Below, piece by piece: positions 1 to 64,000 of a stretch of 64,000 bases of DNA. The translations under genes and the position numbers were made by a program. This stretch comes from an uncultured Candidatus Binatia bacterium (GTDB lineage Bacteria > Desulfobacterota > Binatia > Bin18). Position 1 is the stretch's first letter, and each line of letters opens with the position of its first letter. The DNA lies in NCBI GenBank assembly GCA_965200965.1, contig OZ241744.1:2592001-2656000 (forward strand), in the 5' to 3' direction. The notes under the pieces were generated by a model. The model was not told where the DNA came from and did no database searches. It saw only the letters and a list, made by a program, of their open reading frames with translations.

Positions 1-1141
1 CGAAAAACAGCAGGTCGCCGCTCCGCTGGGCAATGACCAGGACATGTTTGGCCTGTACCGCGAGGGCGGGCTGATTGAAGGCCAAGTGCTCTTTGTGCGG
101 GCCGGCAAGCTGGTCGGCAACCTCGGCTACAGCTTCGCCGACAACGAGTTCCCGGATGAGGAAGTCCTGTCCGAACTGCTGACCCAGTTCTATCAGGGCG
201 GTCGGTTTGTGCCCGATGAGATTGTGTTGCCGCTCCCACTCGAAGACGCCGCCGCGCGGTCTGAACTGCTGGGCGAGCGCAAGGGAAAAAAAGTCACTTT
301 TGTGTGTCCCCGGCGGGGCGCAAAGCTGCGCCTGGTCAGGATGGCGGTTGAGAATGCCCGCCACAGCTTTTTAGAAAAACGCCGGGGTGACGAACAGCGC
401 GAGCGGGCGCTCGAGGGCTTGCGGGTCGGCCTGCGGCTGCGGGCCGCCCCAAAGCGCATTGAGTGCTTTGATATTTCCAATATCCAGGGCAGGCTGGCGG
501 TTGGCTCGCTCGTCGTGTTTGACGAGGGCGAACCGGATAAAAGTCGCTACCGTCGTTTTCGGATTAAAACGGTGGATGGGGCGGATGATTTTGCCATGAT
601 GTACGAGGTCCTGACGCGCCGTTACACGCGCGCCCTGGCCGACGAGGACCTGCCCGACCTGTTGATGGTTGACGGTGGCAAAGGCCAGCTGGGGGTTGCC
701 GTCCAGGTGTTCAAAGAGCTGGCCATCGATCAGGTTGATCTGATCGGTCTGGCCAAGATGCGGACCGAGCGCAACCCGTTTGGCGAGGAGGTGACCCGGT
801 CTGCCGAACGGGTTTTTGTCCCGGGCCGCAAAAACCCGATTCTCCTCAAGCAGAACTCCAGCGCGCTGTTCCTCCTCCAGCGGGTGCGAGACGAGGCCCA
901 CCGCTTTGCTATCAGCTATCACCGTCAGATGCGCGCCAAAGAACGGCTGAGTTCCTCCCTCGATACCATCCCGGGGATTGGTCCCAGCCGCCGCAAGGCC
1001 CTGCTGCGGCATTTTGGCAGCGTAAAGCGGGTCCGGGCGGCCAGCCGTGAGGAACTCGCCGCGGTGCCGGGCATCACGCCGGCCCTTGCCGAAGCCATTG
1101 TGCGTCATCTGGAGACGGCGCAGGGCAGGCCGGCAGAGTGA
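1..1141 (+). CDS. uvrC: Excinuclease ABC subunit C (5' end outside window)
   Basis: RIECFDISN, PDLLMVDGGKGQ and QRVRDEAHRFA motifs; C-terminal HhH (IPGIGP, VPGI). Confidence 0.97.
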   Translation, partial: EKQQVAAPLGNDQDMFGLYREGGLIEGQVLFVRAGKLVGNLGYSFADNEFPDEEVLSELLTQFYQGGRFVPDEIVLPLPLEDAAARSELLGERKGKKVTFVCPRRGAKLRLVRMAVENARHSFLEKRRGDEQRERALEGLRVGLRLRAAPKRIECFDISNIQGRLAVGSLVVFDEGEPDKSRYRRFRIKTVDGADDFAMMYEVLTRRYTRALADEDLPDLLMVDGGKGQLGVAVQVFKELAIDQVDLIGLAKMRTERNPFGEEVTRSAERVFVPGRKNPILLKQNSSALFLLQRVRDEAHRFAISYHRQMRAKERLSSSLDTIPGIGPSRRKALLRHFGSVKRVRAASREELAAVPGITPALAEAIVRHLETAQGRPAE

Positions 1142-1236
1142 GCTGCTGACAGCTTCGTGTCACCAGGAACGGCAAGCCCTTGCAAAGACAAGTCTTACAT
1201 GACAGGATTGGGCATCTTTAACCGGGAGGCATATGT

Positions 1237-2514
1237 ATGGACCGGCTCAAGACTATCAACACGCACGTTACGGCGACGACAGAGACAATTTCGTCGGCCT
1301 ATGTGCCCCCCCTCCAACTCACACAAGGCCAGCCACCACCCATCGCTGCAAATGGAGGCTTATCCTACATGTCGTTCGATCGGGGCGGGGACGCGGGGAC
1401 TGCTGCGGCAATGGAGGCGGCCCTCCGCCTGATTGCTGAGGGGGAGGGGCAGGCGATTATCGACATGCTCGACAAGGCTCCCCCCGGCCCTGTCAAGACC
1501 AAGTGGGGCGTCGGGTTTCGCAGCTACGCAGAATGCCTGGACTATATCCGGGCGAACAACATCACAGCCCCTGAAGGCGGCCTCGCGCTGCCGCTGCGCT
1601 ACACCGTCTATGAGTGGCCGTCCTACTCCATCGTCCCGTCCAACGCACTCTGGCGGGACCCGAGGCGCGAGGCCCAAGCAAAAGCCTTGAGCAGGGAAGA
1701 GCAGGACATTGGGCGGCGATGCCTCTATTTTCCGCAGGTGATGCGCGACGCCCGACGAATGCAGGAGTACTACCCAGGTCTCTCGCCCAACAGCCCTGAA
1801 TGCATGGATAAGCTCGGCGTTTCGCTGGCGCACTGCGAGTCCAAGTGCCAGAACTTCTACGACGCCGCGGAGGTGGAGCGCGTGTTCTACCCTGAGATGG
1901 AGAAGCTCCTCTTGGAGTTTTTCCCAGACGCGACGGACGCGCTTGTGTACAACCACGACGTGTTTGACAAAGACTACAAGGGCGATCGCACGGAGGACCA
2001 GGACAACAAGAACCCGGGTGTGAACGCCAACTACGCCAACATCGTCCACAATGACCTGAACGACAACAGCGGCCGCGTGCGCTGCCGCGAACTGCTCACA
2101 CAGAACCTGCGGAACTTCGGGCGCGAACAGCACTACACCGAGGAGCAGGCCGACGCCAAGATGTCGCGGCGGTTCATGTCGATCAACCTCGCCAAGCCGA
2201 TGGAGACCGTGCGCCAGAACCCCTTTGTGCTCTGCGCCTGGCCCTCTTTTGCCGACCAGCCGTACATCACCAACTACCGTGTCTACGACGACCGCGTCGG
2301 CGAGACCACCCGCTTCACCTACCGTCCCGACCACGAGTGGTACTGGTTTCCCCAGCAGAAGCCCACCGAGGTCTCAATGCTCAAGTGCTACGACTCTGTC
2401 ACGGACGGCTCGGTCTCGCGCTGGTCTTTCCACACTGCCTGCATTGACCCCACCACGCCCGAGGACGCTCCCTGCCGCAAGAACGTCGTGGTCCGCTCCT
2501 TCGTCTTCTTCTGA
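1237..2514 (+). CDS. CmcJ/NvfI (AsaB-like) family oxidoreductase with extra N-terminal region
   Basis: VERVFYPEME, HND, WYWFPQQKPTEVSMLKCYDS, FHTA and terminal R..VVVR resemble this family; GGAGG SD upstream. Confidence 0.65.
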   Translation: MDRLKTINTHVTATTETISSAYVPPLQLTQGQPPPIAANGGLSYMSFDRGGDAGTAAAMEAALRLIAEGEGQAIIDMLDKAPPGPVKTKWGVGFRSYAECLDYIRANNITAPEGGLALPLRYTVYEWPSYSIVPSNALWRDPRREAQAKALSREEQDIGRRCLYFPQVMRDARRMQEYYPGLSPNSPECMDKLGVSLAHCESKCQNFYDAAEVERVFYPEMEKLLLEFFPDATDALVYNHDVFDKDYKGDRTEDQDNKNPGVNANYANIVHNDLNDNSGRVRCRELLTQNLRNFGREQHYTEEQADAKMSRRFMSINLAKPMETVRQNPFVLCAWPSFADQPYITNYRVYDDRVGETTRFTYRPDHEWYWFPQQKPTEVSMLKCYDSVTDGSVSRWSFHTACIDPTTPEDAPCRKNVVVRSFVFF

Positions 2515-2564
2515 GAACACTCGGATTCGCCGTCGGCCGGCACAGACACGGCCAGAGCGGACTG

Positions 2565-5060
2565 GTGACGCTCCGGCCTGTCGCGCAAGCCCTGTCCCGG
2601 CCGCTCAGTTCCTATGTGTTGATTGGCCTGAGCTTGGCCTGTCTGCTGGGTCAGGCGGCCGCCGGCTGGGGCTGGTCGGTGTGGTGGGGAAGCGGACCGG
2701 GCCTGTGCCTCATCGGCCTGGCCTGGGTCTGGGCGGGACGCCGGCTGGCCGGCCTTACCGCCTGTTTCGTCCTGGGCTTTGCCCTTGGTCATCTTTCCCT
2801 GTCGCGGGTCCTTGAACCGGCCCTGCCGCCCGAGCATGTGGGCCGGCTCAGCCTGCCGCAAAAGACTAGAATTGAAGGCTGGCTGTATCGGGAGCCGGAG
2901 CGTCTGCCCCACCGGACCCGGTTATACCTCCAAGTGACGCGACACCAAGTGACGCGACACGACGATGGCGCGGCCGGCTGGCTGCCGGCCACCGGGCAGG
3001 TGCTGATACATGTCCGCTTCGCGTCCCGCGGCTGGCAGTACGGAGATGTTGTCCGCCTGCCGGCGCGACTCCGCAGCCCGCGCAACTTCCGCGCCCCGGG
3101 CAGCTTTGACTATGCCGGTTATCTGGCACGGCGTGACATCTATACCACCGCTTTTCTCTGGAATGATGAGAAGATCGAGAAAATCGACACGCGGCCCGAA
3201 ACCGTCTGCGGCTGGCTGGAGCAGGCCCGGCGGCGGATTGGGACCTTCTTCGATACACGCCTGAACAGCCACAGCGCGACAATCCTGCGAGCGCTCATCA
3301 TCGGGGAGACAAGCGGCATTGACAAGGACCTCCGAAAAACCTTTGCCAGGGCCGGCGTGGCCCATGTCCTGGCGATCTCTGGACTGCACATCGGTCTTGT
3401 TGCCGGGGCCGCCTATGGCGCGTGGTGGTGGCTGCTGGGCCGCAGCCGGCGCATTCTGCTGACCTTCACCATGCCAAAGCTGGCCGCCCTGCTGAGCGTG
3501 CCGGCGGTGCTCTTGTACACCGGTCTGGCCGGTGGACGGATGACAGTCTGTCGGGCGCTTAGCATGGTCCTGGTGTATCTGGCGGCGGTGCTGCTCGGGC
3601 GTTCGCAGGAAGTCTATCGCAGTCTGGCCCTGGCCGCGCTAATCGTCTCGCTAGTCTGGCCGGGAGCTGTCTTTGAGGTGTCGTTCCAGCTGTCGTTTGT
3701 CGCCGTGCTGGCCATTCTTGTCGGTCTGGACTCCTTCCGGGCATGGTGGGAAACGTTCAGCGACCGCCGGATGTTCCAGCTGCGCCCGCAGCGGGGCCGG
3801 GTATTCCGCTGGCTGGCCGCCTGTGGGCTGGTGTCTGGCTGTGCAACTCTCGCGGTTGCCCCAATTACTGCCGTACACTTCAACACTATTGCCATTGCCG
3901 GCCTTGTGACCAATGTTGTCGTTCTCCCGTTGGTCGGTGTGACGGTGGTCTCAGGGCTGGCCGCCGCGGTCCTCGTTGTGGTGCATGAAGGGCTGGCCGG
4001 CCCGCCTGTTTTCATAGCCGGCCTTGCCGTCCAAGTCGTAAGCTGGGTCGTCCACGCGGTCGGCACTTGGCCGTGGTCAGCCTTTGCCGTTGTCACCCCG
4101 AATCTTTTGGAGCTGGTCTTAGCCTATGGGATAGTGGCCTGCCTGTTTTTCGTCTTTCAGCCACCAACGCCCATCCGTTCGGCCCTGCTCCGCTCCGTAC
4201 TGCCCATTTTGTGCGTCGCGCTCCTGGCCGATTGCGCCTACTGGAGCTGGCAGCGTTTCTTTCGTCAGGACCTGCGGGTGACATTTCTTGATGTCGGGCA
4301 GGGCGATGCCGCGGTCGTTGAGTTTCCAGGCTCGCATGTCATGGTCATTGATGGCGGAGGATTTGCCAGCCCGACGTTTGACTCAGGCGAGGCGATTATC
4401 GCCCCGTTTTTATGGAGCCGCAAAATCGGGCGGGTCGATACCCTGGTGCTGAGCCACGCTCAGTTGGACCACTACGGCGGGCTGGCCTTCGTGGCCGAGC
4501 GCTTTGGGCCGCGTGAGTTCTGGTCGAGCGGACAGCCGGCCAAGAGCAAGCGGTTTGCGCGGCTGACGCGGGCGCTTGAGCAGGCTGGGATTGTCACCCG
4601 CAAAATGTGTCGAGACAGCCCGGATATGGTTATCTCTGGGGTACGGATTGCGGTGCTTCACCCGCCGTGTCAGAACACCGGCCTTAATACCAACAACGCC
4701 TCTGTGGTCCTGCGGCTCAGCCACGGAGAGGTGAACTTTCTGCTGACCGGCGATATTGAAGCCACAGGGGAGAAGGTCTTGCTTGAATCGGGCCAGACGC
4801 TCCACAGCGAGATTATCAAAGTCCCCCATCACGGCAGCCGCAGTTCGAGCAGCCCCGCCTTTGTCGCCGCCGTAGCGCCGCGGGCGGCTATCGCCTCCCT
4901 TGGCCTGCACAACCGTTTTGATTTTCCGGCCGACGAGGTCGCCCAACGCTACCACAAGCGGGGAGCGCGGCTGCTGCGGACAGACCGGGACGGGACGGTG
5001 CTTGTCATCAGCGATGGAAAGGGCTACCGGCTCGAAGCGCCGTTTTCCACACGCGACTGA
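2565..5060 (+). CDS. comEC: DNA internalization competence protein ComEC/Rec2
   Basis: HVLAISGLH, SFQLSF, FLDVGQGD, LSHAQLDHYGG and KVPHHGS motifs; many TM segments. Confidence 0.95.
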   Translation: MTLRPVAQALSRPLSSYVLIGLSLACLLGQAAAGWGWSVWWGSGPGLCLIGLAWVWAGRRLAGLTACFVLGFALGHLSLSRVLEPALPPEHVGRLSLPQKTRIEGWLYREPERLPHRTRLYLQVTRHQVTRHDDGAAGWLPATGQVLIHVRFASRGWQYGDVVRLPARLRSPRNFRAPGSFDYAGYLARRDIYTTAFLWNDEKIEKIDTRPETVCGWLEQARRRIGTFFDTRLNSHSATILRALIIGETSGIDKDLRKTFARAGVAHVLAISGLHIGLVAGAAYGAWWWLLGRSRRILLTFTMPKLAALLSVPAVLLYTGLAGGRMTVCRALSMVLVYLAAVLLGRSQEVYRSLALAALIVSLVWPGAVFEVSFQLSFVAVLAILVGLDSFRAWWETFSDRRMFQLRPQRGRVFRWLAACGLVSGCATLAVAPITAVHFNTIAIAGLVTNVVVLPLVGVTVVSGLAAAVLVVVHEGLAGPPVFIAGLAVQVVSWVVHAVGTWPWSAFAVVTPNLLELVLAYGIVACLFFVFQPPTPIRSALLRSVLPILCVALLADCAYWSWQRFFRQDLRVTFLDVGQGDAAVVEFPGSHVMVIDGGGFASPTFDSGEAIIAPFLWSRKIGRVDTLVLSHAQLDHYGGLAFVAERFGPREFWSSGQPAKSKRFARLTRALEQAGIVTRKMCRDSPDMVISGVRIAVLHPPCQNTGLNTNNASVVLRLSHGEVNFLLTGDIEATGEKVLLESGQTLHSEIIKVPHHGSRSSSSPAFVAAVAPRAAIASLGLHNRFDFPADEVAQRYHKRGARLLRTDRDGTVLVISDGKGYRLEAPFSTRD
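2931..2960 (+). repeat. Exact 15-bp in-frame tandem duplication in comEC (QVTRH x2)
   Basis: CAAGTGACGCGACAC twice. Confidence 0.9.
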
Positions 5061-5083
5061 TCTGTGGTGGCGTCGCCCGACTC

Positions 5084-5130
5084 AAAAGGGAATCGTGATA
5101 GAAATTGAAGGGGCATCACGATTCCCTTGT
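5084..5130. repeat. Palindromic element family 2, intergenic copy (may also act as comEC terminator)
   Basis: AAGGGAATCGTGAT...ATCACGATTCCCTT; same GGGAATCGTGA arm as copies at 18437 and 19707. Confidence 0.7.
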
Positions 5131-5192
5131 TCCGGTGGACGCCCGGCGGCGGGTCGTGTAGATTCTGGTCTTTGACACGAAAGGCGGTGCTT

Positions 5193-6041
5193 ATGGCTGG
5201 CAGTTCGTCTGAGACAACAGCGTTTGATCTGCGGGTCTTTTCCTATCTGCCCAACCCCCGGATCTGGAAAGCGACCATTGCCGCCCGGCTGTGCGGTGTC
5301 CGGCTCGACCTCAGAGGGGGCAAACCCCAAGAGCTATCGAACTGGCTGTGGGACTTTGACGCCCAGCCGTTGACCGATGCGGAGCGGAAGGCGTCGCCGG
5401 CGACCGAACGACAGGGGCGGACTGGCTTTTCAGGCCGCCTGCACAAGACCGGGGCATTTCTGGACGCCCATCCGTTCGGTACCGTGCCGGCCGCCTTCAG
5501 CCCGGATGGGACGGTCGGCATCTTTGAATCCAACAGCATCATGCGGGCCGTGGCCCGGCTGGGTCAGGACGCCTGTCCCCTGTACGGCACAGATGCGTAT
5601 GCCGCGGCGCGTATCGACAGCTTTCTTGACGCCAGCCTGGTTTTTGCCCGGGATATGCAGCTGTATCTGCTGGCCCTTGCCGACGGCTCGCTCACGGCCG
5701 AGCTCCAGACCCGCATGAAGGACGCCTTTGGGGTCTATCTGGGCGGCATTGAGCGGGCCTTGGTGCCGAACCGGCATTTCCTGGTCGGCGATGCCATCAC
5801 GCTGGCCGATATCTGTTTTGTGGCCGAACTGACGCTCTTCTCAAACGAGAAGGCACAGGCGAGCCGCCTGGCCGCACAGGGTCTGGAGTGCGTTTTTCAC
5901 GACACAGTCGCGGCGCAATTTCCAAGAGCTTTTGCCCACTATGCCAAGCTGTGTCAGCATCCGGCGTTTCGGCCTGATGTGGCACCCTATGTAGAGAAGC
6001 TCGACCGCGCCATTGCCAGGGACAGACACACTGGACGCTGA
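5193..6041 (+). CDS. Glutathione S-transferase family protein (EF1B-gamma-like GST)
   Basis: HPFGTVPA, IFESNSIMRAV and FLVGDAITLADI GST motifs. Confidence 0.85.
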   Translation: MAGSSSETTAFDLRVFSYLPNPRIWKATIAARLCGVRLDLRGGKPQELSNWLWDFDAQPLTDAERKASPATERQGRTGFSGRLHKTGAFLDAHPFGTVPAAFSPDGTVGIFESNSIMRAVARLGQDACPLYGTDAYAAARIDSFLDASLVFARDMQLYLLALADGSLTAELQTRMKDAFGVYLGGIERALVPNRHFLVGDAITLADICFVAELTLFSNEKAQASRLAAQGLECVFHDTVAAQFPRAFAHYAKLCQHPAFRPDVAPYVEKLDRAIARDRHTGR

Positions 6042-6204
6042 TAGCCTCCTGCTCAGCAGCACGTCATCGTCCACGCCCCGCATTGCTCTCACAACCCGCC
6101 ATAATTGATTGCCCGGTGTCCCTCTGGCACAATGGCTTACCCGGTACGGAGGGATGACTGTCCGGTTGTTCCTCCTTTTCCGTATGGAGCGGAAGGGAGA
6201 CAGG

Positions 6205-7977
6205 GTGGAATCGTTAGGCGACTGGCAGCGGAGTTGCGCGTGTGGAGCCCCTCGGAGCAGTCAGGTGGGGCAAGAGATGGTCCTGATGGGCTGGGTTCAC
6301 TCCCAGCGTGACCACGGTGGCGTCACGTTTATTGACCTGCGTGACCGTTCGGGCTTGGTCCAGATTGTGTGCAATCCCCAGGTCAGCCCCGCGGCCCACA
6401 ACCGGGCCAAAGCCCTGCGGGCCGAGTTTGTGGTGGCCGCCCGGGGCCGGCTGGAGCGGCGTTCGGCGGACACCATCAACTCCAATCTGCCGACCGGCGA
6501 GCTTGAGCTCATCGTTGATGAGCTGCGGATTCTGAACCCCTCCCGGACACCGCCCTTTCCGATTGAGGACGACACCGAGCCGACCGAAAACACCCGTCTG
6601 CGCTACCGCTATCTGGACTTGCGACGGCCCAGGATGTTTGAGAATCTGCGCCTGCGCCACCGCCTGGCCAAAATTGTCCGGGATTATCTGGACGGCGAAG
6701 GCTTCCTGGAGATCGAAACGCCGGTCCTGACCCGCAGCACGCCCGAAGGCGCACGCGACTATCTGGTGCCGAGTCGCGTCAATCCGGGGGCGTTTTTTGC
6801 CCTGCCCCAGTCTCCCCAGCTGTTCAAACAACTGTTGATGGTCAGCAGCGTGGACAAGTATTTTCAGATTGTGCGCTGCTTTCGGGATGAAGACCTGCGG
6901 GCTGACCGCCAGCCGGAGTTTACCCAGATTGATGTGGAGATGTCGTTTGTCCGGCCCGATGACATTTTTGGCCTGATCGAGGGCCTGATGGTCCGGCTGT
7001 GCCACGAAGTGAAGGGTTTTGCGCCCCCTGTCCCCTTCCCGCGCCTGCCGTATGCCGAGGCCATAGCCCGCTACGGCACCGATAAACCGGATATTCGCTT
7101 TGGTCTGGAGTTGCGGGAGCTGACCGACCTGTTCGCAGGCACCGACATCAAGGTTTTCCGCGATGTGATTGCTGGCGGCGGGGTTGTGCGTGGTCTCGTC
7201 GTGCCCAAGGCCGGTATGTCGCGCAAAGAGATTGACGACCTGACCCCGCTGGCAGTCAGTTTTGGAGCAAAGGGCCTGGCCTGGTTTCGGATGACCGCTG
7301 CCGGCTGGCAGTCTCCCCTGGCCAAGTTTGTCAGCGACCGGGACAAAGGGGCGATTGAAGCGGCCCTCGGTCTGCAAGAGGGAGACCTGGTGGTGATGGT
7401 GGCCGATACTGAGCCGGTGGCAGGCGATGTCATGTCCCGGCTGCGGTTGCATCTCGGGGCGGCCCTGGGCCTCATCCCTGAGCAGGACTTCAACTTCCTG
7501 TGGGTGACGGATTTTCCGCTGCTTGAGTATGACGCCGAGGCCGAGCGGTATACCGCCATGCACCATCCGTTCACATCTCCGCATGACGCTGACATCCCCC
7601 TGTTGGAGAGTGCGCCCGGAAAAGTCCGCGCCTTTGCCTACGACCTCGTTCTCAACGGCGTGGAGCTGGGCGGGGGCAGTATCAGAATCCACCGCCAGGA
7701 CATCCAGCAGAAGGTCTTTGCCCTGCTCGGCATCAATGCAGTCGAGGCCCGGCAGAAATTCGGTTTTCTGCTGGAGGCGCTGTCATATGGTGCCCCCCCC
7801 CACGGGGGCATTGCGCTGGGCTTTGACCGCCTGGCCATGCTGTTTGCCGGGGCAGACTCGCTGCGTGAGGTGATTGCCTTCCCCAAGACCGCCAAGGCCG
7901 TGTGTCTGATGACCAACGCCCCCGGCGGAGTGGATGCCAAGCAGCTCCGCGAACTGCGCATCAAAGGAGACGGCTGA
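6205..7977 (+). CDS. aspS: Aspartate--tRNA ligase
   Basis: RDHGG, RYRYLDLRR, PEGARDYLVPSR, FRDEDLRADRQPEFTQ and PPHGGIALGFDR; start may be 6184. Confidence 0.98.
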   Translation: MESLGDWQRSCACGAPRSSQVGQEMVLMGWVHSQRDHGGVTFIDLRDRSGLVQIVCNPQVSPAAHNRAKALRAEFVVAARGRLERRSADTINSNLPTGELELIVDELRILNPSRTPPFPIEDDTEPTENTRLRYRYLDLRRPRMFENLRLRHRLAKIVRDYLDGEGFLEIETPVLTRSTPEGARDYLVPSRVNPGAFFALPQSPQLFKQLLMVSSVDKYFQIVRCFRDEDLRADRQPEFTQIDVEMSFVRPDDIFGLIEGLMVRLCHEVKGFAPPVPFPRLPYAEAIARYGTDKPDIRFGLELRELTDLFAGTDIKVFRDVIAGGGVVRGLVVPKAGMSRKEIDDLTPLAVSFGAKGLAWFRMTAAGWQSPLAKFVSDRDKGAIEAALGLQEGDLVVMVADTEPVAGDVMSRLRLHLGAALGLIPEQDFNFLWVTDFPLLEYDAEAERYTAMHHPFTSPHDADIPLLESAPGKVRAFAYDLVLNGVELGGGSIRIHRQDIQQKVFALLGINAVEARQKFGFLLEALSYGAPPHGGIALGFDRLAMLFAGADSLREVIAFPKTAKAVCLMTNAPGGVDAKQLRELRIKGDG

Positions 7978-8005
7978 CCGCGCGAACCGAGTCGGGAGCG
8001 AACCG

Positions 8006-9448
8006 ATGGGGACGCTCACCCTGAACGATACCATCGTGCTGACTCCGCAGCCTCGTTCACTGTGCCTGTCCGTCCTGCTGTGCGTGTCCCTGACGCTCGT
8101 CTGTCCCGTGTGGGCCGAGACCGGCCCGCCAGCCCCCTGCGCTGGGCTGTCAACCGAGCGCTTTACCCTCAGACCAGACGACCCGCGCTGGCCGGCCTTT
8201 CTGGCCTGGGCCAAAGACCAGGGCCTGTTCACCTCCAGGCTGCTCGCCTGGACCGCTTCGGGCCTCAGCGTCCGCTGGGCCACGGACACCCAATGGGAAA
8301 CACAGGTGACACTGCCGGTGGGCCACGCCCTGGCCCATCTGATCGCCGAACGGCGGTGGCAGGATGGGGATTTCTCAGGGTTTTTTGCCTCGCGGGGCGG
8401 CGTGTACGCGGTGAATCTGGCCGAGCGTCTGGCCCTTGAGGCTGACCCACCCGCGGCTTGGCGGGTGTTTTTCGCCACCCTGCCGGCCAACGCGCCCCTG
8501 TCCGCTCATCTGTCCGCCATTGCCCCAGACGGCCAGTCTGCCGAGGTGAGGTTTGGCTCAGACCGCGCCGCGGTGAACGACGCTGACACTCAGCAAGAGA
8601 CCGCCGTTATCACCTACTCGGCCCAGCGGCTGCTGCTTGACTTGCGCAGCTTTTTGACCGACTGTCGCGTCTCGGCCTTCTTTCAAGCCGCCGACCAGAG
8701 CGCAGAGCAGGTGAGAGGCGAGCCTGGGCCGGTGCCCTCGTCGGATTCCGCCCTCCGGGCTCCAGCGTCCCAAGAGCGGGGCCGGGCGATCTACGAACAG
8801 CAGTGCGCCGGTTGTCATGGGATCGGGGGCGACGGTCAGGGGGTCTTTGCCGCCCGTCTGAGTCCCCGCCCGCGTGATTTCACCCGGGGCCTTTTTCGCT
8901 ACCGTTCCACCCCGACCGGTCAACTCCCCACCGATGCAGACCTGTCCCAGTCGGTGACACACGGCTTGGCCGGCAGCGGAATGCCGGCCTTCGGGGCGTT
9001 TCTCAGCCCTGCGGACATCCGCGATGTGGTAGCCTACCTGAAGCGTTTTTCCCCCCGCTTTACGCGCGAGGCTCCCCCACAGCCCCTTCCCATCTCAGAC
9101 CCGCCGGCGGTGTCTGCCGAGCGTCTGGCACGCGGAGCGCGGCTCTACCGGGACTCGGGCTGCCCAAGCTGCCACGGCCCGGGCGGACGGGGCGACGGCC
9201 GCTCTGGACACGACCTGAAAACCTCCGAAGGTGAGCCGATCGCCCCCCGGGACCTGAGGGATAAATGGCGCTTCCGCGGCGGCTTCAGCCCCCAGGCTGT
9301 CTATCTGCGTCTGGCCGCCGGCATGGATGGTTCGTCAATGGCCTCGTACAGCGACGCCCTGACCGAAGACCAGATGTGGAATCTGGCCTTGTATGTGCTG
9401 GCCCTGTCCCCCCAGGAGAGGCCGCCGGCCGCGGTTCCGACACCATAG
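8006..9448 (+). CDS. Exported diheme c-type cytochrome with uncharacterised N-terminal domain
   Basis: Signal-like N-terminus (..PVWA); CAGCH and CPSCH; PRPRDFT..F.YRSTP; axial Met candidates GMPAF and SSMAS. Confidence 0.85.
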   Translation: MGTLTLNDTIVLTPQPRSLCLSVLLCVSLTLVCPVWAETGPPAPCAGLSTERFTLRPDDPRWPAFLAWAKDQGLFTSRLLAWTASGLSVRWATDTQWETQVTLPVGHALAHLIAERRWQDGDFSGFFASRGGVYAVNLAERLALEADPPAAWRVFFATLPANAPLSAHLSAIAPDGQSAEVRFGSDRAAVNDADTQQETAVITYSAQRLLLDLRSFLTDCRVSAFFQAADQSAEQVRGEPGPVPSSDSALRAPASQERGRAIYEQQCAGCHGIGGDGQGVFAARLSPRPRDFTRGLFRYRSTPTGQLPTDADLSQSVTHGLAGSGMPAFGAFLSPADIRDVVAYLKRFSPRFTREAPPQPLPISDPPAVSAERLARGARLYRDSGCPSCHGPGGRGDGRSGHDLKTSEGEPIAPRDLRDKWRFRGGFSPQAVYLRLAAGMDGSSMASYSDALTEDQMWNLALYVLALSPQERPPAAVPTP

Positions 9449-9463
9449 CCCCCTTGGTCACTG

Positions 9464-9508
9464 CTATCCCCCTCCCCCCTTGAGGGGGAAGGTCAGGGTC
9501 GGGGGTAG
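9464..9508. repeat. C/G-run palindromic intergenic element (CCCCTCCCCCCTTGAGGGGGAAGG...GGGG)
   Basis: Hairpin TCCCCCCT-TG-AGGGGGA flanked by CCCC/GGGG; lies between convergent genes. Confidence 0.5.
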
Positions 9509-9644
9509 CCGCCGGACCGGGGGCAGCGGCTTCAACATCGGTGCAGACACTCATGTGTTGTCGAGCTTGTTAAGGTCGGCAAGCCCACGTTTCGCCTTAG
9601 CTGCGGTGTCTTCGTCACCAGCCTCTCAGGCCAAGGCAAGCGCC

Positions 9645-10253
9645 TTAGCCAAAGGACATCTCCCTTTCCCACTCGATTAGGCTGATCGGTACTTCCCACC
9701 AAACTTGCCAGCTGAGCCTCTCCACAATTCGCATGTGGATGCTGCGCTGATTGATTTGGCGATAGGTGACAGCGCCCTTTGGCGAAACGGACTTCAGCCA
9801 ATTTTCAGGAACGACACGGAGCATCTCGATGGGGAGGTAGCCCACTTTGTAGATGTGCCTCCTCCCCATTTCACCATCGACGCGCTGATACGCGAGCAAA
9901 ATGATGTCCGCGGCGTCGGGCCTGTTCAAGTAGGCTGACATCTCATCCACATCTCCCGAAAATCGGCCCAGCCTGTGACCGGACAGGGAGATTTTGCCTC
10001 TTGGCCTCTCCCTGCCGGATTTCACCTGCAAAGGGATTACATGGCCGTTGTCGCGGATGATGATGTCAGCTTCATCGTCATGGCCTCCTTCCTGCCAATG
10101 CGCCCTGCTGGGCGCTTGTGGATCGGCGTTGATTGATCGGAATAAAAGCTCCTCGGTTTGGATGCCTTCGCATCGGCATCCGCTGAACAGTTGATGGAAA
10201 TCCCCAAGGAGCTTCTCAAACTCCTGCAAAGAGCGGCGGCTCAGCTTCCACAT
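9645..10253 (-). CDS. Putative type II restriction endonuclease (PD-(D/E)XK)
   Basis: EADIII...LQVKSG catalytic-like motif; overlaps the 3' end of the methyltransferase. Confidence 0.65.
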   Translation of the reverse strand: MWKLSRRSLQEFEKLLGDFHQLFSGCRCEGIQTEELLFRSINADPQAPSRAHWQEGGHDDEADIIIRDNGHVIPLQVKSGRERPRGKISLSGHRLGRFSGDVDEMSAYLNRPDAADIILLAYQRVDGEMGRRHIYKVGYLPIEMLRVVPENWLKSVSPKGAVTYRQINQRSIHMRIVERLSWQVWWEVPISLIEWEREMSFG

Positions 10254-11136
10254 TCCATTCCCCTCGTTTCGTCTTGCGCAGCCATGCCTGGGCGAAATCC
10301 ACATAGTGGGGATTGATTTCAACCCCAACGAACGGGATGGCCATGAGCTTTGCTACCACGCATTCCGATCCAGAACCGGAGAATGGAACCAAAAGCCGCC
10401 CGCTGCTGCCGTTGATGCGGGACATCAGCAGCCTTTTGGTAAGGCGCATTGGCTTCTGGGTTGCGTGCTTCCATGTCTCGTGGTCTTGGTGCTGCCTGCT
10501 TTCCTTCGGAGGGAAGGCATCCCCGCAATCCTCGCACCAAAACCATCTCTCCTTGTTCCCCGCGCCGCCGGCCAAGGCGGGAAACTTGAGGATGTCCCTT
10601 GGCAGTGCGCCGTTCCGATGGAGCCTGTAGGTCGTCTCTTTGCCACCGCCAAAGCGGGATTTGGTGCCTGCCCGCTTCTTGCCGTCCGCCTTGAGGACTC
10701 CAGGCGTGTAGGGCTCTCTGAGTTGATCGATCTCCAAGTCCGGCTTCTTGCGCCCATTGCGCCACAGGCACAGGATCGATTCATGGCTGCGCTGCCAAAA
10801 CTTGGAGGCTGCTACGGTCTTGTTCGTGTAGTGCCATGCCAGCCAGCGCTGCCGCTCCAACGGGAACCGGACGGCGATGTGGGCCAGTATCTCCGGGAAG
10901 CCGTAGACATAGGCGATGCCGTTGGGAGTTAAGAGCTCAATGGCCCTGCTCAGCCAGGTCATCGTCCACTCGACGTACTCCGACAGTGGCATGCTGTCCC
11001 TGGTCTCCCCAAAGTCCTTGCCGATGTTGTAAGGCGGATCGGCAATCACCACATCAAACGGCTGGTCAAGTGGCAAGGCGTTCAGCCAATGCACCACGTC
11101 GCCTTGCAGAATTCTCGACCCCTGACTTACCCTCAT
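10216..11136 (-). CDS. Beta-class N6-adenine/N4-cytosine DNA methyltransferase
   Basis: ADPPY motif IV N-terminal; HATQKP and PFSGSGS motif I C-terminal. Confidence 0.93.
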   Translation of the reverse strand: MRVSQGSRILQGDVVHWLNALPLDQPFDVVIADPPYNIGKDFGETRDSMPLSEYVEWTMTWLSRAIELLTPNGIAYVYGFPEILAHIAVRFPLERQRWLAWHYTNKTVAASKFWQRSHESILCLWRNGRKKPDLEIDQLREPYTPGVLKADGKKRAGTKSRFGGGKETTYRLHRNGALPRDILKFPALAGGAGNKERWFWCEDCGDAFPPKESRQHQDHETWKHATQKPMRLTKRLLMSRINGSSGRLLVPFSGSGSECVVAKLMAIPFVGVEINPHYVDFAQAWLRKTKRGEWNVEAEPPLFAGV

Positions 11137-11173
11137 GAGGGGAGACTAACAGAGGAGGGGGCTGGGGTGCTAG

Positions 11174-11224
11174 GAGGACGAAGTGTGTCACCAGATCGCC
11201 AGGAAGGCGGCACGTTTCGTCCTT
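11174..11224. repeat. 51-bp palindromic element family 1, intergenic
   Basis: GAGG ACGAAG TGTGTCA CCAGATCGCCAG GAAGGCGGCACG TTTCGT CCTT. Confidence 0.85.
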
Positions 11225-11292
11225 GGTCTTGGCCTGAACAGAACTGGCAAGAGGTCTGAACCGGGATTCATCTGATTATGAGATTCCCGTGA

Positions 11293-12648
11293 TTACCTGC
11301 CCTGTCCCTGCTCCCCTTTTTCTTGAAGATCAGAGGTCTGTGCTGCTGCGTCACGGACGCGGATTTGGCCCGAGAGGAGCTTGGGCAGCAGGGTATCCCG
11401 GAGGGCGGCGAGGACAGCAGATTCTTGCATATTGACGACAGTCCGCCGATACAGAGGACGGACGGCGGTATCGAAAGCCAGCAGCAGGGGCCGAGGAGGA
11501 ATGAGTACCGGCAGAGGACGAAAGGTCTGTTTGCTAATCTCCGCAAAGGTCGAGCCGCCCGCAATGGCCTTGATGGCCTCCAGATGTTCAGCGCACCAGT
11601 GCAGGACATACCAATGGGAAAGCCGACCGGGACAAATCAGGGCGATGAAGCCTTGGTTGATCGCTGTGGGCACTTCGGTCATCGCCAAGTAGCCAATCGG
11701 AGCCCGAGAGGACAGCAGGACGGTTCCGACAGGGAGCAGCCCCGAGCTGATTTTTTCAAGCCCGGCGTCACTGATTTTGCGGGCGGTGTTCAGCAGGACG
11801 GGTGAGGTCAGCTTGGCGAGGTCCTTGGGTGTGGCCCAGTAATGGCGGGCGTCGTGCCAATAGGCGGGTTCTTTGGTACTTGGGGTTCCTCCCCCGACCG
11901 CCTGAGTCTCTTGACCGATTGTGGACAACTCCCACCCGGCGGGAATCGGCCCCAATGCCGAGTCTACAAAGCGATCGGGGAATAAGGCCGCTAGGGCCGG
12001 CTCCAGCCGGTCCAGATAGGCCCGGGCCACCAGCCATGCACTTCCCCCTGGAGACGCGCGTTGTGTGAGAGCGGCTTTGGCACGCACGGGGTCGAAATGG
12101 ACAAACCACGAGGTGAACAGGGCCCGGGCTATGTCGTCGAGGGTGGCGTTCATGCGCCGGTTCACCTCGATCTTGGCGTCAAGCGTACCGAGGATGTGGG
12201 CGATGGTGCGCTGCTCAGCCAGCGGCGGAACGCGGACCGGAAGGCTATAGAACGCTTCGCGGGTAGTCGAGGGGATCGCCGAGCCGCTGTCGAGGCCATT
12301 GATGTCATGGCTCAGCAATTCGTAGTAGGCCCAGCGAACATCAAATTGTACTCTTTGCTTCAGATAGAAAGCGGTGTCGATGACAAAGAACGGACCTGGG
12401 GTGTACTGAACGCCCAATGTCCCCTTACGTCCAACGATAACGCTGGGCCCAGCGTCCAGCATGTCAGTGTGCCACCCGATTGGGCCATTCGTCCCAAAAA
12501 CTGGATACTGCCCTTCTGCTGACCGATAACCGCGGAGTGCTTTGCCGTACTCAAGCGTTGCCAACTCGCCCCAGATACAGGAATGCCACGACCGGCCCGC
12601 CGTCTGATCTGTGCCTGTCACCACACGCTGCCGCGGCTCGCTCCGCAT
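11293..12648 (-). CDS. hsdS: Type I R-M specificity subunit (no hsdM/hsdR in window)
   Basis: Two TRDs with conserved spacers VPPLAEQRTIAHILGTLD, IPAGWE and LRDTLLPKLLSG. Confidence 0.93.
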   Translation of the reverse strand: MRSEPRQRVVTGTDQTAGRSWHSCIWGELATLEYGKALRGYRSAEGQYPVFGTNGPIGWHTDMLDAGPSVIVGRKGTLGVQYTPGPFFVIDTAFYLKQRVQFDVRWAYYELLSHDINGLDSGSAIPSTTREAFYSLPVRVPPLAEQRTIAHILGTLDAKIEVNRRMNATLDDIARALFTSWFVHFDPVRAKAALTQRASPGGSAWLVARAYLDRLEPALAALFPDRFVDSALGPIPAGWELSTIGQETQAVGGGTPSTKEPAYWHDARHYWATPKDLAKLTSPVLLNTARKISDAGLEKISSGLLPVGTVLLSSRAPIGYLAMTEVPTAINQGFIALICPGRLSHWYVLHWCAEHLEAIKAIAGGSTFAEISKQTFRPLPVLIPPRPLLLAFDTAVRPLYRRTVVNMQESAVLAALRDTLLPKLLSGQIRVRDAAAQTSDLQEKGEQGQGR

Positions 12649-13349
12649 CAGGAGTCCTGCGGGCCGTTTTCCTGGCGGGCCTCTTTGCGGGCCCGGCGAC
12701 CCAGGTAGCCGCCGTGGTGGAACTTGGCGTAGTCGGCCTTGGTGAAGCCCTTGCGGTCCATCAGCACCAGGGCCAGGGCGTCGCCAAGGGCCATCATGGC
12801 CGCGGTGCTTGACGAGGGGGTGAGGCCGAGCGAGCAGGCTTCTTTGACCGCGCCGATACTCAGCACCACATCGCTCTGGCGGGCTATGGGCGAGCGCGGG
12901 TGGCCGGTGATGGCGATCAGCGGCAGACTGTTGAGCGCTTTGGCCCGGCCTAGCATCTCGATGACTTCCCGCGTTTTGCCGCTGTTGGAGAAGATGATCA
13001 TCACGTCGTCGGGGCTGACGAGGCCGAGATCGCCGTGGGCGGCTTCTCCGGGGTGGAGAAAGCAGGCCGGCGTGCCGGTTGATGACAAGGTGGTGGCGGT
13101 TTTCAGGGCGATGATGCCGACCTTGCCCATGCCGGTGGTGATGACCTTGCCCTTGCAGTGCTGCAAAATCTGGACCGCACGCAGGAAATCGGCGGTGAGC
13201 GGAATGGCCCGGATGGCCTCGGCCTCGGCGGTCAGCACGGCCCGGGCCCGGACGAGTTCGGGGGGCAGGTCAAAAGCAGTGAACGTGTCATCAGATCGAC
13301 CGGAAGGCGACACATTCACTCCTCGCGGCTTGTTCTTGCGGGGCGGCAT
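12648..13349 (-). CDS. KpsF/GutQ-family SIS sugar-phosphate isomerase (no CBS domains)
   Basis: TTGMGK, HPGEAAHGDLG, SNSGKT, EAC.LGLTP and FHHGGYLG. Confidence 0.9.
   Translation of the reverse strand: MPPRKNKPRGVNVSPSGRSDDTFTAFDLPPELVRARAVLTAEAEAIRAIPLTADFLRAVQILQHCKGKVITTGMGKVGIIALKTATTLSSTGTPACFLHPGEAAHGDLGLVSPDDVMIIFSNSGKTREVIEMLGRAKALNSLPLIAITGHPRSPIARQSDVVLSIGAVKEACSLGLTPSSSTAAMMALGDALALVLMDRKGFTKADYAKFHHGGYLGRRARKEARQENGPQDS
13274..13324. repeat. 51-bp palindromic element family 1, in frame in the KpsF-like N-terminus
   Basis: Encodes RGVNVSPSGRSDDTFTAF; 41-bp core is the exact reverse complement of 15572-15612. Confidence 0.92.
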
Positions 13350-13351
13350 GG

Positions 13352-15466
13352 TCAGGTGTGGGCCTGTGCCGGCCGGCCGCCTTTGGTGCGCGATTTGCCT
13401 GGCCGTCGGGCGGTCTTTTTGGCCGCCCGACGGCTGGTGGCTGGGGTCGCCTCAGCGGCTCCGGTCGGGGCCGGCAGGCCGAGGCTGTGCTGCTCCAGGG
13501 CATGCAGATGGTTGCGCAACCGGGCGGCTTCTTCAAACTCCAGGGCGGCCGCGGCGTCCTGCATGGCCTGGCGGGTCTGGTCAATCTGTGCGGCCAACTG
13601 CTGGGCATGGTCCTGGCTGTCCTCCGCCACCGCGGGAATGTCTCCATAGTCGGCCTCGTAGACCCTGACCAGGGGCGAGGCCAGCGCTTTCTGAACGCTC
13701 TGCGGGGTGATCTTGTGCCGCGTGTTGTAGGCCGACTGAATCCGCCGCCGGCGCTGGGTCTCGTCAAGCGCCCGGCGCATGGAAACGGTGATCGTATCAG
13801 CATACATCAGGACCTGGCCGTTGACGTTCCGGGCCGCCCGGCCAATGGTCTGGATCAAGGATCGCTCGGAGCGCAGATAGCCCTCTTTGTCGGCGTCAAG
13901 AATCGCCACCAGAGATACCTCGGGGATATCCAGCCCTTCGCGCAGGAGGTTAATGCCGATCAATACGTCAAAGGTGCCGCAGCGCAGGGCGCGCAGGATT
14001 TCGACCCGCTCAATGGTGTCAATATCAGAGTGCAGATAACGGACTTTGACCCCGATGTCCTGGTAATAGTCGCTCAGGTCTTCGGCCAGCCGCTTGGTCA
14101 GGGTGGTGGCCATGACCCGCTCGCCCTGGTCTACCCGCTTGCGGATTTCTTCCAGCAGGTCGTCAACCTGGTTCCTGGCCGGGCGGACAATGACTTCGGG
14201 GTCAAGCAGGCCGGTCGGGCGGATCAATTGCTCGACAATGTGCCGCCGGCTCTTGTCCAGCTCATAGTCGCCGGGCGTGGCCGAGACATAGATGGCTTGG
14301 CCGACCTTGCGCTCAAACTCCTGAAAGCTGAGCGGGCGGTTATCAATAGCCGACGGCAGCCGAAAGCCGTATTCCACCAGGGTGGTCTTACGCGAGCGGT
14401 CGCCGCGGTACATGCCGCCGATCTGCGGAATGGTGACATGGCTCTCGTCAATGAACAGCAGGTAGTCATCAGGAAAATAATCGATCAGGGTGGAGGGCGG
14501 TTCGCCCGGCTGGCGGCCGTCCAGATGCCGGGAGTAGTTCTCAATGCCGGGGCAGAAGCCCATCTCGGCCAGCAGGGCCAAGTCGTAGCGGGTGCGTTGC
14601 TCCAGGCGTTGGGCTTCCAGTAGTCTGTTGTCGGCCCGCAGTTCCTCAAGCCGCTGATCGAGTTCGGCCTGGATCGCCGCGGCCGCGGTCCGGGTCCGGC
14701 TTGCACTGGTGACATAGTGGCTGGCCGGATAGATGGTGACTTTGTCCAGCCGGCGCGTGACCTTGCCGCGCAGCGGGTCAATTTCTGCCACTGACTCAAT
14801 GCTGTCGCCAAAGAACTCGATGCGGACGGCTCTGCTCTCTTCGTAGGCCGGGAAGACCTCAACCACATCGCCGCGCACCCGGAAGGTGCCGCGATGAAAG
14901 TCAAAATCGTTCCGCTGGTACTGGATATCGACCAGCTTGCGCAGTAGGGCATCACGGTCAACCTCGGTGTTTTCCTCGACAAACACGATCAGGTCAAAGT
15001 ACGACTCAGGCGATCCCAGGCCATAGATGCACGACACGCTGGCGACAATGATGGTGTCGCGGCGCTCCAACAGGGCCTTGGTGGCCGAGTGGCGCATTTT
15101 GTCGATCTCTTCGTTGATGGCCGCGTCTTTCTCAATATAGGTATCGCTCTGGGGGACATACGCCTCCGGCTGGTAGTAGTCGTAGTAGCTGACAAAATAG
15201 CGCACCGCGTTGTGGGGGAAGAGTTCGGCAAACTCGCTGTACAACTGGGCCGCCAGCGTCTTGTTGGGGGCGATGATGAGGGCCGGGCGGTTTGACCGGA
15301 CGATGACATGAGCCATTGAGAAGGTCTTGCCCGAGCCGGTCACGCCAAGCAGGACCTGGTGCCGGTGGGCCTGCCTGAGTCCCTCAAGCAGGGCGTCAAT
15401 CGCCTGGGGCTGGTCGCCCTGGGGCTGAAAATCCGAAACGATCTGAAATACGCCGTCCTGTCGCAT
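13352..15466 (-). CDS. uvrB: Excinuclease ABC subunit B
   Basis: [36 protein letters not shown] and C-terminal UVR domain. Confidence 0.99.
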
Positions 15467-15566
15467 GGCTGCGCATCGTAGCAGGAATGCCGCAGAAAGC
15501 AGAGGGTGGCCGGCCCTTGAAGGGGGACATTGCAAAACGGGCGTGCTTATGGCTGACTACGGCAGA

Positions 15567-15617
15567 GAGACGTGAATGTGTCGCCTTCCGGTCGATCTGA
15601 TGACACGTTCACGCCTT
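15567..15617. repeat. 51-bp palindromic element family 1, in the uvrB/cupredoxin divergent intergenic region
   Basis: GAGA CGTGAA TGTGTCGCCTTC CGGTCGATCTGA TGACACG TTCACG CCTT. Confidence 0.92.
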
Positions 15618-15646
15618 GACGAATCGTGCGGGAGGGAGAAGACGTG

Positions 15647-16036
15647 ATGAAACTGATGTATGGGCGGACAGTGCGTCGCGCGTTGGGGCTCAGCCTGCTT
15701 GTGTGGACTCTTGCTCAGCCCGGCGCGGCCCAGGAAGCTGGGGCTGAGCCAAAGACATTCACGGTCGTGAATGTGCTTTTTGAAGGCTCAAAGATGTTTG
15801 TGCCTTCGGTGTTGGCCGTATCCAAGGGGGATCGGGTCTCGGTCACGGTCATCAACAATATCCCCGGCGAGCCTCCCAACCACGGGTTTGCGATTCCGGC
15901 TTTCGGGGTGGAGACGGTGGTCAACCGCGGCGAGAAAAAGACGCTTGAGTTTACCGCGGACAAGGCCGGGATTTTTGATATTCAGTGCCAGTTGCACCCG
16001 GCCCACCTGCACGGGCAGTTGATCGTAGCGGAATAG
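15647..16036 (+). CDS. Exported cupredoxin-domain protein
   Basis: Signal peptide; HGF..., FTADKAG and CQLHPAH copper-ligand pattern. Confidence 0.85.
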   Translation: MKLMYGRTVRRALGLSLLVWTLAQPGAAQEAGAEPKTFTVVNVLFEGSKMFVPSVLAVSKGDRVSVTVINNIPGEPPNHGFAIPAFGVETVVNRGEKKTLEFTADKAGIFDIQCQLHPAHLHGQLIVAE

Positions 16037-16042
16037 GGCCGC

Positions 16043-17038
16043 TTATGTCCGGCCCACTTTCTGCAACAGCGCCTCGACGAGCGCATCCGGCTGTATGCCC
16101 TCGGCTTCGGCCTGAAAGTTGAGCAGACAGCGGTGTCGCAGTGCCGGCAGGGCCACATCGGCGATGTCTTCGTAGCTGACATTCACCCGCCTATCCAACA
16201 ACGCGTTGACTTTCGCCCCCAGGGTCATGGCCTGCGCACCCCGGGGGCTGGGACCAAAGCGCAGATACTGGTTGATCTCGGGCAGGGCCTCTGGATTGCC
16301 CGGGGTGGCCGAGGCAATCAGGCGGGCGATGTAGCGGTTCAGCGGCGGGGCCAGCAGGACTTCCCGGACAAGCCGCTTCAGTTCTTCCACCTTGGCCGCG
16401 GCCTGCTCTTCAGAGTTGAGCAGCGCGTGCGCCTCAGCCCGCTCGTCGGCGGTCGTCCGGTTGAGGATCTCGGTCAGTTCCTCGGTACTGGGCGGGTGAA
16501 TGATGAGCTTGAACAAAAATCGGTCGAGTTGGGCTTCGGGCAGCGGATAGGTGCCCTCAATTTCAATCGGATTCTGGGTCGCCATGACAAAAAAGGGCGG
16601 GGGCAGGCGGTGGGTCTGGCCAAACACCGAGACTTGGTGTTCCTCCATCGCCTCCAGAATGGCCGACTGGGTTTTGGGCGTGGCCCGGTTGACCTCATCG
16701 GCCAGCACAATATGGGTGAAAACCGGACCTGGTTTGAACACAAGTTCGCCGCGGCTCCCGGACAAGATTTCTGTGCCCACAATATCCGACGGCATCAGGT
16801 CGGGGGTAAACTGAATCCGCTTGGCACCTAAGGTCACCGCCTGACTTAGGGATTTCATCAGCAGGGTTTTGCCCAAGCCGGGCGCACTCTCCAGCAGGAC
16901 ATGCCCTCCAGCAAAAAAGGCTGTCAGCACCTTGCTCACAATCTCGCGATTGCCGACAATAACGCGCCCGACCTCCTCCTCCAGCGCGCTGAAGAACTGA
17001 CAAAAGCGCCCGATTCGATCTTCGTCTGCCTGGATCAT
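16043..17038 (-). CDS. MoxR family AAA+ ATPase
   Basis: APGLGKT, RIQFTPDLMPSD, DEVNRATPKTQSA and EGTYPLPEAQLDRF. Confidence 0.95.
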   Translation of the reverse strand: MIQADEDRIGRFCQFFSALEEEVGRVIVGNREIVSKVLTAFFAGGHVLLESAPGLGKTLLMKSLSQAVTLGAKRIQFTPDLMPSDIVGTEILSGSRGELVFKPGPVFTHIVLADEVNRATPKTQSAILEAMEEHQVSVFGQTHRLPPPFFVMATQNPIEIEGTYPLPEAQLDRFLFKLIIHPPSTEELTEILNRTTADERAEAHALLNSEEQAAAKVEELKRLVREVLLAPPLNRYIARLIASATPGNPEALPEINQYLRFGPSPRGAQAMTLGAKVNALLDRRVNVSYEDIADVALPALRHRCLLNFQAEAEGIQPDALVEALLQKVGRT

Positions 17039-18519
17039 TCTGTCCTGGGGTCAGCATCGTCTACCGCATTGAGAAGCGGACGGTACTCCAGGGGGATCGG
17101 CTGGCGTACCCGCGCTGGGCCGCGCTGCCGGTCCGTGAGCGGGGCGTTGCTGTACGGTGTTCTGGGCCGGGCTGGGCTGGTATTGGCCGTGCGTTGCCAG
17201 GTGTCGCTCCGGGCCACCTCTCCGACCGGTACCCGGACTTTGACAAAGCGCGCGTCTCTGGTCAGAAAACCGCCCGGTTTTTCTCCAGCCTGGACACGGG
17301 CTTTTCCTTGGCTTGGGCCTTTGCCGCCGCCCTGCCCTTTGGGGCCGGCCCGGTTGGGGTCGGACTGGGGACCGGGCGTATTTCTGTCCGGTCGGTGTCG
17401 CTCCCCGGGGATATTCGGGTCGTCTCCTTGGGCGCGCTGGGTGGGGGCGTGTCGGGGCGACACACCCCTCGCCCCGTCTGCCTGTTGCTCAGCCGGGGGT
17501 TGCTGTTGGCCGTGCCGCTCTGTCTGCTCAAATTGAATACCGCCACCCTGTTGGGACGGCTTGTGGTTCTGATCGCCCTCTGACGGCCCGGCATCCCGCG
17601 GCTGTTGGCCGGCTTGGGTCCCCTCGGCCGCGGAGGAAGGTGTGTTGAGTCCCTCGGACTGTTTGGCGAGGTCCTGTTTCTGATTGCCGCCCGCCCCGTC
17701 ATTCCGGCCCTCAGCAACAAACAACTTCAGGTCAATTGGCAGCAGTTGCGGTAGCCGGATATCCAGTGTAATACGCTGCTCAGCCTCCTCAATCAGGCGT
17801 TCTTTCTGGCGGCGGCTCAGACCCGGCATCCTGAGTTGCTCAACCAGGGCGACAAGTTCGGTGCCGGCCGCTTGCTCCTGTGGCGTGTTGCCCTGAGCCG
17901 CCAGCTCACGCGTCTTTTTTTCGAGTTCGGCCAGGGACTCGGATGAGGGGTCGAGGCTGGGAGAGAGCCGTGCCGAAATGGGCTGAGGCTGAGGCCGCGG
18001 CCAGAACAGGCCCAGGGCGACGGCCACACACAGGCCGGACACCAGCAGGCCGATTGGCACACGCCTGTCCAGCTGGAAGGGTACCTCCCGTTCTGGAACA
18101 AAAAACGCCGCCCGTCTGGCCGTGTCACGCTGGAGAAAGAGCGCCATGTGGTCTGGAGGCTGAGCGAGGGTTACCAGGGTCAGAAAGCGCTCTTTGCTCA
18201 GCGTTTTTTCGTCCAGCAGCGCGGCCGCGGTCTCGTGGCTCATGTGGACGTGACGCAGGGTCTTCCAGAAGAAGAAAGCCCACCCTCCGAGGGGACCGAG
18301 CAACAGGGTGAGCGGCCAGGACAAGCTCACCAGCGTCAATGAACCGCCCAGCCCAAGTGCCAGCCCCAGGGGCAGAAAAAAGCTCAGGATGTTGAGATAG
18401 CGGTGCCGACGGAGGCGCTGAGCCGTCCTGTTGATAACGCCGGGAATCATGACCTCCTTGTGATCGCTGTTGTCACGATTCCCGGTGTGGGCCGGAGGCG
18501 GGCGGCTGGGGTCTTGCAC
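17035..18519 (-). CDS. Membrane protein with coiled-coil and G/Q/P-rich tail (MoxR-associated hypothetical)
   Basis: 3 TM-like segments, low-complexity tail, IPLEYR C-terminus; overlaps the MoxR start by 4 nt. Confidence 0.75.
   Translation of the reverse strand: MQDPSRPPPAHTGNRDNSDHKEVMIPGVINRTAQRLRRHRYLNILSFFLPLGLALGLGGSLTLVSLSWPLTLLLGPLGGWAFFFWKTLRHVHMSHETAAALLDEKTLSKERFLTLVTLAQPPDHMALFLQRDTARRAAFFVPEREVPFQLDRRVPIGLLVSGLCVAVALGLFWPRPQPQPISARLSPSLDPSSESLAELEKKTRELAAQGNTPQEQAAGTELVALVEQLRMPGLSRRQKERLIEEAEQRITLDIRLPQLLPIDLKLFVAEGRNDGAGGNQKQDLAKQSEGLNTPSSAAEGTQAGQQPRDAGPSEGDQNHKPSQQGGGIQFEQTERHGQQQPPAEQQADGARGVSPRHAPTQRAQGDDPNIPGERHRPDRNTPGPQSDPNRAGPKGQGGGKGPSQGKARVQAGEKPGGFLTRDARFVKVRVPVGEVARSDTWQRTANTSPARPRTPYSNAPLTDRQRGPARVRQPIPLEYRPLLNAVDDADPRTE
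17441..17470. repeat. Short REP-like hairpin inside the low-complexity CDS tail
   Basis: GTGGGGGCGTGTCG-GGG-CGACACACCCCTC. Confidence 0.4.
18437..18488. repeat. ~52-bp palindromic element family 2, in frame near the CDS 5' end
   Basis: ACGCCGGGAATCATGAC...GTCACGATTCCCGGTGT; encodes TGNRDNSDHKEVMIPG; 30 bp identical (inverted) to the 19707 copy. Confidence 0.9.
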
Positions 18520-18528
18520 GGATCTGTC

Positions 18529-19560
18529 CTAAGAGCGGCTGGGGGAGCGGTATCTTTGAAAACGCCGGACAGCCCGATTGTGCTCGGCCAGGCTGGATGA
18601 AAAATGATGGGTGCCATCGCCGCGAGCCACAAAGTACAGGTAGTCGGTGTCTGCCGGGTAGAGGGCAGCCCGCAGGGCAGCCAGGCCGGGGCTGGCGATC
18701 GGGCCGGGCGGCAGGCCCCGGATCACATAGGTGTTATACGGCGTTGGCGTGCGCAGGTGATGACGGGTGAGATTGCCGTCAAAGTTCTCGATGCCATAGA
18801 TAACGGTCGGGTCGCACTGGAGCCGGATGCCCCTGCGGAGCCGATTATGAATCACCGCGGCGATCAGCGGGCGTTCGGCAGCCTGGCCGGTCTCTTTTTC
18901 AATAATTGAGGCCAGCGTCACCACCTCGTGCAGGCTCAGCCCAAGCTCGGCCGCCCGCCGAGCTTGGGCCAAGTCCCAGGCGGCATAAAAACGGGCGATC
19001 ATGCGGCCCAGGATATCCCGGGCCGAGGCGTGGGCCGAGAACTGATAGGTGGCCGGGTAGAGGTAGCCTTCGAGGCTGTTGGCCGGCAGTCCCCAGTCGG
19101 CCAGAAACCCAGGGTCGGCATTCAGACACAGAAAACTCTCCACCGTCCCAAACCCCTGCCGTTCCAGCAACTGCGCGATCTGAGCCAGGTTGAATCCCTC
19201 TGGAATAGTGACGGTCCGGCGCACGAGTTGGCCCCGGTTCAGCCGGTTGAGCAGAGCCAGCGGAGACAGCGACCCGACAAAGACGTATTCGCCGTGCTTG
19301 ATGTGTCTGTCCATGCCGCTCAGGCGGGCCCACAGGCGAAAGACCCAGACCTGACTGAGCAGCCCTTCGGCGTGCAGATGCCGGGCAATTGCTTTCAATG
19401 ACGAGCCGCTTTGGACAAAGAAACGAACCGGCTGGTGCAGCGGTGGCTCCGGTGTGACCAAGGCACGATGGCCAAACCAGGCAACACTCCCACCGAGCAG
19501 GAGCGGCACAAGCAGGATGGCCAGAAACAGGTGGCGCTTTCCCCGCTTGCCTGTCCGCAT
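18529..19560 (-). CDS. mltG: Endolytic transglycosylase MltG
   Basis: TIPEG, LEGYLYPATY, LASIIEKET, LQCDPTVIY and YNTY..GLPPGPI. Confidence 0.96.
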   Translation of the reverse strand: MRTGKRGKRHLFLAILLVPLLLGGSVAWFGHRALVTPEPPLHQPVRFFVQSGSSLKAIARHLHAEGLLSQVWVFRLWARLSGMDRHIKHGEYVFVGSLSPLALLNRLNRGQLVRRTVTIPEGFNLAQIAQLLERQGFGTVESFLCLNADPGFLADWGLPANSLEGYLYPATYQFSAHASARDILGRMIARFYAAWDLAQARRAAELGLSLHEVVTLASIIEKETGQAAERPLIAAVIHNRLRRGIRLQCDPTVIYGIENFDGNLTRHHLRTPTPYNTYVIRGLPPGPIASPGLAALRAALYPADTDYLYFVARGDGTHHFSSSLAEHNRAVRRFQRYRSPSRS

Positions 19561-19681
19561 AGCAAAAGACACTACCATTCCCCGCTCTGCAACACAATCT
19601 CGGCGGCCGCGGTCGTTCTTGACATTCCTGTCTGGGGCTGGCAAGCTTGGCTGTATTCTCCACCGGGGGGCTGAATACGAG

Positions 19682-21178
19682 ATGGGACGGAACACGGGCG
19701 CTTTCCACACCGGGAATCGTGACAACAGCGATCACACCCAACTCAGGATTCCCTGTGTCACCCATACAGCGCAACATGGCTCCATTCAGTTCCTGATTCT
19801 GGCTCCTGTTCTGACCCTTTGCCTTTTAGGGCTTATTGTCCGCAGCGCCAGTTCGGCCGTCGATCATCGGATTGAAAAGCAAAAGATCGCCGAACAACTC
19901 AGGCAGCGTTTGAGCGAGGTCTACAGCGACCCCACTCCGCCGCGGCTGAGCCGCCCCGCTCCGGAGCCGACGGCTGAGCCGCCCGCTGTGGCTGAGCCGG
20001 CCGCTGCTCAAGTGGCAGCTGCAACTGCCGAGCAGCCATCTCAGCCCCAATCCTTCCCGCTCCAGACCACGCACACGGTGCGCAAGAAGGATACCTTTGA
20101 GACCATACTGCGAGGCCAGGGGCTTGGCCGGAGCGCCGCCAGCACCTGGATTACGGCCTGGATTACGGCCGCCGGAAAAGAGAAGCAAGTCCGCAATCTG
20201 CAAATCGATCGGCGCTTCTCTTTTGTTTTTGATGAAGGTCCCGAAGAGCCGCTTCTGACCAGTCTGAGCTATGACCTCAGCGCCCTCTCACGGCTGACTC
20301 TTGAACGAAGGCCAGACGGCAACGTTACCTCCCGCCTCGAAGCGCTGCCGACCAGCCTGGTGTGGCGGGCGGTCTCTGGCCGGATTACCAGTAGTCTGTA
20401 CGAGGCGGCGGTAAACACCGCCGGGGTGCCCGACCGTATTGTTGACGAAATGATTGATCTGGGCTGGGATTTCGATTTCTCTTCCGACCTGAGGGCCGGC
20501 GACACCTTCAAGGTGATCTTTGAAGAATACCAGCGTGACGGCCAGCCGGTTCAATATGGGCGAGTCCTGGCGACTGAAATCGTCAATCAAGGCAAGTCCT
20601 CGACAGTCTTGTCACTTGACCAAACCGAGGGCTTCCTGCGCTATCCGCTGCGTTTCACCCGGATTTCGTCGGTGTTTACCAAGGCCAGGTTTCATCCTGT
20701 TCTCAAACGTCACCGGCCTCATAACGGCGTTGATTTTGCCGCCCCACGCGGTACGCCGGTACGGGCGGTGGCCAATGGGAGGGTCACCTGCGCCGGTTGG
20801 GAGGGCGGGTTTGGTCGGCTTGTCCGCATTGACCATCCTGGGGCGTACTCCACCGAGTACGCCCATCTGCATAGCATTGCCAAAGGGATCAGGGTTGGAG
20901 TGCGGGTCAAGCGTGGTCAAAAAATTGGCAGTGTAGGTTCGACCGGTTTGGCCACTGGACCGCATCTCCACTTCGGGCTGTTCAAGAATGGCAGATATGT
21001 AAATCCGTTGAGCGCAAACCTTCCCAGAGTTCCGAAAACCGATACGCGCAAACCGGACCCGGTCCGGGCCAAGCTGAAAAAAACGCTGACCGAATACCTG
21101 GCTCGGCTGGAGCCTGACCAGGCCTCAACTTTTGCCGCGGTAGAAACGACCAAGCCGCCAAGCCGGCCCCGCTCCTGA
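19682..21178 (+). CDS. M23 family peptidoglycan endopeptidase (MepM-like)
   Basis: HNGVDFAA, YAHL and STGLATGPHLHF; N-terminal TM; start uncertain. Confidence 0.92.
   Translation: MGRNTGAFHTGNRDNSDHTQLRIPCVTHTAQHGSIQFLILAPVLTLCLLGLIVRSASSAVDHRIEKQKIAEQLRQRLSEVYSDPTPPRLSRPAPEPTAEPPAVAEPAAAQVAAATAEQPSQPQSFPLQTTHTVRKKDTFETILRGQGLGRSAASTWITAWITAAGKEKQVRNLQIDRRFSFVFDEGPEEPLLTSLSYDLSALSRLTLERRPDGNVTSRLEALPTSLVWRAVSGRITSSLYEAAVNTAGVPDRIVDEMIDLGWDFDFSSDLRAGDTFKVIFEEYQRDGQPVQYGRVLATEIVNQGKSSTVLSLDQTEGFLRYPLRFTRISSVFTKARFHPVLKRHRPHNGVDFAAPRGTPVRAVANGRVTCAGWEGGFGRLVRIDHPGAYSTEYAHLHSIAKGIRVGVRVKRGQKIGSVGSTGLATGPHLHFGLFKNGRYVNPLSANLPRVPKTDTRKPDPVRAKLKKTLTEYLARLEPDQASTFAAVETTKPPSRPRS
19707..19758. repeat. 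~52-bp palindromic element family 2, in frame with the M23 ORF N-terminus
   Basis: ACACCGGGAATCGTGACAACAGCGATCACACCCAACTCAGGATTCCCTGTGT; encodes TGNRDNSDHTQLRIPC. Confidence 0.9.
20145..20170 (+). repeat. Exact 12-bp in-frame tandem duplication (WITA x2)
   Basis: CCTGGATTACGG twice. Confidence 0.85.
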
Positions 21179-21261
21179 GCCCACACGGCCCGGGCTGCTA
21201 TGGCCTCAGGCTGCATGGCCGGGAGTTGACGCCCTCAAGCCGCTCACATAGGGACACAGCA

Positions 21262-21576
21262 ATGGCATACGCAGTTATTCAAACTGGCGGAAAGCAGTAC
21301 CGGGTCGCGCCCGGCGAACTGCTCAGAATCGAGTCCTTGAAGGGCGAGCCCGGCAGCCAGGTGCAGTTCAGTGAGGTGCTGCTCACTTCAAGCGAGGGAA
21401 CGGTTCAGGTTGGCCGGCCAACCGTCGCCGGGGCCAGCGTGACGGCCCAGATTGTCGAGCACGGCAAAGAACACAAAATCATCGTGTTCAAGAAAAAACG
21501 ACGTAAAGGATACCGGCGCAAACAGGGCCACCGCCAGCCGTTTACCGCGGTGCGCATCCAGAGTATCGGTAGCTGA
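21262..21576 (+). CDS. rplU: 50S ribosomal protein L21
   Basis: [11 protein letters not shown]...[15 protein letters not shown]. Confidence 0.98.
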
Positions 21577-21578
21577 TG

Positions 21579-21613
21579 ACACAGGGAGCCGTGATCTCCT
21601 TGCAGTCGCTGAT
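21579..21613. repeat. Degenerate partial copy of element family 2 between rplU and rpmA
   Basis: ACACAGGGAGCCGTGATCTCCTTGCAGTCGCTG aligns with ACGCCGGGAATCATGACCTCCTTGTGATCGCTG (18437). Confidence 0.55.
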
Positions 21614-21649
21614 ATTCTCACATGTTCTACACAGTCGGGAGGACGAATC

Positions 21650-21928
21650 ATGGCGCATAAAAAAGGACAGGGATCAAGTCGAAATGGACGCGACAGCCCG
21701 GGCCAGAGGCGTGGGGTGAAACTCTTTGGCGGCCAGCGCGCCAGGGCAGGAAATATCATTATTCGTCAACTCGGCACCAGAATTTATCCCGGCTCAAATG
21801 TCGGCATGGGGCGCGACTATACCATCTTTGCCAAAATCGACGGCATTGTCCGTTTCGAACGGATGGGGAAGACACGCAAACGGGTGAGCGTACATCCGGC
21901 CGAGCCTGTCGCTCCCGCCGCCTCATAA
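21650..21928 (+). CDS. rpmA: 50S ribosomal protein L27
   Basis: [16 protein letters not shown]; GGAGG SD. Confidence 0.98.
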
Positions 21929-21962
21929 GCATTGACGCCATCTGTTCTGGAACATCTTTGTG

Positions 21963-21985
21963 AAGCCCCGCACGGGGCTTTTTTT
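21963..21985 (+). terminator. Intrinsic terminator between rpmA and obgE
   Basis: AAGCCCCG-CA-CGGGGCTT followed by T-run. Confidence 0.85.
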
Positions 21986-21990
21986 GTAGT

Positions 21991-23046
21991 ATGCACTTTG
22001 TTGATGAAGTTCGGGTTTTTGTCAAAGCGGGCAACGGCGGCAACGGCTGTATCAGCTTCCTGCGCGAAAAATACCGTCCCCGAGGCGGGCCGAACGGCGG
22101 CAACGGCGGCAACGGCGGGAGTGTGATTTTTCAGGTTGACCCGCAGCTCAGCACCTTGCTTGACCTGCGCTATGCCCAACATATCCGGGCGGCGCACGGT
22201 GAGCACGGACGCGGCAAGGACCAGCACGGGCGTGCGGCACGCGACCGTGTTGTCCGCGTGCCGCCCGGGACCCTCATTCGTGACCTTGACAGCGGAGAAC
22301 TGCTGGCCGACCTGACCCGACCCGGCAGCCAGGTCCTTGTCGCCAGAGGCGGCAACGGCGGCAAGGGAAATGCGTCTTTTACCTCGGCCAGAAACCGCTT
22401 GCCGCGCCAAGCCCAGCCCGGACAGGCCGGAGAAGAGCGCACCCTGCGGCTTGAGTTGCGCGTTCTGGCCGATGTGGGCCTGGTCGGATTTCCGAATGCC
22501 GGGAAATCGACCTTGCTGTCCAGCGTATCTGCCGCCCGGCCCCGGATTGCGGATTTTCCGTTTACCACCCTGACGCCCCACCTCGGTGTCGTCCGCTATG
22601 GAGACGACGGCGCGTTTGTCATGGCTGACATTCCCGGACTGATTGAGGGCGCGCACGAAGGGCATGGGCTTGGCGCGCGGTTTCTGCGTCACCTGTCACG
22701 CGCCTCGGTCCTGGTCTGTCTGCTCGATATTTCTGATCCCCAGCGCGATCCGTGGCACGATTATGGAGTCCTCACGCATGAGCTCCGCAGCTTTGATCCT
22801 GCCCTGCTTGAGCGGCCCCGGTTAGTCGCGATCACTAAGTATGATCTGCCCGCCGCCCAGGAGCGCTTTGCCGAGGTGGCGGCAACATTCGCCAGCCACG
22901 ATATTGGGCTGATGGCGCTGAGCGCTGTCAGCCGCAAGGGCGTGAGCGATCTGGTCTGGAACATCGTTCATGCGCTTGTCGACGCTCGAAAGCGGGCTGA
23001 GGAAGCTGCCGCCCAGCCCGACGATGAGGCTCAGGTATGGGATTAG
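21991..23046 (+). CDS. obgE: GTPase ObgE
   Basis: Gly-rich Obg fold; GFPNAGKS, PFTT and DIPG. Confidence 0.98.
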   Translation: MHFVDEVRVFVKAGNGGNGCISFLREKYRPRGGPNGGNGGNGGSVIFQVDPQLSTLLDLRYAQHIRAAHGEHGRGKDQHGRAARDRVVRVPPGTLIRDLDSGELLADLTRPGSQVLVARGGNGGKGNASFTSARNRLPRQAQPGQAGEERTLRLELRVLADVGLVGFPNAGKSTLLSSVSAARPRIADFPFTTLTPHLGVVRYGDDGAFVMADIPGLIEGAHEGHGLGARFLRHLSRASVLVCLLDISDPQRDPWHDYGVLTHELRSFDPALLERPRLVAITKYDLPAAQERFAEVAATFASHDIGLMALSAVSRKGVSDLVWNIVHALVDARKRAEEAAAQPDDEAQVWD

Positions 23047-24191
23047 CCCAGACCCAACTCCTCCATAAAGCCGATATCCTGCGCCGCGCCCAGCGGGTCG
23101 TCATCAAGGTGGGCAGCAGTATCCTGTCCCGGCAGGATGGGGTGAACATCAACAGCGTCGAGCGTCTGGCACGGGAAATGTCGGCGCTGCGGGTCGGCAG
23201 TCAAGACCGGGACAGAGACATCGTTCTGGTCAGTTCAGGAGCCGTTGCTGCAGGAATGGGTCGCCTCGGTACCCAGTCCGAGCGGTCCCGGACAATTCCC
23301 AGCAAACAGGCCGCCGCGGCGGTCGGTCAGATCGCCCTGATGGCCCTGTATGAGCAGGCTTTTTCCCGCCACGGTGCTCATGTTGGCCAGATTCTGCTGA
23401 CCCATGACGATGTGGCCGACCGCCGCCGCTATCTGAACGCCAAGCACACCATGCGCACCCTGCTGGAGGCCGGCGTCATCCCGATTGTGAATGAGAACGA
23501 CAGTGTGGCCGTTGAGGAGATCGAGTTTGGCGATAACGATCATCTGTCGGCCCTGGTCGCCGTCCTTATCGAGGCCGACCTGCTGGTGATTCTGAGCGAT
23601 GTCAAGGGCTTGTACGAGCGCGACCCCCGGCTGCACGCCGATGCCCGACTGGTGCCCCTGGTGGAGCGGTGTGACACGCCCTATGCGGCCGGCGGTGCCG
23701 GTCCGCTCGGTCGGGGCGGTATGACCTCCAAACTCCAGGCCGCCCATAAGGCGGCCCTGTCCGGTATTCCGACGATTATCGCCGATGGACGCCACGACAA
23801 CAGCCTGCGGGCCGTTTTTGATCCCCATCTCCCGACCGGAACCGTATTTCTGCCGGTCAGCGACCGTATTGCCAACCGCAAGCACTGGATCGCCTATACG
23901 CTGAAACCGGCTGGCAGCTTACAGCTTGACGCCGGTGCCGCCGACGCAGTCCGGCACGCCGGCCGCAGCCTGCTGCCGGCCGGCGTGCGTGAGATACGGG
24001 GAACATTCGAGGTTGGCGAGTGTGTCGCCTGTGTAGACGAAAGCGGCCACGAGTTTGCCCGCGGGCTGGTCAACTACCATTCGACGGCCCTGGAGCGGAT
24101 CAAGGGCCTGAAAACCGGCCAGATTGAGCAGACCTTGGGCTATAAGGTCAGCGATGAGGTCATCCATCGGGACGATTTGGCCCTGTTGTAA
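23037..24191 (+). CDS. proB: Glutamate 5-kinase
   Basis: VIKVGSS, SSGAVAAG, NENDSV, FGDND, GGMTSK; PUA domain. Confidence 0.97.
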   Translation: MGLAQTQLLHKADILRRAQRVVIKVGSSILSRQDGVNINSVERLAREMSALRVGSQDRDRDIVLVSSGAVAAGMGRLGTQSERSRTIPSKQAAAAVGQIALMALYEQAFSRHGAHVGQILLTHDDVADRRRYLNAKHTMRTLLEAGVIPIVNENDSVAVEEIEFGDNDHLSALVAVLIEADLLVILSDVKGLYERDPRLHADARLVPLVERCDTPYAAGGAGPLGRGGMTSKLQAAHKAALSGIPTIIADGRHDNSLRAVFDPHLPTGTVFLPVSDRIANRKHWIAYTLKPAGSLQLDAGAADAVRHAGRSLLPAGVREIRGTFEVGECVACVDESGHEFARGLVNYHSTALERIKGLKTGQIEQTLGYKVSDEVIHRDDLALL

Positions 24192-24230
24192 GACCCATGC
24201 TGACAGAACGATGGGCTGTGGGAGACTGGT

Positions 24231-25487
24231 ATGGACCTTGAACATATGGTGGTCACGCTGTGTCAGGCGGCGAAAAAAGCGGCGCGGGAGTTGGCGACAA
24301 GCTCAACCCAGGCCAAAAACGAGGCGCTGCTCAAGGCCGCCGCGGCCCTGCGGCAGGCCAGCCGAACGCTCCTGGCCGCGAACGCTCAGGATGTTGAGGC
24401 CGGCCGCCAGAGTGGGCTGTCCCCGGCCATGCTTGATCGCCTGAGGCTGACCGAAGAGCGTATTGAGAGCATGGCGAACGGCCTGGAGATTCTGGTTGAT
24501 CTGCCCGACCCGGTGGGCGAGACAGTGGCCGCCTGGCGGCGTCCCAACGGCCTGGAGATCGCTCAGGTCCGTGTGCCGCTCGGCGTAGCAGGGATTATCT
24601 ATGAATCGCGTCCCAATGTAACCGCGGACGCCGCCGGCCTGGGGCTTAAGGCCGGCAATGCGGTCATTCTCAAAGGCGGCTCGGAGGCGTTTCGGACCAA
24701 CGGGGCCATTGTTGATGTGCTGACAACCGCCTGTGTCGAAGCCGGTTTGCCGCCAGCCGCGGCGCAACTCGTTCGTTCGACCGACCGGCAGTCGGTGCGC
24801 GTCCTGCTGCAACAGGACCGTTTTGTGGATGTGATTATCCCGCGTGGCGGGGAAGAACTCATTCAGGCGGTAACGGCGCAGTCCTCCATTCCGGTCATCC
24901 AGCACTTTTCGGGCGTCTGTCATACCTATGTGGATGCCGCGGCCGATTGCGACAAAGCCATGCGGATCGCCCTCAACGCCAAGACCCAACGTCCCTGGGT
25001 GTGTAACGCTATGGAAAATTTGCTGGTCCATAAAGCTGTTGCCCCCCGCTTCCTGCCGCCCTGCGTTGAGGCGCTTCACAAAGCCGGCGTAGAGGTTCGT
25101 GGCTGTGAGCGAAGCAGACGCCTCGTCCCCCACATCAAGGCGGCGACCGAGGCGGACTGGCAGACCGAGTACTTAGACCTGATCCTGTCGGTCAAGGTTG
25201 TTGATTCGGTTGACGAAGCCATTGCCTTTATTAACGATAATGGTTCCGGGCTGGCCGACGCCATTGTCAGCGAGGATTACACCAGCACACGGCGTTTTCT
25301 GCGCGAGATTGACTCGGCAACTGTGTACGCCAACGCCTCGACCCGCTTCACAGACGGCTATGAGTTCGGCTTTGGGGCCGAGGTCGGCATCTCCACCAAC
25401 CGGCTCCATGCCCGCGGCCCGATGGGGCTGCGCGAGCTGACGACGTATAAATATGTGATCCACGGTGACGGTCAGGTCAGAGCGTAG
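24231..25487 (+). CDS. proA: Gamma-glutamyl phosphate reductase
   Basis: IYESRPNVT, IIPRGG, VCNA and NASTRFTDG.EFG.GAE. Confidence 0.97.
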   Translation: MDLEHMVVTLCQAAKKAARELATSSTQAKNEALLKAAAALRQASRTLLAANAQDVEAGRQSGLSPAMLDRLRLTEERIESMANGLEILVDLPDPVGETVAAWRRPNGLEIAQVRVPLGVAGIIYESRPNVTADAAGLGLKAGNAVILKGGSEAFRTNGAIVDVLTTACVEAGLPPAAAQLVRSTDRQSVRVLLQQDRFVDVIIPRGGEELIQAVTAQSSIPVIQHFSGVCHTYVDAAADCDKAMRIALNAKTQRPWVCNAMENLLVHKAVAPRFLPPCVEALHKAGVEVRGCERSRRLVPHIKAATEADWQTEYLDLILSVKVVDSVDEAIAFINDNGSGLADAIVSEDYTSTRRFLREIDSATVYANASTRFTDGYEFGFGAEVGISTNRLHARGPMGLRELTTYKYVIHGDGQVRA

Positions 25488-25494
25488 GCGTGTC

Positions 25495-26133
25495 ATGCGG
25501 GTTGGCATTTTTGGCGGCACATTCAATCCGATCCACCTCGGCCACGTTCGGAGCGCCAACGAGATTCGTCACAGCTGCAACCTGGACCATATCTATTTTG
25601 TCCCCTCGGCCCGTCCCCCGCATAAAGACGCCGGTGAGATGGCGGGCGGGCGGCATCGGCTGCGGATGGTCGAGCTGGCCGTAGCCGATGAGCCGGCCTT
25701 CTCGGCCTCGGCGGTTGAGCTTGAGCGCGCCGGGCCGTCCTACTCGGTCGATACGATCCGGCACTTTCGGGCCGCGCTGCCATCGGCCTCGCTGTCCTTC
25801 ATCCTGGGGCTTGACGCCTTTCTGGCAATTCAGACCTGGAAAGACTATCGGACGCTTCCCTCCCTGTGTCACCTGATTGTCACCTCACGGCCCGGCACAC
25901 CACGCCCGCGCTGCCCGCTTCCCGTTGATTTTCGATCTGTTTTTTGTTATGACCCAGCCCTGAGGATGTATACCCACCCTTCACATTCTACCCTTGTTCT
26001 GTGTGAGATCCGCGGTCTCAATATCTCAGCGTCAGCGATCCGTCGAAACATTCAAAGCGGCGCATCTGTTCGCTCTCTCGTCCATCCGGCGGTGGCTGCC
26101 TATATTGCAGACCACGGTTTGTACCAGAGGTGA
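25495..26133 (+). CDS. nadD: Nicotinate-nucleotide adenylyltransferase
   Basis: GGTFNPIHLGH, PPHK and ISASAIR. Confidence 0.96.
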   Translation: MRVGIFGGTFNPIHLGHVRSANEIRHSCNLDHIYFVPSARPPHKDAGEMAGGRHRLRMVELAVADEPAFSASAVELERAGPSYSVDTIRHFRAALPSASLSFILGLDAFLAIQTWKDYRTLPSLCHLIVTSRPGTPRPRCPLPVDFRSVFCYDPALRMYTHPSHSTLVLCEIRGLNISASAIRRNIQSGASVRSLVHPAVAAYIADHGLYQR

Positions 26134-26185
26134 TTATGATGTGGTGGTATCACGTTCACTTTTACCCGCGGGAGAGGTTGGTATT

Positions 26186-26578
26186 TTGATCGATACAAGC
26201 TGGGAAAAAGCTCTTCAGTGCGCCCAGTCTGCGCTTGACAAAAAAGCCTATGACCTCGTTGCGCTCAAGGTCAGCACCCTTACCCCGGTCGCCGACTATT
26301 TCATTGTGTGTACCGGCCGCTCGGATACCCAGGTGCGCGGCATTTGCGAGGCCGTCCGGGAAGCCTTGTCGGCGCAGGGCATCCACCCCTTGGCGGTAGA
26401 AGGTTTTGTCAACGGCCAGTGGGTGCTGATCGATTTTGGCGATGTGGTGGTCCATATTTTCTATGAGGATGTCCGGGAGTTCTACAATCTGGACGGTCTG
26501 TGGGCCAAGGCGTCACGCTGTGAGTTGCCCGAACCATACTCAAGCCAAGCCCAAGACCTCAAGCTCGCAACGGCCTGA
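26186..26578 (+). CDS. rsfS: Ribosome silencing factor
   Basis: DKKA.D, DYFIVCTG and WVLIDFGDVVVHIF; follows nadD; TTG start inferred. Confidence 0.95.
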   Translation: MIDTSWEKALQCAQSALDKKAYDLVALKVSTLTPVADYFIVCTGRSDTQVRGICEAVREALSAQGIHPLAVEGFVNGQWVLIDFGDVVVHIFYEDVREFYNLDGLWAKASRCELPEPYSSQAQDLKLATA

Positions 26579-26615
26579 GGGCTCGGCTACAGGCGGAGTT
26601 TGACGGGGAGATTCC

Positions 26616-27053
26616 ATGGCTCGCACTTCTACTCTGACCGAAATCCTCTACTATGGGAGCACCCGCCAGGAACAGTACTGGGAAAACGAAGGCCAAACGC
26701 TCCGTATTGCCCGTGATACCTCATCGCCGATGTGGCTGGCCTACCGCAAGCAGAGCGGTGCCTACCAGCCTTTTCCAGCCCGACCGCGCACGGCCGCAAC
26801 ACGAAAACGGAACCGTCATGGACAGGCCGCGGCCCTGCCCCTGGCCGGGCGCAGCGCCGAAGAGGTGGTCGCCCAGCTCAAAAAGTTTCATAAGTTGAGC
26901 CTGTTCCTTGAGCAGCGTTTGCGGAGATGGATGAACAAGAGTTCAGGCGAGCGGGTCCTGGCCTTTCTTGACCCCAACCAGGGCGGCACGCCGGTCATGA
27001 CCGATCCTGGGATTCCGCACTCCCAGCACAGCCACCCGCCCAAAGCGCACTAG
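26616..27053 (+). CDS. Hypothetical protein
   Basis: 145-aa ORF with GGGAG SD that fills the gap in the operon direction. Confidence 0.55.
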   Translation: MARTSTLTEILYYGSTRQEQYWENEGQTLRIARDTSSPMWLAYRKQSGAYQPFPARPRTAATRKRNRHGQAAALPLAGRSAEEVVAQLKKFHKLSLFLEQRLRRWMNKSSGERVLAFLDPNQGGTPVMTDPGIPHSQHSHPPKAH

Positions 27054-27107
27054 GGCTGGTCTGTCCTCCCCATGTACTCCGGCGCATGATGCAGCAGGCG
27101 GTGGCCT

Positions 27108-27824
27108 ATGGATAGAGAGGCGGTTGAGTCCAAGACGCAGCGCTTTCAGCACAAAATAGACCAACTGCGGCCGGCCCTCGACGAGCGCCGACAGGTCTAC
27201 AAGCAGAAAAAAGCCAGGGGTCAAAGGCTCAGGAAACGGATCACGGCGGTGGCGCTCGGCGTGGTCGGGACTGCTCTGCTGGCCCTCTACATCCGGCCCG
27301 CTCATGTCCCCGAGCGCCACGAAACCGCCGCCCCAAAGCTGGTGCCGCCCGCGGTCCAGCAAAAACCGGCCGTCTCCGACCCTCCCGCCCCACCCCCTCA
27401 GCCGGCCTCCCCAACGCCGGAAGCGGCACCTGACCCGGCCCTGACCGTCATAGTTGCCGCGGCCGAGGCGGCTGAAGTTCCCCCGCCGAAGCCGCCGGCC
27501 CAACTGCGGATTGACCGCAGCCTGAGTTGCCGGGCAGTGTGGGAACGAGAATGCAGCCAGCCCCAGGCCAGCTTTGCCCCGCACGAGCGTCCCCATGTCT
27601 GGACGATCGTCCTCGCCCAGTCCACGCCACAGGTCCTGACCCATGTCTGGTACCACGAGGGCCGGAAATACTGCGAAGTGCCGCTCGATATTGAACATCC
27701 CCGCACCCGGACCTGGAGTGCGGTCAGCCTGCGCGGCCCGGTCCACCTTGGTTCCTGGAAGGTCGATATTGTAACCGAAGACGGCACCGTATTAGACTCG
27801 GTGGCGTTCTCTGTCAGCGCGTAA
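27108..27824 (+). CDS. DUF2914-like membrane-anchored protein
   Basis: TM, Pro-rich linker, C-terminal THVWYHEG..RTWS..GSWKVDI. Confidence 0.75.
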   Translation: MDREAVESKTQRFQHKIDQLRPALDERRQVYKQKKARGQRLRKRITAVALGVVGTALLALYIRPAHVPERHETAAPKLVPPAVQQKPAVSDPPAPPPQPASPTPEAAPDPALTVIVAAAEAAEVPPPKPPAQLRIDRSLSCRAVWERECSQPQASFAPHERPHVWTIVLAQSTPQVLTHVWYHEGRKYCEVPLDIEHPRTRTWSAVSLRGPVHLGSWKVDIVTEDGTVLDSVAFSVSA

Positions 27825-27966
27825 TCGTCCACGAGAGAAAGACAGCCACGACCGCCTTTCCCCCCACTCCAACACCCACGCCAGAAACCCGCGGCCAAGG
27901 CTTGCAGGAGGCTTTTCAAACTTGCTACATATCTGCGCAACCGCAGACCAGACAGGGGCGACACCG

Positions 27967-28536
27967 ATGAATACACAACACAGCGAACCATCTCCACAGC
28001 AGAGCAGAGAGATTGCCACCCTCGGCGGCGGCTGCTTCTGGTGTCTCGAAGCGGTCTATGTCGAACTCAAGGGCGTTGAGCAGGTGGTGTCCGGCTACAC
28101 CGGCGGGCAGGTTCCAGACCCGTCGTATGAGGCGGTGTGTGCCGGCACGACCGGCCACGCCGAAGTGGTCCAGGTGACGTATGACCCCGGGGCGATCTCC
28201 TTCCAGGACATCCTCCAGGTCTTCTTCACCATCCACGACCCGACCACCCTGAACCGCCAGGGCGCGGATGTCGGCACCCAGTACCGATCGGCCATCTACT
28301 ACCACACCCCGGCCCAGGCAGAGATTGCCGCCGCGGTCATCCAGGAGCTTGAGACCGCCGGCGTGTGGGACGGCAACATTGTCACCGAAGTCACCCCGGC
28401 CGGTCCCTTCTATCCGGCAGAAGACTACCACCAGGACTTTTTCGCCAACAATCCCTACCAGCCCTACTGTCAGTATGTCGTGGTCCCCAAGGTCACGAAG
28501 CTGCGCAAAGCCTTTGCCGAAAAGCTCAAACGCTAA
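27967..28536 (+). CDS. msrA: Peptide-methionine (S)-S-oxide reductase
   Basis: GGGCFWC, HDPTTLNRQGADVGTQYRS and AEDYHQ. Confidence 0.98.
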   Translation: MNTQHSEPSPQQSREIATLGGGCFWCLEAVYVELKGVEQVVSGYTGGQVPDPSYEAVCAGTTGHAEVVQVTYDPGAISFQDILQVFFTIHDPTTLNRQGADVGTQYRSAIYYHTPAQAEIAAAVIQELETAGVWDGNIVTEVTPAGPFYPAEDYHQDFFANNPYQPYCQYVVVPKVTKLRKAFAEKLKR

Positions 28537-28560
28537 GCCTCCCTCACAGGTGAAGGAGGA

Positions 28561-29817
28561 ATGACGATGGCTGATATGGTGGAGGAGGGACGGGAATATT
28601 GCCGTCTTCGGGGCGAGGGGCATTCAATCGAAGAAATCGCCTCAACGATTGGGAAGAGGGCTCAGTATGTCCGAGACCGGATTGCGGTGTGGAACTCTGG
28701 TGATGACCTCAAGAAAGTAGCAAAGGACATTGACCAAGGGGGGATAGGCAAGAACTTTGCCGCGCGGATCGCACGGCGGACCAAAGACGACCCTGAGAAG
28801 CAAAAGGAGTTGGTCAAGCGAGCGAAGAAGGGGCCTGAAGAGCGGGAAAAGATCAAGAAAGAGCTTAACCAAAACGGCCGGGTCGTGACCCGCTTTCCGC
28901 CCAAAGGAAGGGAACGGGAACTTGTCCCTGACCCTTCTCCTACTCCCGACCTGAACACCCTGGCCGGCGAGCTCCTGTTCGACATTGCCGAGTTGCGTAA
29001 CATTGAGCGGCTGCTTGACGACAAACGCCAAGTCATCTTTCAGGGGCCGCCCGGAACGGGCAAGACCTATGTTGCGCAGCAGCTGGCGGCCTGCCTGGCC
29101 GGCTCTGATGAGCGCGTCCGGCTGGTCCAGTTTCACCCGTCCTACGCCTACGAGGATTTCGTCCAAGGCTTCCGCCCCACGCTGGAGGGCGGGCAGCCCG
29201 GCTTTACGCTCAGAGACGGCCCGCTGCTGGAAACGGCCAAGAGGGCGCGGGAGGAGCCGGACACGCGCCACTTTCTGGTGATTGACGAAATCAACCGTGG
29301 CAATCTCGCCAAGGTGTTCGGTGAGCTCTATTTTCTGCTGGAGTACCGGGACCACAAGATGCGCCTGCTGTACGCCGATCGGCCGTTCTCGCTCCCCGCC
29401 AATCTCTTCATCATCGGCACGATGAACACCGCCGACCGCTCCATTGCGCTGGTAGACCTCGCGCTGCGCCGCCGCTTCCACTTCGTAGAGTTCCACCCCG
29501 ACACGCCGCCGGTCAAGGGGCTGCTGAGGCGTTGGCTGGCAGAGAACAAGCCCGATATGGCGCAGGTGGCCGCCCTTGTTGACCGTGCCAACGAGAAGCT
29601 GGACGACCGGCAGGCGGCCATCGGCCCGAGCTACTTTATGAAGGACGGCCTCAACGAGGAAACGCTGAGCCTGATCTGGCAGCACAACGTGCTCCCCTAC
29701 ATCGAAGAGCATCTGTATGGGGAGCGCGACCGCCTCGGCAAGTTCGCCCTTGATGAACTCCGGCGCGACGTGAGACAAGACCGCGGCGAGCAGGACGCCG
29801 GCGATGCGTCAGATTGA
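28561..29817 (+). CDS. mcrB: McrB-family AAA+ GTPase with ParB-like HTH N-terminus
   Basis: GPPGTGKT, QFHPSYAYEDF, IDEINRGN and MNTADRS signature. Confidence 0.9.
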   Translation: MTMADMVEEGREYCRLRGEGHSIEEIASTIGKRAQYVRDRIAVWNSGDDLKKVAKDIDQGGIGKNFAARIARRTKDDPEKQKELVKRAKKGPEEREKIKKELNQNGRVVTRFPPKGRERELVPDPSPTPDLNTLAGELLFDIAELRNIERLLDDKRQVIFQGPPGTGKTYVAQQLAACLAGSDERVRLVQFHPSYAYEDFVQGFRPTLEGGQPGFTLRDGPLLETAKRAREEPDTRHFLVIDEINRGNLAKVFGELYFLLEYRDHKMRLLYADRPFSLPANLFIIGTMNTADRSIALVDLALRRRFHFVEFHPDTPPVKGLLRRWLAENKPDMAQVAALVDRANEKLDDRQAAIGPSYFMKDGLNEETLSLIWQHNVLPYIEEHLYGERDRLGKFALDELRRDVRQDRGEQDAGDASD

Positions 29818-31039
29818 TCTGTGTGAACACGTCCCAAGCGCCCCCGTCCGGCTTTCTGTCACCGAGCGCGACCGCCTGCGTGAAGTCCTGCCCTCACTCG
29901 CCATTGCGCCGGCGCGTGGCCAAGACGGCGTGTACTGCCTGACCCCCGGTTCCACCATCGGCGCGCTTGAGATTGGCGAGCTGTCGGTATCCATCCGTCC
30001 CAAACTTGACATTGCGCGCGTCCTCTTCCTGGCCTCCTACGCCCTGGGCGCGTTCAGACTGCGGGACAGGGAGCGTTTCGATTTCGAGGACGCGCCGTCG
30101 CTTGTCGAAGCCCTGGCCTTAGCGCTTGTTGCCGCGGCCCGCCGGGCGTTTGCCCACGGCCTGCTCCACGGCTATCGGACCGAAGAAGAGGCCCTGCCCA
30201 CCGTTCGTGGCCGCGTCCGCACCGCCGAGCAGATACGCCGCCGGTTCGGCGTCGCTCCGCCCCTTGAAGTCCGCTACGACGAGTTTACCTGTGACATCAC
30301 GGCCAACCGCCTGGTGAAGGCGGCTGCCGCGCGGCTCGGTCGCAGACGGCTCCGCGGGCCGCGCACCCGCGCCGGCCTCGGCTGGGTCGGCACACGGCTG
30401 GAGAACGTATCGTCCGTCGAGTTCCCGGCGACCAGGGTTCCCGAAGTGGCATTTGACCGGCTGAACGCCCACTACCGCGAGGTCGTGGCCCTGTCGCGGC
30501 TCGTCCTGCGCCAGCACTCCTTTGAAGCCGGTCGCGGCCCCGCCCGGGCCGCCGGCTTTCTGATGGACATGAACACGGTCTTCCAGGGTTTTGTCACCCA
30601 GGCACTCCGGGAGAAACTCGGCCTCTCAGACAGAACATTCCGCACCGACACCGGCCTTCCCCGCCCCAGCCTTGATGAGGCCGGGCTGATTTTGCTCAAG
30701 CCCGACCTGTCGTGGTGGGACGGCCGGCGCTGCGTCTTTGTCGGCGACGCCAAGTACAAGCGCATCAACGAGCGCGTGCCCAACGCCGACCTCTATCAAC
30801 TCCTGGCCTACGCCAGCGCCCTTGAGTTGCCGGGCGGGCTGCTCGTCTATGCCGAGGGCGAGGCCGAGCCGGCGGTCCATCGCGTCCGCCACGCTGGAAA
30901 ACGGCTGGAGATTGCCGCCCTTGACCTGTCCGGAACAACAGATGCATTGCTGGCCGACATTGGCAAGCTGGCGCACAGCGTCCGCGCCTTGCGCCATACA
31001 GTTGGCGGCTTGAGGCCGGGCGGTGTCGCCGTGGCCTGA
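29804..31039 (+). CDS. mcrC: McrC-family restriction nuclease
   Basis: DMNTVFQ, LKPDL..DAKYK and DLYQLLAY; overlaps mcrB. Confidence 0.9.
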   Translation: MRQIDLCEHVPSAPVRLSVTERDRLREVLPSLAIAPARGQDGVYCLTPGSTIGALEIGELSVSIRPKLDIARVLFLASYALGAFRLRDRERFDFEDAPSLVEALALALVAAARRAFAHGLLHGYRTEEEALPTVRGRVRTAEQIRRRFGVAPPLEVRYDEFTCDITANRLVKAAAARLGRRRLRGPRTRAGLGWVGTRLENVSSVEFPATRVPEVAFDRLNAHYREVVALSRLVLRQHSFEAGRGPARAAGFLMDMNTVFQGFVTQALREKLGLSDRTFRTDTGLPRPSLDEAGLILLKPDLSWWDGRRCVFVGDAKYKRINERVPNADLYQLLAYASALELPGGLLVYAEGEAEPAVHRVRHAGKRLEIAALDLSGTTDALLADIGKLAHSVRALRHTVGGLRPGGVAVA

Positions 31040-31092
31040 CTTGTCCTGGCCGGTCCAGGATGCTTTAAGTTTCAGCCACAAGGAGGACAGCC

Positions 31093-31857
31093 ATGCCCAT
31101 GTTTGACGACTACGCCCACGCCTACAAGCACGTTCGCATGGAACGGCGGGACGGCATTTTGCAGATGCAACTCCACACCGACGGTGGCACGCTGCGCTGG
31201 GGAGAGGGGCCGCATTCCGAGTTGGGGCGCTGCTTTTACGATGTCGGCAGTGACCCGGACAACAAGGTCATTATTCTGACCGGGACGGAGGACAAGTTTA
31301 TCGCCCGCTTCGCGCGTGAGGACCAGTGGGAGATCACCCCCCAACGCTGGGACCATATCTACTGGGACGCCAAAAAGCTGCTGATGAACCACCTCGATAT
31401 TGAGGTACCGATGATTGCCGCGGTCAACGGCCCGGCCACCATCCACGCCGAGCTGGGCGTGCTGTGTGATATCGTGCTGGCGACCGAGGACAGCGTCTTC
31501 CAGGACGCGCCCCATTTTCCAAACGGCATCGTGCCAGGCGATGGCGTGCATGTGGTCTGGCCGCTGCTGCTCGGCATCAACCGGGGCCGCTACTTTCTGC
31601 TGACCGGCCAGAAGCTATCGGCTCAGGACGCGCTGAACCTCGGTGTGGTGAACGAGATTGTGCCGCGTGAGCAACTGCTGGCCCGCGCCTGGGAGCTGGC
31701 CGGGCAGATCGCCGACCAACCGCGGCTGACCGTCCGCTACGCCCGGGTTGCCCTCACCCAGCAACTCAAGCGGCTGATGCTTGACCACCTCGGCTACGGC
31801 CTGTCGCTGGAAGGCTTGGGCGCGAACGATTACTGGCCGGGCGGCAAAAAGCGTTAG
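31093..31857 (+). CDS. Enoyl-CoA hydratase/crotonase family (6-oxocamphor hydrolase-like)
   Basis: [13 protein letters not shown] and DAPHF..G.VPGDG. Confidence 0.88.
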
Positions 31858-33062
31858 AGCGGACGGTCGCTGGCTTGGCCCAACAGGTATTTGCCCATCA
31901 GTTCGGCCACCCGGTCGGGGTGGGCGTTGATATGCAGCGGCATGGCCTGAAAGTCACGATAACGGCGCGCAAAGGACCCGCTCTCACGCAGGCCATTGCC
32001 GCCCTGGACCCTGAGCATCAGGCGCATGGCTTCGTCACACAGCCGCAGGGCAACCATGCTGTAGCCCAACTGACGCAGATAATCGGCTTCGGTCGGGCTT
32101 CTCCCGGCTTCAATGCGGGCGTCGGTCTCGGTGCAGCCCGTTTCGACCGCGGCCCGGGCCGCAGCAATTGAGGCCCCGGCCTGACCGATGTTGAGTTGCG
32201 CCGAGGGCCGTTCGGCGACTTTGACGCCAAAGATGGCGACCCGGTCTGCCAGTTCAGCACAGGCTTCCTCCAACGCGGCGCTGGCAAGGCCGACCGCTTG
32301 GGCGGCGAGCCACAGGTCTGACAGGGCAACCCAGTCTTCCCGATAGCGTTGGGCCACAACGGGGGTCTGGGGGTCGCGGAAGGTGTAACGAAAATCGAGC
32401 GGAAAAGGCCGCAGCAGGGAGGCCGGAATCGAGACCGCCTCGTAGTTGATATGGTCGGTGGCCGACGCCCGCAGGCTCATCGAGTTCCAGGTTGGATCAA
32501 TCGACACCCCCGGGGTGTCGGTCCGAACCAGCGTAAAACGCATATCCGGCTTCCCCTTGGGCTGTGTCTCCCTATCGTCCAAAGCAAACACACACGCCGC
32601 CCACTCGCCATAGCGCGAGCCAGAGGCAAAACTTGCCCGGCCGCTCAGAATCACCCGGTCTCCGTCACACCGGCCCCGCACACTCGTTCCCGCTCCAGCC
32701 GGAAAACTGACCCATTCCCGCTTGTCCACAATCTGCCCTAAGAGGGCCGCGGCCTGTGGTCCCATCTGGGCCACAATGAAGTGGAACACGCACAGATGAT
32801 TCCACACACACCAGGCGGTTGAGGCGCAGCGGCCGGCTACTGCCTCAAGCTCCCTGGCAATCTGGCCGATGCTGGCCTCTACCCCACCGATAGTGCGGCT
32901 GGCCGACAGGCGCATGACATCGGTCTGTTTGAGGGCCTGAATAAGGTCCGGGTCAAGGCTGCGGGTGCGGTCGGCCTGGGGAGCTTGCTCGGCAATCCGG
33001 TCCAGCAGCGGCGCGCAAACCAATGGGTGCTCCCGCCCCATAAACTCCTGTACGCTATTCAT
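31854..33062 (-). CDS. Acyl-CoA dehydrogenase-like flavin-dependent monooxygenase (HsaA-like)
   Basis: [20 protein letters not shown] and RRYRD..A..LH. Confidence 0.8.
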
Positions 33063-33080
33063 ACGCAGACTCTCCTTCTC

Positions 33081-34475
33081 CTACCCTTGCCAGTATTGCT
33101 GCACCCAGGCCAGGGCGGCTTCACGGCTCGCCAGCTTGCCTTCGAGCTGCGCGTCTTCAACCGCGGTCAGAATGTCTGTGAAGCGCGGTCCGGGGCGGAG
33201 GCCAAGGGCGATGAGATCACGGCCGGTCAGGAGACGCGGCGGCGCGAGTTGGACCGGCCCGAGGCGTTCTCGCTGCCGGCGGCAGAACTCGTATGGACGC
33301 AGGTCGCCGCTTGAGGCCAGGGCGTCGAGGCGCGCCAACTCCAACAGTTCTTCAATGCCGTCTTCGCGCAGAAACCGTTTGAGCTTGGCCGGACGCATAT
33401 TCGGGGCGCTGAGCAGCCGCAGATGGTTCTTGACCAGATAGGCCACCCGCTGCCACACTGCGCGTGAGCGTTTCAGCCGTTGACAGATGGCCACCGCCTG
33501 CTCTGCCCCCTGCTCACAGTGACCAGAAAACGTGGTGCGCTGTGGCTTGACCATGTCGTGCAGCAGAGCGCCAAGCGCCAAAGTTTCGCTCAGGACGGAA
33601 TGTGTCGCTTTCCCCTCGGTCTGTTGACACGTTTCGTCCTGTGGCCGCCCATCTGCCCATTTGTCCAGTTCGGCCAGCAGCAGCAGGGTATGGGTGAACA
33701 CATCCCCCTGTGGATGAAAATCGGGCGATTGCTCAACGCCGCGCAGCGCTTCGATTTCGGGCAGGATGACGGCCAGCAGGCCGGTCTCGGCCAGCAGTTG
33801 AAAACCGCGCTGGCCCCCGCCCTCGGTGAGAATCTTGACGACCTCGTCACCGATCCGTTCCCAGGCGATAGTGCTGATCCTTGGGGCGAGGGCTTGGAGG
33901 GCGGCGAAGGTCTGGGGGGCGAGGGCAAATCCCAGCCGGGCGGCAAACCGGACGGCGCGGATCAGGCGCAAGTGATCCTCGCGGAAACGGGCCACCGGAT
34001 CGCCAATGGCCCGGATCACCCGCTGGCTCAGGTCGTGTTGGCCGCCAACATAATCAATGACCTGCTCGGTAACGGTATCGTAGAACATGCCGTTGATGGT
34101 GAAATCGCGCCGCCGCGCGTCTTCCCGCGCATCAAGGCCGGAATGTGTCGCCTTCCCCTCGAGATGTTGACACGTTTCATCCTTGCTGAAGCGGACGCCG
34201 GTCGGGTGGCGTCCGTCAAGATAGCGGCCGTCGGCCCGAAAGGTCGCCACCTCTACTTTTGAGACCAGCACGACCCCGAACTGCACCCCAATTGGGACGG
34301 CCTGGGGAAACAGGCTCAGGACTTGGTCGACCCGGGCGCTGGTTGCCACATCAAAATCCTTGGCCTCCAGCCCCAGCAGGCGGTCGCGTACACAGCCCCC
34401 GGCCAGATAGGCGCTGAAACCGTGGGCGTGCAGCGTCTCAATAATCGTTCGAGCATGGCGTTCCTGGGGGCTCAC
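33081..34475 (-). CDS. cca: CCA tRNA nucleotidyltransferase with HD domain (two 17-aa element insertions)
   Basis: GGCVRD, KDFDVAT, EVATFR, RRDFTIN, EDHLRLIRAVRF and LLHD; GTG start inferred. Confidence 0.93.
   Translation of the reverse strand: MSPQERHARTIIETLHAHGFSAYLAGGCVRDRLLGLEAKDFDVATSARVDQVLSLFPQAVPIGVQFGVVLVSKVEVATFRADGRYLDGRHPTGVRFSKDETCQHLEGKATHSGLDAREDARRRDFTINGMFYDTVTEQVIDYVGGQHDLSQRVIRAIGDPVARFREDHLRLIRAVRFAARLGFALAPQTFAALQALAPRISTIAWERIGDEVVKILTEGGGQRGFQLLAETGLLAVILPEIEALRGVEQSPDFHPQGDVFTHTLLLLAELDKWADGRPQDETCQQTEGKATHSVLSETLALGALLHDMVKPQRTTFSGHCEQGAEQAVAICQRLKRSRAVWQRVAYLVKNHLRLLSAPNMRPAKLKRFLREDGIEELLELARLDALASSGDLRPYEFCRRQRERLGPVQLAPPRLLTGRDLIALGLRPGPRFTDILTAVEDAQLEGKLASREAALAWVQQYWQG
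33591..33641. repeat. 51-bp palindromic element family 1, in frame in the cca HD domain
   Basis: CAGG ACGGAA TGTGTCGCTTTC CCCTCGGTCTGT TGACACG TTTCGT CCTG; encodes QDETCQQTEGKATHSVL. Confidence 0.95.
34134..34184. repeat. 51-bp palindromic element family 1, in frame in the cca catalytic head
   Basis: AAGG CCGGAA TGTGTCGCCTTC CCCTCGAGATGT TGACACG TTTCAT CCTT; encodes KDETCQHLEGKATHSGL. Confidence 0.95.
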
Positions 34476-34547
34476 CCGGCTATGGTGACACGGCCAGGAA
34501 GCAGGATCAACTTGTCGGAGACGGTCCGGCTGGTTAGACTGAGGCCC

Positions 34548-36014
34548 ATGAAGCTGACGGCAGAACAGGTGTGCGCCGCCACGCGCGGAACGCTGAGCTC
34601 CGGGCCGGCAGACACGCTGTTTCGTTCGGTGACAATTGACTCCCGCACGGCCAGCCAGGGGGCTTTGTTTGTACCGCTGCCCGGTGCCAGGACCGACGGC
34701 CATGCCTATCTTGGGGCGGCCGTTCGGCGGGGAGCCGCCGGCTTCCTGTACGCCCGCCAGGCCGTGGCCACGCTGCCAACCGGGGCAAGGGCGAAACGTG
34801 CCAACATCCCGGGGGGAAGGCGACACGTTCCGGCCTTGGTGAGCATTGGCGTATCAGACCCCCTGACCGCCCTCCAGGACCTCTCGGCCTGGCACCGCGC
34901 CAGACTGCCGGCCACGGTCGTCGGCATCGCCGGCAGTAACGGCAAGACGACCACCAAAGAATTGCTGGCCCAGGTGTGCGCCGCTCACCGGCCGAGCCTG
35001 GCCACCCCGGGCAACCTGAACAATCAGATCGGCCTGCCGCTCAGCCTGCTGCGGGCCGACGGTGACGAAGACATCCTGATCCTGGAGATGGGTACCAGCG
35101 GCCCCGGTGAGCTGAGCAGGCTCAGCCGCCTGGCCCGTCCGCATATCGGGGTCATCACCTCAATTGCCGAAGAGCATACCGAGATGCTGACCGACCTGTC
35201 CGGTGTGATCGAAGCCGAGACCGAGCTGCTCGCGGCTCTGCCCGGCGATGGGCTGGCAATTGTGCCTGGCGATGATGCCGCCCTGGTGGAGACCGTCCGG
35301 GGCCGGGCCGTGTGTCGGATTGTCACCTTTGGCGAACACGCGAGCAACGCCTTCCGGGCCGCTGACATCCGGGTTTCCCGGCAGGGAACGCAGTTCATGG
35401 CCCAGACCCCGCTTGGGGCCCGTCCGGTCCGCCTGGGTCTGCTGGGCAGTCATTTTGCCCTGGCCGCGCTGGTGGCGATTGCCGTTGCAACTGAGTGCGG
35501 TATTGGCCTGGACGCGGTATGCGAGACCCTGGGCACGGCCCGCGGCGCGCCGCGGCGCATGGCGGTCATTGCCGTGCCCGAGTGCGGCCTGACGATTCTT
35601 GACGACTGCTACAATGCTAATCCCGCCTCCGTGCAACAGGCCCTGCTGACCGCCGGGCAGGTGCGTACCGCGGGCGAGCGGCTGATCGTCGTGCTGGGCG
35701 ATATGCGGGAGTTGGGAGCGATCAGCCTGGTCCGCCACCAGGAAATGGGCGAGCTGGTGGCGCGCCTTGACCCCCACCCGGACCTGCTTGTTACGGTGGG
35801 ACAGGAAGCCCGGGCTATTGCCGACCAGGCCCGGGCCAAAGGGGTAGCGGTCCAGACCTTTGCTGCGGCGGATGAGGCCGCGGCTTTTCTCCACGACACC
35901 CTTCGGCCCTCTGCCGGCCGGCACTTGGTGCTGGTCAAAGGCTCGCGCGGAGTACAGCTTGAACGTGTCAGCCAAGCCCTGACCGGCCCCTGCCCGGATG
36001 AGAGCGAGGCGTGA
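34548..36014 (+). CDS. murF: UDP-MurNAc-tripeptide--D-Ala-D-Ala ligase
   Basis: IDSR, DGH, GSNGKTTTKE, NNQIGLP, DCYNANP, LGDMRELG and KGSRG. Confidence 0.96.
   Translation: MKLTAEQVCAATRGTLSSGPADTLFRSVTIDSRTASQGALFVPLPGARTDGHAYLGAAVRRGAAGFLYARQAVATLPTGARAKRANIPGGRRHVPALVSIGVSDPLTALQDLSAWHRARLPATVVGIAGSNGKTTTKELLAQVCAAHRPSLATPGNLNNQIGLPLSLLRADGDEDILILEMGTSGPGELSRLSRLARPHIGVITSIAEEHTEMLTDLSGVIEAETELLAALPGDGLAIVPGDDAALVETVRGRAVCRIVTFGEHASNAFRAADIRVSRQGTQFMAQTPLGARPVRLGLLGSHFALAALVAIAVATECGIGLDAVCETLGTARGAPRRMAVIAVPECGLTILDDCYNANPASVQQALLTAGQVRTAGERLIVVLGDMRELGAISLVRHQEMGELVARLDPHPDLLVTVGQEARAIADQARAKGVAVQTFAAADEAAAFLHDTLRPSAGRHLVLVKGSRGVQLERVSQALTGPCPDESEA
34787..34837. repeat. 51-bp palindromic element family 1, in frame in murF
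   Basis: AAGG GCGAAA CGTGCCA ACATCCCGGGGG GAAGGCGACACG TTCCGG CCTT; encodes RAKRANIPGGRRHVPAL. Confidence 0.93.
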
Positions 36015-36054
36015 AGACGTTGACGATGGGGCCAAGTCTGCCTAGAGTCTGGTT

Positions 36055-37293
36055 ATGATTTCTGTACACGACGCAGTCACCCGGATTCTTGAGACCGTCA
36101 CCCCGCTGGCCGGGGAGCGGGTCAGCCTGTTCGAGGCCAGCGGGCGGGTCCTGGCCGAAACCATCGCCTCCGAGCGCGCCATCCCGCCTTTTGATAACTC
36201 GGCCATGGACGGCTATGCGGTGCGCTGGCAGGACATCCGTGAGGCCGGCGTTGACCAGCCGGCCGAGCTGCGCGTTTTTGAGGTCATCCAGGCCGGCCTT
36301 GTCCCCAACAAGACGGTGACGCCCGGCACGGCCAGCAAGATCATGACCGGCGCGGTGGTTCCGCCCGGTGCCGACACCGTCATCCGGCTTGAGGATACGC
36401 AGGAGCGTGACGGGCGGGTCCTGATTCAGCGGACAAACGCCGTGGGGGCCAACATCCGGGCCACCGGCGAGGATATCCGCCCGGGCCAGGTGATTTTGGA
36501 AAAAGGGCGGGTGCTGCGGCCGGCCGATATTGGGCTGCTGGCCTCTGTTGGGCGGAGTTTTGCGCTGGTGTGCCAACGCCCCCGGGTCGCTGTTCTCAGC
36601 ACCGGCAATGAGTTGGTTGAGGTCGATGGCACGCTGCGGCCGGGCCAGATTGTCAATTCCAACGCCTATACCCTGGCGGCCGCGGTCCGGGACGCCGGCG
36701 GGGTGCCGGTGCCGCTCGCCATCGCCCGGGACGCGCTCGAGGAGACCCGCGGCGCGCTGCACGAAGCCGTCCGTCACGATGTGGTGCTGTCTACCGGCGG
36801 CGTGTCGGTCGGCGATTTTGACTTTGTCAAAGCAGCGATGGACGAGTTGGGGATGCACCGTCTGTTCTGGCAGGTGGCCCAGCGGCCGGGCAAACCGCTG
36901 ACCTTCGGGCTGCTCAAAGAACGGCCCTGTTTTGGTCTGCCGGGCAACCCGGTTTCGGCCCTGGTGTGTTTTTATCTGTATGTCCGGCCCAGCCTGCGGC
37001 GGATGCTGGGACACACCCGGCTGTTCCCCCCCCTTGTGTCGGCCACCCTGAGTGAAGACATTCCCGTCGCCCCAAACCTGACCGAGTTTGTGCGTTGTCA
37101 GCTCAGCCAACACAAGGGGCACTACACGGCCCGTTCGACCGGCAGCCAAAGCTCGGGGGTGCTGAGTTCCCTGTCGCTTGGCCAGGGGCTCATCATCGGC
37201 CCGCGGGACCAGACCCTGCTCGCCAAGGGCGCGCAGGTCCAAGTGCTCGTGCTTGACGGGGAGATGTTCGCCGGCGAAACCGCGCCATTCTGA
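36055..37293 (+). CDS. moeA: Molybdopterin molybdenumtransferase
   Basis: PPFDNSAMDGYA, IMTGA, STGNEL, TGGVSVGDFD and GLPGNPVS. Confidence 0.97.
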   Translation: MISVHDAVTRILETVTPLAGERVSLFEASGRVLAETIASERAIPPFDNSAMDGYAVRWQDIREAGVDQPAELRVFEVIQAGLVPNKTVTPGTASKIMTGAVVPPGADTVIRLEDTQERDGRVLIQRTNAVGANIRATGEDIRPGQVILEKGRVLRPADIGLLASVGRSFALVCQRPRVAVLSTGNELVEVDGTLRPGQIVNSNAYTLAAAVRDAGGVPVPLAIARDALEETRGALHEAVRHDVVLSTGGVSVGDFDFVKAAMDELGMHRLFWQVAQRPGKPLTFGLLKERPCFGLPGNPVSALVCFYLYVRPSLRRMLGHTRLFPPLVSATLSEDIPVAPNLTEFVRCQLSQHKGHYTARSTGSQSSGVLSSLSLGQGLIIGPRDQTLLAKGAQVQVLVLDGEMFAGETAPF

Positions 37294-37343
37294 CGAAAAT
37301 CAGCATATCGGATGACGTTCCGCTCCTCCGACCTGATTCTTGT
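37294..37343. terminator. Imperfect long hairpin between convergent moeA and island end
   Basis: GAAAATCAG..TCGGA...TCCGA.CTGATTCT. Confidence 0.45.
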
Positions 37344-37352
37344 GCTTGCACC

Positions 37353-38132
37353 TCAGGCAGCCAGGCCGAGCTTCCGTTGCAGATCGTCTTGCGCATCAAG
37401 GGAGGCCACGGCGGTGTCAGCCACATTGGTTAATCGGGCGAGATCGAGCCGGGGGATTTCCTGCTGATCCTCAAACACGATCACCGACTCGAAAGAGAGC
37501 TTGTGCAGCAGGAAATGCGAGAGCATGATTGTTGTCAGCCGCGCTTTATCGCGGTTCGGAACGCCATAGAGAAACACGGGTCGCTCGCGCCTGCCCCAGA
37601 GACGATAATCCACACGGTAGCTGTTCCCATCCGGGATGTCCGGCGGAGCATGGTCCGCTTCAATGTCCTCTGCGTCAATCATGCTGAAAAGCGTGGCCTT
37701 CAGGTCTTCGTAAAACGTCGAAGCGACATGTGCCCGGCTCAGGAAGGTCAAATCGTACACCTTGGTCAAGGCTTGGCCGAACTGAAACACGGCCTCGGCA
37801 AGCTGCTCCGGCGCAACCTCAACAGAAAAGACGCCGGCCCGCTCCCGCATCCCGGCTTCCCGAACCACCTGCTCAAGGAGCGCGTCGCGAGTCCCCTCAA
37901 GGAAGGCGTCCACATCGTGCTCATAGCTGATGTGCATTAAGGTGTGGCCCTGATCGCTCAAGACCACCCCACCGGTCCGGGTCTCGGTCAAGTAGATCGG
38001 GTACTGGTCCCCGTCTGGAAAGGTGAACGGGGTGTCCAGCATGAGCGTGCCGTCATCGCGCTTATGAACAGCGACCTTGGCGCACAGGCGCTCGCACAGC
38101 GTCTTTTCCAGCAGCGGGAAGTCAAGCACCAT
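37353..38132 (-). CDS. DUF1828-like protein (C-terminal restriction-endonuclease-like fold possible)
   Basis: TPFTFPDGD..IYL...LSDQGHTL; TFYEDL; Y.VDY. Confidence 0.7.
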   Translation of the reverse strand: MVLDFPLLEKTLCERLCAKVAVHKRDDGTLMLDTPFTFPDGDQYPIYLTETRTGGVVLSDQGHTLMHISYEHDVDAFLEGTRDALLEQVVREAGMRERAGVFSVEVAPEQLAEAVFQFGQALTKVYDLTFLSRAHVASTFYEDLKATLFSMIDAEDIEADHAPPDIPDGNSYRVDYRLWGRRERPVFLYGVPNRDKARLTTIMLSHFLLHKLSFESVIVFEDQQEIPRLDLARLTNVADTAVASLDAQDDLQRKLGLAA

Positions 38133-38586
38133 AAAACAGGCCCTCTTGTTCATCTGGAACAGCGAGTCCCCGGATACCGCAATCCTGAATCAGACAGGCG
38201 AGCGCACCTTCCAGGGTCCGATACCGGTCCGTTTCCTCGGCTTGGCTGTCCTCCTTCTTGCCGGCGGCAATGGCCTCGGCTGTGGAGCGATGAATGTGGC
38301 AATGGTAGTGAATGCTGCCATGCCGATGGCTTGCGCCGTTGTAGCGGACGAGACTGAGCGGCCTCTCGCCCTTCTGAATCAAGGCGAGGCCACACGAAAA
38401 GTCCTTAGTGTCCTGCGTATTTTGCCGCTGATACACCCGATATCTGGTTCCGTGCTCTGTTTCAGCTTCATAATTTCGTTGCTTGTGGCCGGGTTTGTCA
38501 ACCCAGCGAGCGTTCGGATTTGTGACCCGCTTTGGAGTCGAACGCAGTTCGTTGAGCTCGTCGTCTGAAAAGAGTTGGTCAGTCAC
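38122..38586 (-). CDS. Hypothetical partner of the DUF1828-like gene (His-rich, DUF6978-like)
   Basis: YQRQN, FSCGL and LVRYNG..H.H...HCHIH; overlaps the downstream gene. Confidence 0.65.
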   Translation of the reverse strand: MTDQLFSDDELNELRSTPKRVTNPNARWVDKPGHKQRNYEAETEHGTRYRVYQRQNTQDTKDFSCGLALIQKGERPLSLVRYNGASHRHGSIHYHCHIHRSTAEAIAAGKKEDSQAEETDRYRTLEGALACLIQDCGIRGLAVPDEQEGLFYGA

Positions 38587-38626
38587 GGCCCCGTCTCCAC
38601 GACTTCCAGGTTCTCCATGTGAGGAT

Positions 38627-38667
38627 CAGTCCTGTAGGTCGGCTTAGCCGGCAGGCGTAAGCCGGCG
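38627..38667 (+). repeat. GTAG-type REP-like hairpin, copy 1
   Basis: CAGTCCT GTAG GTCGGCTTAGCC GGCA GGCGTAAGCCGGC; 35/38 identical to the 42483 copy. Confidence 0.88.
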
Positions 38668-38673
38668 GCTCCG

Positions 38674-39627
38674 CTACTCCCTGTGTTCGGCGGATGAGCA
38701 GGGGTTTCGGCAGAGATCGGTTGCCCTGGCCGCGGCCTGGGTCCAGTCCTGCACTTTTCCGAATATGTCTGCATCAACATTGTCGCAGAAATCGACAAGT
38801 CGGCAGCGGTCAAACAGTAAACCGGCGTCAACTGACGCGCTGTGCCAACGATTCCGGGGCAAAGCCTCTGAAACGAAGAACAGCCGCACGGGGGTAAGAA
38901 CGGGGGATGATTGCAACCATTTTTTGCAGAATGAATCGGGCTGAAGCTGAGTCAGCGTGTCCTTGTAGTTGGTCCCTGTCTTACATTGGCCGAAAGCAAT
39001 GAGCTTCCCTGGCAGGCCGTCTGTGAAGGATTTCCACACAACAACATCCAATTTTCCATCTCTCTCGTTCGGCCGGGCCTTGTCTCGGTTCACAAAACCA
39101 TCCCCCTCTTTTATTCGTTTGCAAAGATCGTCAACCTTTCCCTGGAAGTCTCTTCCCTCCGCCGCGGTGCCGAAGACAAGGCTCTCGGCGCGGGCACCAA
39201 GGTACTCCCGGGCAACCTCTGCGGCAAGTTCCTCAAAGAGCAATGTCCCATCAATGCCAGCGTGACGCCGGTTGTCTTTCATGTTCAGCCGGGTTGCCAG
39301 GAGCAGATACCTGTAGATGACGTGCTTGCGGTTGTCCGCCTTTTGGGGGGCGCGAAGCGTATAGCCCTCTTGTGTCATCTTGAAGGGATAGCCCTCCCCG
39401 CAACCTTCCTTGCGCTGCTCAATTTCCCGATACGCCTCTTCAGCACCTCGGTCTGTTTCTTCCTCTTCCGGCACGCCGCGAGAATAGTCGTTTTCATCAA
39501 GCCGGCCGAGAAGCCCGGAGAGGGCAGTCATCGACATGCTGTTGCGCTGCCAGGCAAGCAACTCGGCATAGTCGGCCAGTTCATGTTCGGGCGCGCCAGC
39601 GGACGGTTGTCCGGGCCACTTGAACAT
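38674..39627 (-). CDS. Putative Mrr-like PD-(D/E)XK nuclease
   Basis: LLFEEL...DGKLDVVVW...FGQCKTG (D..QxK); coupled to the ParB-like gene (TAATG). Confidence 0.65.
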   Translation of the reverse strand: MFKWPGQPSAGAPEHELADYAELLAWQRNSMSMTALSGLLGRLDENDYSRGVPEEEETDRGAEEAYREIEQRKEGCGEGYPFKMTQEGYTLRAPQKADNRKHVIYRYLLLATRLNMKDNRRHAGIDGTLLFEELAAEVAREYLGARAESLVFGTAAEGRDFQGKVDDLCKRIKEGDGFVNRDKARPNERDGKLDVVVWKSFTDGLPGKLIAFGQCKTGTNYKDTLTQLQPDSFCKKWLQSSPVLTPVRLFFVSEALPRNRWHSASVDAGLLFDRCRLVDFCDNVDADIFGKVQDWTQAAARATDLCRNPCSSAEHRE

Positions 39628-40733
39628 TACCCGTCCTCCGAGACACGCTTTTTCCTTCTGCGAGGTCTCTGTTTGCGTTCCATCTCCTCGTAGAGGTCAT
39701 TCGCAATATCCGCTACCGTACCGGCAACCCTGAGCAGTCCCTCTGAACCGTCATAGCCGGTGGAAAGCAGACCACGCGCCTGCTCAAGCGATTGCTTTGC
39801 CGCATACAGCGCCTCATTGAAAACGGTAGACGACGGACGGCTCTTCTCGTGGGCGGCTGCAAGGCTGCTGCCTCTGCGCAGGGCGGCAAGCGCCTCGTCA
39901 TTGGCTACGACTGCGTCGAGTTGCCGGAGATGCGGATTCTGTGTCTCAATGACAGGAGGCACCTCCTCCTTCTTGCTGCCGTACATCCAACGGCAAAGCT
40001 CGCGGAGTTCTTCCTTTTTCCCGGCAGGAACCGGCTCTGGGTCCTCTTCAGTCTCCGGCCCTAAGCCAAGAAAGGCGCTGATGCCCTCGTAGCCGATCCC
40101 CGTGTACATATGGGAAAATGAAAAATGGTTTCTCCAGCGGTCTTTGCGGCTGAATACCTTCAGCTGTTCGGCTTGTTCAATGACCATCAAGCCACGGAAC
40201 AGCCTATGGACGGTCCTGTGGGTGTCACCAATCTGTGTTGCGATATCTTCGAGTGCAGCACCGAAATTTCTATGCACATCCGCGATGTATTGGGACTTGG
40301 CGTAGCTGCTCCATTTGGCCGGTCCATTAACATGTTTGAAGCCGAGATAGCGCCAAGTGTCTTCGCGGGTACCTGATATTGTGGGAAGCTCTCTCAGCGC
40401 TTCCCTGACATCTTTCGTGACGGGAGGAACGTCCGCTCTCAAGTCCTTGGCAATGGTGGGTTCGAGGAGAACTTTGACCGCGGCGAGACGACGGTTTCCC
40501 TCAATAACAATGTTTTTCCCCTTCTCCTGCGCCACGATCAGGGGTTCGTGGCGAAAGAATCCGCTGGCTGCGATCGACAGGACCAACTCGTTCACGTCCA
40601 TCGCGTCCCATAGAATCCGTATCACGTCTGCCTCTGTCGAGTTGCTGGTCAGATCAAACTCACGAAGCCGAGGGTTCTTGAGATCGAACACCAGTTCCGA
40701 GACGTTCATGGGGGTGATGTGCTCGGTCTTCAT
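39627..40733 (-). CDS. ParB/Srx N-terminal-domain protein
   Basis: FDLKNPRL, VIEGNRRLAAVK and HVNGPAKW; coupled to the MTase (ATGA). Confidence 0.8.
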   Translation of the reverse strand: MKTEHITPMNVSELVFDLKNPRLREFDLTSNSTEADVIRILWDAMDVNELVLSIAASGFFRHEPLIVAQEKGKNIVIEGNRRLAAVKVLLEPTIAKDLRADVPPVTKDVREALRELPTISGTREDTWRYLGFKHVNGPAKWSSYAKSQYIADVHRNFGAALEDIATQIGDTHRTVHRLFRGLMVIEQAEQLKVFSRKDRWRNHFSFSHMYTGIGYEGISAFLGLGPETEEDPEPVPAGKKEELRELCRWMYGSKKEEVPPVIETQNPHLRQLDAVVANDEALAALRRGSSLAAAHEKSRPSSTVFNEALYAAKQSLEQARGLLSTGYDGSEGLLRVAGTVADIANDLYEEMERKQRPRRRKKRVSEDG

Positions 40734-41605
40734 GGCATCTTCTTCCCTAAGTCGGTGCGGTCTGGCGGGCGGACATGCGGTGGCAGAATCACCAACTCCT
40801 GCGCGCGTTTCTTGTGCTGAAGGCTGTACCGAAGCGCAACATGTGAGAAGTCACAGGTCCGGTACAGGGCACGAATGAACGGGGCATCATCGTAGGACAT
40901 GATCCATTTCAGGCTGACCCGTCGCAGCATGGAGCGCGCAAGCTTTTGATGGTCGTCCCGGTTGGTATAGGAGTTCCGGTACAGGCGATTGCCGCCATTG
41001 GCGTAGTAGGGCGGGTCCAGATAGGCGAAGACCCGCCGGCGCGCCCGGCCACGCGGGAGAGCGTTGACCAGAAATGTGCGGGCGTCCTCGTTCGTGATAT
41101 GAATATGGTCACGTTGCAAGGCGATGGCTCGCACGCGCGCCGCAAGCGTCTCCCGATAAAACCGCGCGTCAAGCCGCCATTTCCCCGCTTGCGCATAGCC
41201 GCCAATCGGAGCGGAGCCGAAGAGGATGCCAGAGCGATTGCAGCGGTTCAGGTAGAACACAGAGAAGCCCACGGCAAAGGGCGTCCTGGCGTCGGCGCGT
41301 GTGCAGATATCCTGTTGCTTCCGCCACTCCGCCATGCTGAGTGGAACAGACAGGATCGCCTCGACGAAGCGTTCCGGCTCACCAAGAACCGCCTGCCAGA
41401 ACGCCGTGATACGCGGGTCTGCGTCGTTCAGACGCAGTCCAGAGACAATCCCCTCCCCCAACAGGCGGAGCGCGGCCCCTGCGCCCCCGGCAAACGGCTC
41501 ATAGTAAACGCAGCCGGACAGGTCGTTTGCCGCAATGACCTGCGCGAGGAACGGAGCCAGCGCGGCTTTGCCGCCTGGGTATCTGAGCGGGCTGGTGAGC
41601 GTCAT
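40730..41605 (-). CDS. Dam-like (D12 class, alpha) DNA adenine methyltransferase
   Basis: SPLRYPGGK, EPFAGGA, YLNR and YLDPPY; AGGAG SD. Confidence 0.95.
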   Translation of the reverse strand: MTLTSPLRYPGGKAALAPFLAQVIAANDLSGCVYYEPFAGGAGAALRLLGEGIVSGLRLNDADPRITAFWQAVLGEPERFVEAILSVPLSMAEWRKQQDICTRADARTPFAVGFSVFYLNRCNRSGILFGSAPIGGYAQAGKWRLDARFYRETLAARVRAIALQRDHIHITNEDARTFLVNALPRGRARRRVFAYLDPPYYANGGNRLYRNSYTNRDDHQKLARSMLRRVSLKWIMSYDDAPFIRALYRTCDFSHVALRYSLQHKKRAQELVILPPHVRPPDRTDLGKKMP

Positions 41606-41674
41606 GCTCCTCCTGTCTTCCTGCGCTGTCCATCACAGTCAGCAGAAAAAAGAACGCCCTCCGTGCAACGGCCC

Positions 41675-41708
41675 GGAGGGCGGATGAGCGAAGCGTCATC
41701 CGCCCTGC
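41675..41708 (+). repeat. GGAG-type REP-like hairpin, related copy
   Basis: GGAG GGCGGATGAGC GAA GCGTCATCCGCC; same architecture as the 38627 and 42483 copies. Confidence 0.8.
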
Positions 41709-41712
41709 TCCC

Positions 41713-41862
41713 TTACTTCTTTCTGCTGCTTGTCATCTTCGGCGGCTTAGGAGGCGGTTTTTCGGGGGACAGCTTGCTCTTCGTCGGTTGATATCCTTCC
41801 CTAAAGTGTCGCCTGGGTTGAGGGGTGTTTTGTCTCTGGTCGGGTTTGTCATGCTTACTCAT
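41713..41862 (-). CDS. 49-aa basic Pro-rich peptide, not in the ORF track
   Basis: MSKHDKPDQRQNTPQPRRHFREGYQPTKSKLSPEKPPPKPPKMTSSRKK; AGGAGG SD; overlaps the stop of the upstream gene. Confidence 0.7.
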   Translation of the reverse strand: MSKHDKPDQRQNTPQPRRHFREGYQPTKSKLSPEKPPPKPPKMTSSRKK

Positions 41863-42466
41863 GTGTTTCCTCCTGAGGGGTATAGGCCCAAAACTCTATC
41901 GTGCTGATCTCTCCAGCGGCGATGAGTACGCCTCTCTCATTGGTCGAAGACCAAGTACCAGTATCGTCAATATCATAGACCCACTGAATATACATATCGC
42001 GCTCGCCAGGAGTGGAAGAGGTGAAAGATTGCGAACCGTAGAATCCGGCGAGACAAGTCCCATCTCTGAGTGTCACACGAACCCATTGTTCTTCCCTACC
42101 GCCGAACTTCCAGTCCCAGGCGGTCGGTGTGGCATGAACAGGGTACAGACCGAACCAATTGAGGAGGCGGCGAACAAGGCCTTTCTGGATGGTGATCCCG
42201 AGGAACAGGCCGAAAACGACAGGGCCGACGAAGACCAGGCCGAACCAAGCCCACATTGATTGCTGTAGCAGTGCGGGATCAACAAAAGGGAGAACCAGAG
42301 CACCATAGACGACAGAAACAGTCAGGTAGGAAAGAAGCGCGGCGGTGTTGCTGTCGGACGGCCTTCTTGTGGTGATGAACTGCGACCTGACAAACAGGGC
42401 AATAAAGCCAGGGACGATGCAGGGCAGAATAAGGTAGAGACTATTGAGGGATAGCAATTTAGGCAC
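41855..42466 (-). CDS. DUF6338-like membrane protein
   Basis: IVPGFI, 3 TMs, PTAWDWKF, WVRVTL.DG and G.LI...EI..IEF. Confidence 0.75.
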   Translation of the reverse strand: MPKLLSLNSLYLILPCIVPGFIALFVRSQFITTRRPSDSNTAALLSYLTVSVVYGALVLPFVDPALLQQSMWAWFGLVFVGPVVFGLFLGITIQKGLVRRLLNWFGLYPVHATPTAWDWKFGGREEQWVRVTLRDGTCLAGFYGSQSFTSSTPGERDMYIQWVYDIDDTGTWSSTNERGVLIAAGEISTIEFWAYTPQEETHE

Positions 42467-42572
42467 GGGTCAATATCCCTTCCAGTCCTGTAGGTCGGCG
42501 TAGCCGCCGGGCGTAAGCCGACACAATGAAAAGACTCCCAGCCTGCTGATAGCTACCGGAGATGCACGGCAT
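42459..42572 (-). pseudogene. Possible truncated gene start (MPCISG...) running into the REP-like hairpin
   Basis: ATG overlaps the 3' end of the upstream ORF; after ~16 codons it enters the hairpin and ends at 37 aa. Confidence 0.4.
42483..42522 (+). repeat. GTAG-type REP-like hairpin, copy 2
   Basis: CAGTCCT GTAG GTCGGCGTAGCC GCCG GGCGTAAGCCGAC. Confidence 0.88.
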
Positions 42573-42825
42573 GAGAGAAATATCCCAGGTCTACCGGCTG
42601 GGTGGTGATTGTCTGGACCGAGAAAAGCCCGTCCTTGTAGAAAGTTCTGCCGGTCAGGACCGCATCCCGGGCGGTGGTGTAGATGCCGATGACCTCTTCA
42701 TGGCGCATGAGGGCGTGCCGATTCTCATATTTTCTCAAGCTCGGCAGGAGGCGTTTGAAGGCGTGATAGTTCTTTTCGATTTCCTCCAGCCGAGCGGCGT
42801 TGTCCGGGACTTCTTTGTTGCCCAT
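42553..42825 (-). CDS. Small hypothetical protein (DUF5678-like)
   Basis: NY.AF..LLP.L....HAL......G.Y....DA...G; CAGGAGG SD. Confidence 0.65.
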   Translation of the reverse strand: MGNKEVPDNAARLEEIEKNYHAFKRLLPSLRKYENRHALMRHEEVIGIYTTARDAVLTGRTFYKDGLFSVQTITTQPVDLGYFSHAVHLR

Positions 42826-42893
42826 TGTGTCCCTCCTGTTCATTCTGTTCGTCTCTCCTCAAAAAATACCCCAATCCGATCGCCGGCGTCAAT

Positions 42894-45800
42894 TCAGAGG
42901 CGGATGTCGGCGTCGGGGTGGCCGGCGGCCAGGGCGTTGAGCCAGGCGAGGCACAGCTCGCGCGAGCGATAGCGGCCCCAGGTGGCGGTTTCCTGGCGTT
43001 CGACGATGGGGAAGGTGGCGTAGATGTAGCGCACATCGTTGCGGTCGGTGAGGCCGTAGAGGTGGAAGAAGACGGCGTCGAGCTTGGCCCGCAGGTGCAG
43101 CCGGCGGTCTTCGTCCCACACGAACGGCGGCTTGACCCGCCCGGCGGCATCGACATGGCCGAGGTCGCGGGCAAACGGGGCCATGTCGTGGGCGGTGTAG
43201 GTCAGCTCCAGCACAGCTTCCCGCACAATCTCGCCGGCCGTCTTGGTACCGAAACGAACGGTGCCGTAGGTTGCGGGTGGCATGACGGGGAGCTGTTCAA
43301 CGATGTAGTAATTTAAACTGGTGCTATGAATTTTCTGACGGGTGATGAAGTCGAAGATCGTCGAGTTGAAGTTTGCTATCAGCAGCCATTCCGTGCGTTC
43401 GGAAGTTTCCGGGTCCGCTATGAGGAGCGGGGCTTTGTTCCCCAAACCGACAAAAGGGACTGCGGCAGCGATCATTGTTCAAGCGTCGCTGGCGCGGGCG
43501 ATATCCCTAAATGTGACTGTCCATCCCGATCGGTCCGGCAACTTCACTTTGTCGGCGAGAACCCAATACTGTGGTATAGGCATGAAATTCGGGTCAGCCT
43601 TCTTATCCGGTGCAATCCCCCCGCTCAGGGCCGGATTGTGAAGGTTTTGCTCGTTTACTTTGACCGACGCGGCTCGGTGGTCAAACTGATGAATCATCCG
43701 ACCGACATACAGCGGCACCCACTCCCCCGACGGGCTACGAAAGCGGTTGCCGCCGACCGGATACGCGCCTTCTTGCTCCTCCAGTTCTTCGAGCGTGCGG
43801 AACAGGTGGGAGTCGTTGGTCATGTCAAACATGCGGGTGTATTTTACCGGCCACGCCTTGAGCTCCCGGCCCGCTGAACGGTCTACCAGGACGGGCAGAC
43901 GGCGGTAGATGGCCGTGGTCAGTTCGGCGTCCCGGCGGGTGCGGAAGATGGGCGCTGTGCCGGTGTTGGGGTTGACGCTGGCGAAGTCCTCCGAAGCCAG
44001 CGGAAAGCGACGGGAGGCGTCGTTCAGTTCTGACACGTCCTGGAGGAAGAACGCGCACTGGGCCGGAGCGTCGGACGGCGAGCGTCCGGTGACAAAGGCG
44101 CAGAACTTGAACCGCGAGTCCACATCCGGGAAGAAGGGCGGCGCGGTGTAGCGCGTGCGGCGGTTCTCAAAATCGTACAGCGTACGCAGCCGGCCTTCGG
44201 TTGCGACTGAACGGAAGAAGGGGGCCGCGGTCTTGTCTGAGGCAATACCGGACGGGACGAGCAGGCCGACGAGGCCGTGTGGCTTGACCAGGGCCAGGGC
44301 GCGTTCGACAAACAGCGCGTACAGGTTCACATCGCCCCTGGACAGCAGGGGGTAGTCGCCGCCGGTCCGGGCCATGCGGGCGGTAGACTCGGCCCGGGCG
44401 TTGGCCCGCTCAAACGCGCCGGCCAGGGGGTCGCCGTCGTCCTGCAAGGCGGCGATCATGCGCTTGCGGTCGTCGGCGCGCTGGGCGTGGGCAATGGCCG
44501 GCCGGCGGGCCGCAAACCATTCGACCTGCTGGAGCTTGATGCGGTCCCAGGGCGGGTTGCCGATCACGGCGTCAAAGCCGCCCTGGCGTTCGGGCCGCTG
44601 CCAGTCTGACCACACCCCGGGAAAGGCGACCTGCCAGTGCAGAAATCCCTCTTCGGCGATGAGGTCCCGCGCGCGTGCCAGGAGGGCGGCAAAGCTGGCG
44701 CTGGCTGGGTGATCGTCCCGCGGCTCGGTGGCTTCAAGGGCGATCTGGATCGGGTCGCCAAGCCGGCCCTCAGTAAAGGCCCGGACCGCGGCCCGCTCGT
44801 CCTTGGCCTTCAGGTTCAGCCAGTCCAGGGCGTGGCTCAGGGACAGAAAGGATGCGAGCGGGGCGGTGCTGGCCTGCATGTCGTCGAAGATGTGGGCGGA
44901 GCGGTGGGCCTCGGCAATCTCGGCGTCGGTCAGGGCCTCAATCTCCTGCATCTGGGCGGCGGCCTGGGTGGCCTCGTGAAGTTTGGGGGTCAGGTACAGG
45001 GCACTCTCGCCGGTCATCACCCGGTCAATGCCCTGGGCCACCCAGCAGCCGAACAGGCTGTTGCCGCAGCGCAGATGATGGTCCAGGAAGCTGAGCGGTG
45101 CGCCGACGGTAAAGGTGTGCAGCCACAGCGACACCTTGGCCAACTCGACCGCCATCGGGTTTTTGTCTACCCCGTAGACGCAACGCTTGAGCACCATGCG
45201 GCGGACAATATGGCGGTCGTCCAGTTGCTCAGGGTCAATGCTCCAGCCGTGTTCCTCGGCGTTGGCGGTGATGCGCTGGCGAATGGCCTCAATGCGGTCG
45301 CCGAGCCGGCCCTCTTCAGACGGATCGTCCTCCTCGTCGGCCATGGCCGCAATCACCCGGTCGGCCAGATAGTCCACGAGGCTGACCAGAAAATGCCCGG
45401 AGCCCATCGCCGGGTCACATACCTTGAGCTCCAACAACTGCTCTGCGCTGCGGCCCCTGACCAGCGGCTCAAGCGTCTGGGTCAGGATCAGGTTGACGAG
45501 CGTATCCGGGGTGTAATAGCTGCCCGAGCCTTTGCGGGCGAACACATTGGGCCGGACGAGAATCTGCCCGCCGTCGCGCACAATCTCGTGCTCAAGCAGC
45601 CGCTCATAGATCGAGCCGAGCTGCTGCACACTCAGGTCACGGTAGTTGATGTAACGCCGGCCTTTCACCTTCCGGTCGAGGGCACGTTCACTCCTTTCAA
45701 ACGACAGGGTGTCAATCACATCGGCCATAAGCTGATCGCCCAGCCGGATACGGGCCAGCAGCGGCGTGTGCTCCCGGTCGAACAGCCCGCCGTTATAGGC

Positions 45801-46865
45801 CGGCAGGCCGATTGAGGCGTCGCCCCGGTCAAGGGCCCGGCACAGGTCGTCAAGGGCTGACCAGTAGCGGGCCGCGCTGGCGGAGAAAGTATCGTCCCGG
45901 TCCTTGCGCCGGCGCACATCTTCGCGCACCCGCTCGCGCAGGCCGTAGTCGTCGTAGCGCGTGTCGCGCACCGGCAGCAGGCTGCGGTCTTCGGCGTACA
46001 GAATGAACAGCAGGCGGTAGAGCAGGGTCAGGGCGGCGTCGCGCACTTCAGACAGGGGCGTGTCTGGCGCGGCGGCGTCGGCAATGGCCCGGGCCAGCTT
46101 GGGAAAAACCTGCTTGAAGACCAGCTCGGACAGGTCGGCGGCCACCCGCTCTTCATAGAACCGTCCCTGGTCAAGCGCGCGCTGGTGCAGGCTGGGCCGG
46201 TCCGCGGTGGCCACAAAAGCGTCCCGCCCGAAGAAGAGGGCAAACAGCTTGAGGCAGTGCCGGTCGGGGCGGAGCGCCGCGGTCAGGTCAAGCTCAAAGA
46301 ACTGCTCGGACACCGACCGCGCGCCGGCATAATACAGCCGCCATTTTGCGCCGTTGGTGAGGATGCCCCAGCGGAGCCGGCCGTCGGTCAGGTCGTCTGC
46401 CCGCCGCAGATAGCGCAGCATCTGGGTTGACGGCGCGGTCCGCTCGCCGGCCCGGTCCGAGCGGCGGTCGAGGGGCCGTTGCCAGCGCTTGGCCTCCAGC
46501 ACCGCCAAGCCGAATTGATAGCGCTGCCATTCCTGGCCGAAGCCGTTGGCCCGGTCCTTGGCCGCGGCGTCGGCGAACAGCAGGCCGTCGGGCACATCGT
46601 CCCGGCCCTGGGCGCTGAGGTTCTGCTGTCGCAGGCTGGCCGTCCAGCCCAGCCGTTCCAGCACCGGCCAGATCAGATCGTCTTCGGTCTGGCTCTCGTT
46701 GGGGCTCTGGCCGGTCGGAAAGCGCTCAACGACCGCCTGCAACTCGCCGGCCAGGGCGTCGAGCCGGGCGTCCTCAAACGCCTGCCAGTCATCGAGCCGG
46801 GCCACCGACCCGGTGAGAAAATCCCAGGCGAACAGGCTCCCCCGAACAATGCCTTCAATACTCAT
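42894..46865 (-). pseudogene. Type IIG (Eco57I-like) fused REase-MTase, split by in-frame TGA at 43479-43481
   Basis: PDGLLF..LEAK nuclease, GSYYTP, DPAMGSGHFL and GNPPW; ORF 42894-43475 continues in the same frame (GCT TGA ACA ATG). Confidence 0.85.
45665..45696. repeat. Partial family 1 element, in frame in the type IIG gene
   Basis: TCACCTTCCGGTCGA-GGGCACGTTCACTCCTT vs TCGCCTTCCGGTCGATCTGATGACACGTTCACGCCTT; encodes RSERALDRKV. Confidence 0.7.
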
Positions 46866-46870
46866 CCGCC

Positions 46871-48061
46871 TCAAGATACCGCCAGGCAGGTTTTTGCCTT
46901 GGGAAAACTCTTGACCGCTTCAAAGAAGGCCGTGTCTGTGATCTCTGTGGCCCACTCAAGCCGGAGACGAATGCGGTATTTTCCTGTCTCGCTTTTCTCG
47001 GCAGCAACAGCGCGCAGGCTAAGGAGCTGATTCACATCCCGGATGAGGGCTTTAGCAGGACTCTTGAGCTGAAAATAGTAACGGTCAACCGCATTGATCA
47101 GTTGGTCAAGCTCTAAGGAATCTCGCTCCAACAGCACTTCAAGAATTTTGAGTTGCCTCTTCGCCAGGACTCGTTTTCTGTCGCTTTCCAGGTGCTTGAA
47201 GAGATCGTGCATGACATTCCGGTACAGGGCTTTGGAGACATTGCGCCTGATTTCCCTGAAAAGTCGCTGGCATTGCCGGGCGATCCCTCTCAGGCCAAAG
47301 CGCAGGAAGGGGGTCAGATCGTGTGCCCTTTCTCTGGCCTCTTTGAGAGTTGCAAGATAGGTGTCTTTCTCGTCGTAGTAATAGTTTGACATGGCTATAA
47401 AAAGCTTGTCACGCCGGCCGGCCCGCTGAAGCATCAACGCCTCAACTGCCCGTGCTGTCCGACCATTTCCGTCAAGGAACGGATGCAGAGCGGCAAAGTG
47501 GTAATGCAGAGCGAGCGCCTGGATAAGAAGATCATACTCTGGAAATTCTTTCTCCACGGCTTTCATAAGACTCGCAAACACTCGCTCACACTCTGCACCT
47601 CCTTCTACTCCCCTATGCCGGAGTCGGCCAAACGTCACATTCTGGTCTTTTCCCCGGAGCACCCCTGGCGGGCAGTGATCATCATCCGCTCCAGTGACGA
47701 TCCGCTCGTGGATAGCCCGGATCAGATTGACGCTGATCGGCCTGTCGTCCGGGAGTGAGGCGATCCACTTATACGTCTTGACCGCAGCATGGGCCTGTCG
47801 CTGAGACCGGGTAAGTAATTGCTCTGGAGTTTCCTGCAATGCCTCTTCCAACTCATCTTCGGTAAAATCGGCCCCCTCAATACGCGAAGTCCCCGCAACT
47901 TCCCGCTTGAGTTGAATCGCCTGAAGTTCCTCCACCCAGCCGCGTTGGAGCGGCATTGTTCGCAGAGAAAGAACGCTGGCCTTGGCGTCTGTCAGAACAT
48001 CTACCAGCGCGCCGGCGTCGTAACACAGCCAGCGCGTCGGCCGCGTGTACAGAATAGCCAT
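46871..48061 (-). CDS. Fic family protein (class II) with probable C-terminal wHTH
   Basis: HPFLDGNGRTAR catalytic motif; TSRIEG inhibitory-helix motif. Confidence 0.93.
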   Translation of the reverse strand: MAILYTRPTRWLCYDAGALVDVLTDAKASVLSLRTMPLQRGWVEELQAIQLKREVAGTSRIEGADFTEDELEEALQETPEQLLTRSQRQAHAAVKTYKWIASLPDDRPISVNLIRAIHERIVTGADDDHCPPGVLRGKDQNVTFGRLRHRGVEGGAECERVFASLMKAVEKEFPEYDLLIQALALHYHFAALHPFLDGNGRTARAVEALMLQRAGRRDKLFIAMSNYYYDEKDTYLATLKEARERAHDLTPFLRFGLRGIARQCQRLFREIRRNVSKALYRNVMHDLFKHLESDRKRVLAKRQLKILEVLLERDSLELDQLINAVDRYYFQLKSPAKALIRDVNQLLSLRAVAAEKSETGKYRIRLRLEWATEITDTAFFEAVKSFPKAKTCLAVS

Positions 48062-48200
48062 TGATTTTCCTTTATTTCTGTCCTGTTTCCTGGCAAAGCA
48101 ATAGAATATACCAGAAAATAAATACTTTCCAGCATTATAGTCTGAGCACGAGTATTTTTTATTTTAGCTCATTTCCTTGATATTTCTCCTTTATTGACAC
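48062..48200 (-). promoter_or_regulatory. AT-rich region upstream of fic; candidate island promoter/boundary
   Basis: Abrupt AT richness; TATAAT on the minus strand at 48134-48139; no clear -35. Confidence 0.4.
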
Positions 48201-48319
48201 TGTGTTCTTGGCGATCACCCTTCATTACGGCCCCGCCATCTCCCCCCTTCCTGGCATCTTGTCATGGTCACTGAGGCACAGGTTGATTCGGCCCCCTGTC
48301 CGGCTGCAAGGGAGCGGTC

Positions 48320-48551
48320 ATGCTGAGGGCAGAGAAGCGCTTGTTTCCGCTGGCTGGGAGACCGCGTTATCCACGCCCAGTATGAGCACTGGGGGCTGGG
48401 CGCGGTTGTCGAAGAGATGACCTCAAGCCTTGCCGGCGGCACCTGTCTGGTGCGCGTCCTGTTTGAAGACGGCCAGCAGCGGACCTTTAGTAACGACCTG
48501 GATAGTGAGCAGTGCTGCTACTGCTTTGGCCTGCGGCGCGAGCATCTTTGA
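48320..48551 (+). pseudogene. Small DUF3553-like (SH3-like) gene with +1 frameshift near 48356-48359
   Basis: MLRAEKRLFPLAG, then next frame DRVIHAQYEHWGLGAVVEE...VRVLFEDG...CCYCFG; GGAG SD; 232 nt = 3n+1. Confidence 0.55.
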
Positions 48552-48572
48552 CGCTGCCCGCCCGGCTCGCGC

Positions 48573-48782
48573 TCAGGACTTGGACGGCTGCGATTCCTGC
48601 GCGTCTAAAGGCTCGCCCTTGGGGCCGGTGGGCCGGATAGTGCACTGCTCCAGCGTCTGGAGGGTATGCGGATTCACCCACGGCAGGCCCATAGCGCAGG
48701 GCTTGGCCATACCCTCTTCTTCGACTTCCTCATAGTGCGGGAAGCCGGCCTTGGCAAAATTGATCATCAGACGTTTTCCCAT
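48573..48782 (-). CDS. Small hypothetical protein
   Basis: MGKRLMINFAKAGFPHYEEVEEEGMAKPC... 69-aa ORF divergent from ileS. Confidence 0.5.
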   Translation of the reverse strand: MGKRLMINFAKAGFPHYEEVEEEGMAKPCAMGLPWVNPHTLQTLEQCTIRPTGPKGEPLDAQESQPSKS

Positions 48783-48865
48783 GCCGCGTGTCCTTTGTGT
48801 GTTTGCCCGCCGTCCGTCCAGTCTATACAATACGGTCAGTCTGGCGAGACAAGGACAACACCACG

Positions 48866-51800
48866 ATGAAACCGGTTGCTGAGAATGTCAAGTTCCCCGA
48901 GGTCGAGCTGGAAGTCCTCCAATTCTGGGACGAGGCCAAGGTTTTTGAAAACACGCTGAAAAAAACCCGGGATCAGCAGCCGTTCATTTTTTATGACGGC
49001 CCGCCGTTTGCCACCGGCCTGCCGCACTATGGCCATCTGCTGGCCGGCACGATCAAAGACATCATTCCCCGCTTCTGGACCATGCGTGGCCGCTATGTGG
49101 ACCGGCGTTTCGGCTGGGACTGTCACGGCCTGCCGGTCGAAATGGAAATTGAGCAAGCCCTGGATTTGCACGGCAAAAGCGAGATTGAGCGCTTTGGGGT
49201 AGCCAGGTTTAACGCCGAGTGCCGCAAAATTGTGCTGCGCTATACCGAAGAGTGGGAAAAGACCGTGCGCCGGACCGGGCGCTGGGTTGATTTTCGGAAC
49301 GACTACCGGACGATGGACCTGTCGTTCATGGAAACGGTATGGTGGGCGCTCCGACAGATGTGGGACAAAGACCTGGTCTACGAGGGCTCGAAGGTCCTGC
49401 CCTTCTCAACCCGGCTGGGAACCGTGCTGTCAAACTTTGAGGCCAACCTGAACTACAAAGATGTCCAGGACCCGACCGTCACCGTCCGTTTTGCCGCGGA
49501 CGACGAAGAAAAGACATCGTTCCTCGCCTGGACCACCACGCCGTGGACCCTGCCCAGCAATCTGGCCCTGGCTGTCGGCCCGGACATTGCGTATGTCAAG
49601 GTCCGAGACCATGAGGACGGCACCCATTACATTCTGGCCGAGGCGCGGCTCGCAACCTATTTCCCCAAGCCCGGGACCTGCACCCTTGTCCAGCGCTATA
49701 CCGGGCGGGACTTGGTCGGCCGGGGCTATCGACCCGTATTCCCGTATTTTGCCGAGCACAAACAGCGCGCCGCCTTCCGTCTGATCGCTGCCGATTATGT
49801 CACCACCGAAGACGGAACCGGCATTGTCCACATTGCCCCGGCTTTTGGCGAGGACGACTTCCTGGCCTGTCAGCAGGCCGGCATTGCGTTGGTCAATCCG
49901 GTTGACGACGAGGGAAAGTTTACCGCCCAAGTCCCTGACTTCGCCGGCCTGCACGTCAAAGAGGCCGACGCCAGGATCATCGCCCATCTCAAACGCGACA
50001 AGCAGCTCGTCCACCAGGGCACAATTTTTCACAGCTACCCCTACTGCTGGCGGAGCGACACCCCGCTCATCTACCGGGCGGTGAATACCTGGTTTGTCCG
50101 GGTAGAAGCCTTCCGCGATCGGCTGGTGGCCAATAATCAGCGCACGACCTGGGTGCCAGAGCACCTGCGCGATGGCCGCTTTGGCAAGTGGCTGGAGAAC
50201 GCCCGCGACTGGGCAATCAGCCGCAACCGCTATTGGGGCACGCCGCTGCCGATCTGGAAGAGCGAGGACGGCAGCGAAGTCGTGTGTATCGGCAGCGTTG
50301 AGGAGTTGGCCCAAAGAGCCGGCGTGCGGGTCACTGACCTGCACCGCGAGTATGTCGATGCTCTGAGCTTTCCGTCCACAACCGGGGGCCTGATGCGCCG
50401 TGTCCCCCAGGTGTTTGACTGCTGGTTCGAAAGCGGCTCCATGCCCTACGCCCAGTTGCACTACCCGTTTGACAATGCCGAGCGTTTTTCGCGCACCTTT
50501 CCCGCCGACTTCATTGCCGAGGGGCTCGATCAGACCCGGGGCTGGTTCTATACCCTGATGGTGGTGGCCTCAGCCCTGTTTGACAAACCAGCCTTCCACA
50601 ACGTTGTCGTCAACGGCCTGGTCCTGGCCGAAGACGGCAAAAAAATGAGCAAACGGCTCAAAAACTATCCCGAACCTGACGAGATCATGGCCCAACACGG
50701 CGCGGACGCCATGCGGCTCTATCTCATCAACTCGCCCCTGGTCCGGGCTGAGGAGCTGCGGTTCAGCGAGCACGGCGTGCGCGATACCGTGCGCCGGCTG
50801 CTGCTGCCGTGGTGGAACGCATATAAGTTTTTTGTCACCTACGCCCTGGTTGACGGCTGGAAGCCCGAGCGCGTCCCGGCTGAAGCGTCCCCGAACATCC
50901 TGGACCGCTGGATCGTGTCCCGGCAGCAAACCCTGATCCGGCGCGTCAACGCCGAGATGGAAGCCTACCGGCTGTATACGGTGGTGCCGGCCCTGCTCGA
51001 CTTTCTGAACGAGCTGACCAACTGGTATGTGCGCCTGGGCCGCCGCCGCTTCTGGGCCGGTACCCCGGCGGACAAAAACTTCGCCTGCCGCAGCCTGCAC
51101 CAGGTCTTAGTAACCTTCTCAAAGCTGATGGCCCCGTTTACGCCGTTTCTGGCCGATGCGGTCTACCGCAACCTGAGCACCCTCCAGCCGGAGCGGGCCG
51201 CGGCCAGCGTCCATCTTGAAGACTTCCCCAGCTATGACCCCGCCGCGGTTGATGCCGGCCTTGAGGACGCGGTGGCCCGGATGCAGCGCGTTATCCTGCT
51301 GGGCCGCAGCCGGCGCAATGAGCGCAAGGTCAAGGTCCGCATCCCCCTCCAAACGCTCACCGTTCTCCATCGCCAGGAGTCCGTGCTGAATGACTTGAAA
51401 CCGCTCGAAGGCTATATCCGTGAAGAACTGAACGTCAAAACCCTTGCCTACAGTACAGCCGAAGACGAAAAAGTAGAGTTGCGCGCCAAACCCAACCCGC
51501 AGTTGCTCGGCCCGCGTTTCGGCAGGGCCTTCGGCCAGGTCCGCGAGCAACTGGCGACCCTCAGCCGGGAGCAGATGTTGCGCCTGGAAGCCGGCCAGTC
51601 CTTGCAGTTCAGCGGCCACGCCTTTCAGCCGGATGAGGTCCACATCCTGCGCCAAGCCAAGGATGGCGTCCCCGATGTCCACTCCGATCGGTTTATCTCT
51701 ATTGAGTTTCCGTGCGAGTTGAACGACGAGCTGCTCAGCGAGGGTCTGGCCCGCGAAGTGGTCCACCTGATTCAACACATGCGCAAAGAGGCCGGCTATC

Positions 51801-51997
51801 AGGTCGAAGACCGTATTGCCGTGACCTACCAGGCTGCTCCGCAACTGGCAAGCGCTATTGGTCGCCACCTGAGCTATATCCAGCAGGAAACCCTGGCTCG
51901 GTCGCTCGCCCGGGCGCAGCCGACCGGCGACCGGGTTGAAAGTGGGGATATCGACGGGGCCGCAATTACGCTTGGAGTCCAGCGCGAAGAGGAGTGA
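48866..51997 (+). CDS. ileS: Isoleucine--tRNA ligase, type 2 (archaeal/eukaryote-like)
   Basis: DGPPFATGLPHYGH, WTTTPWTLP, DWAISRNRYWG and KMSKR; long C-terminus without Zn finger. Confidence 0.97.
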   Translation: MKPVAENVKFPEVELEVLQFWDEAKVFENTLKKTRDQQPFIFYDGPPFATGLPHYGHLLAGTIKDIIPRFWTMRGRYVDRRFGWDCHGLPVEMEIEQALDLHGKSEIERFGVARFNAECRKIVLRYTEEWEKTVRRTGRWVDFRNDYRTMDLSFMETVWWALRQMWDKDLVYEGSKVLPFSTRLGTVLSNFEANLNYKDVQDPTVTVRFAADDEEKTSFLAWTTTPWTLPSNLALAVGPDIAYVKVRDHEDGTHYILAEARLATYFPKPGTCTLVQRYTGRDLVGRGYRPVFPYFAEHKQRAAFRLIAADYVTTEDGTGIVHIAPAFGEDDFLACQQAGIALVNPVDDEGKFTAQVPDFAGLHVKEADARIIAHLKRDKQLVHQGTIFHSYPYCWRSDTPLIYRAVNTWFVRVEAFRDRLVANNQRTTWVPEHLRDGRFGKWLENARDWAISRNRYWGTPLPIWKSEDGSEVVCIGSVEELAQRAGVRVTDLHREYVDALSFPSTTGGLMRRVPQVFDCWFESGSMPYAQLHYPFDNAERFSRTFPADFIAEGLDQTRGWFYTLMVVASALFDKPAFHNVVVNGLVLAEDGKKMSKRLKNYPEPDEIMAQHGADAMRLYLINSPLVRAEELRFSEHGVRDTVRRLLLPWWNAYKFFVTYALVDGWKPERVPAEASPNILDRWIVSRQQTLIRRVNAEMEAYRLYTVVPALLDFLNELTNWYVRLGRRRFWAGTPADKNFACRSLHQVLVTFSKLMAPFTPFLADAVYRNLSTLQPERAAASVHLEDFPSYDPAAVDAGLEDAVARMQRVILLGRSRRNERKVKVRIPLQTLTVLHRQESVLNDLKPLEGYIREELNVKTLAYSTAEDEKVELRAKPNPQLLGPRFGRAFGQVREQLATLSREQMLRLEAGQSLQFSGHAFQPDEVHILRQAKDGVPDVHSDRFISIEFPCELNDELLSEGLAREVVHLIQHMRKEAGYQVEDRIAVTYQAAPQLASAIGRHLSYIQQETLARSLARAQPTGDRVESGDIDGAAITLGVQREEE

Positions 51998-52035
51998 ACA
52001 CGTCATCAGATCGAAAGGTGACATGTTCACTCCTT
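51989..52035. repeat. Family 1 element (47 bp) overlapping the ileS stop codon
   Basis: GAGG AGTGAA CACGTCA TCAGATCG AAAGGTGACATG TTCACT CCTT. Confidence 0.85.
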
Positions 52036-52049
52036 GCGGCCAGCCAGCA

Positions 52050-52565
52050 ATGCCGATGAGTACCAGCTTCCGCTCAGCATCCACTATCGTGGTGGCGATT
52101 GTGGCCCTCGATCAGTTCAGCAAGTATCTGATCGATTCCTCCATGACGCTCTACCAGTCGCGCGAGATTATCAGCGGGGTGCTGGCCCTGACCTATGTGC
52201 GCAATCCCGGCGCAGCCTTTGGCCTGCTGGCCCAGGCCCCGGCTTGGTTTCGTCAGCCCTTCTTCTACCTGACCAGCGGGCTCGCGATTGTCATTCTGGG
52301 GATCTTTCTGCGTCGGCTGGGCGAGCGCGAACGGCTGGCCCGGTTGGCCCTGGTGGCGATCCTGGGCGGGGCGCTCGGCAATCTGATTGACCGCATTCGG
52401 TTTGGCTATGTGATCGATTTTGTCGATATCTCATGGCAGGGCTATCACTGGCCGGCCTTTAATGTAGCCGACTCGTGCATCACGCTGGGCATGATCGGCC
52501 TGCTGTGGTCATCGCTGCGCGGCACGGCCTCACCCCCGCCCGGCCAGGTCGCGGTTTTCTATTGA
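52050..52565 (+). CDS. lspA: Lipoprotein signal peptidase
   Basis: DQFSK, NPGAAFG, GNLIDR, VIDF and FNVADS. Confidence 0.97.
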   Translation: MPMSTSFRSASTIVVAIVALDQFSKYLIDSSMTLYQSREIISGVLALTYVRNPGAAFGLLAQAPAWFRQPFFYLTSGLAIVILGIFLRRLGERERLARLALVAILGGALGNLIDRIRFGYVIDFVDISWQGYHWPAFNVADSCITLGMIGLLWSSLRGTASPPPGQVAVFY

Positions 52566-52612
52566 CGTGTTTCAGACGGCTCAGTAACATAGCCAACACA
52601 AGGAGGTGGCTT

Positions 52613-53005
52613 ATGAGGATGCAAGGAGGCGTTCGCGCCGGACAGGACAGCGCCGTCCCACGCAGGGCAGGCATGGTGCTGCTGGCGGCCGTGGCGCTGC
52701 TGGTCGGCTGCTCCCAGCCCTTGAGCACGCGCGAGAAAAGCACAATCGGCGGCGGCCTGATCGGCGGCGCGGCCGGCTCGCTTATTGGTGCGGCAGTAGG
52801 CAATCCGGGCGCTGGCGCGGCAATTGGCACCGCCCTGGGGGCCGGAACCGGTGCCCTGTACGGCGACAAGGTGCAGGGACAAGAGAGCCTGCAGGCCCAG
52901 CAGCAGCAACAGCTCCAACAGAATGAACTGGAACTCCAACGTCAGCGTCAGGAGTTGGAACGGCTCAGGCAGCAGCAACAGCGCCGCTATGACGATGACT
53001 ACTGA
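52613..53005 (+). CDS. Glycine-zipper lipoprotein
   Basis: LLVGC lipobox, GxxxG repeats, Gln-rich coil; AGGAGG SD. Confidence 0.85.
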   Translation: MRMQGGVRAGQDSAVPRRAGMVLLAAVALLVGCSQPLSTREKSTIGGGLIGGAAGSLIGAAVGNPGAGAAIGTALGAGTGALYGDKVQGQESLQAQQQQQLQQNELELQRQRQELERLRQQQQRRYDDDY

Positions 53006-53795
53006 TTGGGCAGTCTGGCGCGAACTCGACCGGTTGATACGATGTGGACTCGCAGCCGGCAGGCAGCGAGTCCACCCCCGCAAACATCGGCCCGTCTTGC
53101 GGGGGCTGGCCCTTGTCGCCGTGCTGCTGCTGGTCGGCTGCTCCCAGCCCCTCACCACGCGCCAGAAGAGTACCGGAGCCGGTGCCTTGCTGGGCGGTGC
53201 GACCGGGGCCATTATCGGTGCCGCGGTCGGCAAACCGGCCGCGGGCGCGGCGATTGGCACCGCTCTTGGGGCTGGAACCGGCGCGATGGTCGGAGACCGG
53301 ATGCAGCAGCGTGACACCGAGATTGCCCAGCAGCAGGGGCAGATCCAACGCCAGAGCCAGGAGCTGGCCCGCAACCGACAACTCCTGGAAGAACTCAAAC
53401 GCCAGGGGCTTGAGGCTGAAGAGACCTCGCGGGGGGTGGTGGTCAACCTGCCGGATGTGTTGTTCCAGTTCGGCCAAGCCAGCCTGACGCCCCAAGCGCG
53501 TAACCGGGTGGCCGATATTTCGACGATACTGAAAACGCAGGCCCAGGGTCGGCGGGTGTCGGTTGAGGGCCATACCGATTCGGTCGGCAGCGAGGAGACC
53601 AATCAGCGTTTATCCGAGCAGCGCGCCGCCAGCGTGGTCGATGCGCTGACGGTCAACGGTGTGGTCCGCAGCCGGGTCAGCGTCAAGGGCTATGGAGAAC
53701 GCTATCCGGTCGCGCCCAACAGCAACCCGGACGGCAGCGATAACCCGAGCGGACGGGCGAAAAACAGACGGGTTGAGGTCGTGATCGAAAATTAG
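52995..53795 (+). CDS. OmpA-family lipoprotein with glycine zipper
   Basis: LLVGC, VEGHTD, NQRLSEQRA and NRRVEV; start uncertain. Confidence 0.92.
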   Translation: MTTDWAVWRELDRLIRCGLAAGRQRVHPRKHRPVLRGLALVAVLLLVGCSQPLTTRQKSTGAGALLGGATGAIIGAAVGKPAAGAAIGTALGAGTGAMVGDRMQQRDTEIAQQQGQIQRQSQELARNRQLLEELKRQGLEAEETSRGVVVNLPDVLFQFGQASLTPQARNRVADISTILKTQAQGRRVSVEGHTDSVGSEETNQRLSEQRAASVVDALTVNGVVRSRVSVKGYGERYPVAPNSNPDGSDNPSGRAKNRRVEVVIEN

Positions 53796-53799
53796 CCCC

Positions 53800-54057
53800 A
53801 TGACGCCGGAACTGACCGCCATCCTCACTGCCACTGTGGCCCTGGCCGGGCTGATCCTGACCGGCAACCGCTCTCTGGGTCAGCGGATGGACCGGCTGGA
53901 GGCGCGGATGGATCGGATAGAAGGCCGCATGGACCGGATGGATAGCCGCATGGACCGGATAGAGGCGCGGATTGGTGGCGTGGAGCGGGAGCAGGCCCAC
54001 CTGGCCGGGCTGCTTGAGGGGCTGCGGGAGGCGATCAGCGGCCACCGGGCGGCCTGA
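53800..54057 (+). CDS. Small membrane-anchored heptad-repeat coiled-coil protein
   Basis: N-terminal TM; 4 x 21-bp repeat (53887-53970) encoding MDRxxxR. Confidence 0.75.
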   Translation: MTPELTAILTATVALAGLILTGNRSLGQRMDRLEARMDRIEGRMDRMDSRMDRIEARIGGVEREQAHLAGLLEGLREAISGHRAA

Positions 54058-54076
54058 GCACCGGCTCAGCCGCTCT

Positions 54077-55498
54077 TTACATCTGCTCTTCTTCGAGGGC
54101 GGCTTCTGCGTCGGTGGCCTCGTCGTCGGCCGCTTCGGCCGGCGCTTCCCAGAAGTCGGCGGGTGTTTTGTTCAGACGCTCAAAGACATAATCCCGGAGT
54201 TCAAAAACGGTCTGGCCGTCCTCGGCCATAGCAAAGGTCCGGGTCATGTCATCGCCGCCGGTCTGGCCGATCAGCAGGCCGGCCAGCTTTTCTTCAGCTT
54301 GGTCATAGGCCCGGATGGTCAGCAGCGGCTCGCTCAGACCATAGCCGCCTCTGTCGTCGGGATTGTCCGCGGCAATAGTAAATCCCTTCAGTTCGTGCAT
54401 GTCGGTGACAAACTGGGCCAGCGCGTTTTCTTTGAGCGTCCCGGCCTGGGTGGCATCGATCTGCCATTGCTCGTCCTCGGCTTGGGTCAGCAGAAACCCG
54501 TCCCCATCCTGACGTTGGACCTCAAGCCGCACGGCCGCCTCCTTGGTAAACCGCACCACCGTCTTGTCCCGAAAGTCGTTTGTAGTTTTATTGAGATCAC
54601 CAAAGGTCCAGTCGCCGACCAGATACAGGACTGCGGCGTCTTCGCGTTTCACATGGCGCTGTTTGGTACCGTGGGCGGCTGATTTTTCACCGCCGACCAG
54701 CAGGCGCAGCGGGGGTGAGGCTTCCGCCACGGTCAGGCCGACCGACAGCTGCGGCGGGTCAAGGCCGAACTCTTTGAGTTCCGGTCCGGGCTGTTCAATG
54801 AAGTCCTGGGCACGCATCCCGCTCAGGGACGACAAAAAGGTGCTGACGGTGGCCTCGTCCGCCGGCCGGTCCTGGTCAAGCCTCCAACCGTCGGCGGTTT
54901 TGCGCAGGATGACCGCCGGCTCGGCTGCCGCGGGGCGGCGCACTTCAATCCGGCTGACCCGCTCCTTGTCAAAGGCCAGGACCGTCTTGTCACGCAGGTC
55001 TTTGGTCTCTTTGGTCATGCCCAGCCGGAAGGACTGGGGGGTGAGCAGAATGCTGTCTTCCCCCGCCCGCTGAACATAGACCGAATAGCCGACCGGGGTA
55101 TCTTTGCCAATGGTGACAGGGGGCAACTCGCCGTCCCCGAGCCTGAGCTGAACGGTGACCGCGGGGGTGTCAAGGCCGTACAACGCCAAGTCCGGCTGGG
55201 GTTCGTCAAGCGTCCGGGAGACCTCGGCCTCGTCCACCGCTTTGACCAGATTTTCGACCGCCGGGCTGTCGGCCCGGGCCTCGATCGGCTGGGTGATGTG
55301 CCAGCCGTCATCGTCTTTTGCCAGGTGCAGCTCGCGATCGGGATAGACCAGGACTACCTGAGTTACGGCTTCCGGGTCAAACTCAAGCAGGGTCTTGGCG
55401 TCTTCTTCGGCCTGCCGGCGGTCCAGATCGATAAAGTAGATATAGCCGCCGAGTCCGAGCAGGACGGCCAGCAGCAGCAGGGTCGAGCGTGGATTCAT
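54077..55498 (-). CDS. DUF4340-domain protein
   Basis: N-terminal TM; three repeats with YGLD.P / FGLD.P and LRDK. Confidence 0.85.
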   Translation of the reverse strand: MNPRSTLLLLAVLLGLGGYIYFIDLDRRQAEEDAKTLLEFDPEAVTQVVLVYPDRELHLAKDDDGWHITQPIEARADSPAVENLVKAVDEAEVSRTLDEPQPDLALYGLDTPAVTVQLRLGDGELPPVTIGKDTPVGYSVYVQRAGEDSILLTPQSFRLGMTKETKDLRDKTVLAFDKERVSRIEVRRPAAAEPAVILRKTADGWRLDQDRPADEATVSTFLSSLSGMRAQDFIEQPGPELKEFGLDPPQLSVGLTVAEASPPLRLLVGGEKSAAHGTKQRHVKREDAAVLYLVGDWTFGDLNKTTNDFRDKTVVRFTKEAAVRLEVQRQDGDGFLLTQAEDEQWQIDATQAGTLKENALAQFVTDMHELKGFTIAADNPDDRGGYGLSEPLLTIRAYDQAEEKLAGLLIGQTGGDDMTRTFAMAEDGQTVFELRDYVFERLNKTPADFWEAPAEAADDEATDAEAALEEEQM

Positions 55499-57066
55499 CG
55501 GCGACTCCACCACACGGCCAGACCGGCCAGCAGCAGGATCTCGGGCAGAATCAGAACCGACAGATAGAAGATGGCCGTTCCCTGCTCCTGGGTGAACTGG
55601 ACCCGTGAGGCCCGCAGGGTGCGCGGCCGGACCGAGATCAGTTCTTCCTCGCCGCCCAGCCAGCTGACGGTATTCAGGAGCAAATCGCGGTTGAAGTACT
55701 GATGGATGTACTGATTGCTGGCAAAGTCGGCGTTGCCAAACACAGCCAGCCGGGCGCTGCCCTCCTGCTCGGTGTCCATCTCTTTGAGGTTGGCGGTCAG
55801 GGCGACGGCGAGCGAGATGGGGCCGAGGCGGTCCTGCTCGTCAATGGCGGCCGTCTGGTTCTGAAAAATGCCCTCCAGGTCGGTCTCGGCCCAGGAGTTG
55901 GGACCGGTCTGGGCCAGACTGACCGGCGACGGCCCGGCCTGCCCTTCTCCATCAGCCGGAACCGGGGGAGCGATCGGCTCGACCGACCGCGAAATGCCAT
56001 ATGAGGTCAGGGCCGCGCCGCCGCGCCGACCCAGTTCAGCGGTGATGGGGTGCTGGCCATAGCTGGTGACGACCGGGGTGAGGGTGAAGGTCCGTCCGCG
56101 CAAGAGTTCAAGCTGTTCGTCCACAATCACATCGTTGCCGACCTGAACCCTCCAGTTCGCCAGGTAGTCTGACAGCTCTGGGGTAACGCGGGGACTGAGC
56201 AGAAAGAGGGCGTGGCCCTCCTGCTTGAGGTAGCGGTCAATGGCCTGGGTCTCGTGGGGCAGCAGCGAACGCTGGGCACCGGCGACAATGAGCACGCTGG
56301 CGTCGTCCGGCACCGCGGTATCTGGAGACAGGATCAGCGTCCTGACCGTGTAGCCTTCATTTTCCAGGGCGACTTTGAACTGGCCGTAGCCCTGGCCCTG
56401 CTCGTTATCCTCAATGCTGGGCTGGCCGTGACCCTCGACAAAGTAGACGGTTTTGGACTCGGCCTGGGCAACTTTGATGATCCCGTTGGTGATCGCTTCT
56501 TCGGAGATGCTGGTCACGACATTCGACCGCTCGCCATACTGTAAATGAATGGCCGGCAGGCTGGCGATCTGAAAGCGCTCGGCCAGGTCCGGGCGGGCGT
56601 CAGGGTCAACAATGGTGAACATCAGCCGGTCCGAGGCATAGCCATAGCTGGCCAGCAGGTCTTCAAGCTGGGGGTCGTCCCCGGCCTGGACAAAGGCGTT
56701 GATACGCAGCTCCCGCTCCAGGCTCTCTACGACCTGCTGCGACTGGGGAGACAGGCTGTAGACCCCGGCCTCGGTCAGATCAAAGCGATGATAGTAGCGT
56801 GTGCCGAGGTAGTTGAGGGCGATCAGCACGCCAAAAGCGACGAGGGAATACAGGGCCGCGTTGGCCCCATATTTTGTAGACCGCTCGCCCAGAAACGTCC
56901 ACAGGCTGTCTTTGGCCGAGGCAAAGTAGCCGATCAGGGCCAACAGGCCCAGCAGGCCGTGGATAAAGACATAGAGCGAGACAACGCGAGTCAGGTAATA
57001 GGCAATGCCGGCAAAGAGGAGCAGGATGACCCCGGCCACACCATAGAAGCCACCGAGATGCGGCAT
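55495..57066 (-). CDS. GldG-like ABC transporter auxiliary protein
   Basis: RFDLT...YSLS, VYFVEGHG and NRDLLLN.V.WL; C-terminal TM. Confidence 0.85.
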   Translation of the reverse strand: MPHLGGFYGVAGVILLLFAGIAYYLTRVVSLYVFIHGLLGLLALIGYFASAKDSLWTFLGERSTKYGANAALYSLVAFGVLIALNYLGTRYYHRFDLTEAGVYSLSPQSQQVVESLERELRINAFVQAGDDPQLEDLLASYGYASDRLMFTIVDPDARPDLAERFQIASLPAIHLQYGERSNVVTSISEEAITNGIIKVAQAESKTVYFVEGHGQPSIEDNEQGQGYGQFKVALENEGYTVRTLILSPDTAVPDDASVLIVAGAQRSLLPHETQAIDRYLKQEGHALFLLSPRVTPELSDYLANWRVQVGNDVIVDEQLELLRGRTFTLTPVVTSYGQHPITAELGRRGGAALTSYGISRSVEPIAPPVPADGEGQAGPSPVSLAQTGPNSWAETDLEGIFQNQTAAIDEQDRLGPISLAVALTANLKEMDTEQEGSARLAVFGNADFASNQYIHQYFNRDLLLNTVSWLGGEEELISVRPRTLRASRVQFTQEQGTAIFYLSVLILPEILLLAGLAVWWSRR

Positions 57067-57071
57067 GGCAC

Positions 57072-57842
57072 TTACCTCCAGCGCAGCGATTCAACCGACC
57101 GCATGGTCAGGAACAGGGCCAGGCCGATCAGGCTGGCGAAATAGACCAGCGCCCGGGTGTCAATGACGCCCTTGACCAGCTCGGCAAAGTGATCAGTGAT
57201 GGACAGATAGGTGAGGATCGGGCCGAGCACATCGCCGGCGTTCTGGGCCGGCCAGCCAATGATGTACAGCAGCAGCATGACGACGAGGCCGCTGACCGCG
57301 GCGATAATCTGGTTTTCTGTCACCGAGGAGGTGAACAGCCCGACGGCCACAAAAGAGGTCGCCATCAGCAGCAGGCCGAGATAGCCGGTGGCCATGACCC
57401 GGACCTCTGGATTGCCGAACACCATAAGCAGAGCCGGGTAGATGGCGGTCAGGCCGATCAGCAGGCCGATAAACACAAAGGAGGCCAGAAATTTTCCCAG
57501 CACAATTTCCGTGGTGCGCAGCGGCGAGGTCAGCAGCAACTCATAGGTGCCGCCTTTTTTTTCCTCGGCAAAGGTCCGCATGGTAATCATGGGGATCAGG
57601 ATGACCAGGATGATCGACAGGTTGTTCATCAGTGGCGCGATCACAAAGTCGTTGAGGTTGAGTTGCTCGGCCGCTCCGGCCTGAAACTGGGTGTAAAGCG
57701 ACAGCAGGAGGTTGAAGCGTGAGAGCAGATTGAAGAAAAACCAGCCGCCCAGCAACAGAAAGCCGGTCAACACCACATAGGCCACCGGCGAGACAAAGTA
57801 CGAGCGGAGTTCCTTGCCGATAATCGTCCAGATGTTTCTCAT
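57072..57842 (-). CDS. ABC-2 permease (GldF-like)
   Basis: KELRSYF.SP.AY, TMR.FAEEK..GT.ELL.T.P and GKFLA. Confidence 0.9.
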   Translation of the reverse strand: MRNIWTIIGKELRSYFVSPVAYVVLTGFLLLGGWFFFNLLSRFNLLLSLYTQFQAGAAEQLNLNDFVIAPLMNNLSIILVILIPMITMRTFAEEKKGGTYELLLTSPLRTTEIVLGKFLASFVFIGLLIGLTAIYPALLMVFGNPEVRVMATGYLGLLLMATSFVAVGLFTSSVTENQIIAAVSGLVVMLLLYIIGWPAQNAGDVLGPILTYLSITDHFAELVKGVIDTRALVYFASLIGLALFLTMRSVESLRWR

Positions 57843-58603
57843 GCTCCGCTCCCCTCCTCGTCCGTCTCCGCCGGTGTGTCGGATGGGGCCTGGGCGTCTT
57901 CCTGGGCGATGGCCCGCAAGAAGACATCTTCCAGCGATTGCCCCTCCGTCAGATGGGCCAGGGTATCTTCGAGCACGACTTGGCCGGAGCGTATGATGAC
58001 CACTTTTTCGCACACCTGGGCGACCTCGGGCAAAATGTGGGTGGACAGCACAACGGTATGCGATCCGGCCAACTCTCTGATGAGGGAGCGAATCTCGATG
58101 ATCTGCTGCGGGTCAAGCCCCACGGTTGGCTCGTCCAGGACCAGGACCGCAGGATTGTGAATGATCGCCTGGGCCAGCCCGACCCGCTGCCGAAAACCCT
58201 TGGACAGGTGTCCGGTCAGCCGCTTGACGACCTCAGTCAGCCCACAGCGGGTCACGGCTGTGTCGAGGGCGTCGCCAATCTCGGCCTTTCTCAACCCCTT
58301 GATCCGGGCCACAAAGCGCAGATACGCGCCAACGGTCATATCGGTGTACAGGGGCGGGCTTTCCGGCAAGTAGCCGATCCGCTTGCGCACCTCAAAGGAG
58401 TCGGTGAAAATATCGAACCCATCAACTTTGACCGTGCCGCTCGTCGCCGGCATGAAGCCGGTAATAATGCGCATGGTCGTGGTCTTGCCCGAGCCGTTGG
58501 GACCGAGGAAGCCGAGAATCTGACCCGTATCGACCTGAAAAGAGATATTCGAGACCGCGGTCAGTTCCCCGTAGCGTTTTGTCAGATGCTGTACTTCTAT
58601 CAT
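57839..58603 (-). CDS. ABC ATP-binding protein (GldA-like)
   Basis: GPNGSGKTT, LSKGFRQR and LDEPT. Confidence 0.93.
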   Translation of the reverse strand: MIEVQHLTKRYGELTAVSNISFQVDTGQILGFLGPNGSGKTTTMRIITGFMPATSGTVKVDGFDIFTDSFEVRKRIGYLPESPPLYTDMTVGAYLRFVARIKGLRKAEIGDALDTAVTRCGLTEVVKRLTGHLSKGFRQRVGLAQAIIHNPAVLVLDEPTVGLDPQQIIEIRSLIRELAGSHTVVLSTHILPEVAQVCEKVVIIRSGQVVLEDTLAHLTEGQSLEDVFLRAIAQEDAQAPSDTPAETDEEGSGA

Positions 58604-58716
58604 GGCGTAGAACGCATGGGCGGCGTTTGAGATAGGGATTGTCCTGCGACTGTTGGCAGAAAGAAGGTAGTAATGCGCCGACAACTTGTCAAGCTGCCGA
58701 GCGGGGGCGGGTGGTA

Positions 58717-59574
58717 TCACGCCCGCTCTTGAGTGGCCCGGACAAAGGCGGCCAGGCCGTCCTGCCAGGCCGGCAAGACAAAGGCGGGGTCCTGCACGGT
58801 GGTCAAGACCGCATAGCGCGGCCGTGGGGCGGGCCGGGGAAAGGCGCTGGTGGCGACCGGTGTGACCGGGAGCGCCAGACCGAGCAGACGATATAAGGTC
58901 CGGGTCAGCTCAAACCAGCTCGTCCCGCCCGCGCCGGCCATATGGTAGGTGCCGTAGGCCCGGGTGTGGATGAGCCTGGTCAGCGCCGCGGCCAGATGCG
59001 GCGCATAGGTTGGCGAGCCGTACTGATCGCTTACCACCCGCACCTCCGGCCTATCGGGTTTGTCGGCCAGCCCGCGCATTGTGGTGACGAAATTGCGGCC
59101 TGAGGTGTGGTAGAGCCAGGCGGTCCGCACGATATAGTGCTGGCGGGTGAGGCTGCGCACCGCCTCTTCGCCGGCCAGTTTACTCATCCCATACACCGAC
59201 AGCGGGCCGGGCCGGTCAAACTCGTGGTAGGGCCGCTCGGCCCTGCCATCAAAGACATAATCGCTTGAGATGTGCAGCAGGGGGGTGGCACGCTCCGCGC
59301 TGGCCAGGGCCAGGTTGCGCGGACCCAGCGCGTTGACCCGATAGGCCGCCTCGGGCGCGGTCTCGGCCGCATCAACACTGGTGAAGGCCGCGGCGTTAAT
59401 GACGATATGGGGACGAATCCGGCCGACAGCCGTGCGGACCGTGTCGAGTCGGGTGATATCAAGCTCGGATTTGCCGTAGGCGACAACCCGCTCAGCGCCG
59501 CGGCTCAGCGCCGCCTGGAGGGTCTGGCCGAGCTGTCCCCGTGCGCCGGCTATCAGTATGTTCATGTCAGGCAA
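58717..59574 (-). CDS. rfbD: dTDP-4-dehydrorhamnose reductase
   Basis: [20 protein letters not shown] and DQYGSPT. Confidence 0.95.
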
Positions 59575-60439
59575 CCTCGTCCAGCAGCCGCAGGAGATAT
59601 CGGCCGTAGGCGTTGTCCTTCATGTTTTCGGCCCGCCCGGCCACATCCGCGGCGGTGATATAGCCCAGGGTGTAGGCGATCTCTTCTACACATGAGACCA
59701 TGAAGCCTTGGCGCTCTTGCAGGGTGTGGATGAAATTGGCCGCCTGGAGCAGCGATTCGTGGGTGCCCGTATCCAGCCAGGCAACCCCGCGTCCGAGTTT
59801 TTCGACATACAGGCTCCGGTCGTGGAGATAGGCCAGATTGACATCGGTAATTTCGAGTTCTCCACGCGCCGAAGGGGTAAGCTGGGCGGCAATGTCGCTG
59901 ACCCGGTTATCATAAAAATACAGACCGGTCACCGCGTAGTGGGAGGGTGAGGCGGCAGGTTTTTCAGCCAGGCTGATCGCCCGCCCGCCCGGGTCAAACT
60001 CGACCACCCCATAGCGCTCAGGGTCCCGAACTCGATAGGCGAAAACCGTGGCCCCGGCGCTCCGCCTGGCCGCGGTCTGGAGCAGGCCGGTCAGGCCGTG
60101 GCCATAAAAGATATTATCGCCCAGAATCAGGCAGACCGACTCCGAGCCGATAAACTCCCGCCCGATCAGGAAAGCCTGGGCTATGCCTTGCGGCTGGGGC
60201 TGGCCGGCATAGCCGATGCTGAGGCCCAGCCACCGGCCGTCGCCCAGCAGCCGGACAAAGGCGTCCTGGTCATGGGGTGTGGTAATGACCAGGATATCTC
60301 GAATCCCGGCCAGCATCAGCACCGACAGGGGATAATAGATCATGGGCTTGTCATACACCGGCATGAGCTGTTTGCTGACCGCCCGGCTAAGGGGATACAG
60401 ACGTTTACCCGATCCGCCGGCCAGGATGATGCCTTTCAT
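59567..60439 (-). CDS. rfbA: Glucose-1-phosphate thymidylyltransferase
   Basis: [21 protein letters not shown] and RGELEITD. Confidence 0.97.
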
Positions 60440-60463
60440 GCGCCCCTCCTCACAGGCTGCCCG

Positions 60464-61567
60464 TCATCCGTCCTGTCTACGTTTGACCGTGGCCGGGTCA
60501 AGTCCCAAGCGCTGGCCCTGGTCTTTGCCCGCCAGCACAGTCTCACACCACTCCCGATGCGACAGATACCACTCAACCGTGTGTTGCAGGCCGCGCTCAA
60601 AATCATGGCTGGGCCGCCAGCCGAGTTCGGTCCGAATCTTGGTCGCGTCAATGGCGTAGCGGTGGTCATGGCCCGGCCGGTCCGGCACAAAGGTTTTCAG
60701 TGCCGCATAGCTGCTGGCCTGGCCCAGGTGCGGGTTGTGGACGGCCGGAAAAGTGGCCTCAAGACACGCGCACAGCCGGTCAACAATCTCCAGATTGGTG
60801 CGCTCATTGCCGCCACCGATATTATAGCTCTCGCCTATTCTGCCGCGTTGCAGCACCAACAGCAGACCGGCGCAGTGGTCTTCAACATGGAGCCAGTCCC
60901 GGATATTTCCCCCGTCGCCGTAAATCGGCAGCGGCTTGCCCTGGAGGGCGTTCAATACCATGAGCGGAATCAGCTTTTCGGGAAATTGATACGGCCCGTA
61001 GTTGTTGGAGCAGTTGGTGATCAGGGTTGGCAGCGCGTAGGTTGCCCGGTAGGCCCGGACCAGATGATCGGCCCCGGCCTTTGAGGCCGAATAGGGCGAA
61101 GTCGGCGCATAAGGGGTCGTTTCCGAAAACAGGCCGGTCTGGCCCAAGGTCCCGTACACCTCGTCGGTCGAGACATGCACAAAACGGAAGGCCGCCCGTC
61201 GCTCGGCCGACAGCCCCGTCCAGTAGTGACGAGCGGCTTCGAGCAGCGAGAAGGCACCGATAACATTGGTCTCAATAAACGGCCACGGCCCGTCGATCGA
61301 GCGGTCAACGTGGGTTTCGGCAGCAAAATGAAGAATGGCCTGGGGCTGGCTGTTGAGGACAAGGGCGCGCATGGCCGCCCGGTTGGCAATATCGGCCCGA
61401 ATAAACCGAAAGCGCGGCTGGCACTGCACATCTGCCAGGTTGGCCAGGTTGCCGGCATAGCTCAGCTTATCCACAACGACGACCCGGGCCTCGGTGTGGG
61501 TCAAGGCATAGCGGACAAAATTGCTCCCGATAAACCCAGCTCCACCCGTTACCAGGAGAGTATCCAT
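60464..61567 (-). CDS. rfbB: dTDP-glucose 4,6-dehydratase
   Basis: [24 protein letters not shown] and YSASK. Confidence 0.97.
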
Positions 61568-61678
61568 ACGCCTGTCTCCACTCACCACTCATCATCTACC
61601 GCCCCGAAAAATAACAACGATAGGTATGCTATGCTAGCATAGGACGGCCAGCCGGAGGCCTTTGCAGGAGAAAAGCCG

Positions 61679-62689
61679 ATGAGCAGCTGTATTTTAGCCG
61701 GGGATATTGGCGGGACGAAAACCACTCTGGCCCTCTACCGCGCCACGCGCCGGGCTGACGAGGAACAGGGTGGGTCAATGAGCCTGGTTCGTGAGGACTC
61801 TTTTCCCAGTGCTCGCTATCCGGGTCTGGAGGAGGTGATTGACGCCTTCCTTGAGCAGGAAGCTGTCAGCGCCGCGGCGTTTGGGATTGCCGGCCCGGTT
61901 CTGGACGGAAAAGTGATCGCCACAAACTTGGCTTGGCAGGTCGAAGCGAGCCGTCTGACCGCCCACCTCGGTGGTGCTCAGGTCCGGCTGATGAACGACC
62001 TTGAGGCTATGGCGTATGGGGCCCTCTCCCTGGCCCCGGCTGAACTCCAGAGCCTCAACCCGGGCCGTAACCGGCCCGGCCACCGCGCGGTCATTGCCGC
62101 GGGGACGGGATTGGGCCAGGCGTTTCTGTTCTGGGACGGCCAGCGGTATCGTGCCGCAGCGACTGAGGGCGGCCATGTCGATTTTGCCTCCCGCAATGTG
62201 CTTGAAGACCGCTTGTTCGGCTATCTGCGCCGGCGCTACGCGCGGGTCTCCTACGAACGGCTGTTATCCGGGCCGGGTCTGGTCCATATCTGCCGCTTTC
62301 TGGCTGAGGAAGAGGGCCGAGCCCTGACCGCGGGGGTGGAGGAACGGATGCAGACTGAGGAGCCGGCGGCGGTCATCGGCCAGGCTGGGGTGAGCGGTGT
62401 GTGTCCTACCTGTGAGGCCGCGGTTGACATCTTTCTGAGCATCTACGGCGCTCAGGCCGGGAATCTGGCACTGACCGTGATGAGTCTGGGCGGCGTGTAT
62501 ATCGGGGGCGGGATTATCACCAAGCTGTTACCCAGAGTCGGCCACGGCGCGTTTATGCGGGCATTTGTGGACAAGGGACGCTTTGGCCCGCTGATGGAAG
62601 AAGTCCCGGTGTGGATTGTGCTCAACCCCAAGGCTTCTCAAATCGGGGCTGCCCAGGCTGCGTTGCGGCTCATCCGCGGCTCGGCCTGA
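61679..62689 (+). CDS. glk: Glucokinase
   Basis: DIGGT, ND, GTGLG, EGGH and GGVYIGGGI. Confidence 0.95.
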   Translation: MSSCILAGDIGGTKTTLALYRATRRADEEQGGSMSLVREDSFPSARYPGLEEVIDAFLEQEAVSAAAFGIAGPVLDGKVIATNLAWQVEASRLTAHLGGAQVRLMNDLEAMAYGALSLAPAELQSLNPGRNRPGHRAVIAAGTGLGQAFLFWDGQRYRAAATEGGHVDFASRNVLEDRLFGYLRRRYARVSYERLLSGPGLVHICRFLAEEEGRALTAGVEERMQTEEPAAVIGQAGVSGVCPTCEAAVDIFLSIYGAQAGNLALTVMSLGGVYIGGGIITKLLPRVGHGAFMRAFVDKGRFGPLMEEVPVWIVLNPKASQIGAAQAALRLIRGSA

Positions 62690-64000
62690 GCCGGTCCACA
62701 ATCGCGGCAAAAGCCTCGTCGGCGCACTCCTCGACCGGCCGGTCTACGGTCTGAATACGCAGGGCCGGATTGTCCGGGGGTTCATACGGCGAGGAGACGC
62801 CGGTGAACTCGGGGATGTCTCCGGCCCGGGCCCTGCGGTACAAACCTTTCACGTCTCGTTGCTCACACACCTCGAGCGGTGCGTCAACATATACCTCAAA
62901 GAAACGCTCCGGCCCGATCGTCTCCTGTGCCCGGCGGCGGTCGGCGCGAAAGGGAGAAATAACCGGGGCCAGCACAATCAGTCCGGCCTGATTAAACAGG
63001 CTGGCGACCTCTCCAACCCGCCGGATATTCTCGGTCCGCGCGTCGGCTGAAAAGCCCAAGTCCTGGTTGAGGCCAAAACGCAGGCTGTCGCCGTCCAGAC
63101 AGAACACATGGAAGCCGGCCTCGTGCAGACGCTTTTCCAAAGCCTGGGCGATTGAGGACTTGCCCGAACCCGACAGACCGGTCAGCCACACGGTCAGCGC
63201 CCGTTGACCCAGGGCGGTTTCTCGCTCGGCGCGCGATACCAGGCCGGGCTCGGGCCGGATATGGACGGCCGGGCGGCGTTCAGCAACGCTGTCTTGAGGA
63301 ACCCGGTCAATGACCATGCCCGCCCCAACCGTGTTATTGCTCAGGCGGTCAATGATGATGAAGGCACCGGTCGCCCGATTTTTGCGGTAGGGATCAAAGG
63401 CGAGCCGTTTTTCCAGATCAAACACGCAGCGGCCGATTTCGTTCAGCCCCAGCTCGCCGGCCGCCTCGCGGTGCAGGGTATTGATGTTCATACGGTAGCG
63501 GACCGCGCTGACGCGGCCCGGGGTTTTGAGCGTGGCGTGTTTGATCAGGTAGGCTTTGTCCGGCTGCATCGGCTCTTCGGTCATCCACACCACCATCGCC
63601 TCAAACCTGTTTGCCTCCAGCGGGCGGTTGTTGGGGTGGACCAGGATATCCCCCCGGCTGATATCGATTTCGTCCTCCAGGGTCAGGGTCACGGCCAGCG
63701 GTGAGCAGGCTTCGTCAAGTGCTCCGTCAAAGGTGAGAATCGACCTGACCTGGCTCGTTCTCTGGGACGGCAGCACCATGATCTCGTCGCCCGGCCGCAC
63801 AATCCCGCCGGCAATTGTGCCGCAATAGCCGCGGAAGCTCGCATCCGGGCGGTTGACGTACTGAACCGGCAGACGAAAGTCGATCAGATTCAGGTCTGAG
63901 GCAATATGCACATGCTCCAGCAGATACATCAGGGTTGCGCCCTGATACCACGGCATGGCTTCGCTTTGGGCGACGACATTATCGCCCCGCAGGGCGGACA
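62670..64000 (-). CDS. cysNC: Bifunctional sulfate adenylyltransferase subunit 1 / adenylylsulfate kinase (5' end outside window)
   Basis: FRLPVQYVNRP CysN C-terminus fused to GLSGSGKS, LDGD and RDVKGLY APS kinase. Confidence 0.95.
   Translation of the reverse strand, partial: SALRGDNVVAQSEAMPWYQGATLMYLLEHVHIASDLNLIDFRLPVQYVNRPDASFRGYCGTIAGGIVRPGDEIMVLPSQRTSQVRSILTFDGALDEACSPLAVTLTLEDEIDISRGDILVHPNNRPLEANRFEAMVVWMTEEPMQPDKAYLIKHATLKTPGRVSAVRYRMNINTLHREAAGELGLNEIGRCVFDLEKRLAFDPYRKNRATGAFIIIDRLSNNTVGAGMVIDRVPQDSVAERRPAVHIRPEPGLVSRAERETALGQRALTVWLTGLSGSGKSSIAQALEKRLHEAGFHVFCLDGDSLRFGLNQDLGFSADARTENIRRVGEVASLFNQAGLIVLAPVISPFRADRRRAQETIGPERFFEVYVDAPLEVCEQRDVKGLYRRARAGDIPEFTGVSSPYEPPDNPALRIQTVDRPVEECADEAFAAIVDRLRPSRG

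Follow-up and report, generated by a model that had tools for sequence, protein, structure and literature searches.

The Locus and Its Surroundings

The window, a 64-kb stretch of DNA, carries three open reading frames on its minus strand at positions 38674-41605, encoding proteins of 291, 368, and 317 amino acids. The upstream gene (40730..41605) encodes an alpha-class amino-methyltransferase (MTase) of the D12 family, belonging to the PD-lambda-5B family, with FAGGAG at residues 38-43 and DPPY at residues 197-200. The middle gene (39627..40733) encodes a ParB-like protein with a ParB/Srx domain, a predicted helix-turn-helix (HTH), and a C-terminal hairpin, and corresponds to phrog_3694, which carries no functional annotation. 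The last gene (38674..39627) encodes a predicted nuclease that combines a winged helix with an Mrr-type PD-QxK core and corresponds to phrog_14650/3984, likewise without functional annotation. The first-pass annotation had described three translationally coupled genes, and this is borne out: the MTase and ParB genes share an ATGA overlap (40733-40730), and the ParB and nuclease genes share a TAATG overlap (39629-39625). A Shine-Dalgarno-like sequence, AGGAGGAG (41607..41614, minus strand), stands directly 5' of the MTase start ATG. No promoter or terminator is found above chance at the cassette.

The cassette lies between two REP-like repeats. A dispersed palindrome (38627..38664) directly 3' of the nuclease stop has 16 matches in the genome, with a second copy at 42483-42520 (92%), and a hairpin (41677..41709) 5' of the MTase has 30, compared with 0 for these families in 1 Mb of shuffled sequence. 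The bounding repeats noted at first pass are real, but both belong to dispersed genome-wide families and are therefore not specific to the cassette. The GC content of the cassette stretch is 54-60% (65% in one bin), compared with 61-69% on its left side. Neighbors of a defense type within the window are a Type IIG restriction-modification (R-M) gene, a Fic gene, a DUF6338 gene, and a DUF1828/PDC-M24B-like gene. Palindrome avoidance in the host genome indicates no target for the MTase (GGCC observed/expected of 1.02); avoided 6-mers are present and are not attributable to the cassette MTase. The same genome holds a second copy of the ParB and nuclease genes (C1:2271823-2273996), placed behind a Type III operon with a four-base overlap with the mod stop.

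The Methyltransferase

The MTase scores above the cut-off of Pfam MethyltransfD12 (60 bits) and below that of NCBIfam dam (53 bits against 114.85). It matches the PADLOC profile PD-Lambda-5_B (PDLC04018) over residues 3-285 with 316 bits and an E-value of 4e-95. The closest solved structure by sequence is 7M6B (M.CbeI; residues 4-268, E 1e-19), with DpnM at 0.017. M.CbeI is an alpha-class N4-cytosine MTase that carries a DPPY motif (PMC8616854). The window MTase has the same motif, although the match is distant and fixes neither the base nor the site. Given that the nearest structure is an N4-cytosine enzyme, the modified base may be m6A or m4C. Identity with Dam, the GATC adenine methylase, is rejected because the NCBIfam dam cut-off is missed and M.CbeI is far closer than DpnM. 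"Dam adenine methylase" is thus best treated as a family label only; the D12 family and the DPPY motif of the first-pass annotation hold, whereas its assignment to adenine is unsafe. When 31 D12 proteins are placed in a tree, the MTases of two PD-lambda-5-like pairs nest among those of the trios, with which they have a presumed target-recognition stretch in common.

The ParB-Like Protein

The second protein contains D17-x-x-N-P-R22 and E78-G-N-R-R82, the two motifs by which it had been recognized, followed by a predicted HTH at approximately 161-190, a helical middle part, and a C-terminal helical hairpin at 301-355. No HEPN domain is seen in it. The Pfam ParB families do not match the protein, and NCBIfam parB_part matches below its cut-off. 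Its structure model and that of the nuclease were built from shallow alignments (21 and 19 close sequences, respectively) and have a pLDDT of 69 and 61. Foldseek aligns the ParB model to Noc, ParB, and KorB with E-values of 2e-5 to 7e-4, and the comparison with KorB gives a Z score of 8.0 and an rmsd of 4.8 over 137 aligned positions within residues 5-182. The modeled fold of the N-terminal domain, the GxRR motif, and the HTH that follows place the protein in the ParB/Srx superfamily. A ParABS partition system is rejected, as no parA lies alongside and the neighboring genes encode an MTase and a nuclease.

Among 83 ParB sequences, the EGNRR motif (E78-R82) is kept in 82-83. The other conserved positions are N20-P21-R22, G131, H134, W141, K146, and the HTH glycine G169, and no histidine beyond H134 is kept at 95%. 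Proteins of the ParB fold bind CTP, ATP, or GTP, and the choice is not yet predictable from sequence (bioRxiv 2025.10.10.680097). The window protein may thus use any of the three. That a partner with EGNRR is kept throughout suggests that the cassette depends on an NTP, unlike the NTP-independent cleavage of Type II enzymes.

The Predicted Nuclease

The third protein carries D190-G-K-L-D194 and Q214-C-K216, the D..QCK pattern noted at first pass, and consists of an N-terminal winged helix (approximately 11-95) and a C-terminal Mrr-type PD-QxK core (E132, D190, D194, Q214, K216). Pfam, NCBIfam, and PADLOC hold no model for it and no match common to 114 members of its family, of which a single one matches Pfam Mrr_cat weakly (E 0.021). 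A search of its profile against solved structures gives nothing relevant, with chance matches to antibody light chains; the Atlas leads are HaeII/BsoBI at 0.80-0.82 only, and no PADLOC REase matches. The family is large: 6,299 candidates include 1,426 relatives, and clustering at 50% identity gives 2,048 groups.

In the structure model, the winged helix aligns with a middling Z score of 6.9 (rmsd 2.5, 68 aligned), and the structural match is confined to this domain. Since the core (172-271) is poorly modeled, with a pLDDT under 50, its fold assignment rests on sequence. When residues 166-280 are compared with 30 aligned Mrr_cat domains, hhalign aligns 103 columns with an E-value of 9.6e-5 and a score of 34, a score of 17 not being exceeded in any of 20 column shuffles, and the D and QxK elements fall in register. 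A single Mrr-like sequence gives no match, in contrast to the alignment of 30. Across 114 sequences, D190, D194, Q214, G218, R274, and R276 are invariant. The third protein is therefore predicted to be an Mrr-like PD-QxK nuclease, its acidic residue, D, and QxK being in register with Mrr_cat.

K216 is missing from distant clades, in which a lysine sits three residues past the next aromatic residue. Of 135 sequences, 126 could be parsed: K216 is the sole lysine of the two in 100 and the second lysine in 20 (two of which look mis-parsed), both are present in 6, and no sequence lacks both. A further set of 45 viral nucleases has the second lysine in 39, and the other 6 matched at another stretch. 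A lysine at one of two alternative sites would fit a catalytic role.

Conservation of the Three Genes

Conservation of the gene neighborhood, suggested at first pass as a way of checking the locus, extends over four phyla. All three genes are found unbroken at 8 of 9 loci in GTDB genomes (Binatota, Acidobacteriota, Spirochaetota, and Chloroflexota); one additional match was short and due to chance. The locus scans started from ParB proteins and give the window's clade too much weight. The 80 top-ranking of their 556 metagenome loci include 75 with the nuclease behind the ParB gene, the remaining 5 ending within less than 300 bp at a contig edge, and 56 with a D12 MTase upstream. The distribution is patchy: none of 300 further genomes from the phylum carries the cassette, and one of seven congeners has a close orthologue. 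That orthologue (G001; a single case, in a MAG) is broken, its MTase reduced to a 54-aa remnant and its ParB gene interrupted by two stop codons, as would be expected if the pair were toxic without its mark. A fusion of ParB and nuclease at locus L105 was not used, since it occurs on a single cut metagenome contig and its junction resembles a lost stop.

A Fixed Pair and an Exchangeable Methyltransferase

Comparison across loci separates the pair of ParB-like protein and nuclease from the MTase. After near-duplicates were removed by hand, 91 loci hold the pair, of which 12 lie at contig edges and 79 can be scored. At 76 of these 79, an MTase lies next to the pair or within its operon, and at 45 of 45 further viral loci, many of which are near-identical copies, one is adjacent; the linkage of a solitary MTase to a predicted nuclease gene is a likeness to Type II R-M. 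The kind and placement of the enzyme vary. The 79 loci comprise 57 with a D12 MTase upstream, 3 with a convergent D12 enzyme, 9 with an N6_N4-family MTase downstream, and 4 with a convergent C5 MTase. In another 2, one of them the second copy in the window's genome, the pair is appended behind a Type III res-mod operon, and in 1 behind an Hma-like operon (helicase, DUF1156 MTase, and DUF499). The remainder are 2 loci without a nearby MTase and 1 that is broken. The two MTase-free loci (L037 and L076) hold intact pairs whose flanks are free of MTase genes for at least 3.3 kb in both directions, and at one counted locus (L112) the convergent D12 MTase is part of an abutting PD-lambda-5-like pair. 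The viral loci have 37 C5 and 8 D12 MTases in upstream, downstream, and convergent layouts.

Over 44 loci, which are not independent, identity to the window varies together more closely in ParB and nuclease (correlation 0.93) than in either of them and the MTase (0.73 and 0.68). On the ParB tree, a quick one in which long branches meet, loci with MTases of one class tend to group, with 19 changes of class compared with 29 in shuffled data. The phages Wphi and 12474 have MTases that are 97.8% identical, ParB proteins of 34% identity, and nucleases of 26%. Judged by these loci, which come from ParB-seeded samples weighted toward the window's clade, the ParB-nuclease pair is what stays constant, and the MTase is the replaceable part, swapped between unrelated classes.

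The form with a C5 MTase occurs in P2-like phages, including Wphi, at the site between the portal and replication genes. This is the variable Q-A site, at which P2 itself carries old and tin. The site is described as a hotspot of defense systems, part of its cargo being partition-like (bioRxiv 2021.01.21.427644). E. coli W, the strain that carries Wphi, has no hsdRMS, mcrBC, or mrr.

Comparison with Known Systems

No named system in Pfam, NCBIfam, or PADLOC covers all three genes. Nor is the trio described in the passages covered from openly available papers on Dnd, BREX, Menshen, the P2 hotspot, and embedded defense and from R-M reviews. The first-pass annotation could match the locus to no named system, and this holds for the unit as a whole, although a named relative with a different effector exists in PD-lambda-5. 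In PADLOC, the MTase matches the B component of that system, the ParB-like protein matches the A component in its N-terminal part, and the nuclease has no match.

PD-lambda-5 is listed as "ParB/HEPN, methyltransferase" with two coding sequences (Vassallo et al. 2022, PMC9519451). It protects against phages, most strongly against T-even phages, was assayed in a strain without mcrBC, hsdRMS, and mrr, and is discussed by its discoverers as a compacted "RM+Abi" system (PMC9519451). The trio resembles it in the MTase family, the N-terminal ParB domain of approximately 150 residues, and prophage-borne relatives. However, matches of the window ParB protein to PD-lambda-5A profiles are confined to the N-terminal 100-190 residues (9-167, E 1e-18), and its alignment with one PD-lambda-5A-like protein covers residues 9-150 only, whereas an A-like protein taken as a control scores 443 bits over its entire length. 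The profiles span approximately 430-610 positions, compared with 368 residues in the window protein. The trio also has a separate winged-helix PD-QxK protein without similarity to the PD-lambda-5A-like protein, and its ParB-nuclease pair, unlike PD-lambda-5, occurs with non-D12 MTases. Membership in PD-lambda-5 is rejected because the ParB protein is not a full-length PD-lambda-5A and a conserved third gene stands against a two-gene system. On this comparison of sequences, the trio is an unnamed three-gene relative of PD-lambda-5 and not a member of it.

Other systems show partial likeness. EcoKMrr is composed of a winged helix and a PD-QxK domain (PMC12707154), and the window nuclease is predicted to have the same N-terminal winged helix and PD-QxK core; it differs in that a ParB partner always precedes it, an MTase is nearly always beside it, and the lysine shifts in distant clades. 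GmrSD, BrxU, and SspE (DUF262 with HNH) and NsnA of Menshen likewise use an NTPase of the ParB superfamily with a DNA-binding domain as a defense sensor. The trio differs from GmrSD/BrxU/SspE in having EGNRR of the ParB type rather than DGQQR of DUF262 and PD-QxK rather than HNH, and from these and NsnA in being a two-protein unit with a dedicated base MTase and no ABC ATPase. None of the PADLOC matches listed is to GmrSD/BrxU/SspE or Menshen. Membership in GmrSD/BrxU (DUF262 with DUF1524) is rejected, as EGNRR and PD-QxK are found instead of DGQQR and HNH, and membership in Menshen or PDC-M38 is rejected on domain content. The N-terminal half of PDC-M38A (approximately 58-350), a PADLOC candidate, gives a ParB-family match longer than that of PD-lambda-5A, whereas its C-terminal half matches ABC-type ATPases, and the window nuclease does not match it. 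Effectors of other kinds go with the same ParB module: PD-lambda-5A joins it to HEPN and PDC-M38A to an ABC ATPase, and at locus L027 an HNH gene lies beside it.

Proposed Mechanism and Alternatives

The reading that we favor, with a probability of roughly 0.55, is that the locus is an R-M-type anti-phage cassette whose restricting half is composed of the ParB-like protein and the predicted Mrr-type nuclease. In this scheme, a short site in the host's DNA would receive its mark from the MTase. The ParB-like protein would bind DNA through its HTH, and nucleotide binding at EGNRR would act as a switch, perhaps a CTP-type clamp by analogy with ParB, KorB, and Noc. Once switched, it may bring in or license the winged-helix nuclease to cut DNA without the mark. 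Recognition of the mark would take place on the DNA and not by contact with the MTase, so unrelated MTase classes could serve the same pair. Of the R-M variant proposed at first pass, the conserved R-M-like unit with a ParB-type subunit and an Mrr-like nuclease is supported, with the MTase as its replaceable part; sensing or activation by the ParB partner would be a further, hypothetical step. An MTase accompanies the pair almost without exception and whatever the gene order, which argues for a self-mark. Also counted in favor are the conservation of the trio, the correlated identities of ParB and nuclease, the swap of MTases by clade, the invariant catalytic residues and their register with Mrr_cat, the decay in G001, the relatives at the P2 site, and the protection given by PD-lambda-5. 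Counted against it are the MTase-free loci, the poorly modeled nuclease core, the pairs found solely behind Type III or Hma-like operons, and the divergence of Wphi and 12474 under a near-identical MTase, which is unusual for a matched R-M pair. The EcoKMrr-type architecture, Mrr being modification-dependent, and the strongest action of PD-lambda-5 on T-even phages also weigh against it. The modified cytosines of T-even phages usually resist ordinary restriction.

Several of these points recur in the alternatives. The pair could be a modification-dependent (Type IV) unit, GmrSD/BrxU-like but made of two proteins, of which the cutter is Mrr-type, that attacks phage DNA with modified bases, the MTase being a companion that covers another phage class or sets the self state. 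We consider this unlikely. The predicted architecture of the nuclease is that of EcoKMrr, the layout of GmrSD/BrxU pairs a ParB-fold DUF262 domain with a nuclease, and genes of that kind frequently lie inside Hma and Type I loci. The pair itself is found behind Type III and Hma-like operons and twice stands alone; a near-identical MTase serving very divergent pairs also agrees with it. However, a stand-alone enzyme would not need the dedicated MTase that persists at nearly all loci despite changes of order, strand, and class, the EGNRR motif is ParB-like and not the DGQQR of DUF262, and the stops in the ParB gene of G001 coincide with loss of the MTase. It is more improbable that the cassette is a guard or abortive-infection module like PrrC or PARIS, in which ParB keeps watch on the MTase, host methylation, or the nucleotide pool and, when a phage interferes, turns the nuclease on the cell's own DNA. 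The term "RM+Abi" of the PD-lambda-5 authors, the wiring of the ParB module to other effectors elsewhere, and a backup role behind other R-M operons would fit such a module, but direct guarding of an MTase protein is hard to reconcile with swaps among unrelated MTase classes, and a winged-helix nuclease could equally target phage DNA. It is very improbable that the cassette is selfish, an addiction element of little use against phages, or that it is a partition or regulatory module of a plasmid or prophage. The patchy spread over phylum and congeners and the partition-like cargo of the P2 hotspot point that way, but none of the loci listed has a ParA gene coupled to the others, a validated defense system has the same MTase family and ParB domain, and the cassette adjoins the Type IIG R-M, Fic, and PDC-M24B-like genes.

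A stronger form of the R-M reading is offered only tentatively, as we hold it to be doubtful. It describes a new type of R-M, in which a nucleotide-switched sliding clamp of the ParB kind, and not a helicase motor, would find unmarked DNA and license a separate Mrr-type nuclease, with m6A, m4C, and m5C MTases as interchangeable self-marks. Restriction of phage lambda by E. coli W was reportedly studied in 1967, and under this form the Wphi copy would be its cause.

PD-lambda-5 is a validated, broad anti-phage system, and the literature found gives no mechanism for it. The trio replaces the HEPN domain of that system with a separate, predicted DNA-cutting subunit, which would make the ParB module, and not the methylase, the hub. 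The family is large, yet as a system it is invisible to Pfam, NCBIfam, and PADLOC. If ParB does act as a nucleotide-gated clamp in self/non-self discrimination, the ParB switch would extend from chromosome segregation to restriction. The Wphi copy of E. coli W, a safe laboratory strain, makes the mechanism directly testable, and the Wphi form is present at 99% or more in 104 of 5,426 complete E. coli genomes.

ParB-nuclease pairs elsewhere and exchange of the methylase

The genome that carries the trio of D12 methylase, ParB-like protein and predicted winged-helix/Mrr-type nuclease holds a second ParB-nuclease pair outside the window, within the interval C1:2264852-2273996 of its contig (locus L023:2853-11997). 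This pair, whose ParB is 36% and whose nuclease is about 25% identical to that of the window, overlaps the terminal part of a Type III res-mod operon, and the same layout of res-mod genes and ParB-nuclease pair is found in a congener, G007 (L026). At C1:1738220-1740095, an additional D12-family methylase of the host genome adjoins a cysteine-rich gene that resembles a NotI-type restriction enzyme; members of this methylase's subfamily replace the usual methylase partner in two trio loci, L085 and L113. At locus L112 (493-5026), a full pair resembling the anti-phage system PD-lambda-5 stands tail to tail with a ParB-nuclease pair, so that both variants abut one methylase.

In genome G005, behind a more distant ParB of the window's kind, an HNH nuclease gene takes the place of the Mrr-type gene (L027:6447-9265). 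Elsewhere in that genome, two distant ParB-like genes enclose a small gene and an SNF2-like open reading frame (L028:5115-9084), opposite MORC/HATPase-like genes, and constitute a candidate for a different ParB-containing defence locus. On one metagenome contig, a single frame of more than 626 amino acids spans ParB and nuclease (L105:640-2517), either as a genuine gene fusion or through loss of a stop codon.

Neighbouring genes and palindrome avoidance

The island of the cassette includes, all on the minus strand, genes for a DUF6338 membrane protein (window 42466-41855), a SoFic-like Fic protein (48061-46871) and a Type IIG restriction-methylase of 1131 amino acids (46874-42894). The last is broken by an in-frame TGA (43481-43479), and a 193-amino-acid open reading frame resumes its frame three bases past this codon. 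Also on the minus strand, genes for an unknown protein of 154 amino acids (38586-38122) and a DUF1828/PDC-M24B-like protein (38153-37353) overlap; a further copy of this pair, preceded by an ATPase gene, lies at C1:2223846-2224814.

Across the whole genome, some six-base palindromes are extremely avoided, with observed-to-expected ratios of 0.02 for CACGTG, 0.03 for GGCGCC, 0.03 for TACGTA and 0.12 for GTGCAC.
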